NCBI GenBank assembly: GCA_963758525.1
Contig: CAVWVQ010000003.1
Location: 608,001-672,000, forward strand
Length of the DNA: 64,000 bases
Origin: an uncultured Phycisphaerales bacterium
Lineage (GTDB): Bacteria > Planctomycetota > Phycisphaerae > Tepidisphaerales > Tepidisphaeraceae
Direction of reading: 5' to 3'
The position numbers and the translations under genes were made by a program. Below, piece after piece: positions 1-64,000 of this stretch. The notes beneath the pieces are model-generated. The model saw only the letters and a program-made list of their open reading frames with translations. It made no database searches and had not been told where the DNA came from. Numbering within the stretch: the stretch's first letter is position 1; each line of letters opens with the position of its first letter.

Positions 1-1
1 A

Positions 2-454
2 GAGGGGCAGCGTTTTGGACGTCAGCCCGAGCGTCAGAATCGGCGCGTCGGCCGGATTGGTCTTGCTGTAGATCGGCGGGTTGGGCAGGTCCTTGGGCAG
101 ATACGTCGCGGCGGCATTGATGGCGGCCTGCACTTCCTGCTCCGCCACATCGATGTTCAAGTCGAGCGTGAACTGCAGCGTGACTACCGAACTCCCCTGC
201 GAGCTCGTCGAAGTCATCTGGCTCAGGCCCGGGACCTGCCCAAACTGCCGCTCCAGCGGCGCGGTCACCGACGTGGCCATCACATCCGGGCTCGCTCCGG
301 GATAAAACGTGAGCACTTCGATCGTGGGGTAATCCACCTCGGGCAGCGCGGACACGGGCAACTGCAGATAGGCGACGACGCCGACCATCACGATCGCCGC
401 CATAAACAGCGCCGTGGCAACCGGACGAAGAATAAAGGGCCGGGATGGGCTCAT
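2..454 (-). CDS. mdtB: RND efflux permease MdtB/MuxB family, N-terminal part (runs off window)
   Basis: Own translation [45 protein letters not shown]...[13 protein letters not shown]...[11 protein letters not shown] overlaps the mdtA stop (ATGA). Confidence 0.9.
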
Positions 455-1806
455 TGCTGCGGCTTACCACCGTGGCCGTGGGCATGGCCCGAAGAAGGCG
501 CCGTGGAAGGCCCGCCGCCGTGTGCCTGCGCCATTTCGACTGTCACTTTCGATCCCTGCAGCAGCTTGTCGACACCGTCCGTCACAACCACTTCGCCCTG
601 CTGCAGGCCCTTGGCAATCAGCGTCTCGTCCCCTTCGGTGGGGCCGGCGGTGATATCGCGCGTATCGACGGTGTCGTCGGATTTGACGACGTACACAAAC
701 GTAGACGTCGGACTGCGCTGCACCGCCGCCGCCGGCACGATGATCGCGTCGTGCCGCACGTCAACGAGCAGCCGCGCGTTCACAAACTGGCTCGGGTAGA
801 GCAGGCTTTCGGTGTTGGGGAACTCACCCTTGAAGCGCACGGTTCCGGTGGTCGGATCGACCTGGTTGTCGATCGCCAGCAGCGTGCCGCTGGTGATCCT
901 GGTCGTCGCATCGCGGCTGAACGCGTCAACCGGCATCGCACCGCCTTTCCCCGCCGCCTTGAGCACCTGCTGCAGATTGTCTTCCGCAAGCGTAAAGACC
1001 ACCGTGATCGGCTGAAGCTGCGTGATGACCGCCAGCGGATTGGTATCAGCCGCGTGAATGATGTTTCCCGGATCGACCAGACGGAAACCGATCTTTCCGG
1101 TGATCGGCGCCGTCACCTTGCAGTAGATGAGGTTCAACTGCGCCGAATCGATCGCGCCCTGGTCGGTCTTGAGCGCCCCCTCCGCCTGGCTGAGGGTCGC
1201 CTGCTGTGTATCAATTTGTTGCTGTGTGAAGGAACCAGGCGCGGACTGATAGCGCTGCAGATCCAGTTGCGCGTTCTTCAGCGCGGCCTGGTCCTTAAGC
1301 AACTGCCCCTGTGCCTGCTCGAGCTGCACCTGAAACGGCCGGGGATCGATCTCGGCCAGCACGTCCCCCTGATGAACCATCGCCCCCTCGGTAAAATTCA
1401 CCTTGTCCACCTGCCCGTCGACGCGCGTATGAATGGAGACCGTGTTGAGGGGCGTGACCGAGCCCAGGCCGGTCAGATAAATGTTCATGTCCCCTTTTCG
1501 CGCGACGGCGGCCACCACGGGAATGGTGACCGGCCCGCGCGGCGCTTTGGCGCTGGCCGCCTGGTTTGCCAGAATGTGATGAACAACCCAGAACAGACCG
1601 GCAGCTGCCGCCAGCAGGAGCACGCTGAGAACGATGAGATATCCCATGCCCGTTTTGCGGGCGGGCGCGTAGCGCAATTCCTCGGCGTGATCTCGCCCGC
1701 CGTTTGACTGCGAGATACCGTCGTCTCCCCTCAGGGGCGGCGTGCGCGGTGTCCCGGGCCGATAGGCGGGAGGCGTCTCGACTTGCGTCTGAGTCTTCGT
1801 ATCCAT
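451..1806 (-). CDS. mdtA: RND membrane fusion protein MdtA/MuxA family
   Basis: N-terminal TM helix, [39 protein letters not shown] motifs; start taken at MDTKTQ. Confidence 0.9.
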
Positions 1807-1842
1807 TACAGCATCACTCCAGAGCCCCACCGGTGAAAATTA

Positions 1843-2361
1843 TCATTGGTCCGCCGGCCGGTATAGGTGAAAAACTGCTTCGGGGACGGGCAGCACTTCG
1901 AGCGACTGCGCCGCGCCGGGCCGGGTGTCGTCCGCCATGAAGACACACCAACGCTGCCCGTCGTGAGCAGGAGTCGGGTCAAAAACAATTATTCTTTTCC
2001 TGCGGCCCTCAAGGACCAGGCCCGCGGGAGCATATCCATACGGTTTACCGGACGCAGGGCAGCTCAATTGCAGCGGCTCGCCCGCGTCCGCGAACGCCTT
2101 GACGTCGTCCAATTTGTCGGGAAGCCGCTTATTGAGAGCAAAGTATTGCAATAGCGCGCCGCTGATGTCATGCAGCCGCATGGCGCACGGATCAGTGGCG
2201 ACCGCCTCATCCGGAGTGAGCCGCCCGGATGGGTGACCCGACGGCTGCGCCGGGTCGGCATGCATGGTCGCCACGCCCACTTTCGTGGTCTGCGTTTCGC
2301 ACCCGCATAACGCGAGCGCTGCCGCCAGCACAAAGCATCCGCCATGGTTCCATCGACGCAT
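1843..2361 (-). CDS. Lipoprotein with DUF1559/pilin-head-like domain
   Basis: Lipobox-like LALCG-C; CAMRLHDISGALLQY..NKRLP, CPASGKPYGY and HDGQRWCVFMADD segments. Confidence 0.65.
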   Translation of the reverse strand: MRRWNHGGCFVLAAALALCGCETQTTKVGVATMHADPAQPSGHPSGRLTPDEAVATDPCAMRLHDISGALLQYFALNKRLPDKLDDVKAFADAGEPLQLSCPASGKPYGYAPAGLVLEGRRKRIIVFDPTPAHDGQRWCVFMADDTRPGAAQSLEVLPVPEAVFHLYRPADQ

Positions 2362-2370
2362 TCCGGGTCC

Positions 2371-4956
2371 TCAATGATTGTCCCCAGGCAGCGGGGGCTC
2401 GGGCAGCCGGCTCCCGGGCGGCGGCGCGGCTGGTGCTTCGGGGGGTTTGGGCTCGGTCGGCGGGGGGACTTGCGTCGGCTGTGTCGTCAGCCCGCCGCGG
2501 TCCATCCCGCGCATCTGTTCCTGAAACGCGCCCGGCTCAACCGCGTTCGGCGTTACCTTCATTCCCTTCATCTCATCCTGCGACATCGGCTTGAGCATGC
2601 TCGCCTGCGCCGCGACGTGCGGAGTCAGGAAGATCAGCAACTCCGTTTTGGTCTTGTCTGTCTGATTGCGCTGGAAGAGTAATCCCAACCCGGGAATATC
2701 TCCCAGAATCGGCACCTTGCTGAGCGTCTGCGTCTTCTGGTCCTGCATCAAACCGCCGATGACGATCGTGTCGCCGTCGTGAATTCCCACGCGACTCTGT
2801 GCCGAGCGATTATCGAAGATCGGCGCGTTGACGTTGCTGGAAATCGGGACGGTGGAATCGGAAATAGCGGAAATTTGCGGCGCCACGTCCATGATCACCA
2901 GGCCGTCGGGATTAATGTGCGGAGTCACGTTCAAAATGATTCCTATCGACTGATAGGAGATGTTGTTGATGATATTTCCAGTATCTGTCGTCTGGGAGTT
3001 GGTGATGATAGGCACCTCCTGCCCGACGAGGATGGACGCCTGCTGATTGTCGCTGGCGAGAATGTACGGGCGCGACAAAACGTCCACCTTCCCCACGGTG
3101 GCGAGCGCGCGGATGGTGGCAGTCAAGTTATCTTCCATGAGGCTGACGATCAGGCCGCCCGCGCCGGTGCTCTTGGCGGCGGTGGCAGCAAGCGCGTTGC
3201 CGAAGATCGTTCCGCCCGATTGCCCGTTGCCGCTCTTGCGGAGATTCAGGATCGAGAAATCGATGCCGGTATCCTCGGCGTTATCATGAGTGACTTCGGC
3301 GATGAGGACCTTGATCAGCACCTGCGGCACCGGCCGGTCGAGTTCCTTGAGAATGTCGCGAACCTGCTTGTCGAATTTGGAACTGGTGGCAACGAGCAGG
3401 GAATTGGTGTCGGTGTCCGCAACGACGTAAACCTGGCCCTTCAACTCGGAAATCGCCGAGACAGGGCCGTTGGTTTGGCTGCTGAAAATTCCCCCGCCTC
3501 CACCGCCGCCGAATGTTCCGCCGCGATTGGAACTGCCGGTGTTGGTGCCGCTGGACCCGAATGAGCCAAGGCCGCTTCCGCCGGCGCTGGAGCCGAATCC
3601 GCCCGAAGAGCCTCCGCCACGTGAGCCGCCGAACGCGGAATTGCTGCTGCTGCTTCCGAACGTGGAACCGGTGCCGAAAGCGTTGTTGGTCGAGTTGTTG
3701 TTGCTCGACGTCGCGCCGGTGCTGCCGTTGCCGAACAGATTGTTCAACGTCGCCTGAATGTCGGCTGCCTGTCCGTTGCGGACCGGGTAAATGAAGAAAT
3801 CCTGGTCGGCCGCGGGATTTGCATCGAGCTGGTCGAGCATCTGATCGATGACTTTCAAGGTATCGGTCGGGCCGGTGACGACGATCGTGTTCGTGCGCGT
3901 GTCGGCTGACGCGGTCACCTTCCCGGTCTGTCCCTTCTCCGATCCTTGCGAATCGCCTCCGCCCGGGCCGCCTCCCCCGCCTGGCCCGCCGCCCCCTCGC
4001 ATGGCGCGGAAAAACGCGCCGGGACCGCCGGCAAAGGGATTGGCGTTCGCCGCGTTGCCGCTGGATGAATCGGTCTTGAAGATATCTGTCACGAGCTTCG
4101 CCGCCGCTGTTGCGTCGGCATATTTCAGTTGCCGCACCTTGATCGTGTTCTCGAGAGTGTCCCGTTTATCGAGATTCGAGACGATCTGAACGATCCGGCG
4201 GATGTTCGCCTTCGTGTCGGTCATGATCAGGGAATTGCTCGACGCATTGCTCGTCAGATCGGCGTTAACGGGAATCAGCGGCTGCAGATCGGTCTTCAGC
4301 TTCACCGCATCGACATTGCGCAGGGGGATCACCTGCGTGACCAGCTCATCGGTGGGCTCGATCTGGTCGGGGTCGGCTCCGAAATTCACCGGAATCCCGC
4401 CCTTGCGGGCAATTTCCACGGAGGTGATCTTGAGAATCCGCCCCATCTGGATCACGGTCAGATCATTGGCCATCAGCACCGTGTTCAGCAGCGTCACAGC
4501 TTCGGCCGGCGTCACCGGTTGCGTGCTGCGCACCGTCACGCGCCCCGGGATCGGCTTGGAGTCGGGCTTGAGAATGACAAATCCCGCTTCGTCAGAAAGG
4601 CGTTCGAGCACGGTGTCGATCGGGGCGTCCTGGAAGTTCAGGCTGATCTGCGTGGTCGGGCCCGACGAAGGCGCAGATCCCGGCGGTCTGGTAACCAGGA
4701 CCGGGCCCGCGTCCCTGGACGGCGGCGCGATGGGCGGCTGTGGCGCATCCTGCGCATGCAGCGCGATCGGGGCCAGCGCCAAAGCGACCGCGGAGCTGAG
4801 ACGAATCGTATCTCGCCGTGCTGACGCGATGCGCGACAGTGCGCGTCTGTACAGGCAAAGCTCGTGCGGGTGGAGCGCACCGCGTCGGGCGGCCGCTAAA
4901 AGTGCGGGAGTGGATGGGACAGCGCGTATCCGCGCGGGGTCATTAAGCATATTCAT
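2371..4956 (-). CDS. gspD: Type II secretion secretin GspD
   Basis: ISLNFQDAPID N0 domain, ADTRTNT/ADTDTNS N-domain repeats, QVLIKVLIAEV, KVPILGDIPGLGLLF and TELLIFLTPHV; ATG at 4956 overlaps the upstream stop (ATGA). Confidence 0.93.
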   Translation of the reverse strand: MNMLNDPARIRAVPSTPALLAAARRGALHPHELCLYRRALSRIASARRDTIRLSSAVALALAPIALHAQDAPQPPIAPPSRDAGPVLVTRPPGSAPSSGPTTQISLNFQDAPIDTVLERLSDEAGFVILKPDSKPIPGRVTVRSTQPVTPAEAVTLLNTVLMANDLTVIQMGRILKITSVEIARKGGIPVNFGADPDQIEPTDELVTQVIPLRNVDAVKLKTDLQPLIPVNADLTSNASSNSLIMTDTKANIRRIVQIVSNLDKRDTLENTIKVRQLKYADATAAAKLVTDIFKTDSSSGNAANANPFAGGPGAFFRAMRGGGGPGGGGGPGGGDSQGSEKGQTGKVTASADTRTNTIVVTGPTDTLKVIDQMLDQLDANPAADQDFFIYPVRNGQAADIQATLNNLFGNGSTGATSSNNNSTNNAFGTGSTFGSSSSNSAFGGSRGGGSSGGFGSSAGGSGLGSFGSSGTNTGSSNRGGTFGGGGGGGIFSSQTNGPVSAISELKGQVYVVADTDTNSLLVATSSKFDKQVRDILKELDRPVPQVLIKVLIAEVTHDNAEDTGIDFSILNLRKSGNGQSGGTIFGNALAATAAKSTGAGGLIVSLMEDNLTATIRALATVGKVDVLSRPYILASDNQQASILVGQEVPIITNSQTTDTGNIINNISYQSIGIILNVTPHINPDGLVIMDVAPQISAISDSTVPISSNVNAPIFDNRSAQSRVGIHDGDTIVIGGLMQDQKTQTLSKVPILGDIPGLGLLFQRNQTDKTKTELLIFLTPHVAAQASMLKPMSQDEMKGMKVTPNAVEPGAFQEQMRGMDRGGLTTQPTQVPPPTEPKPPEAPAAPPPGSRLPEPPLPGDNH

Positions 4957-6153
4957 TTCCCTTGCAGTTCTGCCTGGCGTCTGCGTCGCAGACGTTCGAG
5001 GACGTCGTTGCCGCCGCCCGTTGCCGATCCACCCGCGGGTGGTGTCGAAGCGCCCCGGCTGGCGTCGTGCCCGCCGACGGCGCCGTTGTTGATCCCGTCG
5101 ATCCCGTTGATGCCGTCTCATCCGAAGACGGGGGCGCGGCGGCTTCGCCGCGCAGGTTTTGTCCCACCAGCACGCGCACGGTCTTTCCGTCGACCGCGTA
5201 ATCGAGCGTGTCGAGCGTGATGGCCGCGACTTTCCCGCGCACGATTGCGTCGCCGTCCTGAAGAATCAGCACTTTCGACGCATTGCGATCTTCGACAAAT
5301 GCCAGAAAGCGATCGCCCGTCTGCGTCGCTCCATCAAATACCAGCGATTCCTCGGCCGAGGCCGATTTTGCCGGTGCCGACGGCGCGGTGGCGCCAGGCG
5401 GGGCCGCGGGAGTCGGCACTCGGACTCTGTCGACCACCCGCGTCACATGGCTTCCCTTCTGAAAGATGCTTCGCTCGGCCAGGATGGAGAACTCCTGCGG
5501 AAGGATGCGCGGAACGGTGATGTAACGCGAGCCATTCAAATCCGCGCTAACAGCCGCTGGCGCGGTCGTCGGCGCCGGCAAACTCGTCGGCCCCGTTGTC
5601 GCGAGTGGCAAAGTCGTTGGTCCCGTTGTGGCGATGGGCAAACTCGTCGGTCCGGTTGTCGCGAGTGGCAAAGTCGTCGGCGCGGTTGCCGCGACGGGCA
5701 AACTCGTCGGTCCCGTTGCGGCGACTGGCAAGCTCGTCGGTCCGGTTGTCGCGACCGGCGCAGTGGCCGGCTGCGTGAACGGAGCCGTCGCGGGGACGGC
5801 CAACACGTCGACGGGCGCCGTGGCGGCCGCCTGCGTTGCGGGGCGCTTGCCGCTCCTTGAGATGCCGGCTGCGTCGCCTGCTCGGTCGCCGGTTGCGTGG
5901 CAGCAGTCTCAGCGCCGAGCGTTCCTGAAACGTTCAGCGCGCCAACGATGAACAACGCCAACGCGTGCCTGATGAACGTCGTCGAAAGGCGAATCACTCC
6001 TGCTTGCAACGAGCGCGCTCTGGTCCCCTCTCCCGGTACGCCGGGAGAGGGATAGGGTGAGGGTGATTTCGAGAACCAACGGCGCTCGAGGTTCCAAATC
6101 ACCCTCACCCCAACCCTCTCCCGAAGTACTAAATGAACGTTCCATTGCCTCAC
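4953..6153 (-). CDS. GspC-position T2SS accessory protein with Thr/Pro linker; two apparent single-base frameshifts (~5840, ~5055)
   Basis: Joining frames gives hydrophobic segment, ATQP/ATTGPTSLP repeats, FSILAERSIF, LVFDGATQ and C-terminal NDVLERLRRRRQAELQGK*; GTGA overlap with gspM and ATGA overlap with gspD. Confidence 0.7.
5570..5760 (-). repeat. 30-bp tandem repeat (about 6-7 units) encoding ATTGPT(S/T)LP(V/L/I)
   Basis: Visible GCAAA(C/G)TCGTCGG periodicity every 30 bp. Confidence 0.9.
6024..6124. repeat. Palindromic repeat, CCCTCTCCCGG..CCGGGAGAGGG / CCCTCACCCCAACCCTCTCCC family
   Basis: Inverted arms; close homologue at 62650-62731 and degenerate copies at 22835-22875 and 22980-23030. 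Confidence 0.85.
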
Positions 6154-6710
6154 GAGCGTGCCGCCTTTCCGGCGGTCTTGTCGGGCGCCAGCAGGCAAAT
6201 CGTGGAGAAGCTGAGGTGAATTTTCAGATCGTCAGTCCCTTCCCGAAGCGGAAGAATCTGCACCTCGGTGACATGCAGCGGAATCGACCCCGACTCCATC
6301 AGATAGACCAGTTGCGAAATCTGGCGCATCGATCCGTTGCCATCCACCGAAAAACCGGTCACCTGGAAGCTGCCCTCGGTGGTGGGCCGCTCGGTCTTGA
6401 GGCTGATGTTGGTTACGCCCGCCTGGCCTGCCATCTTGTAGGCGGCATTCTCCGCCTGGCTCTCGGCCAGCGACGCGTCGGACTGCAGCCCCGCGCCGAG
6501 CATCGCCTTCCAGACCTTCTGCAGCCTCGCCTGCTTATCAAACACCAGTTGCGCGTCGTTCCTTTGCTGATCCACGTCCTGCTGTCCCTTTTTGAGAGCA
6601 TCCCAACTGTCCAGCAGCGGAGACAGAATGACGAAATACAGCAGGAGGCTGCCGACTGTCGCGCCGGCGCCGATGGCAAGATTTCGTTCACGTTTGGAGA
6701 GAGACATCAT
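6150..6710 (-). CDS. gspM: T2SS GspM/PilO-like inner membrane protein
   Basis: MSLSKRERNLAIG plus TM helix, GSMRQISQLVYLME; GGAG upstream; operon position. Confidence 0.75.
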   Translation of the reverse strand: MMSLSKRERNLAIGAGATVGSLLLYFVILSPLLDSWDALKKGQQDVDQQRNDAQLVFDKQARLQKVWKAMLGAGLQSDASLAESQAENAAYKMAGQAGVTNISLKTERPTTEGSFQVTGFSVDGNGSMRQISQLVYLMESGSIPLHVTEVQILPLREGTDDLKIHLSFSTICLLAPDKTAGKAARS

Positions 6711-6727
6711 GAAAACTCCGCCATTGC

Positions 6728-8208
6728 CTAACGGGTCGCCGCCGGCTGTTTGAAGTTGAACGTGATCGAGAACGACACTTCGCGCAGGCGATCGGCGTTG
6801 CTGGTGCTCAGCAGTTTGACGTCCGTGAAACCCGGGGTGGCATGCAGGCGCGATTGCAATTTGCTCCAGCCATTGGGGTCCGACGCTTTTCCATTGATCT
6901 GGCCGAACAGGTCGCCTGACGGCGGAGGCTTTTCGCCACTGACCGTCGCGCCGGCGGCGGCGCCGACCCGCGCACTCTCCCGCAGTACTACATTCGTCGC
7001 GTAGGTCTGATCGTCGTCCGCCAGCGCCACCGTGAGCCCGCGAAGACACGTCAGATAGCGCGGATCGCGCTTCTGCCAGCCCGTCGCAAACGACACCCGC
7101 GCGACAAAGGCGTTGGCCGAGTCGAGGCTCGGCTTCATTCCGTCAACTTCACGCCTTGCCGTGGCAAGAGCCGTCTGTTGCTGACCGAGGGAAATATAGG
7201 AGTAGATGCACAGACCGAGGAGCAGCACGCCCAGGGCGATTGCCAGGATAGTCCATCGCGGCATGCGCTTTCGTCGCGGGGCGCACGGCGCGAATGGATA
7301 AAATCCACTGCCGGGCGGGATGAACCCAGCGCGCACATCGCCAGCGCCACCGCCGGGGCAAATCGACTCGCGGTGCCGTTGAGGGTCGGGACGGCGACGT
7401 CCACTCCCAACGACGAGAGTTCTCCGCCCCGGACCACCATGCCCAGTTGCCCTCCCAGGGCGGCGGCGTCCAAACCTGTCTGATCCCACAGAACGATCGC
7501 GCGGTCTTCGGAGGATGCCGGCAACGTCGATACCGCCCGCCGGACGGCACTGACGAACGGGGCCGGTTGCTCGGGCCCGCGCAGATAGCGAACGGCGCTC
7601 GGCGCACCGTTGCGCTGCGCCGTGAGTTCCGCTCCGCCCGCGCTGACGGCAAGAACGAGCGCGCCGGAGCCGGCAGACTTTCCCGTCGCCTCCGCCAGCA
7701 CCAGCGCAGAGGAAGTGATTGCGATCGGCGAGAGCTTTGCCGTTGCGCACGCGGCTTCCACCGTCTCGATGTATTTTCCCGGCGTCGCCACCAGCAGCAC
7801 CGACTTGCCTGCGACCGATTCCTGCGAGACGACAAAGTCGTACGCCAGGTCCTTCAGTTCGGACGAGAATTCCGCCTCGGCTCCGGTTCGGAGCAGATCG
7901 GCCAGCGTGGCATCGTCGGTCTGGGGAACTTCCTTCTGTTTGACGACGATCCACTTGGCCGGCAATCCAACCACCGTCGTCCGCGCGCCAAATCCATGTT
8001 CCTTGCGAAACTCCGCCAGCGCCGCGCCGAACTGCGCCGTGTCGGCCGGCGTCACGCCCGCGGGATACTGCAACTCGGCGACGCGCTGCACGATCGGCCG
8101 ATCGCCCATCGTCACTTCCGCGGCCATCAGCGAACGCTCGCCAATCGCAAGGCCCAACACCGTCTTGTAACGCACACTTTTCACGCGGCTCCAATTTTCC
8201 ATGATCAC
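6728..8208 (-). CDS. gspL: GspL/PilM-PilN-like protein; apparent frameshift ~7285
   Basis: VLGLAIGERSL actin-like start, VVGLPAKW, VDFIHSR, then in the adjacent frame a TM helix and periplasmic domain ending FSITFNFK. Confidence 0.7.
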
Positions 8209-9704
8209 TGCGGCAACCCGTTCACCTGACTGTTGCCCGGCGTCGCAAACAAGCCGGTCACCACGCCGTGCCCGGCGCACATCGAATCCTGAATTTCCGG
8301 CGGAAGCGGCCAGCCATACGAAGTGAGATCACGGCGATATTTGATCGTTGCCGGCAGCTTCTGGGCATCCACCACAATCCGCACGCGCTTAAATGCCCGC
8401 CCGTCTCCGCTCACCGCGACGATGTCCGCGGAATAGACATAGGAACGCAGCGTGATCGCGCTGAGAATCCCGTTCGCCTTGGAGGCGGAGAGCGCGCTGA
8501 ACACCCAGCCGATTCCCGGGTTGGTGCTGGCCGTCGATTGCGATGCGATCAGGGTGTCGGCGTCCGATTCGGTCAGCCCTGGAAGACACTCGAGCACTTC
8601 CTTGGGGGCGGTGTTGACGTTAACGAGTCCTGGCAGTGTCTTGGCCGTGGTCGTCGTCAGATAATCGTACACTTTCGCGAACTCATCGGTCGTCAGCCCC
8701 GCCTGAACGTAAAACGATCCCAGGCTGGCGAACGTGTTGCCCGGCTTGGCTCGCAGCAGCGGAGTAATCCGCTTGATGATCTGCGTCGCCCGCGCCGCGG
8801 AGAGTTGCTTGGTCAGCACATTTTTCAGCGCGCCGGTGGTGGCGGCATTGACGTTGGCGCGAGCCGTTCCATCGCTGGCGGTGTTCGGCTCCGAGGAATA
8901 GCAGGTCAACCAGTTGAATATGCCGCGGCTGTTGCCGTTGGCGTTTTCAAACGCCGTCACATTGCCGGCATTGGCCAATTCGTTCTGATCGACCACGCCA
9001 TCCCGATTGACGTCGTAGCCGAAAAGCAGGCTGCTGTCCCACCCGTTCACGAGCATCAATTCCTCAACGGTCTCAAACGACGCGTTTTTCGCGTCGTATG
9101 GCTCAGCGAGCTGCTCGTAAAATTCGCTTTCGGCGCCGTTCGGCTGCGGGGTGCTGTCGGCGTCCCTCCAATCGATGATCGAATCGGCCGCGGTCGGCGT
9201 CATCCCCGGAAGATCCTGCAGCTTTGCCGACGAGGCAACGTTGATATTCAGCTTGCTCGACTCATCGACGATCCCTGCCATGTACGCCTGGTCCGTCGTC
9301 GGGTTGGGATGCAGCAGCCAGAAGTAGCCGTCACCCACCTGCAACGCTTCGGCTGGAATCTGCGTGATCGTCAGCGCGTCGTTCTGGTACGTCCCCACCT
9401 GTGCCAGCACCCATTGTTCCGCCCCCTGCTCGACCGCATCCGCCTTGGCAGCAGAAAGACGATTGGCCGACGCCAGCGATTCCGTCCGCATGTTGCGGGC
9501 AAAGACCAGCACCATGCTCGTGAGCACCACGGTGACGCCAAGCGCCAGCACGTAGATCGTACCGTGACGCGGGCGTCGTCCAAGCCGTCCCTCGTAGGGT
9601 CCGCTGGAGGGCGCGCAGTTGGATAGTTCTGATGAGAATCGTCGTCGCCCTGCTGCGGACCGTTCGGTGATCGAGGGATGGTCCGGATCTCGTGTGGTGT
9701 TCAT
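8205..9704 (-). CDS. gspK: Minor pseudopilin GspK
   Basis: RHG-TIYVLALG leader, IVDESSKLNIN, IIDWRDAD, GAESEFY, FETVEEL, VNVNTAPKEVL; ATGA overlap with gspJ. Confidence 0.9.
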   Translation of the reverse strand: MNTTRDPDHPSITERSAAGRRRFSSELSNCAPSSGPYEGRLGRRPRHGTIYVLALGVTVVLTSMVLVFARNMRTESLASANRLSAAKADAVEQGAEQWVLAQVGTYQNDALTITQIPAEALQVGDGYFWLLHPNPTTDQAYMAGIVDESSKLNINVASSAKLQDLPGMTPTAADSIIDWRDADSTPQPNGAESEFYEQLAEPYDAKNASFETVEELMLVNGWDSSLLFGYDVNRDGVVDQNELANAGNVTAFENANGNSRGIFNWLTCYSSEPNTASDGTARANVNAATTGALKNVLTKQLSAARATQIIKRITPLLRAKPGNTFASLGSFYVQAGLTTDEFAKVYDYLTTTTAKTLPGLVNVNTAPKEVLECLPGLTESDADTLIASQSTASTNPGIGWVFSALSASKANGILSAITLRSYVYSADIVAVSGDGRAFKRVRIVVDAQKLPATIKYRRDLTSYGWPLPPEIQDSMCAGHGVVTGLFATPGNSQVNGLPQ

Positions 9705-10405
9705 TGCGGCGTGCTCCCGTTCACATTGGAATCCTGCGCCGCCGTTGAGCATGCGAGGGGGAACACCCGCACAACCGAAACAGGCTGATTCTGCGAACTC
9801 GCATCCGCGCCTTGCCGCTGCAACTGCAATGTCACCTCGACGGCCGCGGGGATCGTGTTGTCCTCCTGCGTCGAATCCCACGTAGTGACCCAATCGGAGC
9901 CGGTGTAATAGCGCAGGCTGAAGCCCAACACATTGCGGCACACCGTCTCCTCGTCAGGCGTGACTCCCTGCTCCGAGAGAAGATTACCCGAAACCCGCCG
10001 CACGAGATCCTGCTGGCCGTTCTGGCGGGATTCGACGGTCAACTCCACTTCCTTGATCTCGCCGTTGCCGTCGGGGTGATCGGGAGCGTACGTGTTCGTG
10101 TAGAAGACCAGATCGGCGGCGGGATTTCCGCGGCCGTCAGTGTTGGAGGTTCCTTCAAACGTTCCCGCCAGCACGCTGGCGCTGCCCGGCTGCATGGTGT
10201 TTGATAGATCGTTGCCAAGCAGATCCATCGCCAGCGCCGCCGTCCGCGATGCCTCCAGGCTGTTGGTGGCCGCGCTCTGCGCCTTGAAGGCGGCGCGCAA
10301 GCTCTGGTAAAGGACGCCGGAGAGAACGGCGGCCATCGCCATCGCCACCAGCAGCTCCACCACCGTGAAGCCGGGTCGCGCCGAATTGTGCGTGCTCCTG
10401 TTCAT
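9701..10405 (-). CDS. gspJ: Minor pseudopilin GspJ
   Basis: G-FTVVELLVA class III signal; FSLRYYTGSDWVTTWDS..IPAAVEVTL. Confidence 0.88.
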   Translation of the reverse strand: MNRSTHNSARPGFTVVELLVAMAMAAVLSGVLYQSLRAAFKAQSAATNSLEASRTAALAMDLLGNDLSNTMQPGSASVLAGTFEGTSNTDGRGNPAADLVFYTNTYAPDHPDGNGEIKEVELTVESRQNGQQDLVRRVSGNLLSEQGVTPDEETVCRNVLGFSLRYYTGSDWVTTWDSTQEDNTIPAAVEVTLQLQRQGADASSQNQPVSVVRVFPLACSTAAQDSNVNGSTPQ

Positions 10406-11214
10406 TGAGTTGCGGTGGTGGATGTCTGATTAGGGTAAATGACGGTTGAGAGCGCGATCGATTCCTGCCGGTTGCGATCGAGCCAGCTGACGCGAAGATC
10501 GAGCTGCTGCAAACCCGCGCCGGTGGTATCAGCGGCCCACGGCTGCACGGTTGCCTGCCACTGATACTGCGGCCAATCCGGGCTGAAATCGCCAGAGAGA
10601 CTCCCGCTTTGCCATTCCCCGGTCGCGACCAGCTCCGAGAGCTTTCCCTGGGCCAGCGAGGTGGCTTCGTTGCGATGGCGCGCCGCGGTCGCGGAACGGG
10701 TCGCGACCGCGACACCCTCCATGATCGAAGGGAGGACAATCGCAATCAGCAGCGTTGCCGCCAGGACTTCGACGAGAGTAAAGCCGCCGCGCATTCGCCG
10801 GCGCGGTTTCCACCCCAACCCGTCCTCCGAGCATGTAGGAGGCAAGCAAGAAAGGCTCCCCCCTGGCACGGGCATCTTGCCCGTGTTGGGGGCGTGGTGC
10901 TGAAGAGAATCTGCGATATCAAATCTTGCTTTCGTTCCAAGTCGCCCGCACGGGCTGGAAGCCCGTGCCACGGGAACACTTCCCCCAAAAACAAGCCGCC
11001 CAGCACGCAGGGCGGGATTCATCCCGCCGATTGACTCGGCAACCGCAGAACGCGGCGGGATAAATCCCGCCCTACAAGCGCTGCCGCACGTGGTAAAAGT
11101 GCGGGCAAGGCTGCGCTTGCAACCTTTGTGGTGGACGCTTCCCCGTGGCACGGGCATCTTGCCCGTGCTGGGTGCGCTCGATTGAAGAGCAGCTCGGACA
11201 TCAATTCGATTCAT
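10402..11214 (-). CDS. gspI: Minor pseudopilin GspI with a very long repeat-filled leader (alternative start ~10794)
   Basis: GG-FTLVEVLAA at 10782; ATG at 11214 overlaps the gspH stop (ATGA); frame open throughout. Confidence 0.8.
   Translation of the reverse strand: MNRIDVRAALQSSAPSTGKMPVPRGSVHHKGCKRSLARTFTTCGSACRAGFIPPRSAVAESIGGMNPALRAGRLVFGGSVPVARASSPCGRLGTKARFDIADSLQHHAPNTGKMPVPGGSLSCLPPTCSEDGLGWKPRRRMRGGFTLVEVLAATLLIAIVLPSIMEGVAVATRSATAARHRNEATSLAQGKLSELVATGEWQSGSLSGDFSPDWPQYQWQATVQPWAADTTGAGLQQLDLRVSWLDRNRQESIALSTVIYPNQTSTTATQ
10864..11167. repeat. Cluster of REP-like palindromes
   Basis: CACGGGCATCTTGCCCGTG at 10867 and 11149; CACGGGCTGGAAGCCCGTGCCACG at 10949; GGCGGGATTCATCCCGCC..GGCGGGATAAATCCCGCCCTAC at 11007-11075. 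Confidence 0.9.
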
Positions 11215-11708
11215 TTCGACACCTCCGCCGTCGGGACGATGTGAAACGCTTCCGCCGATGCTTCGCAGGCGACTTCCACCGTGCGGTCATAGCTGTCGGT
11301 GAGCCAGATCTTCGCCGGCTCGGTTCGGCCGCTGGATTGGAACTCGACGTACTGGCCGTCGGTGCGCTGAACAATGTCGGTGGTCATCTGCGACCCGCTG
11401 GCGATGGGAAACTGCTCGCCGTAGTCGTTGGAAAGCTCAGTGAAAATGCCGGCGCTGCCCGATGTCAGCCAGACCAGCTTCTTTGCCGGATCGACATTGA
11501 GGCGATACGTGCGTCCCTGCGATACGGCCTGCGTCCGCGCGTACCCGGCGAGGCTGAGGATCAGCGTCGCCGAGTCGTTGTTGGCGCGGCCCGCCTGGAA
11601 AGCGATCAGCGACGGCGCAACCAGAGCCGCGCCGATGGCCATGATGACCATCACGAAGATCAGTTCGATCAGCGTAAAACCGCGAGATTGAGTGATGGGT
11701 CCGCGCAC
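11211..11708 (-). CDS. gspH: Pseudopilin GspH/FimT-like
   Basis: RG-FTLIELIFV, YARTQAVSQG, VEFQSSGRT. Confidence 0.88.
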   Translation of the reverse strand: MRGPITQSRGFTLIELIFVMVIMAIGAALVAPSLIAFQAGRANNDSATLILSLAGYARTQAVSQGRTYRLNVDPAKKLVWLTSGSAGIFTELSNDYGEQFPIASGSQMTTDIVQRTDGQYVEFQSSGRTEPAKIWLTDSYDRTVEVACEASAEAFHIVPTAEVSK

Positions 11709-11713
11709 GAGTG

Positions 11714-12211
11714 TTATTTGATGTCGTCGTCGCCGCCCTCATGGCCGTCGGGACCGCAGGAAAACAGATCGAAATCGGCTCCGTTGCTCCCCGGGCAGCG
11801 ATAGACGTAGGGGTTGCCCCACGGATCCTTCAGCGAATTGTCATCGATGTAAGCGTGCTTCCAGTTGGGCAGATTCCCCGGATTGCTCTGCAGCGCGGCG
11901 AGATTCTCTTCGGTGGTCGGCAGTCGCTCGTTGTCGATCTCGAATTGGCTGAGGGAGCTCTTGAGCGTCGAGATCGTCGCCTTGGCGGCGGCAATTTTCG
12001 CCTGCTGGGTTCGGCCGACCACTTTCATCGCAACCACCGACGTCAGGATCGCCAGAATCACGAGCACCAGCAACAGCTCGATGAGCGTAAAGCCGGAGCG
12101 CTCTGGCCGGCGATGTCGCGCACTTGCTCGGTGCTGCAGGCGCACCAGTCCGCCACGACTGGCCGCAAGTGGCACCAACCTGCGTTCTGCGGTTGCGTTC
12201 GTACTTTCCAT
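11714..12211 (-). CDS. gspG: Major pseudopilin GspG
   Basis: G-FTLIELLLV, KDPWGNPYVY, DLFSCGPDGHEGGDDDI. Confidence 0.95.
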   Translation of the reverse strand: MESTNATAERRLVPLAASRGGLVRLQHRASARHRRPERSGFTLIELLLVLVILAILTSVVAMKVVGRTQQAKIAAAKATISTLKSSLSQFEIDNERLPTTEENLAALQSNPGNLPNWKHAYIDDNSLKDPWGNPYVYRCPGSNGADFDLFSCGPDGHEGGDDDIK

Positions 12212-12243
12212 GTTGAATATCCTTTCTAAGAGAACATCTGGCT

Positions 12244-13485
12244 TTAGTGAATGACGTCGCCGAGGTTGAGCACCGGCAGCAGCACTCCGATCACGATCGT
12301 TCCGATCAGCCCGGCCATGATGAACAGCATCATTGGCTCGGCGATTGCGACGAGCATGCGAAGCTGCCGATCGAGGTCGGACTCATATGAAGTGGCCATC
12401 CGCAGCAGCTCCTTGTCGAGCCGACCGGTTTCCTCGGCTACCGCCACCATCTCTACCACTGACGGCGGAAAGAGTTTCGGGCTCTCCGCCAAACTCTTGG
12501 ACAGCGCCTGGCCGCGCTGGACTTCCTCAATGGCCCGCGAGACGGTGTCGGCAAGGGTCTGATTTCCAATCGCCTGGCGGGCGACGCGCAAGGAAGCCAC
12601 CAGCGGCACGCCCGCTCCCACCAGCGTTCCGAGCATCCGCGCAAACCGCACCAGCGCAAAGTGCGCGATCACTTGTCCCAGCAGGGGCGTGGAAAGCAGC
12701 GCCATCTCGATTCGCCGTCTTCCGGTCTCAGTTGATTTGGCATATCGGAGGGCAAAAAACAGCAGGATCGCCGCGCCCAGCACCCAAAATCCATAGTTCC
12801 TGATCACGTTGCTGGCCGCGACGATGAACTGCGTGAGCGCCGGCAGATTTGAGCCGAACTGAGCGAAGATCTCCTTGAATCTCGGAATGAAAAACGTCAG
12901 GAGAAAGATCACGACGCCGGTGGCGACGATGCCGAGAATCAGCGGGTAAATCATCGCCGCCTTGACCTTGCCCTTGAGGTCGGCCTCGCGGGTGCGGAAA
13001 TCGGCAATCTGCCCCAGAACGGTGTCGAGAAATCCCCCGGCTTCGCCCGCCTGCACCATCGCGACGTAGACGCTGGAGAACGACTTGGGCCATTTTGCCA
13101 GCGCCTCGTTGAGCGGCATGCCTCCGACCACGTCTTCATGCACGTCGCTCCACAACTGCTTGGAGGCTGGCGTCGACGCTTCGCGGCGCAGCAGCGCCAG
13201 CGCCCGGCTCAGCGGAATGCCCGCGGCTAGAAGGTTGGCAAGCTCGCGCGTGAACGACTCGATTGCCCGCTGCGAAACGCGCCCGCGTTGCGGACCGGCA
13301 GACGCCGCCCGCAATGCCGCCGCCTTCTTCGCCGCCAATTCCCCGTCGCGGGCTTCGTCGATGCTGATCGCGTGAAGCCCCTGCTTGCCAATTTGCGCAA
13401 CCGCCGCGGCGCACGAGTCGGCTGTCAGCGTACCGGCGCTGCGCCGTCCGTCCTTCGCCAGAGCTACATATGCGTAAACTGACAT
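12244..13485 (-). CDS. gspF: T2SS platform protein GspF
   Basis: FTRELANLLAAG, MVQAGEAGG, KVKAAMIYP, MVAVAEETG, three TM segments. Confidence 0.95.
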   Translation of the reverse strand: MSVYAYVALAKDGRRSAGTLTADSCAAAVAQIGKQGLHAISIDEARDGELAAKKAAALRAASAGPQRGRVSQRAIESFTRELANLLAAGIPLSRALALLRREASTPASKQLWSDVHEDVVGGMPLNEALAKWPKSFSSVYVAMVQAGEAGGFLDTVLGQIADFRTREADLKGKVKAAMIYPLILGIVATGVVIFLLTFFIPRFKEIFAQFGSNLPALTQFIVAASNVIRNYGFWVLGAAILLFFALRYAKSTETGRRRIEMALLSTPLLGQVIAHFALVRFARMLGTLVGAGVPLVASLRVARQAIGNQTLADTVSRAIEEVQRGQALSKSLAESPKLFPPSVVEMVAVAEETGRLDKELLRMATSYESDLDRQLRMLVAIAEPMMLFIMAGLIGTIVIGVLLPVLNLGDVIH

Positions 13486-13551
13486 ACGTTTTCACTGCCT
13501 CGATACACGTTCAATGCGCCACGGGCGACTTGCGAAACGCGCCGCTGGACG

Positions 13552-13581
13552 CGCTCCGCTGCGCGTCGCGGCTAACCGGGG
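13552..13581. repeat. Short repeat CGCTCCGCTGCGCGTCGCGGCTAACCGGG
   Basis: Second copy with one mismatch at 62743-62771. Confidence 0.75.
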
Positions 13582-13631
13582 TCCTGAACCCTGCCCGAAA
13601 AGGACTTCGATCCGAATCGTCGCGATAGTGT

Positions 13632-15369
13632 TCATTTTGCGCCCGCAAGCTCTTCGGCGCCGACCACCGCATTCTCGTCCTTGGTCATCCGCAGCACTTC
13701 TTCCGGTGTCGTTCGCCCTTCGCGGATCAATCGCCAGCCGTCTTCACGCAGGCTGTGCATTTCCTGCTGAATCGCCATCTTCCGGATCTCGCGCGAGCTG
13801 GATCGCTCCAAAATCAGCGAGCGAATTTCATCCGTGATCGGCATCATTTCAAAAACGCCCTGACGGCCGCGATAGCCGGTGCCCTGGCAACTGCGGCAGC
13901 CTGCGCCGCGATACAGCACCTCCGGCACCTCGTCGCCGAACTGCGCCCGCAGCTTCTCCACTTCATCGCGCGGCGCTTCCTTCCTGCAATGTTTGCAAAT
14001 CAGCCGCACCAACCGCTGCGCCACCACCGCTTCCAGCGATGACGCCACCAGATACGGCTCGACTCCCATGTCGATCAGCCGTGTCGTTGCGCCCGGCGCG
14101 TCGTTGGTGTGGAGCGTGCTGAAAACGAGGTGGCCCGTGAGTGACGCCTGCACCGCGATCTCCGCCGTTTCCTTGTCGCGGATTTCGCCGATCAGCACAA
14201 CGTCCGGATCGTGACGCAAAATGGATCGCAAACCCGCCCCGAAGCTCAGCCCGGATTTGGTATTCACCTGAATCTGATTGATCCCGCTCATCTGGTATTC
14301 AACCGGATCTTCGATCGTGATGATCTTCAGATCTGCGTTGTTGATCTTCGACAGCGCGGCATACAGCGTTGTCGTCTTGCCCGAGCCGGTCGGCCCGGTG
14401 ACCAGGATGATTCCATGCGGCAGATCCAGAACGCGGTCCCACGCGTTGCGATCCCGCGACGCCATCCCCAGATGTTCCAAACCGAGCAGCGCGTCGCCGC
14501 GATCGAGAATGCGCAGCACCACCGCTTCACCGTGAATCATTGGAATCACGCTCACGCGCAGGTCGATCTCGCGCCCCGCCACTTTCAAGCGAATGCGCCC
14601 GTCCTGCGGCAGCCGTTTCTCAGCGATGTCGAGATGGCTGAGAATCTTCAGGCGCGAGACGATCGCCGCATGGTACTTGCGGACCTGCGGCGGAATGTTC
14701 GCTTCGACCAACACGCCGTCGATTCGATACCGCACGCGCAACTGATGCTCGAACGGCTCGACGTGCACGTCGGTCGCCCGCGACTCGAGCGCCTCGGCCA
14801 TCACCTGATTCACGAACTTGACGATCGACGCATCCTGGGCGGCGCTGGACAGATCGAGGTCGTCCTCGTTCTGCTCTTCCAGCACTTTGACGCCGTCATC
14901 CTCCTCGTTCATCCCCATCGACTGCAGCGTGTCGGCTCCGACGCCCAGGTACTTCTTGATGTACTGATCGATCTCATTCGACGGCGCGATGGCCGGATGC
15001 ACATCCAGCCCCGTGGCGACGCGAAGCTCGTCGAGTCCCGATGTGTCGAAAATCCGCGACGTGAGGACAGTGACGCCGTCCCCATTTTGCGAAAGCGGCA
15101 TCAGCCGGCGTTCCAGCAGGATGCTGGCGGGAAATTTCGCCAGAAACTCCTTGGGCGGGGCGAGGCGCTCCCCGTCCTTTTCCAGATCGACGTAGGGAAC
15201 ATCAAAATGCACCGACAGGAACCGGAGGATCTTTTCCTCATTGGCCCCGGCCGCGCCGCGCAGGCGCATCATCCAGCGTTTTGCCAGTGGCGTGTGCGCT
15301 GCGCACCTGCTCGGCGCCCTCCGCGCTGAGCAGCCCTTCTTCGATCAATCGTGAAACGATGTCTTCCAT
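13632..15369 (-). CDS. gspE: T2SS ATPase GspE; apparent +1 frameshift ~15265
   Basis: Walker A GPTGSGKT, TIEDPVE, LRHDPDVVLIGEIRD, TGHLVFSTLHTND, CxxC..CxxC; N-terminus MEDIVSRLIEEGLL lies in another frame. Confidence 0.93.
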
Positions 15370-15434
15370 GAATGGTGTCAGTCTTTGGTTTTTCGGTTTT
15401 CAGCGTCAGTTCTTGGTTCAGTCGTCAGTCATTC

Positions 15435-15546
15435 GAGCAATTTTCGGTTGAGGCGGCATTGTGGTGCAGGCTTCCAGCCTGCCTCTGAGGAACAAGCTGG
15501 AAACCCGCACCACAATGGCCGCCCCACCTCAATCTGAAAACTGTTC
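15435..15546. mobile_element. Putative MITE (family B) enclosing a REP-like doublet
   Basis: Ends GAGCAATTTTCGGTTG / CAATCTGAAAACTGTTC around TTGTGGTGCAGGCTTCCAGCCTGC..GCTGGAAACCCGCACCACAA; truncated homologue at 28179-28254. Confidence 0.6.
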
Positions 15547-15597
15547 CAAATTCGCCAACTGAAAACTGCACACTGCAAACCGAAACCCACCGCCGGG

Positions 15598-16185
15598 TTA
15601 ATTCAACATTCCCGTCATCACCAGCAGGGCTTCCTGCCGTTGCGTGAGGACGCTTTCCAGATCCTTCTGTGCCGCGGTCAGATCTTCCTTGGCCTTGGCC
15701 TTGGCGTCGCGGAAGGCATCGAGCTTCGCCTTGATTTCGTCGGGCTTGGCATCCTTGTTATCAAGCGTGCTCTGGAGATCCGCCGAGGCCTTTTGCACAG
15801 CCGATTGCTCAGCGCCGCCCGCGGGAGCAGCCGGCGGGGTTCCACCCGCGCCGCCATTTGCGCCGCCGCGGTTGCGCCGGCCGCCCTGGCCGCCGCCGCC
15901 AAACATGGCGCGCATTCCGCCGCCGTTGGCGTCGCGCTGCAACTGCATCACTTTTTCGAGCTTCGGCTGGATCGCCGCGAATTCATCGTCTGAGGCTCCG
16001 AGCCGTTCCTTGAGCGTGTCAAGCATCCGCTGGCGAAACTGCGAAGGATCGAAGTTGCGCCGTCCGCCATTATCCCCGGGAGCCGGCTGCGTCGCCGGAG
16101 CCGGATTATTTTGCGCCAGCACCGGCATCGCCAGTGCTCCGCTCATCATCATTGCCGCCAATAGTCCGATCTTCTTTCCCGTCAT
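15598..16185 (-). CDS. Exported helical protein (Spy/CpxP-like)
   Basis: AAGGAG RBS, signal peptide ending VLA-Q, helical body ending VLTQRQEALLVMTG. Confidence 0.7.
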   Translation of the reverse strand: MTGKKIGLLAAMMMSGALAMPVLAQNNPAPATQPAPGDNGGRRNFDPSQFRQRMLDTLKERLGASDDEFAAIQPKLEKVMQLQRDANGGGMRAMFGGGGQGGRRNRGGANGGAGGTPPAAPAGGAEQSAVQKASADLQSTLDNKDAKPDEIKAKLDAFRDAKAKAKEDLTAAQKDLESVLTQRQEALLVMTGMLN

Positions 16186-16222
16186 TGCAATTCTCCTTTC
16201 AAGAGAGTTTGAGTTCCCCGGG

Positions 16223-16730
16223 TCATCCGGGCTGTGTTGCCGGATGTGTGTCAGGTGATGCGCCCGGCCGATGCGGCCCGTGGCGTGCATGCATTTCTTT
16301 TGTCAGCTCGTCCCATTTGCTTTGCTGCGACGCGTCCAACAGCGCACGACTGCGGCTCTCGGCATCATGAATCAGCGCTTCCCGCTGTTTGTCAGCGTCG
16401 GCGCGCTGCGCGATAAACAGTCATGATCTTCTCAAACTCCGCCCGCTGCTGATCGCTCAGCAGGGCCTGAATTTCCGCGTCGCGCTGCTTGTCGATCTGA
16501 TGGCGGCGCTCACCCGCCTGTTCAATCTTTTGCCGCGTCTCCGCCCAGACCGCGTCCATTTGCTGCTTCTGCTGCGCGCTGAGATTCAACTGATCGGCGA
16601 TCCACGACGGGCCCCCGCCACGCGCTGGCGCGGTTGCCGCCGGGACGCGAGTCGTCAGCCGGCCGACCACCACGCCGGCGCAGAGCACCAGTGCGGTGGT
16701 TGTTAAAAAAGCGAATTGTCGCCGCGACAT
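16223..16730 (-). CDS. Periplasmic LTxxQ-type (Spy/CpxP-like) protein; apparent frameshift ~16405
   Basis: TM/signal segment, LNLSAQQKQQM, LLSDQQR, then LLDASQQSKWDEL..HPATQPG* in the adjacent frame. Confidence 0.65.
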
Positions 16731-16742
16731 GTCCTCGCTCCG

Positions 16743-17225
16743 TCAGGGCAGTTCATCTGAAGTGCTGGCGCTGCTTGCCAGGTACCATTCCGCCGCGGGC
16801 GTGGCCGGCTCGCGCTGGCTCTGCCCGATATCGCTCGCGTACGCGACGCCAACCCAGGGCGGCGGCGCCGCCGCCAGAGGCGCTGCGTGATCCTCGGCGT
16901 GCATCAGCCAGACCGACCCGATCAGCAACACGCTGGCGGCCAATCCGCTCAACGTCCAGGCCAGCCGCACAAATCCGCCGTCCAATACTGCGTCCATGCG
17001 TCGATAGAGCCGCGCTTTTGCAATCTGCGAGAGCTGTTGATTCCGCGATGCACCAAAGAGCCGGGAGATTTCTATCAACTGCGCCAAGACATCGCGGCAA
17101 GCCGCGCAAGCCGCGAGATGCACCGCCACCTCTGCGCGCACATCCGGCGGCAACTCGCCGTCCTGATACCTGCTCAATTCCTGCCCGCCTGGGCAATGAT
17201 CGATGGCCATTTCCGCTCCCATCAC
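16743..17225 (-). CDS. Zinc-finger (HxxxCxxC) transmembrane anti-sigma factor
   Basis: LSRYQDGEL..HLAACAAC, single TM helix; GTGA overlap with the sigma gene. Confidence 0.88.
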   Translation of the reverse strand: MMGAEMAIDHCPGGQELSRYQDGELPPDVRAEVAVHLAACAACRDVLAQLIEISRLFGASRNQQLSQIAKARLYRRMDAVLDGGFVRLAWTLSGLAASVLLIGSVWLMHAEDHAAPLAAAPPPWVGVAYASDIGQSQREPATPAAEWYLASSASTSDELP

Positions 17226-17827
17226 GCACTATAATCGCGAAGCACCGCTCTCAATTCCGCTCGCGCCCGAAACAGCCGCGACTCGACGGTTCCCACCGGC
17301 AATTCCAGCACTGCCGCAATCTGCTCATACGAAAGTCTTTCCAGCTCCCGCAGCGCCAACACCTCGCGGTGCTCGGCCGTCAGCCTGTGCAAAGCGGCAT
17401 GCAGATCGATCTTCGCGTCCACTGCCGCCGCGGATCCCGGATCGACCAGCTTGTTCCGAGCCGCATCATTCTGCCGCAGTCGCCGGCGTTTTCGCTCCCG
17501 ATGAAACAATGCCGACTGCGTCAGCACAATCCGCGTCAGCCATGTCTTGACTGAAGATCGGCCCTGAAACTTGCCAGCGCCGCGGAACGCGCCGGTCAAC
17601 GATTCCTGCAAAACATCCTCCGCGTCAGCCGCATTCCCCACCAGCGAAGCCGCCAGGCGGAACATGCGGTCGACATGGCGATCCATCAGCACCCGGAACG
17701 CCGAGGCGTCGCCCCGCGCGCTGCGAGCCAGCAGCTCCGCGTCCGCCGGCCCGGGTTGAGCAGAATCACCGCCCTTTAGCGGCTCTTCCGCGTCCGAATC
17801 GGCCTCATCGCTTGTTTTTCCGTGCAT
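17222..17827 (-). CDS. ECF sigma-70 factor
   Basis: DAEDVLQE, FQGRSSVKTWL, LSYEQIA..PVGTVESRLFRAR. Confidence 0.93.
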   Translation of the reverse strand: MHGKTSDEADSDAEEPLKGGDSAQPGPADAELLARSARGDASAFRVLMDRHVDRMFRLAASLVGNAADAEDVLQESLTGAFRGAGKFQGRSSVKTWLTRIVLTQSALFHRERKRRRLRQNDAARNKLVDPGSAAAVDAKIDLHAALHRLTAEHREVLALRELERLSYEQIAAVLELPVGTVESRLFRARAELRAVLRDYSA

Positions 17828-18125
17828 TAGTTGCGCCGACGTGTGATTTTCTTCCCCCCGGCAAAAATAAAACCTACGGGTTTGGAAACCGGCAATATTG
17901 TCGCCTTTTACGGGCGAAGACACCATCGACAATTGCATCCTTCAATCTTGCGTCAGGCTGAGGCAGACTAAGGCGCGGGATCGGCGAGTGCGGTGGAATC
18001 GCAACATATCTTTGGCTACTCTAACGGAGGCGCGGCAGGCGAAATACCAGGTTCCTTCACCTTCGGGAGCACATGCCGACCACCGTCGAAACCTATCCCG
18101 AAGACGCGGCAGAGAGTCAAAAGGC

Positions 18126-18455
18126 GTGCGAGATCACAAATTGATCGACGAGAGAAGCCTGGCGATGGCGCGCGCCATCGCCCAGCGGCTGCGGTCCGAC
18201 CCGGGACTGGTGGAACTGGCACGCGCCAACATCGAACGATGGACCAAGTCATGTTCACCTCGCGGGAGAGCCGCTTTGCGGGAATGGCTCGCCGTCCTGG
18301 ATGGCCCGATCGACGGCGTGATTGCGCTGCTGTGCGGCGAAGACGAACGGGCCGTGCGCCTTCGGCAGTCCAACCCATTTGCCGGAGCGTTGACACAAAA
18401 AGTAAGGAACGAAATTCTTCTGAGATTCGAGGCTCGTGACAAGGCAGCAACTTGA
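18126..18455 (+). CDS. Small protein, putative antitoxin partner
   Basis: 110-codon ORF with RLRQSNPFAG motif overlapping the downstream nucleotidyltransferase-like gene. Confidence 0.6.
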   Translation: MRDHKLIDERSLAMARAIAQRLRSDPGLVELARANIERWTKSCSPRGRAALREWLAVLDGPIDGVIALLCGEDERAVRLRQSNPFAGALTQKVRNEILLRFEARDKAAT

Positions 18456-18990
18456 GCACATCATCCGGGCCGCCGCAGGCACCGCTGACGTCCGCGACAT
18501 TGTTGTGATCGGCAGTCAGGCCATTCTCGGGGCTTTCCCCGACGCTCCGGCCGAGCTGACCGAATCGATGGAGGCAGACGTTTTTCCCAGAGATGCGCCG
18601 GAACGGTCCATCGTCATCGATGGGGCCATCGGCGAAGAGTCGCTGTTTCACCAAACTTTTGGCTATTACGCGCACGGCGTTGACGAATCCACGGCAATCC
18701 TGCCCGACGGATGGCACGACCGCCTCGTCAAGGTCGAGAATGGCGCGACAGTGGGCGCAGTGGGATGGTGTCTTGAAGTCCACGACCTGGCTGCGAGTAA
18801 GCTCGCGGCCGGCAGGGAGAAAGACCTGCACTTCGTTCGAACGATGATTCAAACGAATCTCGCTTCTCCCCAAACTTTACAGCGCAGGCTTCATTGCACC
18901 CCGCGCTTGTCCCCAGAACTTCTGGCGCTTGCTTTGGCGCGCCTCAGCCACGCTTCAAAGGTTACTTCGACTCTGCCGCCATCTCCCTGA
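18436..18990 (+). CDS. DUF6036-like putative nucleotidyltransferase
   Basis: VVIGSQAILG, SMEADV, FHQTFGYYAHGV, HDLAASKLAAGREKD. Confidence 0.75.
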   Translation: MTRQQLEHIIRAAAGTADVRDIVVIGSQAILGAFPDAPAELTESMEADVFPRDAPERSIVIDGAIGEESLFHQTFGYYAHGVDESTAILPDGWHDRLVKVENGATVGAVGWCLEVHDLAASKLAAGREKDLHFVRTMIQTNLASPQTLQRRLHCTPRLSPELLALALARLSHASKVTSTLPPSP

Positions 18991-19032
18991 AAGCGTAAAG
19001 GAAAGCCAACGGATTGCCATCCGTTGGGCATT

Positions 19033-19175
19033 GGGTGTGGCGCTCGAAAGTGGCGATCGGCTCCGAGTAGGGCGGGATTCATCCCGCCGATTTGTTGGCC
19101 GGCTGAGAAAACGGCGGGATGAATCCCGCCCTACGATCGCAAAATCTGCAATCGCCACAAATAAAAGTTACACCC
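19033..19175. mobile_element. 143-bp MITE (family A), copy 1
   Basis: Imperfect terminal inverted repeats GGGTGT-N11-GTGGCGAT; 8-bp target duplication TGGGCATT; internal GTAG REP doublet. Confidence 0.93.
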
Positions 19176-19324
19176 TGGGCATTTCATTTTCTTCAGTAAC
19201 CCGGATGGTTCCTCCCAGTTCCAATCCGCACCGATTTTATAGGCATCCGCCGCAAACCAGATTAGCCACTGACTGTCTGGGGGGTAGGCCGCTACCATCT
19301 GATGCAGCGGCAGGAGACTCCCCC

Positions 19325-20623
19325 ATGCAAAAAAACTTTGTACCGAAGGCCGTCATGACCGCGGCCTTCCTCATTGGCGGGATTGTCCCCGTCGTGGCGA
19401 TGGCTCAAGCGCAGCCGCCGGCAGCGCCCGCGTATCAGCCGTTCAGCGATCAGCAGTTGGACGACCTGACGGCGCGTGTCGCGCTCTATCCCGATGCGAT
19501 TCTCTCCGAGATTTTCGTCGCGGCGACCTATCCGCTGGAAGTCGTCGAAGCTGCCCAGTGGCTTGCGGCGGGGAACAACCCAGCCAGCGTGGATCAGCAG
19601 CCGTGGGATGACAGCGTAAAGGGTCTGACCCGGTTTCCGGCGGTGCTGAACCAAATGGCTGCCGATGCGGCCTGGACGAACGACCTCGGAGCTGCATTTC
19701 TCAATCAGCAGGCGAGCGTCTTCGCCTCGGTCCAGCGACTTCGCGCCCAGGCCATTGCGGCTGGCACGCTCTACTCCACGCCACAGCAGCAGGTGGTGCA
19801 GGATGCCGGGGTCATTCAGATCATCCCCGCCGATCCGGGGACGATATATGTGCCGACCTATGATCCTGCCACGGTCTATACCGGGCAGGATGTGCCAGTC
19901 GGAACGGACGTGACACCGCCGGTCACGTTTGTCTACAGCGCCCCGGTGGGCCCCTGGCTGGCGTTTGACTGCGATTGGGACGACCACCGGATTTACATCG
20001 GTGACTGGGGACGCGATCGGCCATGGTGGCATTGGCACGATCGCGACTGGCACTACGACAACTTCCGCCCGGGTCACTTCACCGCCCCCGCTCACGCGAA
20101 TTGGCAGCCACGGGAGTGGAGCCACGACGCGAAGCGAGGGCTGCCCCGCTTCGAGCCGCTTCCAGCCGCCCGACCGGACCGGCATGGCGCGCTGGCCAGG
20201 CCGGAGCCCATTCCGGAAATTGATCGCGGCGTGCGCGCTGCCCAGGACGCGCAGCGCGGTCGGCAGGAGCGGGAACGGGAACGCAACGCAGCCCCTCCAA
20301 GGAACGCGCCGCCGGTGAGGGAACCTCCGCAACGAGCAGCGCCGCCGGTTCGGGAGGCGCCGCATGAAGCGCAGCCCGTCCACGAAGCGCCTCCCGTTCA
20401 TGAAAGGCCCCCTGTTCGCGAAGCACCACCGGTTCGCGAAGCGCCGCCTGTCCGTGAGCCGGGCCCTGCGTTCAACGACAATCAGCGCGGCGAAGACGTT
20501 GCTCGCGACAGCCAGCGCGGCAGCGAAAGCCGCGGAGGCGCGGGAGCCGCGCCAGCGCGAAGTGGCGGCGCAGGCGCACCAGGCGGCGGCGGCGGCGGGG
20601 GCCGCGGCGGCGGTCGTCGATAA
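19325..20623 (+). CDS. DUF3300 family exported protein
   Basis: QLDDLTARVALYPD, AATYPLEVV, WDDSVKGL, SVQRLR, IYVPTYDP; GGAG RBS; Pro/Arg-rich tail. Confidence 0.88.
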   Translation: MQKNFVPKAVMTAAFLIGGIVPVVAMAQAQPPAAPAYQPFSDQQLDDLTARVALYPDAILSEIFVAATYPLEVVEAAQWLAAGNNPASVDQQPWDDSVKGLTRFPAVLNQMAADAAWTNDLGAAFLNQQASVFASVQRLRAQAIAAGTLYSTPQQQVVQDAGVIQIIPADPGTIYVPTYDPATVYTGQDVPVGTDVTPPVTFVYSAPVGPWLAFDCDWDDHRIYIGDWGRDRPWWHWHDRDWHYDNFRPGHFTAPAHANWQPREWSHDAKRGLPRFEPLPAARPDRHGALARPEPIPEIDRGVRAAQDAQRGRQERERERNAAPPRNAPPVREPPQRAAPPVREAPHEAQPVHEAPPVHERPPVREAPPVREAPPVREPGPAFNDNQRGEDVARDSQRGSESRGGAGAAPARSGGAGAPGGGGGGGRGGGRR

Positions 20624-20675
20624 ATCTGTCAATCGAAACGCGATAAGCCATGAACGTTACACAGAGGAGTTTCCC

Positions 20676-21682
20676 GTGATTCGACTCAATCTGCATCCCA
20701 ACATCCGTCGCGCCGCCCTGCCGATCTTGCTTGCGGGCGCGGTCGGGTGCCATTGTTGCGGCACCCATCCCGCCACCGCACCAGCAACTGCGGTGTCCGA
20801 AAACACCGCCCCCGCCGCGGTCGCCACCGCTCCGGCTCAGGAGACTTTCGCCTCTCCCGAGGAAGCAGCCTCCGCGCTGAAGCAAGCCGTCCGCGAACGC
20901 GACCGGGCGGCGCTGCTGCAGATCTTCGGGCCTGACGGCCAGCCGCTGATCTTCTCCGGCGATCCCGTCCAGGATGACAACCGGATGGCATCCTTCGAGC
21001 AGCACATGAGCGAGCAACTGCGCGTCGACCATCCGACTCCCGACAAAGCCATCCTCTACATCGGCGCACAAACTGGCCCTTCCCCATCCCGATCGTCAAC
21101 AACAATGGACAATGGTCGTTCGACACCGCCGCAGGAAGGGACGAAATCCTCAATCGCCGGATCGGACGCAACGAGTTGAGCACGATCGACGTCTGCCAGG
21201 CGTACGTCCGCGCGCAGCAGGAATACGCCCGCAAGCCTCACGACGACGCGAAGATGACCCAGTACGCCTGCCGGTTCCGCAGTTCCGCGGGGAAGCACGA
21301 CGGCCTTTATTGGGAACCGACGTCGGCGGATGACTTCAGCCCAATGAGCGATCTGGTCGCCGAGGCCGAAGCCGAGGGATATACCAAGACGCCGCTCAAG
21401 TCACACCGCCAGCCCTACCACGGGTACTTCTTCCACATTCTCACCGCCCAGGGCCCCGATGCCCCCGGCGGAAAAATGGATTACCTCGTGGACGGTCACC
21501 TCACCAAAGGCTTCGGCCTGGTCGCCTACCCGGCGGAGTGGGGAAACTCCGGCGTGATGACTTTCATCGTCAACCAGGACGGCAAGGTGTTTCAGAAGGA
21601 TCTTGGGCCGCAAACTTCCGACGAGGCCTCTAAAATGACCGAATACGATCCCGACCCGACGTGGGAGCAAGTGAAGGAGTGA
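20676..21682 (+). CDS. DUF2950 family protein; apparent frameshift ~21070
   Basis: FASPEEAA, (N)WPFPIPIV, RRIGRNE, DGLYW, PYHGYFF, AYPAEWGNSGVMTFIVNQDG; usual partner of DUF3300. Confidence 0.88.
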
Positions 21683-21694
21683 ACGCGGATTGCT

Positions 21695-22702
21695 TCAGAG
21701 TTTTCGCAAGACATAACGCCCGGTTTTCCTGCTGCCCGTCCGTTCAACAACTCCCGCGGCGAGGAGCGGATGCAGCAAGTCCATCGTCCCCTGGCGCGAT
21801 ACGCCTAACGCTTCCCAGATTTCGCCAGGCGTCATGCTGCCGTGATCGCGAAGCAGATTGAGCAGTTGTTCCTGCCTGGGGCGCAGCGTCAGCTTGTGCG
21901 GGGCCTTCACCTGCAATAGCTGGATGCGCAGCCACGCCTGTTCCAGCGTCAGTCTTAAGCCCTCAGCAGAATACTCCAGCCAACCTGTGAGATCCTCACC
22001 GGCCTGTTGTACATTATTCAACGCCGCATAGTACCGCGGCCTGTTTTCCCAGTAATATTCATCGACAGCGAATATGTGATGTGTGTCAAAACCGCGGCGG
22101 TAAAGCTCCCATAGCGCCAGTGCTCGCCCCGTTCGCCCGTTTCCATCAGCGAAAGGATGGATGGCTTCAAACCGGTAATGGAGGATCGCCGAACTCAAGA
22201 CAGGCGAAAGGGTGGCTGCCTGCGCGTTCCACCATTCCAGCAGTTCAAACATCAGTCCCGACACCACATCAGGCGGTGGCGGAAAGTGCGATCCAACCCG
22301 TACCGAAATGACCCGGTATTTCCCGGCCTCGCCCTGATCCATCACCGCCCCCGCGAGGATACGATGAAGCGAAAGGATATCCTCGTGACGAACCGTCTTT
22401 TTGAGCGCGTGCTTTTCGATGTACCTTAGGCCGGCAAAGTAGTTGAGCACCTCGCGCTGCGGTCGCGTTCCTGAAGCTGACAGTTCTCTGCCTTCCTCCA
22501 GGGCGCGTACCTGTTCGAGAGTCAATGGATTGCCTTCGATTGCGGTCGACGCATGCACGTTGCGAGTGCGGGTGTCTTTCTGAAGGGCGGGGATCCACGG
22601 GAGTTCTATCAGAGCGCCCTGTATCCGCTCCCGCAACGCAGCCACCTGCTCGACGCGGGCAAGCAGACTCGGCGTGATCGTAAAGCTGGGGATGTATGGC
22701 AC
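21695..22702 (-). CDS. Fic family protein with C-terminal winged HTH
   Basis: HPFADGNGRTGR catalytic motif; STAIEGN inhibitory motif. Confidence 0.93.
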   Translation of the reverse strand: MPYIPSFTITPSLLARVEQVAALRERIQGALIELPWIPALQKDTRTRNVHASTAIEGNPLTLEQVRALEEGRELSASGTRPQREVLNYFAGLRYIEKHALKKTVRHEDILSLHRILAGAVMDQGEAGKYRVISVRVGSHFPPPPDVVSGLMFELLEWWNAQAATLSPVLSSAILHYRFEAIHPFADGNGRTGRALALWELYRRGFDTHHIFAVDEYYWENRPRYYAALNNVQQAGEDLTGWLEYSAEGLRLTLEQAWLRIQLLQVKAPHKLTLRPRQEQLLNLLRDHGSMTPGEIWEALGVSRQGTMDLLHPLLAAGVVERTGSRKTGRYVLRKL

Positions 22703-22709
22703 GGAAGAA

Positions 22710-22762
22710 ACGGTAAGAATAAGTCAAGTATCAGTCAAGTGATCAGTCAAGTGATAGCAAGT
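22710..22762 (-). promoter_or_regulatory. Putative sigma-70 promoter for a leaderless fic mRNA, overlapped by direct repeats
   Basis: TTGACT-17 bp-TACCGT-7 bp-GTG; ACTTGACTGAT-like unit repeated 3-4 times. Confidence 0.55.
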
Positions 22763-22834
22763 TCGCCGGGCTGTCACGCCACCCCCTTTCTGCTCTCGCT
22801 GGAGGGGGTTGTGACACTTTCTGCGCGCTCTCTT

Positions 22835-23030
22835 TCCCCCTCCCCTGGTACTTTCCGGGGGAGGGTTGGGTGGAGGCTTGCTCGCAATAGCAGGAAATGG
22901 TTACGGAAGCGGGTTCTACTTCCTGCCCCCAACTCGTTTCTCCGCCCGGAAGCGAGTAGGAGGTAGGAAAAGCAGCTCCGCCCGCCCCCCCCACCACAGC
23001 CCTCCCCCGTCGTACCAGGCGAGGGGGAAG
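22835..23030. repeat. Degenerate inverted pair of CCCTCTCCC-family palindromes
   Basis: CCCCCTCCCCTGGTAC..GGGGAGGGTTGGGTGGAGG and CAGCCCTCCCCCGTCGTACCAGGCGAGGGG. Confidence 0.6.
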
Positions 23031-23161
23031 TAATTGCAGCAGCCAAAGTTATACGCTCTCGGAAAAACGGGCAGGCCCCGGCGGTGCGCGCCAGGAGCGG
23101 CCCCGTTGCAAAACCACCAGTCGCTCGGGTAGGTTATGCGCGGTGGGGCTGGAGGCGTCCG

Positions 23162-23494
23162 ATGCCGCTGGAAAAATGGTCGGATGAGGTCGTGGTCGTT
23201 CACCTGGCGGACGATCCGCAGTTCAGCGACGATCTGGAGTCGCTCGAGCTTGCGATCTCCCAAGCAACCGTTGACGCCGTGCTGGAGTTCGGCGGCGTTC
23301 ACTTCATCAATTCGTCCAACATCGCCAAGTTGCTGAAGATCCGAAAGCAGATGGCCGGCAGCGGTTCGCGTTTGCTGCTCTGCAACATCAGCACCCAGGT
23401 GTGGGGAGCGTTTCTGATCACCGGCCTCGATAAGATTTTCGAGCTGAGCGACAACGTCCCAACCGCGTTAGCTACCCTTCAAATCGCGAGATAA
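23162..23494 (+). CDS. STAS-domain anti-sigma factor antagonist
   Basis: VLEFGGVHFINSSNIAKL, FLITGLDKIF; GGAGG RBS. Confidence 0.9.
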   Translation: MPLEKWSDEVVVVHLADDPQFSDDLESLELAISQATVDAVLEFGGVHFINSSNIAKLLKIRKQMAGSGSRLLLCNISTQVWGAFLITGLDKIFELSDNVPTALATLQIAR

Positions 23495-23523
23495 GCGGGA
23501 GTTTTTAGAGGGCGGGTTTTCCC

Positions 23524-23581
23524 CGTAGCACGGCCGTCCCGGCTGTGATCCGAAAGCCACAGCCGAGACGGCTGTGCTACG
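23524..23581. repeat. GTAG-type REP doublet hairpin between convergent genes
   Basis: CGTAGCACGGCCGTCCCGGCTGTG..CACAGCCGAGACGGCTGTGCTACG. Confidence 0.85.
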
Positions 23582-23686
23582 AGATTGCGTTCCTGGTCAA
23601 GCTATTCGCACGCCGGGTGCGGCCTGGAGATCGATGATCGCAGCGCGACGGGAAGGGCGCAAGCTATTCGCGCGGGGCGCGGCAAC

Positions 23687-25960
23687 TTACAACGCCGCTC
23701 CGTTGATCTTCAACCGCAGAATAAGCAACGCCGCCGAGAGCTGGGGATCTACCGAGAGAAGATCCTTCTTCACCACGGCGACAGATGTTTTGGCCGGCGC
23801 GGTTGTCGGAGTCGCGGCCTGATCAGGAAGCTTCAGCGCTTGCGCCTGCGGTTCCGACGGAGCGGTCGTGGGAGCCTCGCTCTGCGGAACGTCGAGCGCC
23901 TGGCGGGCATCGATTGCGGCGCGCATCTGCTCGGGCGTCATTTCCACGGTCACATCCGGATCGACGCCCCATTCCGTGGAGTTTTCCTCGCGGTGGATGC
24001 ATCGGCCGCTGGGGAGGTAGTAATGACTGGTGGTGAGCTTGAGATAGGCCGACTTATCGGCCAGCGGGAAGAGCATCTGCACGCTTCCCTTTCCGAAGGT
24101 CCGCTCGCCCACGAGAATCGCCCGCTTCTGATCCTTCAACGCGCCGGAGACGATTTCGCTGGCGCTGGCGGAGTACTGATTGACGAGAATCACCAGCGGG
24201 AGGTCGACATCATTATCGTCCGGCTTGGCGACGGCGACCGTTGGCGGGTTGCCGGTATCCCGGTCGGGGCGGGTGCTGACGATCACGCCATCGTGAAGGA
24301 AGCGGTCGGCGATTTCGGTCGCGGAAGTCAGCAAACCGCCCGGATCGAAGCGCAAATCGAGGATAATGCCGCGAGCGCCGCCGGCTTTCATCTGATCGAT
24401 CGCGTCATTGAGTTCCTTGGGGGTATTGCTCGCGAAATTCGTCAGCCGCATGTAGCCGATCTTCTGCTGGGGATCGACGAAGTAATCCCATCCGCCGGAG
24501 TTGGTGGGTTTCCACCCTTTGATGCTGGCGACGGTGATCACCTGCCGGGTGAGTGTGTAATCGTGGACGGCTCCGTCGAGACTGCGCACGGTGAGTACGA
24601 CGGTCGTGCCGACCGGTCCGGTGATGGTCTTCACCGCCTGCGTGGTCGTGATTCCCTTGGCGCTTTTGCCATCGATGCGGGTGATGACGTCGCCCGGCTT
24701 GATGCCGGCCTTGATCGCAGGGCTGTCGGTCAGGGGTTGAACCACTTTCAGGGAGCCGTCGGGGTCGCTTTGGATCTGAATGCCGACTCCGCTGAACTCG
24801 CCCTGCGTGGTGCGCTTGAAATCGTCCAGATCACTGGGCCAGAGCATGCTGCTGAACGGATCGAGCTCGCCAAATGCGCCGTCGGCAAATTCGCTGATCA
24901 GCACCTCCTGGGGAAGCGCGACGGTTGCCTGATTGGCTTCTTCGAGCTTCTGCAGGTTGTCGTGAAGGGTGCTCTGTTCCTGAATTCCCGCGGCCTCTTT
25001 GGTGCTCGCAACGCATTGATCGATGGTCCCCAGGAAGCTCTGGCGCGCCTTCTCGTCGGCAAGCTGCGGAAAGGACTTGTCCAAACCCTTGGTCTCCACC
25101 ACCACCCGAAGGCCGTTGAGACCGCCAAGCGCCAGCGTCTTGTACGTGACGTCGCGGTACCAGTTGTTGCGGGCGTAGACCAAAGCGTCCCACAGCATTT
25201 CCGGCTTGATGCCGTGCAGCGTGTCATGCCAGTCTACTTTGAAGGCGTCGTTCTCCGCCGCCGCGTCGGGCTTGGTTGTCGGCTGCGTCGTGGGATGAAT
25301 GACCGCATCCGCCGCGTCGCGCAGCTTCGAATCCGCGTCGATCATCTGGCGGAACACCGTGGGCGTGTAGAGCGCCAGCAGCCGCTCGCGGCGCATCGAC
25401 AGCTTCAGCTTGTCCTTCCACATCGGAACGGCCGGCTCGATCAAGCCCAGGTTCTGATAGATGCGCTGCGACTGGATCCACTGCTCATTTTTGTCGAAAT
25501 CATCCGCCCGACTCTCTTCGGTGGTGACCAGATCGTCGACATCCTTCTCTTCGCGAAACGCTTTCTTATCATCGGTCAGAAGATAGGCCCCCGCGGCGCG
25601 ATCGAGCGCGTCTTCCGGCTTGTCGTTCTTGAGCAGCAGGCGCATTTCATCGGCCCGCTTTTCGAACTGCTGATGCCGTTCGGTCGCGAATTCCTGCCGC
25701 TGCGTTTCAAAACCGCTGGTCCACGCAGCCATTTGCACCACCAGCGGATCGTGGGACATCGCCGCCGCCTGGGCAAGAAGCTCATTGCTGCGGTCGAAAT
25801 GCCCGTCGCGAATCTGCTTGAATGCCTCGCTCTTCAACTGCTCGACCGACGCGACCTGCACCACCGGAGTTTCCGCCCGGACCGCGGCCCCCGCCGCCAG
25901 CAGCAGCGCCATCGAACTCACCGCGACGCGACCAACAATCTTTCGCTTCATATCAAGCAT
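23687..25960 (-). CDS. S41 family C-terminal processing protease with PDZ domain
   Basis: GEFSGVGIQI, ILDLRFDPGG, SASASEI, GERTFGKGSVQ; signal peptide. Confidence 0.93.
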   Translation of the reverse strand: MLDMKRKIVGRVAVSSMALLLAAGAAVRAETPVVQVASVEQLKSEAFKQIRDGHFDRSNELLAQAAAMSHDPLVVQMAAWTSGFETQRQEFATERHQQFEKRADEMRLLLKNDKPEDALDRAAGAYLLTDDKKAFREEKDVDDLVTTEESRADDFDKNEQWIQSQRIYQNLGLIEPAVPMWKDKLKLSMRRERLLALYTPTVFRQMIDADSKLRDAADAVIHPTTQPTTKPDAAAENDAFKVDWHDTLHGIKPEMLWDALVYARNNWYRDVTYKTLALGGLNGLRVVVETKGLDKSFPQLADEKARQSFLGTIDQCVASTKEAAGIQEQSTLHDNLQKLEEANQATVALPQEVLISEFADGAFGELDPFSSMLWPSDLDDFKRTTQGEFSGVGIQIQSDPDGSLKVVQPLTDSPAIKAGIKPGDVITRIDGKSAKGITTTQAVKTITGPVGTTVVLTVRSLDGAVHDYTLTRQVITVASIKGWKPTNSGGWDYFVDPQQKIGYMRLTNFASNTPKELNDAIDQMKAGGARGIILDLRFDPGGLLTSATEIADRFLHDGVIVSTRPDRDTGNPPTVAVAKPDDNDVDLPLVILVNQYSASASEIVSGALKDQKRAILVGERTFGKGSVQMLFPLADKSAYLKLTTSHYYLPSGRCIHREENSTEWGVDPDVTVEMTPEQMRAAIDARQALDVPQSEAPTTAPSEPQAQALKLPDQAATPTTAPAKTSVAVVKKDLLSVDPQLSAALLILRLKINGAAL

Positions 25961-26197
25961 CCTTACACGCAATGAGCCAACCAACGCCCGGCGAAAACCA
26001 TAGTCGCGCGCCATATCCCGGTCAAACGCCCCGGGAATGTCTCTTGCTTCCGAAAACGACTATTCGCGCATCCTTGTTAAACGAGCCGATCGCTCACGAG
26101 GTTCATACCATCCTCGACCCAACCCCGTTGGCTGGGTCGCCTTCCGCCTGTAGCATGCGCGGCGGCAGAAGAGGTTTCGGCAGCCCCGGTTTCTCCC

Positions 26198-28174
26198 ATG
26201 AATTCGATTCAGCATCAGCTTCAGCAGGCATTTCGCACCGCAATCAGGTCGGCGTTCGGAATTGACGCCGATCCGCTGGTGGGCGTCTCGCAAAACGAGA
26301 AGTTCGGCGACTATCAGTCCAACGCCGCGATGGGATTGTCCCGGCAGATCTCCGAAAAGACCGGGGAAAAGACGAACCCCCGCGCAGTTGCAGAGCAGAT
26401 CAAGTCCGCACTTCAGCTCGGTCCGATGGCGGCTGAAATCTCCATTGCCGGCCCGGGGTTCATCAACATCCGTCTTGATCCGAATTGGCTGGCCGGGCAA
26501 CTCAATAAGGTGGTCGGCGACCAGCGCCTTGGCATCGATGCAGTCGAATCGCCACAAACCGTTGTCGTCGATTACTCCGGCCCCAACGTCGCCAAGCAGA
26601 TGCACGTCGGGCATCTTCGCAGCACGATCATCGGCGACGCCATCAGCCGCCTGCTTGAGTTCGAAGGGAACCGGGTCATCCGCCAGAATCACATCGGTGA
26701 CTGGGGCACGCAGTTTGGCCGAGTCGTTCTGGCGATGTGGTACGAAGCGGCGTTTCATGCGACCGACCCCCACCTCCTCGCCAGCCTCATCGAACGGCAG
26801 CAGTCGGCCGCCCGTGCCTTTGCCCAGGATCAGGACAAGCCGAGGTTTGAAGCCGCCGTTGCCGCGATCGTGCGGGAGATCGCGCCGCTCCATCAACGCC
26901 TCATCGAGCAAGATCCCGATGGCGAACGCTACTTCATCCCGTATCTCACCACCGGCACGCTCGCGCTCGACGAACTCGAACGCGCCTACGTCTTCGTCTC
27001 CACGCTCACTGACAACCCGCAGGCCGCCAAGACCATCATCAACCATCCGCGCCACGGTCCGCGCCCGCTCGGCGACCTGCCGCGCCTTACCACGACGTTC
27101 ATCCAGAATCCCAACGACCCCGCCAATCGGCAGGAACTCCTCGCCTGGCAGAAGTCGCGCATGATTACGCTGGAAGCCTGCGATGAGGTCTACCAGCGAC
27201 TCAACGTGAAACTGCTTCCCGACGACGAGCGCGGCGAATCATTCTATAACGCGATGCTGCCGGATGTCGTGAAAGACCTTCTCGCGGCCAACGTCGCGAC
27301 TGAAAGCGAAGGAGCCATCGCGATTTTCAACGACGGCGCCGCAACTCCGTTGATCGTTCAAAAGAGCGGCGGCGGGTACCTGTACGGCACCACGGATCTT
27401 GCCGCATTGCGCTATCGCGTGCAGGCGCTGCACGCCAACCGGATCATCTACACGCACGACAGCCGCCAAGCCCTGCACTTCTCGCAGGTATTCGCCGCCG
27501 CGCGAAAAGCCGGCTGGGCGACGAATGTCGAGCTTGACTATGCCCCCTTCGGCACCATGCTCGGCGCCGACGGCCGGCCCTTCAAAACCCGCTCAGGCGA
27601 CACCGTCAAGCTCAAGGATCTGCTCGACGAAGCCGAAGAACGCGCGTTTGCCGTCGTGACGGAAAAAAATCCCGACCTGCCCGAATCGCAACGTCATGCA
27701 ATCGCCCATTCCATCGGCATCGGGGCCATCAAATACGCCGATCTCTCGAAGGACCGCATCAGCGACTACGTCTTCTCCTGGGACAGCATGCTCGCGCTTG
27801 ACGGCAACACCGCCCCATACCTGCAGTATGCGCACGCTCGCGTCCATTCGATCCTGCGCAAAGGAGAAACGGCGCTGGAGAACGCGTCGGCGGGGAACAT
27901 TGCGCTCGAATCCCCGTACGAGCTCGCGCTGGCAAAGCAGATTCTCCGCCTCGGCGACGTCATCGAAACCGTCTCGCGCGAATTAAAGCCCCATCATCTG
28001 TGCGCATACCTCTACGAGCTGGCCGGCCGATTCAGCGGCTTCTTCGAAAACTGCCCGGTCCTCAAAAGCGAAGAGCCCACCCGCTCCAGCCGGCTCGCAT
28101 TGTGCGCCGCCACCGCCAAAACCCTCGCCATCGGCCTCGACCTGCTCGGCATCGAGCATCCGACGCAGATGTAA
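26198..28174 (+). CDS. argS: Arginine--tRNA ligase
   Basis: FGDYQSN, IAGPGFIN, PNVAKQMHVGH, GDWGTQFG, FKTRSG, GNTAPYLQYAHAR, C-terminal Met. Confidence 0.97.
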   Translation: MNSIQHQLQQAFRTAIRSAFGIDADPLVGVSQNEKFGDYQSNAAMGLSRQISEKTGEKTNPRAVAEQIKSALQLGPMAAEISIAGPGFINIRLDPNWLAGQLNKVVGDQRLGIDAVESPQTVVVDYSGPNVAKQMHVGHLRSTIIGDAISRLLEFEGNRVIRQNHIGDWGTQFGRVVLAMWYEAAFHATDPHLLASLIERQQSAARAFAQDQDKPRFEAAVAAIVREIAPLHQRLIEQDPDGERYFIPYLTTGTLALDELERAYVFVSTLTDNPQAAKTIINHPRHGPRPLGDLPRLTTTFIQNPNDPANRQELLAWQKSRMITLEACDEVYQRLNVKLLPDDERGESFYNAMLPDVVKDLLAANVATESEGAIAIFNDGAATPLIVQKSGGGYLYGTTDLAALRYRVQALHANRIIYTHDSRQALHFSQVFAAARKAGWATNVELDYAPFGTMLGADGRPFKTRSGDTVKLKDLLDEAEERAFAVVTEKNPDLPESQRHAIAHSIGIGAIKYADLSKDRISDYVFSWDSMLALDGNTAPYLQYAHARVHSILRKGETALENASAGNIALESPYELALAKQILRLGDVIETVSRELKPHHLCAYLYELAGRFSGFFENCPVLKSEEPTRSSRLALCAATAKTLAIGLDLLGIEHPTQM

Positions 28175-28178
28175 TTCA

Positions 28179-28254
28179 GAGCAGTTTTCAGGTTGGACTA
28201 GCGGCCATTGTGGTGCGGGCTTCCAGCCTGCTCCCCGGAGGCAGACTGGAAGCC
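28179..28254. mobile_element. Truncated MITE family B copy
   Basis: GAGCAGTTTTCAGGTTG..GCGGCCATTGTGGTGCGGGCTTCCAGCCTGC..CTGGAAGCC, homologous to 15435-15546. Confidence 0.6.
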
Positions 28255-29235
28255 TAGGTGCCGGCGTTCAAATCAGCAACGTACGTCGCCAGATCGTTTT
28301 GGAACTGAGTATTTGCCGCGGCGAGCGCGGCCTGATCGTTCGTCAACTGGGTCTGCGCCGCGGTAACGCCCGGATCGGCGGCAATGGCAGCCTGCAGGGC
28401 AGTCTCGGCGGCCTGGACCGGCGCCTCATCCGTCTGCAATTGCGTCTTGGCGGCGGCGAGCGCAGCCTGATCGTTCGTCAGCGGGGTCTGCGCCGCAGCG
28501 ACACCAGGGTCGGCGGCGATTGCTGCCTGCAATGCTGTCTCGGCGGTCTGGACTGGCGCTTCGTCAGTGGTCAATTGCGCCTTGGGAGCCGTCAGGTCGG
28601 TGGTAAGTTGATTCTGCGCAGTAGTCGAGCGCGGCCTGATCCGCAGTGATCACGGAACTCAGCGCGCCGCTGCGGGTGTCATATCGAAGCTGGTATCGGG
28701 CAGACTGAATCGCCGGCTCGTCAGCCACGTAGACCGCCCTGATGGCGGACCAATCAGCCTGAATCAGCGGCTGTTGGGTTGTCCAGGCGGCGGTGACAGC
28801 CGACTGGGCGGCGATCACCGGAGCGGTGGTCGAGGCTGCCTGCTCAGCGGTCCACAACGCCTGGTAATCGTTCCATACAGCGGTCCGGTCTGTCTGAATG
28901 TTGCTGCGGTCGGTTTGGGTCAAGGGGCCGGCCGTTGTCTGGGCAGACGTGAGTGCCGACTGAGCGGCAATCACCGGGGCGGTGGTCAGTGCGGCCTGTC
29001 TAGCGGTCTCCAGTGCTTGGAAATCGTTCGAAACCGCAGTCTGGTCATTTGACACGGTGGTTTGATCGCCGGTTACCGCCGCGAAGTTCGACGTGTCCAA
29101 CGCGGTCGGGGAAGAAGGCAGAGGGGGAATATACGATTCATGACCATGACCGAAAAAACCAAAGCCATGGAACGAGGCGGACATCAATTTCCGAGATTCC
29201 AAGGTATCGACGAAACGACGAAGTGTCTCATTCAT
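28254..29235 (-). CDS. Ala/Gln/Thr-rich coiled-coil repeat protein with LEPR-xLL-like leader; apparent +1 frameshift ~28628
   Basis: VDTLESRKLMS leader; DQTAVSN heptads; 45-aa repeat QAALAAAKTQLQTDEAPVQAAETALQAAIAADPG. Confidence 0.7.
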
Positions 29236-29454
29236 ATTGCATTCTCCCTGTGGAAAGCGAGGCATGATTGCCGGAACGACAATCGCCGCAGTTCTGTTTT
29301 TGAAGAAACCACCTTCGGGGAAGCCCGAATTTTCGCATCCGCTGTACCGCTGAGATCGGTAATTTACCGACCGTCTGTCGTATTACCAGCGCTAAATATA
29401 ATTTATTTTGCGTTCCGTTGGATGCGTTACCCTGTGTGAAGAATGCGCTTGGAT

Positions 29455-32001
29455 CTACTTGCCCTGCGGCAGCAAGTCCGTTGCCACGAACTCGTAGGAG
29501 CCGGGAGTGATATCCAGCTCGAACGACTGGCCGACCTTGGAAATGTTGAGCAGACCGTCGATGCCCGGATTGGCCGCCTGACCGTGGTTCCAAACCACCT
29601 TGCCCCCAGAGGCGAGTTTCGGCGCCGATGCGGCGCCGATCGGCAGCGCGACGGTCGCCCGCGTTCCTGGCGGAATCGTCACCTTCAGGGTGAGTTGCCC
29701 CGGCTGCCGCCGCCAGTCGACAACGATGTCGCCATGAGGGCTGGGCACGACGCCGCGGGCAAAATCCAGATTGCATAGCGTGGGCCGGATCGCCAGCGTG
29801 GCAAAGCCGGGCGCCGTCGGCGTTACGCCCAGAATCTTGCTCGACATCTGGTAGGTGGGCGAGGCGATCCACCCATGGCTGTAGTCACCTCTTGTTGCGC
29901 CCATTTCCCGAACGGTCTGCGTTTCAGGCACCACCTGATACTCGTGCATTTTCGCAACGCCATATTTTCCAAAGAGTCCGGCATGGGCAAACGCATCGAA
30001 AACAAAATGCATGTAATAGGGCGTCACGTCCCAGTTTTTATTCTGGACCATCGTGTCGATGATTGCGGCTTGCCGATCCTCTGGAGCAAGATCATGTAAA
30101 ACGGCGATCGCGTTGTTCTGCACGCTGAAGCTTTCCATCCGTACGTCGGCCGGGAGCCACTTTCCCGGTCGGACTGACGTGACGAACGGCTTCCCGTCCC
30201 GGTACTGTTGCCGGTCCGGGTTCCACAGCTCTTTTTGGTAGGCCTCGGCAATCTGCCGGCGAAGCATCCCGTATTTCTCCGCATCGGCTGGATGGTTGGT
30301 CAGCTTCGCGACACGGATGGCATCGGCCAGCGCTCGATAAAAAAGCGCCGTCATGTACCCCTGCCCGATCACCGCCGGAGGATGATGACAATTGAACTGG
30401 ATCCTGGGGTCTTTGTCGTCATGCACGCTCGCCCAATCCATAAACATATAGTTTGGCGCTTCCGAGATGATCCCATTTTTGCCCAGATACGAGTTGAATT
30501 GATCAATCACCGCGTGGACATTGGGCGCCAGCTCCTCCACCATGCGCTGATCGCCGGTGTAGTCATAGTAATTCAGCAGCGACTGCAGCCAGTAGAAAAT
30601 GTAGCTGGTGTGGAACGTGTGATATTTGGCATTCTCCATCACCCACGACCACTTGCGCAGATCCTGCCGCGCCAGGGAGAAATTGGTGCCCATGGCGTTG
30701 TAATTCACCAGGTCGGCGATGAGATAATCCCCGTAATCGCTGATCGGTTCCTGATGCTGCGGCGAATCGAGATGATGCGTAATCATGCAGATCTGCGTCG
30801 ACCACCGGCCGCTTTTCCACAGCGTGTTGAGCGCTTCGTCGCTGCACGTGAACGATCCGCGATATTCGACCGGCTGCGACAGGAAATCGGCGCTGACATC
30901 CATGATCTCGATCGGGCTGGTCGCGTTTTTCACCAGGACGTTGATCGTGCCCAGCGCGTAATAGTCCCGGCTCTCAAAGTATTGAATGCCATCCCGCAAC
31001 TGCAACTGATAGACGCGACCGCCCCATGTATTGGTTTCGTTCGAAAGCAGATAGATCCGCGCGCCGTTGCAACCCTTGACGGCAATCCCGCATCGCCCTG
31101 CCATGATCTTGTTGAAATGAACCGCAAATTCACCCTCTCCCTTCACCACGATCGGGTGGCCCTTCTCGAAAGGCTTATCGGGGACGGTGACGCCGCCCGC
31201 GACGCGCGAAATCTCGAAGTAGGGATAGCGGGCCTCCATCAGCGGAGGGAGCTCACTGGTCACCAGGGTAGCGGAGGGCGGATCGCCGGGCGTGCAGGCA
31301 GGCCACGCCGAGTCGTCAAACCCAGGGAGCAGCCAGCCCGCAGGCTCCGCCGCGGCATCAAACAACGGGCGCTTGCCCTTGCCGAGCTTCTTCTCAAGTC
31401 CTGCCGGAATTTCGACGCTCTTCAGGTAAGCCGAGGAAGTCGCCTTCCATGACCCATCGGTCCGGATTGTCAGCGTCTGACCGTCCGCGTATTCGACCCG
31501 TGCCTCAAACTGAAAACCATTGCACCCGATCAATTCCGCCGCAACGGCGTTCTTACCCTGGCTGAAAAGAGGTGTCAGGTCGCGGCAATCGCAGAACCGT
31601 CGCCCGCTTGGGGTTCCAGTAAAGTCATGCCCCGCGTCCGCCGGCCCACGGGCCGCTGGCTTGCCGTTGATGTAGAGCAGGTAATTATCCGAGGTGATCC
31701 ACGCCGTCACCCTGGTCGGCTTTTGGGGCAACACGACTTCCGTGCGCATACAGGTGGCGGCGGAGTCACGCACGCGTGGCGACGAGGAAACGATCCACTT
31801 TGCCGACCAAGCCTCCTTCGACTCGGGCTGAACCCACACATAACCGGGCGCTTGCACCCCGTCCTGGTCCACCTTGACGGTCATCCCGGCATTTTGAATG
31901 GGCCCGCGCGTGTCGACCAGGCCGGCTGGCTCATCGGCTTGCGCTGCTGCCGCTGCGGTAAGTGCTAAAAAGATTCCGCAGATCATTTCTCGTAGCTTCA
32001 T
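29455..32001 (-). CDS. Alpha-L-rhamnosidase-like glycoside hydrolase (GH78)
   Basis: Signal peptide; GSFTCSDEALNTLW, DSPQHQE, YMFMDW, SHGWIASP, GVVPSPHG, VTIPPGT. Confidence 0.85.
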   Translation of the reverse strand: MKLREMICGIFLALTAAAAAQADEPAGLVDTRGPIQNAGMTVKVDQDGVQAPGYVWVQPESKEAWSAKWIVSSSPRVRDSAATCMRTEVVLPQKPTRVTAWITSDNYLLYINGKPAARGPADAGHDFTGTPSGRRFCDCRDLTPLFSQGKNAVAAELIGCNGFQFEARVEYADGQTLTIRTDGSWKATSSAYLKSVEIPAGLEKKLGKGKRPLFDAAAEPAGWLLPGFDDSAWPACTPGDPPSATLVTSELPPLMEARYPYFEISRVAGGVTVPDKPFEKGHPIVVKGEGEFAVHFNKIMAGRCGIAVKGCNGARIYLLSNETNTWGGRVYQLQLRDGIQYFESRDYYALGTINVLVKNATSPIEIMDVSADFLSQPVEYRGSFTCSDEALNTLWKSGRWSTQICMITHHLDSPQHQEPISDYGDYLIADLVNYNAMGTNFSLARQDLRKWSWVMENAKYHTFHTSYIFYWLQSLLNYYDYTGDQRMVEELAPNVHAVIDQFNSYLGKNGIISEAPNYMFMDWASVHDDKDPRIQFNCHHPPAVIGQGYMTALFYRALADAIRVAKLTNHPADAEKYGMLRRQIAEAYQKELWNPDRQQYRDGKPFVTSVRPGKWLPADVRMESFSVQNNAIAVLHDLAPEDRQAAIIDTMVQNKNWDVTPYYMHFVFDAFAHAGLFGKYGVAKMHEYQVVPETQTVREMGATRGDYSHGWIASPTYQMSSKILGVTPTAPGFATLAIRPTLCNLDFARGVVPSPHGDIVVDWRRQPGQLTLKVTIPPGTRATVALPIGAASAPKLASGGKVVWNHGQAANPGIDGLLNISKVGQSFELDITPGSYEFVATDLLPQGK

Positions 32002-32063
32002 GATCCTCACTAAACCGAATTGGACCGACGATGAGCAAAAATCGCTTGCGGATGCTCAAGTTT

Positions 32064-32280
32064 ACGACGGCTTCTTCCTTGCCGCCATGGTCCCTTGCGT
32101 TTTCGTTGAGGTAGGGGTGTGGCGCTCGAAAGTGGCGATCGGCTCCGAGTAGGGCGGGATTCATCCCGCCGATTTGTTGGCCGGCTGAGAAAACGGCGGG
32201 ATGAATCCCGCCCTACGATCGCAAAATCTGCAATCGCCACAAATAAAAGTTACACCCTTGAGGTAGTGCGCGATCAGTTC
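32064..32280 (-). pseudogene. 65-bp relic of the GH29 gene, split by MITE copy 2
   Basis: After removing the MITE and one target copy it matches 39017-39081 with 2 mismatches (ELIAHYLNENARDHGGKEEAVV). Confidence 0.9.
32115..32257. mobile_element. 143-bp MITE (family A), copy 2
   Basis: Identical to copy 1; 9-bp target duplication TTGAGGTAG. Confidence 0.93.
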
Positions 32281-32807
32281 TTCGCCCCCGTGTCGCCATC
32301 GCCGGGCATGATCGTTTCTAACGGACCGACGCTGCCGTCGGGGCAGGTTGGCGATGTCACGCGGGCGTAGTTTTTGGGGTCATCTGCCAGCGAGAACCAG
32401 TTTGATTCACCGGGTTTTTTCACTTCCGCGATCGGATCCCAGGGGATCAGCGCGGGTTTGGATTGCGAGGTTGGGGACTGCTTCATCCAAGCCTGGATTC
32501 GCATAACCGTAGCCGGGTCGTACTTTTGCAGATACGCGACAAATGGCTTTCCCCCGGAACAGCGGAGCACTGTCGCTCCATATGCGGTTGTGCCGTTGTG
32601 ATCAAAGGGCGGAAAGTTGGAGACGCTGTCCTGGAAATAGGTTTTGCCGTCGTCATCAGAAAAGAACGCCCGATCGGAGCGAAGGGCGTGATGCCTCGGC
32701 GTGCCCGAGAATTGCCACGCGACCAAAAGCAGGGTGCCCGCGATGATGGCCGTCGCGGCGATCATCACAACTCCCGTTCTCTGATTCAACCATTGGCGAA
32801 CGCCCAC
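32274..32807 (-). CDS. Membrane-anchored hypothetical protein downstream of a DUF1559-like gene
   Basis: N-terminal TM helix; FFSDDDGKTYF, PPFDHNG, FVAYLQKY, EVKKPG, CPDG. Confidence 0.75.
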   Translation of the reverse strand: MGVRQWLNQRTGVVMIAATAIIAGTLLLVAWQFSGTPRHHALRSDRAFFSDDDGKTYFQDSVSNFPPFDHNGTTAYGATVLRCSGGKPFVAYLQKYDPATVMRIQAWMKQSPTSQSKPALIPWDPIAEVKKPGESNWFSLADDPKNYARVTSPTCPDGSVGPLETIMPGDGDTGAKN

Positions 32808-32822
32808 GGCATCTCCGGGACC

Positions 32823-33749
32823 TTATTGATCGATGCGCCAGTAAGGATACGAAAATCCGCCGGTCTTCGCATCGGCGTTGAAGCCGGCAGGGGTGCTGGC
32901 GTACATGTCGGCTTCCATCGTCGTATTCACGTACCAGGGGAGCGAGGGACGCGGAATTGTTTCAGCGTGCCCGTCCATCAAAAGAACGTTGGTATACCCG
33001 GTCTTCTGCAGTGCCAGCGGCGATGACTGGTTTCCCTTCCCATGGCGATTGATAAGGCGCCAATACAGGTTGTAGTAGGCATGAAGTCCGGATCCATCGA
33101 AGAGGAAGACCACTTCGGAGGACTTCATCTGCACGAGCTTGTAGCCGCTGGTGAACTGGTCTCCTGTTGCCTGGCAGGGGGACTTATCGTACAGCCCTCC
33201 AGCAATCGGGGGCTTTACGTTGTTGTTGTTTCCGTTGATGCCGTAGCAGCAACCGACATAGAGAGTTTGCGGCGCGGGCGGCGAGGGCCGCAGCACCAGC
33301 GATTTATACGTCAAAAACCCGTCGATGCCGCCGGCGGGGTAGGTCGTGAAGCCGTTGGCGGTAAACGGGCCGTTCTCGCCGACATTTGGAGCGGAGGGAC
33401 AGTTGAGGACGGAGTCGTAATCGATTCCCGACGTGCTGGTTATCCCCTGCTCGGAAATATATCCCAGCGCGACAAGGGCGAGTGGCCAGAGATCTCCGAC
33501 GCTGGTGCTGCCCTTGTCGTAGAAGTAGCAAGGGAGCGCATATCCGTGGTTGTCGTTGCTATAAGACAGCGCCGCCTGCCCGACTTGGCGGAGATTCGAA
33601 AGGCACTTGATCGTGCGTGCCGATTCGCGGGCGGAGTTGAGGGCCGGCAGCAGCAGCGCGAGCAGAATCGCGATGATGCCTATGACGACCAGGAGTTCCA
33701 CAAGGGTAAAGCCTCGACCGCGGTTTTTCCGGTCCAGTCCTCGCATCAT
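32823..33749 (-). CDS. Prepilin-type N-terminal / H-X-DG (DUF1559-like) protein 1
   Basis: [46 protein letters not shown]. Confidence 0.9.
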
Positions 33750-33911
33750 AACAAATTCGATCGCGCCTTCGCCGCTGTCGGCATCGGCGCGGGCAGACGT
33801 GAGATTACACTCGCCAATCATCGGTCCTGACCCCGCAATCTGGCGTTTAAATTAGCTGTCATCTTCGCCCCGACCAATAAAAATTTCCCGCCGCAAAGAA
33901 GGTGAAAGCGC

Positions 33912-35891
33912 TCAGCCTGCGCCTCTGGATTGCTCGACGACGGCGCGCCGCTTCCTCCGCGACGCCAGCATTGGAATGACCCCGGCCAGCACCAGAATGC
34001 CGCCGCCCGGCTCGGGAGTTGCGTTGTACCCGATCTCCAGATATTGCCCGCCGCCGCTGTTGATCGCCTCCAAATAGAACGAGGAGCCGGATCCCGTCGA
34101 ATTGCTTCCGGGAGCCCCGACGAACGCGCTGGTGTCGAGAGTGAACAGGCTGGAGGTGGTCGTGCCGGTGGACGCTCCGGTTGGGCCGGCGGTTGCAAGG
34201 TAAACTCCGGGCGTGAACGGGGTGCCGTTGGTGATGGAGGCGATTTCCCAAGTGTAGTTCTTCGTCCTATCGAAGTCGCCGATCTTGCCTCCCGGGCTGG
34301 TGAGGGAGATCGCAAACGTATTGCCCGCGCCGCCCCCCAGACCAGAGAGGGCCAGGGCATTCATCGAAACAAGATCCCATCCCGTCGAGCTTCCGGCGGC
34401 GCCGGTGCCGGCAACCCCGGTTCCAGTTCCGTTGGTTTCGTTGATCTTCGCGACGTAAGCGCCGCCTTTGGCCCACGTCTGGCCGACCGTCGTCGATGCC
34501 CCGTTCTGCGTTGTCAGGGTCCCGGTCACGTCGGTTGCGCCGGTTCCGGTGGTGGTCCCGAGCGTGCTTGCGGTACCGGTGCCGGCCGAAAGCTTGCTGC
34601 CGGCGGCAATGGTCAGGGGACCGTTGACCGTCCTGAACCCGCCAAGCGCCTGCCCGCTGGCGAGCGCGAAACCGCCGGTGATTCCGGTGATGTCAAGCGT
34701 CGCGGCGGTGGCAGCGGAACTCCCCGCGGTAATCGCCCCCGAACTGGCAATGTTGTTTGACGCGCTGGAGAGCGCCAGCGTGCCGGCGGCCACGGTTGTG
34801 GCGCCCTTATATGTGTTCGCCGCCGAAATCGTCAGCGTGCTGGAGCCGGCCTTGGTGAAGGCGCCGGTCGCCAATGTTCCAACTTGAAACGCGGTAGCAT
34901 AGGTGGTGACGGTATTTCCCGTGCCTGCGTCAATTGTCCCCGTAACCCCGTCCTCGATTTTAATCTTGCCGGATAAATCGTCTATAGCGGCCCCATTGCC
35001 TCCGTTATTACCGATCCAGAGTGTTGCGTCCCCGGTGAAATCGAAGCCGTTGGTCGCCGTCACTTTAGAGGCATTCCAATTGGTGCTCAGCTCGAATGTC
35101 CCGCCGTTCAGTTGAACCTGAGTGATGGTTCCATTAAAGCCACCGGAGTTGGCGAACAAGCCGGAGCCCTTCTTGATGATGGTTCCGGTCGTCTGGCCAA
35201 CAGGGTTGTTAATCCGGCCAAGGTTCGTATTGCCGCCGCCGTCGATCGTCAGCGTCTTGCCATTGATGTTGATCGAACCGGCAGCCGTGCCGGCGTTCAG
35301 CGTCAGCGCATCGCCTGTGCCAACAAACCACGTTTGGTTGTTCTGTACTGTGCCGTTCCACGCGCTGGTCCCAGTCGCTCCCACTTGCAGATTTTTGTTG
35401 AGGTTGTCGTCGATCCAGATGCCGACATTGGAGGTGCCGTTAACGGTCTGGCCTCCCGTAAAGTTGAAAGCTGAGGTCCCGTTGGTATTCACGATCGTGG
35501 TGTTGCCAACGGCTCCGGTCAGCCAAATGGCCCCGACTGTTATCGCACTGGCGGTGGAAAATGTCGGCTGCGTTGCGGTGACCCGGTTGAATTCGGCAAT
35601 GTCGTTTGTGCCAGGAGCTGCTGCCGGATCGGGTGTGTCCGCTGTGCCACTGGTATTCCAGTTGGTGTTTGTGGTCCACGGCGCACTGCCCGGCGCCGCA
35701 TCCCAGTAAATTGTTGCCGCTTGAGCCGAGGGGGAGGGAAGCAGCGACTGCGCGACCGTCAATGCGGCGGCGGAAGCCACCAGCACGAGAGAGTGTCGCG
35801 CGGCTCTACGGCGCCGCCCGCTCCAGTTGGCGTTGTTGAAAAAGGCTTCTTTTGCTGAAGTTCCGGCACACACACGGGGCTGCTTTTGCAT
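33912..35891 (-). CDS. PEP-CTERM surface protein with autotransporter-associated beta-strand repeats (1)
   Basis: TKAGSSTLTISAANTYKGATT repeat; TPEPG plus TM helix plus RRKRR. Confidence 0.9.
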   Translation of the reverse strand: MQKQPRVCAGTSAKEAFFNNANWSGRRRRAARHSLVLVASAAALTVAQSLLPSPSAQAATIYWDAAPGSAPWTTNTNWNTSGTADTPDPAAAPGTNDIAEFNRVTATQPTFSTASAITVGAIWLTGAVGNTTIVNTNGTSAFNFTGGQTVNGTSNVGIWIDDNLNKNLQVGATGTSAWNGTVQNNQTWFVGTGDALTLNAGTAAGSININGKTLTIDGGGNTNLGRINNPVGQTTGTIIKKGSGLFANSGGFNGTITQVQLNGGTFELSTNWNASKVTATNGFDFTGDATLWIGNNGGNGAAIDDLSGKIKIEDGVTGTIDAGTGNTVTTYATAFQVGTLATGAFTKAGSSTLTISAANTYKGATTVAAGTLALSSASNNIASSGAITAGSSAATAATLDITGITGGFALASGQALGGFRTVNGPLTIAAGSKLSAGTGTASTLGTTTGTGATDVTGTLTTQNGASTTVGQTWAKGGAYVAKINETNGTGTGVAGTGAAGSSTGWDLVSMNALALSGLGGGAGNTFAISLTSPGGKIGDFDRTKNYTWEIASITNGTPFTPGVYLATAGPTGASTGTTTSSLFTLDTSAFVGAPGSNSTGSGSSFYLEAINSGGGQYLEIGYNATPEPGGGILVLAGVIPMLASRRKRRAVVEQSRGAG

Positions 35892-35988
35892 CGTTCTCTC
35901 CCAGATTTCCGTCTGCGCGTCAGACTTGACGAGGCATGTTCACTCCGCCGCGCCTTTCAAAGACCGCAAGGTTTCTCCGCGTCAATGC

Positions 35989-36060
35989 GTATCCGCGCGG
36001 CGGACTCAAATTCTTACAAAGATTTCTTTTTGTAAGAATTTGGTCTCGCGGCGCGGATAC
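35989..36060. promoter_or_regulatory. 72-bp imperfect palindrome between divergent PEP-CTERM and ECF genes
   Basis: GTATCCGCGC..CAAATTCTTACAAA / TTTGTAAGAATTTG..GCGCGGATAC. Confidence 0.6.
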
Positions 36061-36092
36061 CGGCTGACCGCAGTCCGAAAATCCTGTGCGCG

Positions 36093-36647
36093 GTGAACAC
36101 CGGGAGGCGTCTCTTGGCAGGTTTGGAATCGCGTAACGAGGAATTCGCCCGGCTGTGGACGCAAGCCCAGCCAGGGGTGTCGGCTTTCGTATTGTCGATG
36201 ATTCCCGATTTTCACATGGCTGAGGACGTTTTGCAGGAATGCGCCGCCGTGCTGATCCGCAAATTCGACCGGTACGATCCTTCACAGCCGTTCATTGCCT
36301 GGGCCATCGCCGTGGCCCGCCTTGAAATCATGGACGCGCGCCGCCACGTTGCCGCTTCCCGCGTCGTGTTCGACGAGACGGCGTTTGAAAACCTCGCCGC
36401 CGCCTACGAGAAAGTGGGCCCGGAGGTGGGACCGATTGTGGCGGCGCTGCAGGAATGCGTCGACCGGGCGAGCAGCAAATCACGACAGTTGCTTGATCTG
36501 CGCTATGGTGCGGATTTGAAGCCGCGGGAAATCGCCGCGCGGGTCGGTTCGACGGTCAATGCGACGACGGTTGCCCTCAACCGCGTGCGTCAGTCGCTGC
36601 GCCAGTGCGTTGAATTGAGATTATCGAGCAAAAAGGCGACGTTATGA
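36093..36647 (+). CDS. ECF sigma-70 factor (planctomycete/verrucomicrobial FecI-like type)
   Basis: FARLW, AEDVLQE, FIAWAIAVAR, LNRVRQSLRQC. Confidence 0.92.
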   Translation: MNTGRRLLAGLESRNEEFARLWTQAQPGVSAFVLSMIPDFHMAEDVLQECAAVLIRKFDRYDPSQPFIAWAIAVARLEIMDARRHVAASRVVFDETAFENLAAAYEKVGPEVGPIVAALQECVDRASSKSRQLLDLRYGADLKPREIAARVGSTVNATTVALNRVRQSLRQCVELRLSSKKATL

Positions 36648-38097
36648 CGAGCGACCCCAAGATACTGATTGCGCTGTATATCGACGACGCGCTGTCGCCG
36701 GAGCAGGGCGCGAACTGTGCGAATGGGTGAATCAGAGCCCGGCCAACGCAGAGCGATTCGCCCGCGAGATGGTATTTCACCGCCGCCTGTATGACATTTG
36801 CCACGGCCGCAATGTTCTGGCGATTCACGACCAGGACGACGAAACTCCGTCGACCGACGATCCGCGGGGCAAGTCGCTGGTGATGCCAGCCATCGTTGAA
36901 GAAGCCGAGCCGACAGAAGACCAGGCGATCACGCCCCCTCCCGCCGCCGCGCGGGTGCCGGCGGCGCCCAAGCCGCGGCGGATCATTTCGGCAAAACGCG
37001 GAGGCTTTCGCCAGTGGCGATGGTTCGCCGCCGCCGCCGGGCTGGGATTGGCTGCGTGTCTGATCCTCGCCTTGATGCCGCGGTTCGGTTCTCCGGCGCG
37101 GCTGACCGCACTGGCGGGCGTTAGCTGGGAGCGCGACGCCATGCCGGTCGGAAGCAAACTGGATCGCGGGCAGATCGTGCAGCTTCGATCGGGAACGGCT
37201 GAGCTTACCTTTGCCAGCGGCGCGAGCGTAATCCTGCAGGGGCCGGTCGCGTTTCATGTTGCCGATCGCAATGCTGGCGCGCTCGACTATGGCAAGCTGG
37301 TCGCACACGTCCCTGGGGCGGCGCACGGATTCACTGTCACTTCATCGAATCTACAGATTGCCGACCTCGGAACCGAATTCGGATTGAGCGTTAGTCGGGC
37401 GGGGGTGGCGCGGGTCGAAGTGTTTAAGGGGAAACTGGAGATCACGCGTCCCGACCAGACAGTCGGGCGGCAACCGCCGATACAACTCACCTCCAACCAG
37501 ACGGTCAGTTGCCAGGTGAGCGAAGGGGAGATCGAGCCGGCCGCGCCGAACAGCGAGGCCTTCGTGCGGGAGATGGCCGAGACGCGGCTTCCCATCGCGC
37601 TTCACAATACTGGCATGGGACTGCGCGTGGGCGATCGTGATCCGAACTGGAAACTTCTTTCGCCCGGGGAGTCTGTTCCGCAGGCCCGGTCGGCGTTCGT
37701 CGCCTCCCCTCTGATTGGTCGCTATCTGGCGAATGATCCCGATCACTCCCAGTGGATTTCCTCGGTCGCGGACTTTAGCCGCGTCGCCACGGGCAAATAT
37801 ATCTTCAGGTCGACTTTTGATTTGACCGGCTTCGACCCAGCCAGTGTAGAGATCCATGTCAAATGTATTGCTGACGACAAGATCCACGAAGTCCGGGTCA
37901 ATGGAATGCGGGCCGCGCTGCCACGTGATGCCACCTCCTGGACGTTCACGGAATTTCACGCCTTCACACTGACCGGGCACTTTCGAAGTGGAATCAATAC
38001 GGTCGAATTCGAGGTTCCCAATGGCGGAGAGACGCCCACGGCGATGGGCCTTCGCGTCGAGTGGGAGGGAAGCGGTGCGCCGATCGTGCAGCGATGA
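36644..38097 (+). CDS. FecR-like anti-sigma factor with C-terminal beta-sandwich; apparent frameshift ~36710
   Basis: ATGA overlap with the sigma gene; TM helix, GASVILQGP, DLGTEFG, VFKGKLEI; LHNTG..DPNW..SQWIS..GLRVEW tail. Confidence 0.85.
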
Positions 38098-38382
38098 GGC
38101 GTCCCCTGCCGAAATTCAGCAGCATTATGCTTGGGATTCCCTGTCGTCTTCGGATTGCGATTGTGGAGTTGAGGCACGCGGACAGAGTCTCCTCCTGTTA
38201 ATAGCTTTCCAACACGACGTGCTGTTCAACTCGCCTTGCCGGTATCCAGTCGAGGGATTCACGCTGCAATGTCCGTACCGGATTGAGAACGTTTGCGAAG
38301 GCCTGACTGCGCCTCCGCGGTTCACGACCATCCATTCTTCTCGCGGAAGCCTGTTATATTCCGGATGTTGATGGTTCGCCTG

Positions 38383-39891
38383 TCACTTCTGGATGATCTT
38401 GTAGCAGACCGCGTCTTCGCAGGGCCACTTGCCGGCGGGCTCGATGATCAAACCATCCGAGCCCGCTTTCCAGGCGACTTTCTCGCTGCTTCCGAGCAAT
38501 TCGACATTCTTAATTTTATCGCCCATACCTGCCATGGCGGTCATCTTGATCTCGGCCTGCGGAATGCCCAGACAGAACGCGTAAATCACGTTTCCCTTGG
38601 TGGTGTAGCGGATGTCCTGCCAGGTCATTGGCTGCATCGGCTCATTCATTCCCTTCTTCTCTATCACCGTCGGCCCTTCGCCGAAGGTCTTCCATGGACG
38701 AGTGCCGTAGATAGCCTCCCCGTTGATAGGAATCCATTTAGCGAGTTCATCGAGAACCTTTTCACATTCGGGGTAGAGACCGCCATCGCCGCGCTGAGGG
38801 AAGTTCATGAGCAGATTGCCGTTCTTGCTCACCACGTCGATCAGCGTGTCGATGACGGTCGGCGCATCTTTGATGTTGGAGTGGGAGTCGTTATGAGGAT
38901 TATGGTTCATGTAGAACCACCCGGACAAGGAAGTATCATCCTGCCACGGGTTCGGCTGGAGGATCGTCGAGACGCCACGCTCGTAGTCGCTGACGAAGGA
39001 GCCGGCTTTCACGTTCACGACGGCTTCTTCCTTGCCGCCATGATCCCTTGCGTTTTCGTTGAGGTAATGCGCGATCAGTTCCATTCCATATTGGCCGTGG
39101 GGAATGCCGCCATCGAAGTAGAGAAGATCCGGCTTGTACTTGTCGACGAGTTCTGTGTGGCGCTTAAGCCACTCTTGTTTCCACGCTTCGGTGGGCTTGT
39201 CTTTCGGACCCGTGGGAGTGTTATAGAGGCTCTCAAAAGCGGGGTTCGCGCCATCATACGGCACACCCGCCAGCGGCCCGGTCTTGTCCGTCAGACGGGC
39301 GGCATACATATAATTCCAACCCCGCTCGTCGGCATGGGATGAAACTCCAAAGCGCAGCCCCGCCTTGAGCGCTGCCGCGCGCCACAGCCCGACGATGTCC
39401 TTGTGCGGGCCATGTTTGACCGAATTCCACTCATGATAGGTGGAGTCGAAGTTGTCGAAATTGTCGTGATGCGTCGCCAGGGCGACGAAGTATTTCGCAC
39501 CGGCCGCCTTATACTTTGCAATCAGGGCGTCGGGGTCGAATTTCTCGGCTTTCCAGGATTCGATGACGTCTTTGTAGCCTACCTTGGTTGGATGCCCATA
39601 GTGTGCGAGATGCCAGTTATAGTCGCCGTTGCCCTGCGTATACATGTCGTGAGCATAGTTGTTACTGATTCCCGGGATGGAGTCGGGGCCCCAGTGCGAC
39701 CAGATTCCGAATTTCGCGTCCCTGAACCATTCGGGGCACGTGTAACTGCTGAATGACTTCATCGTCGGCTGGAACGGACCCGCCACATCGGCCGAATCGG
39801 CGGCAGTCGCGTCGGCCAGGGCGGCGCGGGTGAACGACGGTGAAAGGAGCGAGATGAAAGCGACAGCGAAGCAGCAAAAGCGATTAGACAT
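38383..39891 (-). CDS. Alpha-L-fucosidase (GH29)
   Basis: PEWFRDAKFGIWSHWG, HHDNF, LLYFDG, DVVSKNGNLL, NGEAIYGTRPW; signal peptide. Confidence 0.93.
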   Translation of the reverse strand: MSNRFCCFAVAFISLLSPSFTRAALADATAADSADVAGPFQPTMKSFSSYTCPEWFRDAKFGIWSHWGPDSIPGISNNYAHDMYTQGNGDYNWHLAHYGHPTKVGYKDVIESWKAEKFDPDALIAKYKAAGAKYFVALATHHDNFDNFDSTYHEWNSVKHGPHKDIVGLWRAAALKAGLRFGVSSHADERGWNYMYAARLTDKTGPLAGVPYDGANPAFESLYNTPTGPKDKPTEAWKQEWLKRHTELVDKYKPDLLYFDGGIPHGQYGMELIAHYLNENARDHGGKEEAVVNVKAGSFVSDYERGVSTILQPNPWQDDTSLSGWFYMNHNPHNDSHSNIKDAPTVIDTLIDVVSKNGNLLMNFPQRGDGGLYPECEKVLDELAKWIPINGEAIYGTRPWKTFGEGPTVIEKKGMNEPMQPMTWQDIRYTTKGNVIYAFCLGIPQAEIKMTAMAGMGDKIKNVELLGSSEKVAWKAGSDGLIIEPAGKWPCEDAVCYKIIQK

Positions 39892-40091
39892 CGATCCGAT
39901 CCTTTTCGATTGATAACCCAGCGAGGCAATTCACCCCCGAAGGCCGTAGCCGAAAGGGGAACCCGTCCGGAGACCCGGCAGAAGCAATAACATACTGCCC
40001 GGCGGGCATCTTTTTCCGTATTCGTTGGCGGCTCCTTTATACTCGAACCAGTCCAGGTGAGGCACCCCGCGAAGGGCAGATCGCTCTGGGC

Positions 40092-40234
40092 GGGTGTGGC
40101 GCTCGAAAGTGGCGATCGGCTCCGAGTAGGGCGGGATTCATCCCGCCGATTTGTTGGCCGGCTGAGAAAACGGCGGGATGAATCCCGCCCTACGATCGCA
40201 AAATCTGCAATCGCCACAAATAAAAGTTACACCC
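40092..40234. mobile_element. 143-bp MITE (family A), copy 3
   Basis: Identical to copies 1 and 2; 8-bp target duplication CTCTGGGC. Confidence 0.93.
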
Positions 40235-40325
40235 CTCTGGGCGCGGTCGGTTTGATGCGGCGCTCCCATCGCGTACGTCTCCTTGCTTGGAAAGTGTGCT
40301 CCGTGCCCGCAGAATAGGAAACTCT

Positions 40326-43300
40326 ATGAACACCCGCCTGTCGAATGTGGCGCTGGCGATCCTCTTGATGGTCTCCTCCCGCGGTGCCCGGGCCGCCGAT
40401 AAACCTAAAGGCGAGCGGAACGACCAGATCTATCCTCCGGCCGCGGCGGCAAAGGAGTTTATTGATTTCGACGGCAGGGGCTTCATCATCGACGGACGTC
40501 GCACCTACATCTGCTCGGGTACGCTTCACTACCCGCGCGTCCCCCACGAGCTTTGGGCCGACCGCATGCTGCGGATGAAGCAGGCCAGCTTCAACTGCCT
40601 CGAGACTTACGCCTTCTGGAACCTCAGCGAGCCGCGCGAAAACGAGTGGAAATTCGTCGGCGACAGCGACATCGGCGCGTTCCTCGACACCGCCAGGAAG
40701 CAGGGGCTCTACGCCATCGTGCGTGTCGGACCATACGTGTGCGCTGAGTGGGACCTGGGCGGATGGCCGATCTGGCTGAAGTTCAAGCCGCCGGTGAACG
40801 TGCGCACAAACGACCCGGCGTACCTCGCCCTCAACGATCACTGGTACGAGAAGATCTTCTCAATCATCTCGCCACGGCAGATCAACCGGGGCGGCAATGT
40901 GATCATGGTGCAACTTGAGAACGAGCACCCGCTGGGCTGGGGCGTGATCAAGGACCAGCCCTACTTCGTTCACCTCAGCGACACCGCCGTAAAGCTGGGG
41001 CTCCAGGTTCCCTACTTTATGAGCGGGCTCAATCACGGCGGTTCACCTTCGCCCGCCAACATCAACCCCTCCACGCGCAACAATCCCTGGTTCACCACCG
41101 AATTCTGGTCCGGCTGGTTCGACGCCTATCGAACCCTGGCGGAGAAAAAGCTCCGCGCCATCGACAACGCCCAGTGGAACATCGTCGCTCACGGCGGCGG
41201 AGGCTACAACTTCTACATGATCCACGGCGGCACAAACTTCGAAACCTGGAACGACGACTCCGTCGGCGCCAGCTACGATTACGGCACGGGTATCGGCCAG
41301 GCCGGCGACCTGCGACTCATGTACTACCGGATGAAGCGCGTGAACCAACTGGCGCAGAGTTTCCCGGATATCCTCGCCAACAGCACTGACGCCCTCGGCG
41401 ATTTTAAAGACTTTGCCAGCGGCAAGAGCGTGCAGGTCATCGGCGCCCGCCGAAGCGACGCCGGCACGCTGATCTTCGTGCAAAACAGCACCCGCGACCC
41501 CGCGATCGCGACGCTTAAGGCCGGCGATCAACTCCAACTCGCGCGCTACGGCACTTACCCGCTGCCGCATGACGTCGTTGTTGCCGAGGGGCTGAAGATC
41601 GCCGATTCGACCCTTCCGGTTCTAGGCCTGGCGAAATTCGACACTGGCACCACGCTGATCGTCTACGGAGAGCCGGGCCAGACCGGACATCTCACGCTCG
41701 CCGCCGACAGCCCCATGAAGACGGGGCTGACGACCGCCGGCATTGAGGCTTCGCTCTCGAACTCGAAGGCGCCGACCCTGAAGATCACGATTCCCGCGTC
41801 GGGAGTGGAGGAGTGTAATTTGGCCGCAGGCGCCAGTGAACTCCGCGTCCTGGCCACGAGCAGGGATCTGTCGCTGTACACCTGGCTGATCGGAGCAGCC
41901 GGCAAACAGTACGTCATCGTCGGCCCCGCATTCGTCCAGGATGTTCAAGAGAAGGACGGCCAGGCCGCGGTAATGATCGAGCGGTACTATGGCCAGGCCG
42001 CTCCGGCGCAAGTGGCAGTGTACGGCGCTCCCGGCCGCAGTTGGCACTTGGGCGCCAAGGCCGATACGAGCCTCGACGATCAGCCGGCGCCCGCGCTCTC
42101 CGCATGGGAAAAGTCTGTGCTGCCGCTGGCGGACCCGGATTACAATGACTCCCAGTGGCTCCACTCCGAGCAGCCTCTGGAAATGGGAGCGGACGGAAAC
42201 ACCTCCGCATTCGGCTGGTATCGGACGATCGTGGACATGCCCGCCGCCGGGGGTGGCACACTTTCGTTCCGCGCCAAGGATGACGCGGAGCTTTTCGTGA
42301 ACGGCCATCCCATTCCTGTCGCCAACGGCAGCGCAAACGTCGACCTGACCGCGGGCAAGAACACCATCGCGTTCTTCGTCTCCCACCATGGACGCAATAA
42401 AGCCTACAGTTACCTTGGCTCATTGGTGGGTCGCGACGACAAGGGACTGGTCGGCGCGCCGGTGCTCACGGTCGCCGGCCAGAAGCGCGAACTAACCGGC
42501 TGGCGCCAGACCGGCGGACCCGGCGAAGACCCTTCGAGGATCCAGAATTGGAGCGCCGCCAACGGCGCCGCCTCCGCCTCCGGCGTCCCCACCTTTTACC
42601 GCACCCAATTCAGCGCCAAGCCGCCAGCGGAACTGGGCGCATACCCGATTTTGCGCGCGACCTTCGCCGGCCTCTCGCGCGGCACGATGTGGATGAACGG
42701 CCATAACCTCGGCCGCTATCCGGAAAAAATTCGCGTTGATTCCCTCTACATCCCCGAGTGCTGGCTCAGCCCCGGGGGCGACAACGTGCTGACGGTCTTC
42801 GACGAGCAGGGCGCTGATCCCTCCCAGGTCCAGCTCATCATCGAAAAAGTCGCCAGCCGTGAGATCGTGCGTGCCTCCGCGCCGGTGCCCGCGAACACGC
42901 CGCTGCAGGTTCCCCCGGAGAACCCAATCCGCGACCTGGCGGCAATGAACAAAGGCAACCTCGCCTTCGGCCGTCCTGCCGTCGCCTCGGCCTCTAACAA
43001 AGGGTCCTCGCCCGGCGCCGCCACCGACGGCGATACCGAAACCAACTGGTCCGCCCCGGCTAAAACCCGCGATGTGTGGCTCCAGGTCGATTTAGGCCAG
43101 CCCCATTCGGTAAAGGTCTGCGAAATCTTCTGGGACGGCCCGGCAAAGACCATGCACTACACGCTTGAAGGCTCGACCGACGGCTCGACCTGGGCGAAGC
43201 TCGGCGACAACACCACTGCCGTCCCAACCTCGCCCGACAGTCCCTCGGAACTCTCCCGGCTCAACCTTGCCGGTGAGCCGACCCGCTACCTGCGTCTCAC

Positions 43301-43355
43301 CCTTCCCGATACCGGCCGCGGCCTCGGCATCGCCGAGGTCCGCGCCTTCGATTAA
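40326..43355 (+). CDS. Beta-galactosidase (GH35) with C-terminal F5/8 type C (CBM32-like) domain
   Basis: HYPRVP, RVGPYVCAEW, VQLENE, EFWSGWF, NFYMIHGGTNF, SYDY; NLAFGRP..ATDGD..WLQVDLG. Confidence 0.93.
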   Translation: MNTRLSNVALAILLMVSSRGARAADKPKGERNDQIYPPAAAAKEFIDFDGRGFIIDGRRTYICSGTLHYPRVPHELWADRMLRMKQASFNCLETYAFWNLSEPRENEWKFVGDSDIGAFLDTARKQGLYAIVRVGPYVCAEWDLGGWPIWLKFKPPVNVRTNDPAYLALNDHWYEKIFSIISPRQINRGGNVIMVQLENEHPLGWGVIKDQPYFVHLSDTAVKLGLQVPYFMSGLNHGGSPSPANINPSTRNNPWFTTEFWSGWFDAYRTLAEKKLRAIDNAQWNIVAHGGGGYNFYMIHGGTNFETWNDDSVGASYDYGTGIGQAGDLRLMYYRMKRVNQLAQSFPDILANSTDALGDFKDFASGKSVQVIGARRSDAGTLIFVQNSTRDPAIATLKAGDQLQLARYGTYPLPHDVVVAEGLKIADSTLPVLGLAKFDTGTTLIVYGEPGQTGHLTLAADSPMKTGLTTAGIEASLSNSKAPTLKITIPASGVEECNLAAGASELRVLATSRDLSLYTWLIGAAGKQYVIVGPAFVQDVQEKDGQAAVMIERYYGQAAPAQVAVYGAPGRSWHLGAKADTSLDDQPAPALSAWEKSVLPLADPDYNDSQWLHSEQPLEMGADGNTSAFGWYRTIVDMPAAGGGTLSFRAKDDAELFVNGHPIPVANGSANVDLTAGKNTIAFFVSHHGRNKAYSYLGSLVGRDDKGLVGAPVLTVAGQKRELTGWRQTGGPGEDPSRIQNWSAANGAASASGVPTFYRTQFSAKPPAELGAYPILRATFAGLSRGTMWMNGHNLGRYPEKIRVDSLYIPECWLSPGGDNVLTVFDEQGADPSQVQLIIEKVASREIVRASAPVPANTPLQVPPENPIRDLAAMNKGNLAFGRPAVASASNKGSSPGAATDGDTETNWSAPAKTRDVWLQVDLGQPHSVKVCEIFWDGPAKTMHYTLEGSTDGSTWAKLGDNTTAVPTSPDSPSELSRLNLAGEPTRYLRLTLPDTGRGLGIAEVRAFD

Positions 43356-43370
43356 AGCAATCACAATGTC

Positions 43371-43503
43371 CGTGTGCGGACCATGCGTTGCTGAGTTCTC
43401 GTCGCGCATGCGCGGCGACAAGGAACGATCCGTTTTGCCGACCAAACCTCCTCCGACTCGGGCTTCACCCACACACAACTGGCGCTTGTACTCCTTCCTG
43501 GTC
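43371..43503 (-). pseudogene. Degenerate relic of a GH78 N-terminal coding segment
   Basis: VWVKPESEEVWSAKRIV vs VWVQPESKEAWSAKWIV; DNA aligns with ~31740-31869 with indels. Confidence 0.8.
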
Positions 43504-43615
43504 CTCGCGGCGTGCATTGAGCGTCAGAAAATATACTCGTAAAGCAAACATCATGTTTCAAATTGTTCCTCACGGGAGGTATCATTTGGGATTCAGACCT
43601 CTGGCGGAGTTCGCT

Positions 43616-44497
43616 ATGCATGTCCAGCGGTACAAATGTTCATCGAGAGCGCCCGGCGGCGGTTTCCGTCAGCGGGTCAGGGATGCATTCACCTTGGTGG
43701 AGTTGCTGGTGGTCATGGGGATCATTGCGATCTTGATTGCCGTGCTGCTGCCGGCCCTGCATGCTGCGCAGGCATCCGCTCGTGCCATCTCCTGTGCGAG
43801 CACGCTCAGACAGCTGGGCACGCTCGTGCAGATGTACGTCTCTGACTCCAAGGGCTATATGCCCTGCGGTTACAATCTGGTAGGAAATGCGTACAACAAC
43901 CCGGCATTATCCGGATGGACGAGCAGCTATCTGGGCATAGCGAACATCAGCGCAGCCGACGCCCAGACGAAAATTGGTCTCACCCCGCTGCTCAAATGCC
44001 CCGAGGCCATGGTGCAGTATTCCTCCTACGCTGCGGGACAGAGTCGGTCGTACGCATTTAACGGCCAGCTATGGTACGACTACGTTGACGAAGTCAGTTC
44101 ATATTCCAGTGCATCGCCCGCCGTCTGGGCGGCCGGCGGGACTCTGGTGAAATACAATCAGCCCTACTCGGTAACGCAATGCGCGCTCGCATTTTGCTCT
44201 GGGGAATGGGTGCCCAATACCGAGTACGCAACCTACGTATTTGCGAACGGAACCAGCCCGAGTTACTTGCCAATGTGTCCTCATGGAGGAAGGCACTTGA
44301 CAAACATCGGCTCCAGCTCGATTTGGAACGACGGGTCTGCCAACACTCTGTTTTTTGACGGGCACGTCGAGGCGCTCAAGCCTGACTTAACCGGTGTCAA
44401 CGGGAATGGCGCCATCCCATGTATTCGGCCCAACTCTCCGCAGCGGCTTAACTGGAACTTGTTCTGGAAGGGCATCAACAGCGCGACGTCCGGTTGA
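43616..44497 (+). CDS. DUF1559-like prepilin protein 2
   Basis: [39 protein letters not shown]. Confidence 0.9.
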   Translation: MHVQRYKCSSRAPGGGFRQRVRDAFTLVELLVVMGIIAILIAVLLPALHAAQASARAISCASTLRQLGTLVQMYVSDSKGYMPCGYNLVGNAYNNPALSGWTSSYLGIANISAADAQTKIGLTPLLKCPEAMVQYSSYAAGQSRSYAFNGQLWYDYVDEVSSYSSASPAVWAAGGTLVKYNQPYSVTQCALAFCSGEWVPNTEYATYVFANGTSPSYLPMCPHGGRHLTNIGSSSIWNDGSANTLFFDGHVEALKPDLTGVNGNGAIPCIRPNSPQRLNWNLFWKGINSATSG

Positions 44498-44602
44498 TTG
44501 TCCCCGGGTAGCAATGCTTAGACGGGCAAACGACCTAAACTTCCTTCTGCACCGAATCCGGCATCTGGGTGATTTTCCCGTTAGCTTGGTGGATCTTCTC
44601 CA

Positions 44603-46450
44603 TCATCGCGACGCCGGAGAGGTCAGGTGGAATGTTCGGTAGACGGTTTCAGAGGGCTTTACGCCGTGGTCCGAGTCGAAGAGGCCGACTTGGTACGCGC
44701 CAATGGTGACTTCGATCGGGGCACTGGCGCCGGCGGGAAACTCGGCGGGGACAAACGCGCCGTCCTTAATAATGCCCGGGCCTTTGAAGACGAAATAATC
44801 GACTGGCAGGCCTGCGGAGCTCTTGGCGGTTAGCGCAATCCTGGCGGCTGTCGCTGGCACATCGGAAATCGCTGGAAACTCTACAGTCTGAGGTTTGGCG
44901 GCTGGGTTTGCGTTAGATGGTGTCCATGCGATGTTGCACGTGCGGCCGGCCGCGGCGAATTCGTCCGTGCTTTCATGAAAAACACGAACGAAGGACATTG
45001 TAAAGCCGGCATCAGGATCGATGCGGTGGCGCACCATCCGCAGCGTCAGACGCGTTTCGGTGACGCCGCGATCATCCTTAAATTGTTCGCTGTTCACCAG
45101 AACCAGGTCTCCGCCGTGCGGGGCAAATTGCAGGGGAATGTCGGTGGTCGGCAATCTGGTCTTCCCGGGAAAAAGCACGTTGGCATAGACGGGCGGGGCC
45201 GCGGGGTCTTTACGGCGGTTCACCGTGTCGATGTCGGGGGGTTTAGCGAAGTGATAGGTCGTGAGTGTGAAAAGCCCCTCGCCGTGCAGCATCTTCTGCG
45301 GATCTGGATAAGTCGCCATGGATCCCTTGGCGAGGCTGAGGGGCTGGCCGCTTCCATCGAGGAACGTGAACAGCTCCATCTTCTTGCGCGGCTCCGCATA
45401 GCCGAGGTCGAAGGCGCGTTTGGCAAGGTTCTCATTAGGAAACCACAGGGCATGATCGCGGTGACCTTTGAATTGGAGATACGGCGCGGGCATCGGATAG
45501 TCCTTGGGCAGATCGCCCGTCGCCGGGATACGTCCATTGATCAGCCAGCCATCCTTCAGCGTGAGGTTCTTCATCGGCGCCTCGGGAGTCTCGGGCAAGC
45601 GCGCTGTTGCGATGGCATCGAGCCAGTCCGCGACGAACTGATAGTCGCGCGGCAGCATATCGAAGTGCCCGCTGGTCATGTCCCAGCAGTTCCCGAACAG
45701 CTCATTGCGTGGCTCGTACGTGGTGCCGGGATTGTCATCGTGATCGCGGCGATAGGGGCCAAGACCCGCGGCGCTGAACTCGTGCGGGTAGGCGCTCCAG
45801 CTCACCGTCTCCTGGCTGCCTGAACCCACGAACAGGATCGGCACATTGCGCAGAGCCATGTCGGGCGTGGCCGCCTTGGCCTTGCCGGCAACAAAGTTGC
45901 TGTACACATCAGGCATCCCCGCCTTGATCGGAATGGCCGCGAGACACTGCTCGGGTTTCCGCATGGCAGCGTCGAAGGGAAATTCACAGTACGCCGAATG
46001 CGCCAACGGCACGATTGGCGCGTTGACCAGCTCCGGGTGCGCGGAGAGATTAGCCAAGCCTTGCAGGTAATGGTCGTAGACAGCGGTCTTGGCCGGATCA
46101 GTGACGTCGTAGAAGCCGGCCATGATCGAGCCGATGTCCTTCGCCCAGGGCATGAGCAGGATTTGAGCGATGCCATCCTTGCGGCACACCGCGCGCACGG
46201 CCGGATTTTGCAGGATATTGATCGGCAGTCCGTTGTGATACCCGATCATCACCGCACGTATCTTTGGGGTATTCGGCGGAATCCAGAGGTAGGCCCCGAG
46301 GTTGATCCGCGCTTTCGCTTCCGGGCTCGGCAGAAAATATTGATAGATGGAATCGATCCCAGCATCTGTGGGGTTAGCGGCTGCAAGTCCATCGCTGCTT
46401 GAGATGTTCAAGAGCAGGACCAGCAAAGCGATTCTTTTGCTGATGCTCAC
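44603..46450 (-). CDS. Secreted hypothetical protein, possible alpha/beta hydrolase
   Basis: Signal peptide; AYLWIPP, HPELVNAPIVPLAHSA, GHFD; C-terminal SSAGLPVDY Ig-like segment. Confidence 0.65.
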   Translation of the reverse strand: MSISKRIALLVLLLNISSSDGLAAANPTDAGIDSIYQYFLPSPEAKARINLGAYLWIPPNTPKIRAVMIGYHNGLPINILQNPAVRAVCRKDGIAQILLMPWAKDIGSIMAGFYDVTDPAKTAVYDHYLQGLANLSAHPELVNAPIVPLAHSAYCEFPFDAAMRKPEQCLAAIPIKAGMPDVYSNFVAGKAKAATPDMALRNVPILFVGSGSQETVSWSAYPHEFSAAGLGPYRRDHDDNPGTTYEPRNELFGNCWDMTSGHFDMLPRDYQFVADWLDAIATARLPETPEAPMKNLTLKDGWLINGRIPATGDLPKDYPMPAPYLQFKGHRDHALWFPNENLAKRAFDLGYAEPRKKMELFTFLDGSGQPLSLAKGSMATYPDPQKMLHGEGLFTLTTYHFAKPPDIDTVNRRKDPAAPPVYANVLFPGKTRLPTTDIPLQFAPHGGDLVLVNSEQFKDDRGVTETRLTLRMVRHRIDPDAGFTMSFVRVFHESTDEFAAAGRTCNIAWTPSNANPAAKPQTVEFPAISDVPATAARIALTAKSSAGLPVDYFVFKGPGIIKDGAFVPAEFPAGASAPIEVTIGAYQVGLFDSDHGVKPSETVYRTFHLTSPASR

Positions 46451-46509
46451 GCGCTCTTCCAAACTTGGGTGTGATGGATCTGGGCTTTAGTCTTTCCGAA
46501 GCCAGGCGG

Positions 46510-47525
46510 TCAGTCGCCGGCGGTGGCAGTCCAATAGCCCCTGGGCTGATCCGTGTTGTTCCACTTGATTTGCAAATCGCCAACCCGACCCAGATTGCTG
46601 GTGACAGTGCCAACAATCCATGGCGAACCCGCGACACAGTACTTCGTGTCACCGAGTATTGTGCTGAGGTACACCGTATCGGCATGGCCGTCGGCGTAGG
46701 CGATCGAAACGGAGGAACTGCCGATGCCGTTGGCCACGTCCTGCGGATTTCCCGACGGATTGTGGCTCATGATTCCCATGCTGCGCGCACCGAAATAGCT
46801 GGGGTCGCCGCTGGCATTCACGCCGCCGAAATGAAACTGGCTGTAGTCGCCGATTGATGCTCCGCCAACAGTCTGCGATTGTGAAAACCCATCGAATATC
46901 ATGATCGTATCATACGCGACGTTGCTGATCTGCATCGTTCGCGGAATCACGTTTGACGATGCATCCACGCGTTCCACGTAATTCGTGCCACTCCAAAAAT
47001 CCCGGATGGGGCCGAACGGCATGATCAACGGCGTGTGTTGGGTATTGCCGATGACCAATCCGACTTGCGGGGGGCGCCGGCAAACGCCCCGTTCACTTTA
47101 TACGACAGCCGCGCCGAATACTTGACCCCGTTATAGGTGTAGATGCCTTCTGAAGCGTTCAAGGGAGATTCCAATTGGAATACGGTGCCGGGGCATTCGA
47201 ATACGCTGGCGCTGAAGCCGACGTAGGGGAGGAGCTGGCTAGTCCAGTGCTTATATCCCTGCCCGTCAAACCTTGGGAGATAACCCTTGTTGTCTGTTGT
47301 GTACATGACTGCCGCGGTAATGAGCTGCCGGACATTGGAAAGACAGGCGGTCCGCCTCGCGGCGATCCGGGCCTTGCTCAAAACCGGGAGGAGGATCGCA
47401 ACCAGCAGTGCGATGATGCCGATGACCACCAAAAGTTCTACCAGGGTAAATCCGCCCTTGCGGCAGCGCGACGATGATGCATCCACGGGTCGGCCGAACA
47501 AGTTGAAGGCAGGGAGACACGTCAT
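46510..47525 (-). CDS. DUF1559-like prepilin protein 3; apparent frameshift at the G6 run 47069-47074
   Basis: [10 protein letters not shown] and CLSNVRQ in one frame; [13 protein letters not shown] in the next. Confidence 0.85.
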
Positions 47526-47730
47526 TGATCAATTCCTCGTTGAAATGCGCCCTCCCGCTCTGCGCAACCACCTCCGACCTCTATTCTAGCATAGCATCAG
47601 AATAGAGTTCTAGATTAAATTGGGAAAATTTACACGAATTAACGCTTCGATGGCGCGGCCGCGCGACACTGGATATCGATTTCCCTCGTGGAAAAACCGG
47701 CATTTTCAAAGCGCATGTAAGTTAGAACTA

Positions 47731-48657
47731 TCATTCCCAACCCTTCCAAAAGGTCGCGTTGACCGCCGGCGAATAAGTTCCGGCTAGCATGCCCTGCGGC
47801 ATGACTTCCGCGTGCCCGTCAAAGAAGAGAATACACTCCGAACCATTCTGCACGTCGGCCGCCGTTTTGCCCGGCCACTTCCATCCCAGCGGAATGACCG
47901 CCGTCGCGCCGTGAAAACATCCGGCGGCATATTGATCCCCGAAAATCGCGTTAAAGTAATAGCCGCCGCTGAAGGTTGACATTGCCGGGGCGTCGAACAG
48001 CCAGGCCGACTGGCTCCCGCCGAACGGGATCTTGCTGAATCGCACTCCCTTTCCGTTGCCTCCCATGGAGACCGGCTTCCAGTCGGAAGTATAGGAGAGA
48101 TAGGTGCAGAAGCTTCCCGTAGTTGTGGCTGAATTAAGATAGTTGTCGTTGATCGCCAGGGCTGCCGGACACCAGGTAATCCCCAGCTTCCTGATTTGCG
48201 TCTCCGCCGAGCCGGCGTTGCCGTTGCTGTTGAGATTGATGTATTGCTCGAGCGGATCGTACGAGGAGACTTCCTCAAAGTTATATTTGAACGCCAGCAT
48301 GTTCGGACCCGGACATTGCCCCTTATGCTCATTGGCATACGCGATTGCCGCGACTCCGATCTGCCGCAGATTGCTCATGCACTTGATCCGCTGCGCGGAG
48401 TCGCGTGCTCGCGCGAGCGCCGGCAACAGAATCGCGACGAGAATCGCAATGATCCCGATGACGACCAATAGTTCGACAAGGGTAAAGCCGTTCGGCTTGC
48501 AGGTACGAAGGCGAGAAGGAAAGGCACGAAGGCACCCGCCGCGGCGGGTAAACTGCGGCATCCCGGCGCGCCGGGACCTTGCTGCGGCACGAAGAGGAGG
48601 AGAGCTGGGGCTCACTGCGGGGAGATCGTGCAGCTTGCAATCGCTCGCTTTCGGCAT
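47731..48657 (-). CDS. DUF1559-like prepilin protein 4 (start uncertain)
   Basis: [30 protein letters not shown]. Confidence 0.88.
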
Positions 48658-48761
48658 CTTAATCAGAACAATCGCTTCGCCGTCGCCAAACGGTGAGAGA
48701 ACAGACGACCTCGAACGCCAAGCGGATCGCGATGCCAAAGTACCCCGCTGTCGCTGGAATT

Positions 48762-51700
48762 CTACTGGGCCGTCACCTGCCGACGACGACGGCGACGGCC
48801 GCTTAGCATCGGCAACAACCCTCCGAGCACCAGCATCGAAGTGCCTGGTTCGGGGGTGGCATTATACACCACGTCGAGGCTGAACGACGTGCTACTGATT
48901 TCCTCCAACTCCAGCAGCGGAGCGCCGCCGGTGCCGTACGCGCCGCCCGAGAATTCACTGGTGGGCAAAGCCAAAATAAAGCCGGCCGACGATGCACCCG
49001 CTCCGGCGGTGGCCAGAACCGTGGAGTTGCCGGCGCCGGGGCACTGACATTGCCGGCAAGCGCCGAGAAGGAGGCGATCTGCCAGATGTTGTCTTGCGTC
49101 GGGTCAAGTGACCCCGTGGGAGCGGAGGCGGCAACCGTAAAAGGGCTGCCCGTGGTGCTGGTGAGGGTCAGCGTTGGCGTGGTGCCGAGGGTAAGGCTCA
49201 TGGTGTCCGAGACGCTCGCGTTCGCCACGCGGGCGGTATAGCCGCCTCCGCCGGCCCAGGTCTGGCCGCCGGTGGTGGCGGATTCTCCAGTCGACCCGCC
49301 GTCGTTGACAGCGATGGCCCCGCCGCTGTTGACGTTGACGGTCCCGGTTCCGAACGGGCTAGAACCGGTTCCACTGAGAGTGCCGCCGGTGACTGTGCTG
49401 CCGCCCGTATACGAATTCGCCGCTGTTAGTATCAGGGTTCCGTTTCCAGTCTTGGTCAGCGTGGAACCAACCGTCGACTCGCCCACGGCAGCCCCGATGG
49501 TCAGGCCGTTGGCGGCGTTGGCCACCGAGGCGTTCAGATTGCTTTTGAGCGTGATCGGCACGTTGATGGCGTTGGAGTTGCCGCTCGCGCTGCTGTCGGC
49601 GATGGTCACCGCGGCGCTGTTGCCCGTGTTATCGAGAATGATCGAGCTGAGACTATTGCCCGCGTCGTTGATGGTGTAATTGTGACCGGACACGGCGCTG
49701 GAGAACTGGATGCCTTGAATGTTCCGGGTGCTGTTGAGCGTGACCGTATTACTGCCACTGCCGCCGGTGCTGCCTCCGTCTGCAAACTGAGCGATTGCCC
49801 CGGAAGCCAGTGTGGAAGGAGACGACGTCGCACCTGGATCGAAGTAGGTCCAGTCCGCCGCACTCGCCGCATCCCAGGCGTTGCCGCTGGCAGCGTTATA
49901 GGTATTGGTCGCCTGATAACCGCCCACGGCAACGGTGTGGGCACCCACCGCAGCCAATCCGTCAGTGGTCGCGGATGAGGCAGTGGTGTTGATGCCCACC
50001 AGCATGGATGAGAGGCCATTGGCCAGGACCACGCGGCTGGTGCCGCCGGCGACGGCCGTGGAATTGCCGGTAACAAGATTGGTGAACGTGCCGCTCAACG
50101 CGGTGCTGCCAGTCACGATATTGTAAAGCTGGGTTGTATTGGCAGGCGGCGTATAGCTGTTGATGAGGCCGAGGCTCAGCCGGCCACCAAGGGCGGTTGC
50201 TCCGCTGACGGTGACGTTGTCGTAGTCGGCTGCGGTCACTGCAAAACCGCCGGCCGATGTCGTCCCACCGATGTTGATGGCCAGGGCCGCCTTGTTACTG
50301 GTGACTGAATACCCGCCCGTGATGGCGGTTCGGCCGGTGTACTGCGTGCCGGCGGTGTAGGTGCCCTGCGTGCTGGTGGGCTTGAAACCAGGCGCGAGAG
50401 TACCCCCCCCGTTGATGAGCGTGCCAGTCGTGGAAGTGGTCCCATCCGTGCCCGTCAGGTTGGCCGCAGTGTAGGTGGGGACGGTTAACGTGCCGCCGGT
50501 CCACTTGAATGTATTGCTCCCGCCCGTTCCGGGAGCACCGGCTGCCGATATAGCGCCACTTGAAAGCAGTAGCCCGGAAGAGAGGTTGATCGATGAGACG
50601 TAATCGTTATGTGTAGTGCCGATCGGAAATCCGTTGCCGCTGCCACTGGTGATGCCGTTCTGGAACGTCCCGCCGGCAATGTTTAGTATGTCGGTGGTCA
50701 CCGAAGTTTGGTCGGTCCCGCCCTTGCCAATGCCCGTATTTGTGCCGGCGCCCGTGATATCCAGGATGCCACCGTTCACGTTGATGGTGATGGTCGTCCC
50801 ACCTGTCTGCTGCTCGCCTGGATCAAAGCCAGACCCAAAGGCCAGGGTTCCGGCAGAAACGGTGGTCATCCCGCCAGCCGAGTCGTAGAAACGGCCGCCG
50901 CCGGTGAAGTTTACCGTCGCGCCGTTCACAGTGAGCAAGCCTGGCTGGTTGGTGCCGCCATTGGCAGGGCCGCTGGAGAAATTGTACGTCCCGCTCTGGA
51001 AAACCGTCGTCGCGGTCACGTTGTTGCCCATGAAGGTGTTGGCGATATTTAGTGTAGCCCCGGAACCGGTCAGCGTCAGCTTGCCGCCAGCGGCACTGTT
51101 GGTCAGGTTCGAAAGCGCCTGAGTGCCAGAGGCAAAATTCACCGTATTACCTGCTGCCAGCGTGTTGCTGTAGGTGATCGTCGGCGTGCCCGTGGCGCTC
51201 ACGTTGCCAAGAGTAAACGCAGTGTTGGTTGTCGCGCCAAAAGTCAAAGCCGCGGTTCCCGCCAGCGTGACCGTGCCAGTGGTGCTGCCGCCGTTGATCG
51301 TATTCGTGGAACCGGTGTTTAACACAACGTTTCCGGCCGTGCCGCTGTTGGTAAAAGTGCCGCTGTTGTTCACTGCAGCGGTGGTCCCGCCGTTGCTGAG
51401 GGTGGTGCCAGCGTTCACGGTTACCCCACTGGACGCTGCAATGGTACCCGTGCTGGCGACCACCAGCGTTCCTTGCTCGATTGTGGTGGGGCCTGTAAAC
51501 GTGTTTGTCCCCGCAAGCGTGAGCGTGCTGGCACCGAATTTCGTGAGCGCAACGCTTGTGGGTCCAACTGCATCGGTGATGGCCGCGTTGATGGTTCCAT
51601 TCGCTGCTGTATCAACGAACAGTTCTGAGTTGGCGGCGGCGGTGGTGATGCTGCCGTCGTTGGCGGACGAACCAAGAACCGCCGTAGCATTACCCAGGAT

Positions 51701-53598
51701 GAGGCCGCCGCTGGTCAGCGTCAGGGTGTTGCCGCCGAATCCCTGTGTGCCCGCCGCAGAATAGATCAGCGAGTTCTCGGCGATTGGCCCGCCGAAAGCC
51801 GACTGATTTCCCGTGATCTTGACGTTGCTGGTCAAATTACCGTCGAAGGTGGTTACGTTCGTGCCGTTGATATTCCCATAGGCGCCAAGGTGATTGGCGC
51901 CGGTGACGGTGAGGAAGTTGGTATTACTGGTCTCGACCGAATAGGGCAATATGCCGTTGATCAGCGTGGGTGGGGTTGTCAATACGATGGCGTCTAGTGG
52001 AAGATTTGCGCTAGCCAGAAATGCGGAAAGGGTTGAGTGCGTTCCTGGCGTGATCGACGGGATGGTAAACGTCGAGGTATTGTTCGTTCCGCTGGCGGCA
52101 GTAAAGCTGAGAAAAGATGTCTGGCTCCCGCCGAGCGTGATGTTGCCGGCGGAGCCGCTGCCCGCCGTGTTGTTTCCTGCCGTAATGCCTTTGTAGGCGA
52201 GCGTGCCACCGTTCAGTGTGATGGCGCTGAACCGAGCCGGCTAACAGCTGCGGCACCGCTGGCGGAGTTGTCATAGGTAAGCGTGGAGGTGGCCTGCCCA
52301 ACGGCGCCGATGGTGATGGCGCTGGTGCTGGCGATTGCGCCACTGGCGCCACTGAGAGTGACCCCGCCGCCGCCACCGTTTACTAAGGTCGATCCCGTAA
52401 AGGTATTCGCGCCCGTCAGGGAGATTGTAGCCGTGCCAGCCTTGACCAGTGAGAGCACGCCGCTGGTCGCGCCACCGTTGCTGTTATCTTCCAGAATCCC
52501 GGCGAAGGCCCCGCCGCCGCCGTTGCTGTTGCCGATGGTGAACGTTGCGCTGGTGTTGCTGTTGTCATAGACCAATGCTCCGACCGAGCCGGAGAATGCT
52601 CCGACTCCCTGCGGCAAACCGCTGAGATTCAACTGCCCTGCGGCGCCCATTGACAAGGTGCCGGAATTGGCGGTGCCGCCTGAGCCATCGCCCAGCGAAT
52701 TCGCCGCCGTGAAGGCGACGATTCCGGAGGTGATCGTGGTGCCGCCGTTGTAGATGTTGTTCGTGCCGCCACCCAGGGTAGTGATCGCCGTCGCACCGCT
52801 GCCCGTAGTATTGATCACCAGTGCGGTAGATCGGCCGCCGGCGTTGTTGCCGTTGTTTTGGATCGCACCGGAGATTGTGACGCCGCCAGACCCCGTACCG
52901 GTCAGTAGGAAGGTACTGGTTCCCGTGTTTTCCTGGTTAAAGATTGTGCCCCCTAAAGTCAGGAGACTGCTCGAATTGTTAACGATATTCGAGTTTAAGC
53001 TGAGGCTGCTTGGTGCATTCACGGACGAAGCGAGTGACGAGTTGATCGTAACAGCGCCGACGCCCGCGTTCATTGTCAGCACGTTTGTTGCCGTCCCGGT
53101 GCTGCCAAGACCCAAGCCAATCGTGCCGCCGTTGAACGTCCAACTGCCGGTCGCCCCGGCTGATGCATTACCGAGCCCCGGATTTCCAAACGTCATGCTG
53201 TTGACGACATTGGTCGAGACGAGGCTCACGGCGATTACCGACGGTCCTGTCGCATTGACATCATCGGAAAAAACGGCGTCGTCGCCGGTGCTTACCACGG
53301 TATTGCCGGCATTGCTGCCAACGGTAAAAGTGGTCAATGCCGCGTTGGCGGCAGTGGAGTCAGTATTCCAAACCGAACTGGTGGTGTTCCAAGTTCCGGT
53401 CGCATTGGTCCCGGTCGTTCCCGTTGGCTCCCAGTATTTCGTGGCGGCCTGCGAGGTCCGAGCAATGATGGTAGAAACAGGTATTGCGGCGAGCACCGCT
53501 GCCAGCCGCAGTCTCCGCTGCCGGTTTTGCCTAGTCCGCTGAGTACAATTTGTGCTGGGATTTTCCGCGACGATCCGATTCCTGGAAATGCCCGTCAT
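48762..53598 (-). CDS. Large PEP-CTERM beta-strand repeat protein (2); apparent frameshifts ~52228 and ~49038
   Basis: Three ORF pieces join into ~1610 aa; [18 protein letters not shown] repeats; YNATPEPG plus TM helix plus RRRRRR. Confidence 0.88.
49137..49600. repeat. ~460-bp tract identical (by eye) to 54420-54883
   Basis: Line-by-line comparison at offset 5283; flanks carry many synonymous differences. Confidence 0.9.
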
Positions 53599-53718
53599 TC
53601 TCGCCTCCGAAAGCCGTCCGCACGCCTCGACCGATAGGATTCACCAGTCCGACTGCACCAAAATCGGCTGATGAAAAGCAACTCTACCATCGATTGCGTG
53701 GGATACAAGATAATTGTT
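53561..53718. repeat. Duplicated 5' region and start of the PEP-CTERM genes (other copy 59115-59274)
   Basis: Near-identical ~160 bp including the RBS and first codons [13 protein letters not shown]. Confidence 0.9.
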
Positions 53719-54046
53719 TCAGCCTTTTTCTGGATTACTCTTGAAGTGGAGCAGCCGAGAACCAACGCGAATAGCGGTAGACAACGGCGAAAAGAGGCCA
53801 TTGTAAGATAGAAAATGTCAAGTATTGCGGCAAGACGGCGGAGGATTGCAACCGGGCGCTGCACGGACCGTTGGATGGAGGACCGATCCGATCTGTCGGC
53901 GTCAGCAGTCCCATCAGACGAACGGCCCGAGCCGCACGACCGCAGCGTCCCCAAACCAACAGCAAACCCGTCTCGGAATCCGGGTATCGCTCCGTCTTTC
54001 TTCATGCCATCTGGCGGGGGACGTGCTATCTGCTCCGGCGGGGAAG

Positions 54047-57000
54047 TTAGCAAGTTGTGCGTTGCCGCCGGCGGCGGCGGGCGGCGAGCATGGGCAGGCC
54101 GCCGGCCAGGACCAGCATCGCGGTGCCCGGCTCGGGGGTGGCGTTGTACACCACATCCAGGCTGAACGAACTTCCGCTGACCTCTTCCAGTTCAAGCAGC
54201 GGGGCGCCGCCGCTGCCGTACGCGCTGCCGGTGAAGAGGCTGGGCGGTAGCGTCAAAATGAAGCCGGCCGACGAGGCACCGGCTCCGGCGGTGGCCAGAA
54301 CCGTGGAGTTGCCGGCGCCTGGGGCACTGACATTGCCGGCAAGCGTCTGGAACGACGCGATCTGCCAGGTGTCGTTTTGCGTCGGGTCAAGCGACGCCGC
54401 GGGAGCGGAAGCGGTAACAGTAAAAGGGCTGCCCGTGGTGCTGGTGAGGGTCAGCGTTGGCGTGGTGCCGAGGGTAAGGCTCATGGTGTCCGAGACGCTC
54501 GCGTTCGCCACGCGGGCGGTATAGCCGCCTCCGCCGGCCCAGGTCTGGCCGCCGGTGGTGGCGGATTCTCCAGTCGACCCGCCGTCGTTGACAGCGATGG
54601 CCCCGCCGCTGTTGACGTTGACGGTCCCGGTTCCGAACGGGCTAGAACCGGTTCCACTGAGAGTGCCGCCGGTGACTGTGCTGCCGCCCGTATACGAATT
54701 CGCCGCTGTTAGTATCAGGGTTCCGTTTCCAGTCTTGGTCAGCGTGGAACCAACCGTCGACTCGCCCACGGCAGCCCCGATGGTCAGGCCGTTGGCGGCG
54801 TTGGCCACCGAGGCGTTCAGATTGCTTTTGAGCGTGATCGGCACGTTGATGGCGTTGGAGTTGCCGCTCGCGCTGCTGTCGGCAATGGTCGCCGCGGCGC
54901 TGTTGCCGGTGTTATCAAGGATGATCGATCCGCTGCCGGCGTTGTTGATCGTGTAGTTGTGGCCGGAAACGGCGCTGGAGAACTGAATGCCCTGAATGTT
55001 GCGGGTGCTGTTCAGGGTCACCGTGTTGGCGCCGCTGCCGGTGGCCGCCCCGTCGGCAAACTGGGCGATCGCGCCGGAGGCGACCGTCGCAGGCGCCGAC
55101 GTGGAGCCTGGATCGTAAGCCGTCCAGTCGACGGCGCTGGCCGCGTCCCATGCGTTTCCGCTGGCAGCGCTGTAGGTGTTGGTCGCGAGATAGCCTCCGA
55201 GCACAACGTTGGCGGTGCCGTAGGTGACGGTCATTGAGGACAAGCCATCGGCCAGAACGATGCGAGGGACAGCCGCGGTGCCGGTAGTGTTGGTGTTCGT
55301 GAATGTCCCGGATCGCCCGGCCGCCGCGGTCGTGAGAATGGTGAACGTGTTCGCGCCGGTGGGGGTAAAGCTGTTGATCAACCCCACGCTCAAGGTCCCC
55401 CCCAGTGCCGCATTCCCCGAGACGGCGGTCTGGTCGTAGAAGGCGGCCCCACTCTGGAAGGCAGTTGCCACAGTCGTGCTTCCAAGATCCACGGCATACG
55501 AGGCAGCGCCGGACGTGACGCTGTAGTTGCCGGTGATCGCGGTCTTGCCGCCAGTGCCGATGTCGCCGGGAGCGAGGATGCCACCGCCGTTCGTCAGGGT
55601 GCCGACGTTCCCGGTATAGGCAGCGCCGGACACGGAAGTCAGATTTGCCGCGTTGTAGGTGCCTGCGGCGAGTGTACCCCCGGTCCAAACAAACGCCTGT
55701 TTTGCATTCGCGGCCTGATCGCCCTCGATCGTGCTGCTGACCAGCAATTTCCCGCCGCTGAAGTTGAATGTCGTCGTGCTGGTGCCCGCGGTATCGGCCC
55801 CGAGGTCAATGTAGCCGTTATTGACGGCACTGAGCGTTCCACCGGATAGATTATATGTCGAGGTCTGGGTTGCGGAGGTGCCTCCAAGATTGAACGAAGT
55901 GTATTGAGCCCCATGGAGGATATTGAGCGTGCCTGCGGTCTGCGTTCCGGTGAATTTATTACCGGCGACACCGGTTCCGTTTCCACCGTTATCGCTGTTT
56001 AGCCGCAGGCCATAAGTGGACGTTGTTACGTTGAAGGTTCCCCCCGTGATCAAAAGGGTCTGCCCGGCAACGCTGCCCGTTAGTCCGAGTCGGTCGGCTG
56101 CGTTTGGAACATTGAACGTTCCCCCATCCAGCTCCAAATTCGAGGCAGTATTACGTCCGGTATTGATCGAAACGGTCCCACTCGTCACGTCGACCAGTTG
56201 TCCAGAAGTATTCAGCAAATTGGTGATGGTCGTGTTCCCCGTGCTGTCACCGGCAAAAATGATCGTGGATCCGCTGACGCCGTTTACCGTCCCGATGGTC
56301 GTTACGGAGTTCAGCCCGGCGTTTAACGTGACGGTGCCGGTCGTGCCGTTGTTCGCCGTGATCGTGCCAATATTATAAGCGGTGTTCGCCGCCTGCGTGA
56401 ACGCCAGCGTGCCAGCCCCGGCCTGCACCAGCGTGCCTAGCCCGTTTAACGCCCCGAAGCTCTGAGCGCCCGCGTTGTTAAAAGTCAGGGAGCCATTATT
56501 AACGGTTGTCGTGCCCGTGTAATTGTTGAGCCCCGTCAAGGTCAAGGAACCGTTGGTGCCATTATATTGTGTCTTGGTAATGCCATTCGTGCCGCTAATC
56601 ACGGAGCTGATCGTGGGATTGGCCGCCGTGACGGCAAAAATCCCCTCGGAAGCCCCCAAGGCGATCGTTCCGCCGGTGATGTTCGCTCCTACGATCAAGC
56701 CGGCGGGCGTGGTTCCATTATCCCCGATGTTCAAAGTGCCGGCAAGCGTAATCGCACCGCTGGTGGTCAAGGCATACGCGCTGCTGTTCGCGGGGACGGT
56801 GCCGCTGGCGATAGTGACGATGTTGTTCGCACCGAACGTCGTGGTGGTCGTGGCGTTCACGAAGCCATTCGTCGTACCGTAATTCAGGAAGTTGATGGCA
56901 CCACCACCACCGTTTGCGGAGCCCAGGATATACGCCGGCACCATGCCGTCTGTGACCACAGGCTGTGCACCGCTTGCGCCCGCGATGATGAACTTTTCGG

Positions 57001-59152
57001 CAGTGCCCAGCGCGCTGGGACCGGTAATGAGCAGAACGCCATTGCCAACACGGTTCAGGACTGGGCTGGCATCGGACGCGTTTCCGAATGTGTAAGTCAC
57101 GCCCGTGGCGGAGCCCTTGTTTAGAATGAAGTAGTCGCCGCCGCTGAAGCTGAACTGGCTGTTCAACACCGTGCCACCGGTCAGCGCGACCGTGCCGGAA
57201 GAACCGGCGCCGGGCGTGATGTTCAGGTTGGAGATATTGTTTGAGGCCGCTCCGCTGTTGGTACTCAGGGTGACGCTTCCCGCGCCGAATGGCGTGCCGC
57301 TTGCCAAGGCTCCGGTATAAGTAAGGCCACCTTGGCTGACCGTGGTAACGGCGGTGGTCCCGCCGCTATAGGTATTTGAATTCGTCACATTCAAGACACT
57401 GGAATTTGTCTTCGACAGGGCCAGTGTGCCCCCGCCCGCGCCATCGGCGATCACCCCCGTTATCGTGTTGCCCGCCGCCGAACCGTCAAAATCAAGCGTG
57501 TTGACATTGCCCGCCGTGGCGCTGCCGGTCACCGCACCAAGGGTCAGCGGGGCGCTCGTCGGATTGAAAATGCTCGTTGAATTGCCGGTCGGAGAGAGCG
57601 TTGTGACACCCGCAAATTGTAATTTATAGGTATTGCCGCCGGTCACGCTCAATGTCTGGGCACCGATGCTCAGATTGTTAAATTGGATCGTACCGCCGGT
57701 ATTGGCGCTGCGCTGGTTGACGTCGATCGTGGCGTTCGCTCCGACCACCACGTTGTTTCCCGTTATGCCGTCGCCCGTGATGATCGTCTGCGCACTTCCG
57801 CTACCGTTTGCCCTCAACTGAAGTGTGCCGCCGTTCAGGTTCACCTGCGTCGTGCTCAGTGCCTTGATGAAGTTATTCGTGGCGGGATCCTGCGCTTGAA
57901 GATTTCCCGTTGTCAGCGTGGTCGCGCCGCCATAGGTATTCGCGCCGCTCAGGAGCACCGTGCTTGTCCCACCGGCGGTGCCGGAGAACGCCGCGTCATT
58001 TACCGTAACGCCGCCGCTCATGCTCAGGTTGCCGCTCAACGTCGCGGTTCCGCCGGTGCTTCTATTAGTGAGCTGCACGCCGTTAAACGTCACGCCACCC
58101 AAGCCGCTGACGCCGCCAGTGAAGGTGGGACTGGATGCACCAGCCTGGGCATTATTCGCCCCAAAGCCTGCATCGATCAAATTCACTGCAGCAGAGCTGA
58201 CATTGGTTAGGACGATATTCTGATTGCCTGTGAGGCCCGCGATGCGCGCGGAGGTCAGCGTCCCGAAACTGAGGGTTCCACCCGTTTGATTCAGCGCCTC
58301 ACCCTGCAGGGCATTGGTATTACCCAAGGTCAGCGAGCCGCCGGCGGCTAGCGTCGTCGTGCCTGCGATGACGTTTGCCGCGTTGAGCGAAACCACGCCG
58401 CCGCCGCTGATGCTAAGATTGATGACTCCGCCGAGATTGCCCAATGCTGCGTTATTTCCCTGAATTGCGGCACCGAAGGTAACACCGCCGCCCGTGCCGG
58501 TGATGGCGATCGTCTGCGTCACACCGTTGCCCGTGCCGTTCGCGCCCACAGTGCCATTGAAGGTCAGCAAGCTGGATGAATTATTCGTGAACGTCGTCGT
58601 GTTGCCCGTCGCGGCATTGATGTTCACACCGCCGGCGAAGGACACGGCACCGACGCCCGAGCTCATGGTGATGGCCGTATTGCCAGCCGTACTACCAAGC
58701 GTGAGCGTGCCGCCGTTCGTGAAGCTGAAGATGGCGCCTGTGTCGCCGCCGCCCGTAACGCCGGCGTTGCCTCCGAAGGTGAGGCTGTTGGCCTGAAGGG
58801 CGGTGGTGGTGACGGTAGAAGTGCCGCCGGAAGCGAGAGACGGATCAGCGGTGAATATGGCGTCGTCGCCGGTAACGAAAAATGTCCGCGTTGCTAGGCC
58901 GGTTGAATCGGTATTCCAAACCAAATTCGTCGTCGTCGTATTCCATGTGCCACCCGCCGTGGTGCCGGAGGTAGTGGTCGGTTCCCAGTATTTCGTTGCT
59001 GCTTGCGAAGGGCGAGCGATCAGCGCCGACATAGGCAGGCCAGCGAGCACTGCGGCGGTCCGCAATTTCCGCTGCCGGGCCTGTTTGGCTCGCTGTGCTG
59101 GATTTGCCTTGATATTTTCCGCGACGATCCGATTCCTGGAAATGCCCGTCAT
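54047..59152 (-). CDS. Large PEP-CTERM beta-strand repeat protein (3), ~1700 aa
   Basis: GGAGG RBS, long Arg-rich signal peptide, many GxNTYxGxTT repeats, TPEPG plus TM helix plus RRRRR. Confidence 0.92.
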   Translation of the reverse strand: MTGISRNRIVAENIKANPAQRAKQARQRKLRTAAVLAGLPMSALIARPSQAATKYWEPTTTSGTTAGGTWNTTTTNLVWNTDSTGLATRTFFVTGDDAIFTADPSLASGGTSTVTTTALQANSLTFGGNAGVTGGGDTGAIFSFTNGGTLTLGSTAGNTAITMSSGVGAVSFAGGVNINAATGNTTTFTNNSSSLLTFNGTVGANGTGNGVTQTIAITGTGGGVTFGAAIQGNNAALGNLGGVINLSISGGGVVSLNAANVIAGTTTLAAGGSLTLGNTNALQGEALNQTGGTLSFGTLTSARIAGLTGNQNIVLTNVSSAAVNLIDAGFGANNAQAGASSPTFTGGVSGLGGVTFNGVQLTNRSTGGTATLSGNLSMSGGVTVNDAAFSGTAGGTSTVLLSGANTYGGATTLTTGNLQAQDPATNNFIKALSTTQVNLNGGTLQLRANGSGSAQTIITGDGITGNNVVVGANATIDVNQRSANTGGTIQFNNLSIGAQTLSVTGGNTYKLQFAGVTTLSPTGNSTSIFNPTSAPLTLGAVTGSATAGNVNTLDFDGSAAGNTITGVIADGAGGGTLALSKTNSSVLNVTNSNTYSGGTTAVTTVSQGGLTYTGALASGTPFGAGSVTLSTNSGAASNNISNLNITPGAGSSGTVALTGGTVLNSQFSFSGGDYFILNKGSATGVTYTFGNASDASPVLNRVGNGVLLITGPSALGTAEKFIIAGASGAQPVVTDGMVPAYILGSANGGGGAINFLNYGTTNGFVNATTTTTFGANNIVTIASGTVPANSSAYALTTSGAITLAGTLNIGDNGTTPAGLIVGANITGGTIALGASEGIFAVTAANPTISSVISGTNGITKTQYNGTNGSLTLTGLNNYTGTTTVNNGSLTFNNAGAQSFGALNGLGTLVQAGAGTLAFTQAANTAYNIGTITANNGTTGTVTLNAGLNSVTTIGTVNGVSGSTIIFAGDSTGNTTITNLLNTSGQLVDVTSGTVSINTGRNTASNLELDGGTFNVPNAADRLGLTGSVAGQTLLITGGTFNVTTSTYGLRLNSDNGGNGTGVAGNKFTGTQTAGTLNILHGAQYTSFNLGGTSATQTSTYNLSGGTLSAVNNGYIDLGADTAGTSTTTFNFSGGKLLVSSTIEGDQAANAKQAFVWTGGTLAAGTYNAANLTSVSGAAYTGNVGTLTNGGGILAPGDIGTGGKTAITGNYSVTSGAASYAVDLGSTTVATAFQSGAAFYDQTAVSGNAALGGTLSVGLINSFTPTGANTFTILTTAAAGRSGTFTNTNTTGTAAVPRIVLADGLSSMTVTYGTANVVLGGYLATNTYSAASGNAWDAASAVDWTAYDPGSTSAPATVASGAIAQFADGAATGSGANTVTLNSTRNIQGIQFSSAVSGHNYTINNAGSGSIILDNTGNSAAATIADSSASGNSNAINVPITLKSNLNASVANAANGLTIGAAVGESTVGSTLTKTGNGTLILTAANSYTGGSTVTGGTLSGTGSSPFGTGTVNVNSGGAIAVNDGGSTGESATTGGQTWAGGGGYTARVANASVSDTMSLTLGTTPTLTLTSTTGSPFTVTASAPAASLDPTQNDTWQIASFQTLAGNVSAPGAGNSTVLATAGAGASSAGFILTLPPSLFTGSAYGSGGAPLLELEEVSGSSFSLDVVYNATPEPGTAMLVLAGGLPMLAARRRRRQRTTC

Positions 59153-59582
59153 TCTCCGCCTCCGAAAGCTGTCCGCACGCCTCGACCGATAGGATTCACC
59201 AGTCCGACTACACCAAAATCGGCTGATGAAAAGCAACTCTACCATCCGATTGCGTGGGATACAAGATAATTGTTGTGAATTTTTCAAGGTTTTAATTGCA
59301 AAGTGACAGTTAGAAACCGCCCATATAGGCCACTTTTTGCTGCATAATCGAGCAATGTAAGACAGAAATGCCTACGAATCGCTACCGCGAGGTCGGGCGG
59401 CAAAATGAATTTGTCGATATGATGCGTAGCACGAGTTCCCCGGTGAGCCACCCGCCGAACTCTCAGCGTTTGAGTCTGCTTGGAGACGGATTCAGGGACA
59501 CGACCTTGACCAGGCGAGACTTACGACAAAACCCGCACTGCGATAGCCGGTATATGGCTCATCTCGTTTCCATCTTTCCTTC

Positions 59583-61310
59583 ATGAACATCCTTGGACTC
59601 ACCAGCTTTATCCATAACTCCAGCGCGGCACTGGTCGCCGATGGAAACGTGGTCGCCGCCGCGGATGAGGAGCGATTTACCCGCGAGAAATTCACCGGCA
59701 GGTTTCCGCAGCGCGCAGCCGCGTTCTGCCTGGAACAGGCGAAGATTCGGCCGGCGGATGTGGACTGGCTGGCGTTTTACTGGAACCCGTGGCGCGGCAC
59801 GCTGCGCCGAGCGTGGATGATGGCCAGGCATTTGCCGCATTCGCTGGCGTTCTTCGGCCAGCGCGGGGGGGATGGCACCGCCGTCCGCGGAGACTTCAGC
59901 TCATGGCGAAACATGGTGAACGTCTCCCGTGCAACGCGCGACGCGTTCGCCGGCGAGTCGATGCGATTTCGCCGGCGATTTGTCGATCATCACACCGCCC
60001 ACGCGGCCAGTGCGTATTACGTTTCTCCGTGGGAGGACGCGCTGATTCTCTCGCTCGACGGGACCGGCGAGTGGACGACGACATTGATGGCCCGCGGGAG
60101 CGGCAACCGGGTTCAGTCGCTGCGCGAGCTGGCGTACCCGCACTCACTGGGTGCGCTGTATGGAGCGATCACCCAATTCCTCGGCTACCAGATTTATCAG
60201 GATGAGTGGAAGGTGATGGGGCTGGCGGCGTTTGGCTCGCCACGCCGGGCGGCAGACGTACGGCGGCTTATTCGATTTGATGGCGGGGGGTTCCAACTCG
60301 ACTTGAGTTATTTCAACTTTCAGTTGGCGGACAAGGGGTCCTGGTTTGGACCGAGATTTGTGGAACTGTTTGGGCCGCCGCGCCGGGAGGATGAGCCGAT
60401 CGACTCTGAGCGATTTGCCGATCTGGCGGCGTCGTTTCAGCTCGTCACCGAGGAGATCGGCTTGTCGCTGGTGCGCTACCTGCTGCAGGTCGGCGGCGGC
60501 TGCCGCAAGCTCTGCCTGGCCGGTGGCGTAGCACTCAACGCCGTGCTCAATGGAAAGATCCTCGCTGAAACGGACGTGGAGGAGTTGTTCGTGCAGCCGG
60601 CGGCTGGGGATGCGGGGGCGGCGCTGGGCGCGGCGCTGTACGTTCACCATGCCGTGCTGAACGGCGAGCGATCGGCTCCCCTGCGGGATGCATATTTGGG
60701 TCCGGAGTATGATGAGGCGAGCATCGTCGCTGCTCTCAACGAAGCGGGAATCGTCGGAACGAAGGTGGCGGATGTTGGAGAGCATGCTGCCCAGCTATTG
60801 GCGGATGGGAAGGTTGTGGGATGGTTTCAGGGAAGGATGGAGTACGGGCCAAGGGCATTGGGAAACCGTAGTATTCTGGCTGACCCGAGGCGGGCGGACA
60901 TGAAAGGCATTCTCAATGCCAAGGTGAAGTTCCGCGAGGCGTTTCGGCCGTTTGCGCCAGCCGTTCTGGCGGAACATGTGAGCGAGTATTTTGAGGGAGC
61001 CGGATCGTTTCCGTTCATGACCGTGGTCTTGCCGGTGAAGCCGGAGAAACGGTCCGTGATTCCCGCCGTGACGCACCAGGATGGGACCGGGCGGCTGCAG
61101 ACGGTGGAGCGGGCGGTGAATCCCCGGTTCTATGGACTGATCGACGCGTTTCACCGGCGCACCGGTGTGCCGGTGGTGGTGAACACGTCATTCAATCTGC
61201 AGGGCGAGCCGATTGTTTGCACGCCGGAGGATGCGGTGTCAACGTATCGGCGGAGTGGGCTGGATGCGTTGATCATCGGCGATTATGCGTGCGAGAAGGG
61301 GAACTGGTGA
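59583..61310 (+). CDS. Carbamoyltransferase, NodU/CmcH family
   Basis: HNSSAAL, EERFTREK, HHTAHAAS, LAGGVALN, GPRALGNRS, RPFAP, NTSFN. Confidence 0.95.
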   Translation: MNILGLTSFIHNSSAALVADGNVVAAADEERFTREKFTGRFPQRAAAFCLEQAKIRPADVDWLAFYWNPWRGTLRRAWMMARHLPHSLAFFGQRGGDGTAVRGDFSSWRNMVNVSRATRDAFAGESMRFRRRFVDHHTAHAASAYYVSPWEDALILSLDGTGEWTTTLMARGSGNRVQSLRELAYPHSLGALYGAITQFLGYQIYQDEWKVMGLAAFGSPRRAADVRRLIRFDGGGFQLDLSYFNFQLADKGSWFGPRFVELFGPPRREDEPIDSERFADLAASFQLVTEEIGLSLVRYLLQVGGGCRKLCLAGGVALNAVLNGKILAETDVEELFVQPAAGDAGAALGAALYVHHAVLNGERSAPLRDAYLGPEYDEASIVAALNEAGIVGTKVADVGEHAAQLLADGKVVGWFQGRMEYGPRALGNRSILADPRRADMKGILNAKVKFREAFRPFAPAVLAEHVSEYFEGAGSFPFMTVVLPVKPEKRSVIPAVTHQDGTGRLQTVERAVNPRFYGLIDAFHRRTGVPVVVNTSFNLQGEPIVCTPEDAVSTYRRSGLDALIIGDYACEKGNW

Positions 61311-61311
61311 T

Positions 61312-61371
61312 TGGAACGTGGAACGTGACGGTAGAGTAGCGGCGTGAAACGTGAAACGTGAAAACGTGAGG
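61312..61371. repeat. Short heptamer tandem repeats (TGGAACG, CGTGAAA)
   Basis: Directly visible just after the stop codon. Confidence 0.7.
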
Positions 61372-61454
61372 AAAGTCAGCGCCGGAGCAGTCCGGTGGAA
61401 CTCGCCGCCGACATCCGGAGCAGCTTTGTCCTTCGCGGGTGAAAAGAAGAACGG

Positions 61455-63361
61455 GTGAGCCGAAAACAGCAACTTCTTGTAAACGTTGTCGCGCCGTTGC
61501 TGCTCGTCGCGGCTACGACGGCGGCCTATCTGCCGGCCATTCGCGGCGGATATATCTGGGACGATGATTCGTTCGTCACCGACAACGCCATTCTCCAGGG
61601 CGGGCCCGATTCGCTGCGTCGAATCTGGTTGGAATTTCGGGCCACCGATCAATACTACCCGATGGCCTACAGCAGCTTCTGGCTGGAATACCGGCTGTGG
61701 GGATACAACCCGCTCGGCTCACACATCGTCAACGTCCTCCTGCATGTGCTCAACGCGTTGCTCCTGTGGCAACTGCTGCGTGTGCTGAAGGTCCCGGGGG
61801 CGTGGATCGCGGCGTTCGTCTTCGCGCTGCATCCGGTGGAAGTGGAGTCGGTGGCGTGGATCACCGAGCGGAAAAATGTGCTCTCCACGTCGTTCTATTT
61901 CCTCGCGTTCCTGGCGTACCTCCGTTTTTGCCCGCTGCCGGAGGCGCGGCGCGACTGGCGGTTTTACCCGCTGGTGATCCTGCTTTTTTTCTGCGCCTGT
62001 GGAGCAAGACGGTCGCCTGCTCGCTGCCGGCAGCGCTGCTGGTGGTGCATTGGTGGAAGCAGGACCGCGTCCGCTGGCGCGATCTGGCTCCGCTGCTCCC
62101 GCTGCTGGTCATCGGGGCGGGGATGGGCTTTCTGACTGCATGGATGGAGAAGCACGTCATCGGCGCCAAGGGAAACGATTGGTCGCTGACGATGCCGGAT
62201 CGGTTTCTCATCGCCGGCCGGGCGCTGTGGTTCTATCTGGGGAAGCTGATCTGGCCGTCGCCGTTGATCTTCATTTATCCGCGGTGGGACTTGAACCCCG
62301 CCGCGTGGTGGCAATGGGTGTTTCCCGTGGCGGCAGCGGGGCTGCTACTGCTGCTATGGCGCTTGCGTCGCGAGCTTGGCAAAGCGCCGCTGGCGGCATT
62401 GCTGTTTTTTGCGATCACGCTGTTCCCCGCCCTGGGATTCTTCGACGTCTACCCGTTCCGATATTCCTTCGTAGCCGACCATTTTCAGTACCTCGCGAGC
62501 ATGGGGCCGATCGCCCTGGCGGCTGGCGGCATCGCTATGCTCACCGCCCGGGCTACGCGGCACTCTCTCGCTCTCCCGGCCCGCGGCGAGCGTCGCCGAG
62601 CCGCACGACGGACTTCGGCGGCCTCGGTCGAACCGGAGAGGACGGGGGTGAGCGCGATTTCGAGAAACAACGGCATTGGAAATTCTAAATCACCCTCACC
62701 CCAACCCTCTCCCGGAATACCGGGAGAGGGGGCGGAGGGAAACGCTCCGCTGCGCATCGCGGCTAACCGGGACGTCCCACTGCTGGCGGCGATTGTGTGC
62801 ATGCCGGTGCTGGTGATCCTTGGCGCTCTAACCTGGCATCAATGTCTGATGTACTCCGACCTCAAGACGTTCTACCAAACCATCATCGCGGAAAACCCCG
62901 GCTGCTGGATGGCGCACGATAATTTGAGCGTGGTGCTGCTGCAGGAGGGACATGCCGACGATTCGATGAGCCATTCACAACGATCTCTCATGCTCAAGCC
63001 AGACGATGCGACGGCGGACGTGAATCTTGGGAACGCTTTGATTTCCCAGGGGCGTCTTGATGAGGCGATCTGGCAGTATCAGCGGGCGATTGTCGCCCAG
63101 CCGGATTTCCCCGAGGCCGAGAGTGATCTGGGCAACGCGTTGCTTTTCAAGCGAGAATTCGGCAAAGCAGTAACGCACTATGCCCGGGCGATCCAGTTGA
63201 AGGCCGACTATGCTGAGGCGCATAACAACCTTGGTTATGCGCTGATGCAGATGGGCGATCTGGACGAGGCAATTGCTGAATTCAAAAAGGCGCTGTCGCT
63301 TCGGGCGAATTACGCGCAGGCTCGGGAAAACCTGGGGAACGCAATGGCGCGGAGAGGATAA
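61455..63361 (+). CDS. TMTC-like multi-pass GT-C glycosyltransferase with C-terminal TPRs; apparent frameshift ~61997
   Basis: YIWDD, YYP, HIVNVLLH, FALHPVEVESVAWITERK, VADHFQYL, TPR repeats (AHNNLG). Confidence 0.85.
62563..62771. repeat. Nested palindromic repeats inside the TMTC-like CDS
   Basis: Homology to 6060-6124 and to 13552-13581. Confidence 0.85.
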
Positions 63362-64000
63362 GTGAGCTCGCTTCCAGCCAGCGTTCAACGCCAAGACCAC
63401 CGAAGAGTCGTTTGCATCTGCCTGTTTCTGGTCGCGATCGTCTGGCTGGTATTCGGCCAAACTGCACGCTTCGATTTCACCAATTATGACGACGGGGAAT
63501 ATGTCTACGAAAACCCGCACGTGCTCGGAGGGTTCACCGCCCAAAATGCCGCGTGGGCATTCACCTCGTTTTACGCATCCAACTGGCATCCGCTCACCTG
63601 GTTGACGCACATCGCTGACGAGCAGATCCACGGCACTGCCGCCGGCGGGCATCATGTCACCAACGTGCTGCTCCATTCGCTTGCGGTTGTGCTGCTGTTT
63701 CTCGTGCTGAACGAAATGACTGGTGCGATCTGGCGAAGCGCTTTTGTGGCGGTGGTTTTCGCGGTGCATCCCCAGCGCGTGGAGTCGGTTGCCTGGGTCG
63801 CGGAGCGCAAGGACGTGCTCAGCGGCGTCTTCTTCATGCTGACGCTGGCGGCATATCTGCATTACATACGCGGTCGCTCGGTTGGACGATATCTGTCGAT
63901 CGTTCTCTGCTTTGGGCTGGGGCTGATGTCCAAGCCATCGATTGTGACGCTGCCATTTGTGCTTCTGTTGCTGGACTTTTGGCCGTTGCGGCGGATCTGT
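63362..64000 (+). CDS. Second TMTC-like membrane protein (partial, runs off window)
   Basis: Own translation: FTNYDDGEYVYENPHV, NWHPLTW, HHVTNVLLH, FAVHPQRVESVAWVAERKD. Confidence 0.85.
   Translation, partial: MSSLPASVQRQDHRRVVCICLFLVAIVWLVFGQTARFDFTNYDDGEYVYENPHVLGGFTAQNAAWAFTSFYASNWHPLTWLTHIADEQIHGTAAGGHHVTNVLLHSLAVVLLFLVLNEMTGAIWRSAFVAVVFAVHPQRVESVAWVAERKDVLSGVFFMLTLAAYLHYIRGRSVGRYLSIVLCFGLGLMSKPSIVTLPFVLLLLDFWPLRRIC

Follow-up and report, generated by a model that had tools for sequence, protein, structure and literature searches.

A gspI-like pseudopilin gene of the G000 genome probably still uses an ATG that overlaps the stop of gspH, and REP-type palindromes appear to have been inserted in frame between this conserved start and the prepilin-peptidase cleavage site. 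Both the orthologous junctions and a genome-wide comparison of predicted exported with cytoplasmic proteins point to this reading.

Structure of the gspI Leader

On its minus strand the window (the whole 64,000-nucleotide stretch of DNA that was analysed) encodes a type II secretion cluster, with Pfam matches for secretin, GspM, K, J, H, G, and F. The gspI-like gene is located between gspH and gspJ in the gspEFGHIJK..D cluster (Table 1). Of the Pfam families N_methyl alone matched its product; homologs are named GspI by their sources, those at 76-78% identity as "general secretion pathway protein I." A search of mature GspI against PDB sequences gave no match at E<=1.

An earlier note on this DNA had placed the gspI ATG on the gspH stop, and this holds: the ATG lies on the TGA and is preceded by a strong Shine-Dalgarno (SD) sequence. 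Such overlaps, attributed by the same note to most operon junctions, occur at H-I, I-J, J-K, and gspM-gspC-like, but not at F-G and G-H. The frame is open, as had been described, for 432 nt up to the G-FTLVE site, with stops in both other frames. All parts of a class III signal are present (Gly-1, Phe+1, Glu+5, and a hydrophobic tract of about 21 residues), and the genome contains two prepilin peptidase gene matches. The leader has a net charge of +16, no hydrophobic segment (maximum 19-residue KD 0.7) and a non-coding-like hexamer score. Near intergenic repeats stops occur at 0.024 per codon, which gives 144 repeat-flanking codons about a 1% chance of being both free of stops and correctly framed; the shuffled leader was open in 1.3%. 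Since the gspI site was picked for being open, its orthologs are the real test.

Table 1. Features of the gspI region and of related loci (window positions unless a contig is named).
Feature	Position	Strand	Details
gspI-like prepilin ORF	10402..11214	-	270 aa; sequence and Pfam N_methyl at residues 139-161
gspH pseudopilin	11211..11708	-	Pfam N_methyl and GspH; TGA at 11211-11213 overlaps gspI ATG
Shine-Dalgarno GGAGGT	11221..11226	-	6 nt before gspI ATG; duplex -13.5 kcal/mol with anti-SD motif
G-FTLVE prepilin-peptidase site with Glu5	10768..10785	-	cut between G144 and F145, 432 nt past ATG
Class III leader of gspI	10783..11214	-	144 codons, stop-free
AC-family inverted dimer, half	11137..11207	+	GTGG-tagged palindrome 11145-11167; 77% to 10855-10925; 66 genomic hits
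B-family GTAG REP inverted dimer	11007..11075	.	recent, nearly private to G000
AC/C-family inverted dimer	10863..10971	.	109 nt, the modal span
Rival start TTG 10818	10816..10828	-	GGAGG, 5 nt, TTG; 12 codons before cut; SD -9.5
Met141 ATG	10792..10794	-	4 codons before cut; SD -1.1, no SD in range; not conserved
gspK leader	9561..9704	-	48 codons, ATGA overlap; degenerate repeat pair ~9594-9660, ~12 genomic hits
gspC-like gene	5930..6153	-	GTGA-overlap start, P-family pair 6043-6122 in frame, then Sec-type h-region
P-bounded DUF559 cassette	G000:C3:1210762-1211290		PF04480 matches 1210856-1211035 and 1211025-1211138, two frames

REP-Type Families in the Leader

The leader comprises three elements with five palindromes, assigned to two genome-wide REP-type families. 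The earlier count of five palindromic units in at least two families thus stands, as do the translations TGKMPVP (twice), RAGFIPP..GGMNPAL, and VARASSPC. The units are 19-23 bp long and carry GTAG or GTGG tags; such a tag at the base of a GC-rich, imperfect palindrome of 20-40 bp is what characterizes GTAG-type REPs and REPINs. A library of 12 families has 1647 copies in G000, including 372 of B and 164 of AC, with fixed dimer spacing (B span 62 in 96 dimers, AC span 109-110 in 26). Placed on home-made gene models, all families together make up 891 clusters: 680 lie outside ORFs, 140 sit toward the N terminus, 46 are internal, and C-terminal tails have the other 25. The B pattern matches 348 times in G000, once in G006 and nowhere in the 39 other genomes searched; because it is almost confined to G000, the B insertion in gspI is recent. 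An Rfam search returned chance matches alone, far under the gathering scores. Heptamer-type tandem repeats of G000 (CAGGGTT and AGGCACG families, 135-255 copies) are also found in frame in leaders.

None of the 23 Y1_Tnp matches in the genome has a B or AC copy in its 700-nt flanks; families E and G flank one each. Among 30 Y1_Tnp loci of relatives, one is flanked by AC/C REPs (G015:C11:8082-11267), the Y1_Tnp gene lying between inverted copies, one of them identical to the REP in the gspI leader of G015. Given this single flanked case and none for B or AC in G000, RAYT-type transposases are the presumed agents of REP spread.

Conservation of the Start at Orthologous Junctions

Mature GspI identified 22 syntenic ortholog loci, two of them without a gspH hit, leaving 20 H-I rows. 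An in-frame start overlaps the upstream stop in 19 of 20 H-I, 19 of 22 I-J, and 20 of 22 J-K rows, or 58 of 64 altogether; rows from kin are not independent, and the three from the unpublished genome G004 have no claim built on them. In G005 the gspJ ATG directly follows the upstream stop. A purine-rich SD-like stretch is present at the gspH-gspI junction of most orthologs.

Leader lengths across the H, I, J, and K junction rows vary from 6 to 144 codons, most orthologs having short plain leaders. Thirteen of the 15 junctions of at least 83 nt have an overlapping or adjacent start from which the frame stays open, the exceptions being H-I of G003 (start at +13) and J-K of G021 (no start found). 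Orthologous repeats in random frames with stops, which the earlier note had named as refuting its interpretation, are therefore not the pattern observed. The product of the per-junction chances, 1e-15, is not relied on, since it assumes independence and so overstates the case. The longest of the relatives' repeat-bearing leaders, that of gspJ in G001 (same genus), has 133 codons, no internal ATG and one weak GTG (SD -2.1). Others were found in gspI of G002, G009, G012, and G015 (67, 24, 39, and 29 codons), gspJ of G005 and G021 (114 and 53) and gspK of G015 (46). Judged from sequence and translated motifs, the repeat families in gspI, gspJ, and gspK leaders differ by lineage.

A protein search restricted to 148-473 aa, and so biased to long forms, yielded 42 GspI homologs, two of which duplicate G002 and G015. 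Called leaders reach at least 40 aa in 16 of the 42, seven of these being without an internal Met; GTG and TTG starts are invisible in protein. A short GspI isoform was absent from the protein collection searched. Alignment of two low-share DNA runs gave short pieces alone, none reaching across the leader. One homolog, at 51% identity, is labelled Phycisphaerales, and the taxon is probably a planctomycete. Similar metagenome proteins were seen on 6-8 contigs. The five closest homologs (P0002-P0006, 75-79% identity) carry a P-family repeat instead and have no Met141. This absence makes Met141 lineage-specific and argues against translation starting at the Met near 10794.

A scan of the genome contigs found eight distant prepilins, which were left out of the analysis. 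Three prepilin genes (G000:C3:2708191, 4130192, and 4132366) have an identical 43-residue leader ending in RRPLHG, and two more share this end; the segment encoding it may have been copied between genes.

Downstream Starts and mRNA Structure

Alternatively, most GspI could be made from a downstream start (TTG 10818 or ATG 10794, elsewhere a repeat-borne GTG), in which case the repeats would be effectively intergenic and the open frame a relic or mere ribosome delivery. The TTG would yield an ordinary leader, MGWKPRRRMRGG cut before F, of 12 aa (4 aa from the ATG); the coding score of the ORF begins at 10794, and P repeats bring their own SD-plus-GTG. Gene callers put the starts of P0004 and P0005 inside the repeat, the second prepilin of G002 has its long frame broken and a TTG 17 codons before the cut, and Di Nocera reads N-terminal REPs as misannotation (PMC3733652, section 15). 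We nevertheless consider this reading unlikely. It leaves unexplained a frame that survived the recent B insertion and three elements, leaders without any downstream ATG (G001 gspJ and the seven homologs), and the contrast between exported and cytoplasmic proteins described below. Moreover, the SD of the TTG is paired in a local hairpin; the upstream start, however, is just as structured, the unfolding cost being equal for the two starts (10.2 kcal/mol upstream, 10.6 at the TTG), which weighs against the long leader. Ribosomes may use both, with no difference in the mature protein.

The leader mRNA is predicted to fold very stably across the upstream start, which counts against initiation there. 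At 10863-11240 on the minus strand the nested repeats fold most of it into a single long hairpin with the B dimer at its center (-249.7 kcal/mol, z -8.6). Such hairpins could have been co-opted, slowing reinitiation or elongation or stabilizing upstream mRNA and thereby keeping the output of minor pseudopilins, or of exported proteins, low. A fold that begins at the start codon would fit this role, as would repeats gained again and again at gspI, gspJ, and gspK across lineages. We rate co-option as very unlikely, however: the family, number, and affected gene vary by lineage, most orthologs do without long leaders, and in-frame repeats are found in internal loops and C-terminal tails as well (the 46 and 25 clusters above).

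Genome-Wide Distribution of Leader Repeats

The earlier note took cleavable leaders to be a safe haven where repeats gather under selection for an open frame only. To assess this, 3934 gene models were classed by our own hydrophobicity and motif heuristic, a crude signal predictor, and those whose upstream 240 nt include a repeat were tested (82 predicted exported, 185 cytoplasmic). If the repeats lie outside the gene, an ATG is expected between repeat and h-region in open and closed frames alike. In the exported set this ATG is missing from 31 of 48 open frames vs. 5 of 34 closed ones (p 6e-6; p 3.5e-6 when ATG or GTG is counted, 0.0013 with TTG added). The cytoplasmic genes show 14 of 63 vs. 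17 of 122 (p 0.21), and the membrane and ambiguous classes have no excess. Lipobox and prepilin genes alone (n = 19) give 13 of 14 vs. 0 of 5 (p 0.0005). The safe-haven bias is thus supported genome-wide for predicted exported proteins and not for cytoplasmic ones.

The excess in the exported set amounts to about 20-28 genes; hand review of the 31 cases found about 18-20 convincing and about a third doubtful or false. By a rough hand estimate from 635 exported genes with a median of 12 codons and 46 clusters in the 4.4 Mb core, repeat density in leaders is about 100-fold above that of mature coding DNA and near intergenic density. Other tests were set aside or count against the bias. A direct comparison of open frames (exported 48/82, cytoplasmic 63/185, p 0.0003) was set aside because the anchors differ, and the internally controlled ATG test is preferred. 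Of the off-frame controls in the exported set, one was open nearly as often as the true frame (44 of 82 genes vs. 48) and the other in 21. The overlap-start frame test over all genes was weak (11/48, 8/34, 4/43). A bias of insertions to multiples of 3, which the note had suggested looking for, was not borne out by the spans of B dimers inside ORFs (2/19 vs. 23/143).

Other Repeat-Bearing Leaders

Recurrence of the pattern had been claimed for four further genes. It holds for the gspC-like gene, where 11 of 13 scored relative loci start at the same overlap, and in part for gspK, but fails for the other two: gspG has a 40-codon leader with 3-4 weak hits, no repeat support and no overlap, and the repeats of the TMTC gene (62693-62764), although in frame, lie in an internal loop. 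This loop, between membrane segments of the TMTC-like protein, comprises P and S repeats. The internal clusters include tRNA synthetase-like and UvrA-like genes, labeled by eye. The gspC-like protein contains tandem 11-residue repeats (ATTGPTSLPVA-like; 5536-5760, minus strand). The labels LolA-like, prenyltransferase-like, M48-like, gspC-like, and TMTC are presumptive.

Three non-pilin examples keep the overlap start in their orthologs, and two of them show a different repeat in another lineage. The LolA-like gene has 84 codons from its ATGA vs. 29 and 33 in both close orthologs, five weak matches having been left out. For the prenyltransferase-like gene the upstream gene is common to 6 of 12 loci: ATGA starts give leaders of 95 codons in G000 and 100 in G015 with different repeats, G028 has 26 codons, and three others start 3-13 nt downstream. 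The M48-like lipoprotein shares its upstream gene in 4 of 6 loci, with leaders of 78 (G000), 35 (G010), and 111 codons (G003); G005 yielded no start.

A second prepilin is less regular. The upstream gene is common to 8 of 14 loci, of which three have overlap starts (68, 38, and 7 codons), one an adjacent start and four none. In G002 a 437-nt repeat junction is open for 110 codons and then meets two stops; it is a counter-example, true or assembly-born. In G000 the overlap frame is closed, and a frameshifted, P-flanked DUF559 cassette (Table 1) has its C-half in frame with the prepilin, which suggests that a mobile element linked to DUF559 underlies the P repeats. The remaining DUF559 loci have no close P flanks, apart from one partial case.

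Frameshifts are present in the mature part of the gspC-like gene (~5830), the region upstream of gspM (7135-7250) and the first TMTC-like gene (~61985), and represent either sequencing indels or real breaks. If they meant that the operon is decaying or the assembly faulty, the open gspI frame would mean little, and the 270-aa protein is indeed a singleton. This explanation is given the slightest credence of those considered, as an indel is likelier to break a frame than to create one, gspG, H, I, J, K, D, and F are intact Pfam hits, and the pattern is repeated in many assemblies and in the metagenome proteins.

Comparison with Known Systems

The comparisons in this section draw on parts of the papers cited. 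In-frame REPs, Rickettsia palindromic elements (RPEs) and MITE fusions have been published (PMC3733652, PMC3184786, PMC2229807, PMC8266576, PMC6497953). A bias of repeats to cleavable leaders was not found in the open-access literature searched, which included a term search of the Di Nocera supplement. What is new here is how long the leader is, how many independent insertions share one conserved start, and that lipoprotein and Sec signals, compared with a cytoplasmic control, show the pattern as well.

The closest likeness is to the REPs of Di Nocera et al. (2013; PMC3733652), which are GC-rich GTAG/GTGG palindromes forming inverted dimers, mostly intergenic and some in frame. The sections available regard many N-terminal REPs as misannotation, highlight DNA-repair genes, record REPs in the PVC superphylum and describe clusters encoding up to 43-82 aa in Thauera and R. 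conorii. A term search of the intragenic table gave no pilin, lipoprotein or exported, one secretion (GspE) and one signal (FtsY). Unlike in that set as described there, the start upstream of the repeats is conserved here and the targets are cleavable leaders.

Like RPEs (Ogata 2000, as cited in PMC3733652, PMC2229807, and PMC3184786), the repeats are in-frame palindromic insertions in protein genes, and N-terminal RPE-1 proteins are reported as expressed (cited in PMC3733652). RPEs, however, are described as single 105-146 bp elements kept in the mature protein, whereas several unrelated small families are stacked here in the removed part. The gspI-leader units, much shorter than the CGTC-tagged RPEs and differently tagged, are RPE-like in working but not RPEs. 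In the Yersinia YPO1552 MITE-ORF fusion (Delihas, PMC2229807) repeat-encoded residues likewise lie in a predicted signal peptide; there the MITE is said to supply the hydrophobic signal of a possibly new protein, whereas in the present case old, conserved genes have their hydrophilic n-region or leader extended by repeats.

The hydrophilic basic leader, Gly, F1, E5, and hydrophobic tract agree with the class III signals of type IV pilins and T2SS pseudopilins. The reviews describe these leaders, in the parts used, as cytoplasmic, variable in length (6-26 aa, type IVb ~15-30) and critically dependent on Gly-1 (PMC4471445, PMC10191384). Those of gspI (144) and of relatives (133 and 114) lie far outside the 6-26 aa range, short length being typical rather than defining. 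As in REPtrons, where a RAYT/TnpAREP gene has flanking REPs (PMC8266576, in part), Y1_Tnp genes are present and one in G015 is flanked by a gspI-leader REP; unlike in REPtrons so described, B and AC flank none in G000.

Evolution and Significance of Repeat-Bearing Leaders

The following sequence of events is proposed from genome data. High-copy GTAG/GTGG-tagged palindromes, with the B pair a recent arrival, would have been spread by RAYT-type transposases. Across lineages the SD, start, and stop overlap are retained, and leader length and repeat family vary. Frame-breaking insertions would be purged, the upstream start being needed, and in-frame ones would be near-neutral, as the leader stays cytoplasmic and is then removed. 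With the crude signal predictor, the statistics show the same for lipoprotein and Sec n-regions in the roughly 20-28 G000 genes.

Translation and processing would follow the course outlined in parts of two reviews (PMC10191384, PMC4471445). Ribosomes would start at the ancestral SD-led overlapping ATG and produce the basic, non-hydrophobic 144-residue leader; the hydrophobic tract would target the precursor to SRP/Sec; and prepilin peptidase would cut after Gly144, the leader being discarded. Repeats have likely piled up in leaders because these are discarded after export, so that selection would see frame and stops alone. What is thereby preserved may be translational coupling, as the earlier note proposed, or simply the ancestral SD and start. 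The repeats are best read as passengers in a tolerated sink for selfish DNA rather than as parts of the secretion machine.

A bolder version, which seems quite doubtful, would turn cleavable leaders into a landing pad that mobile DNA uses generally across this bacterial family, with space even for whole elements such as the DUF559 cassette. Leaders of 110-150 residues would be made and cut, hairpins would tune the dose of the pseudopilus tip, and lineage-specific de novo peptides would be steadily released.

Returning to the passenger reading, it names a coding niche where selfish DNA would gather under almost no protein-level selection, and offers a test bed for how non-coding repeats get translated. 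On this reading, prepilin peptidase and SRP/Sec should accept leaders five times longer than the published range. The default of treating N-terminal REPs as annotation errors would be reversed for exported proteins, which would affect how starts and signal peptides are called in repeat-rich planctomycete-like genomes. If the insertions are neutral, as is likely, they would represent an elegant evolutionary rule and not a new machine.
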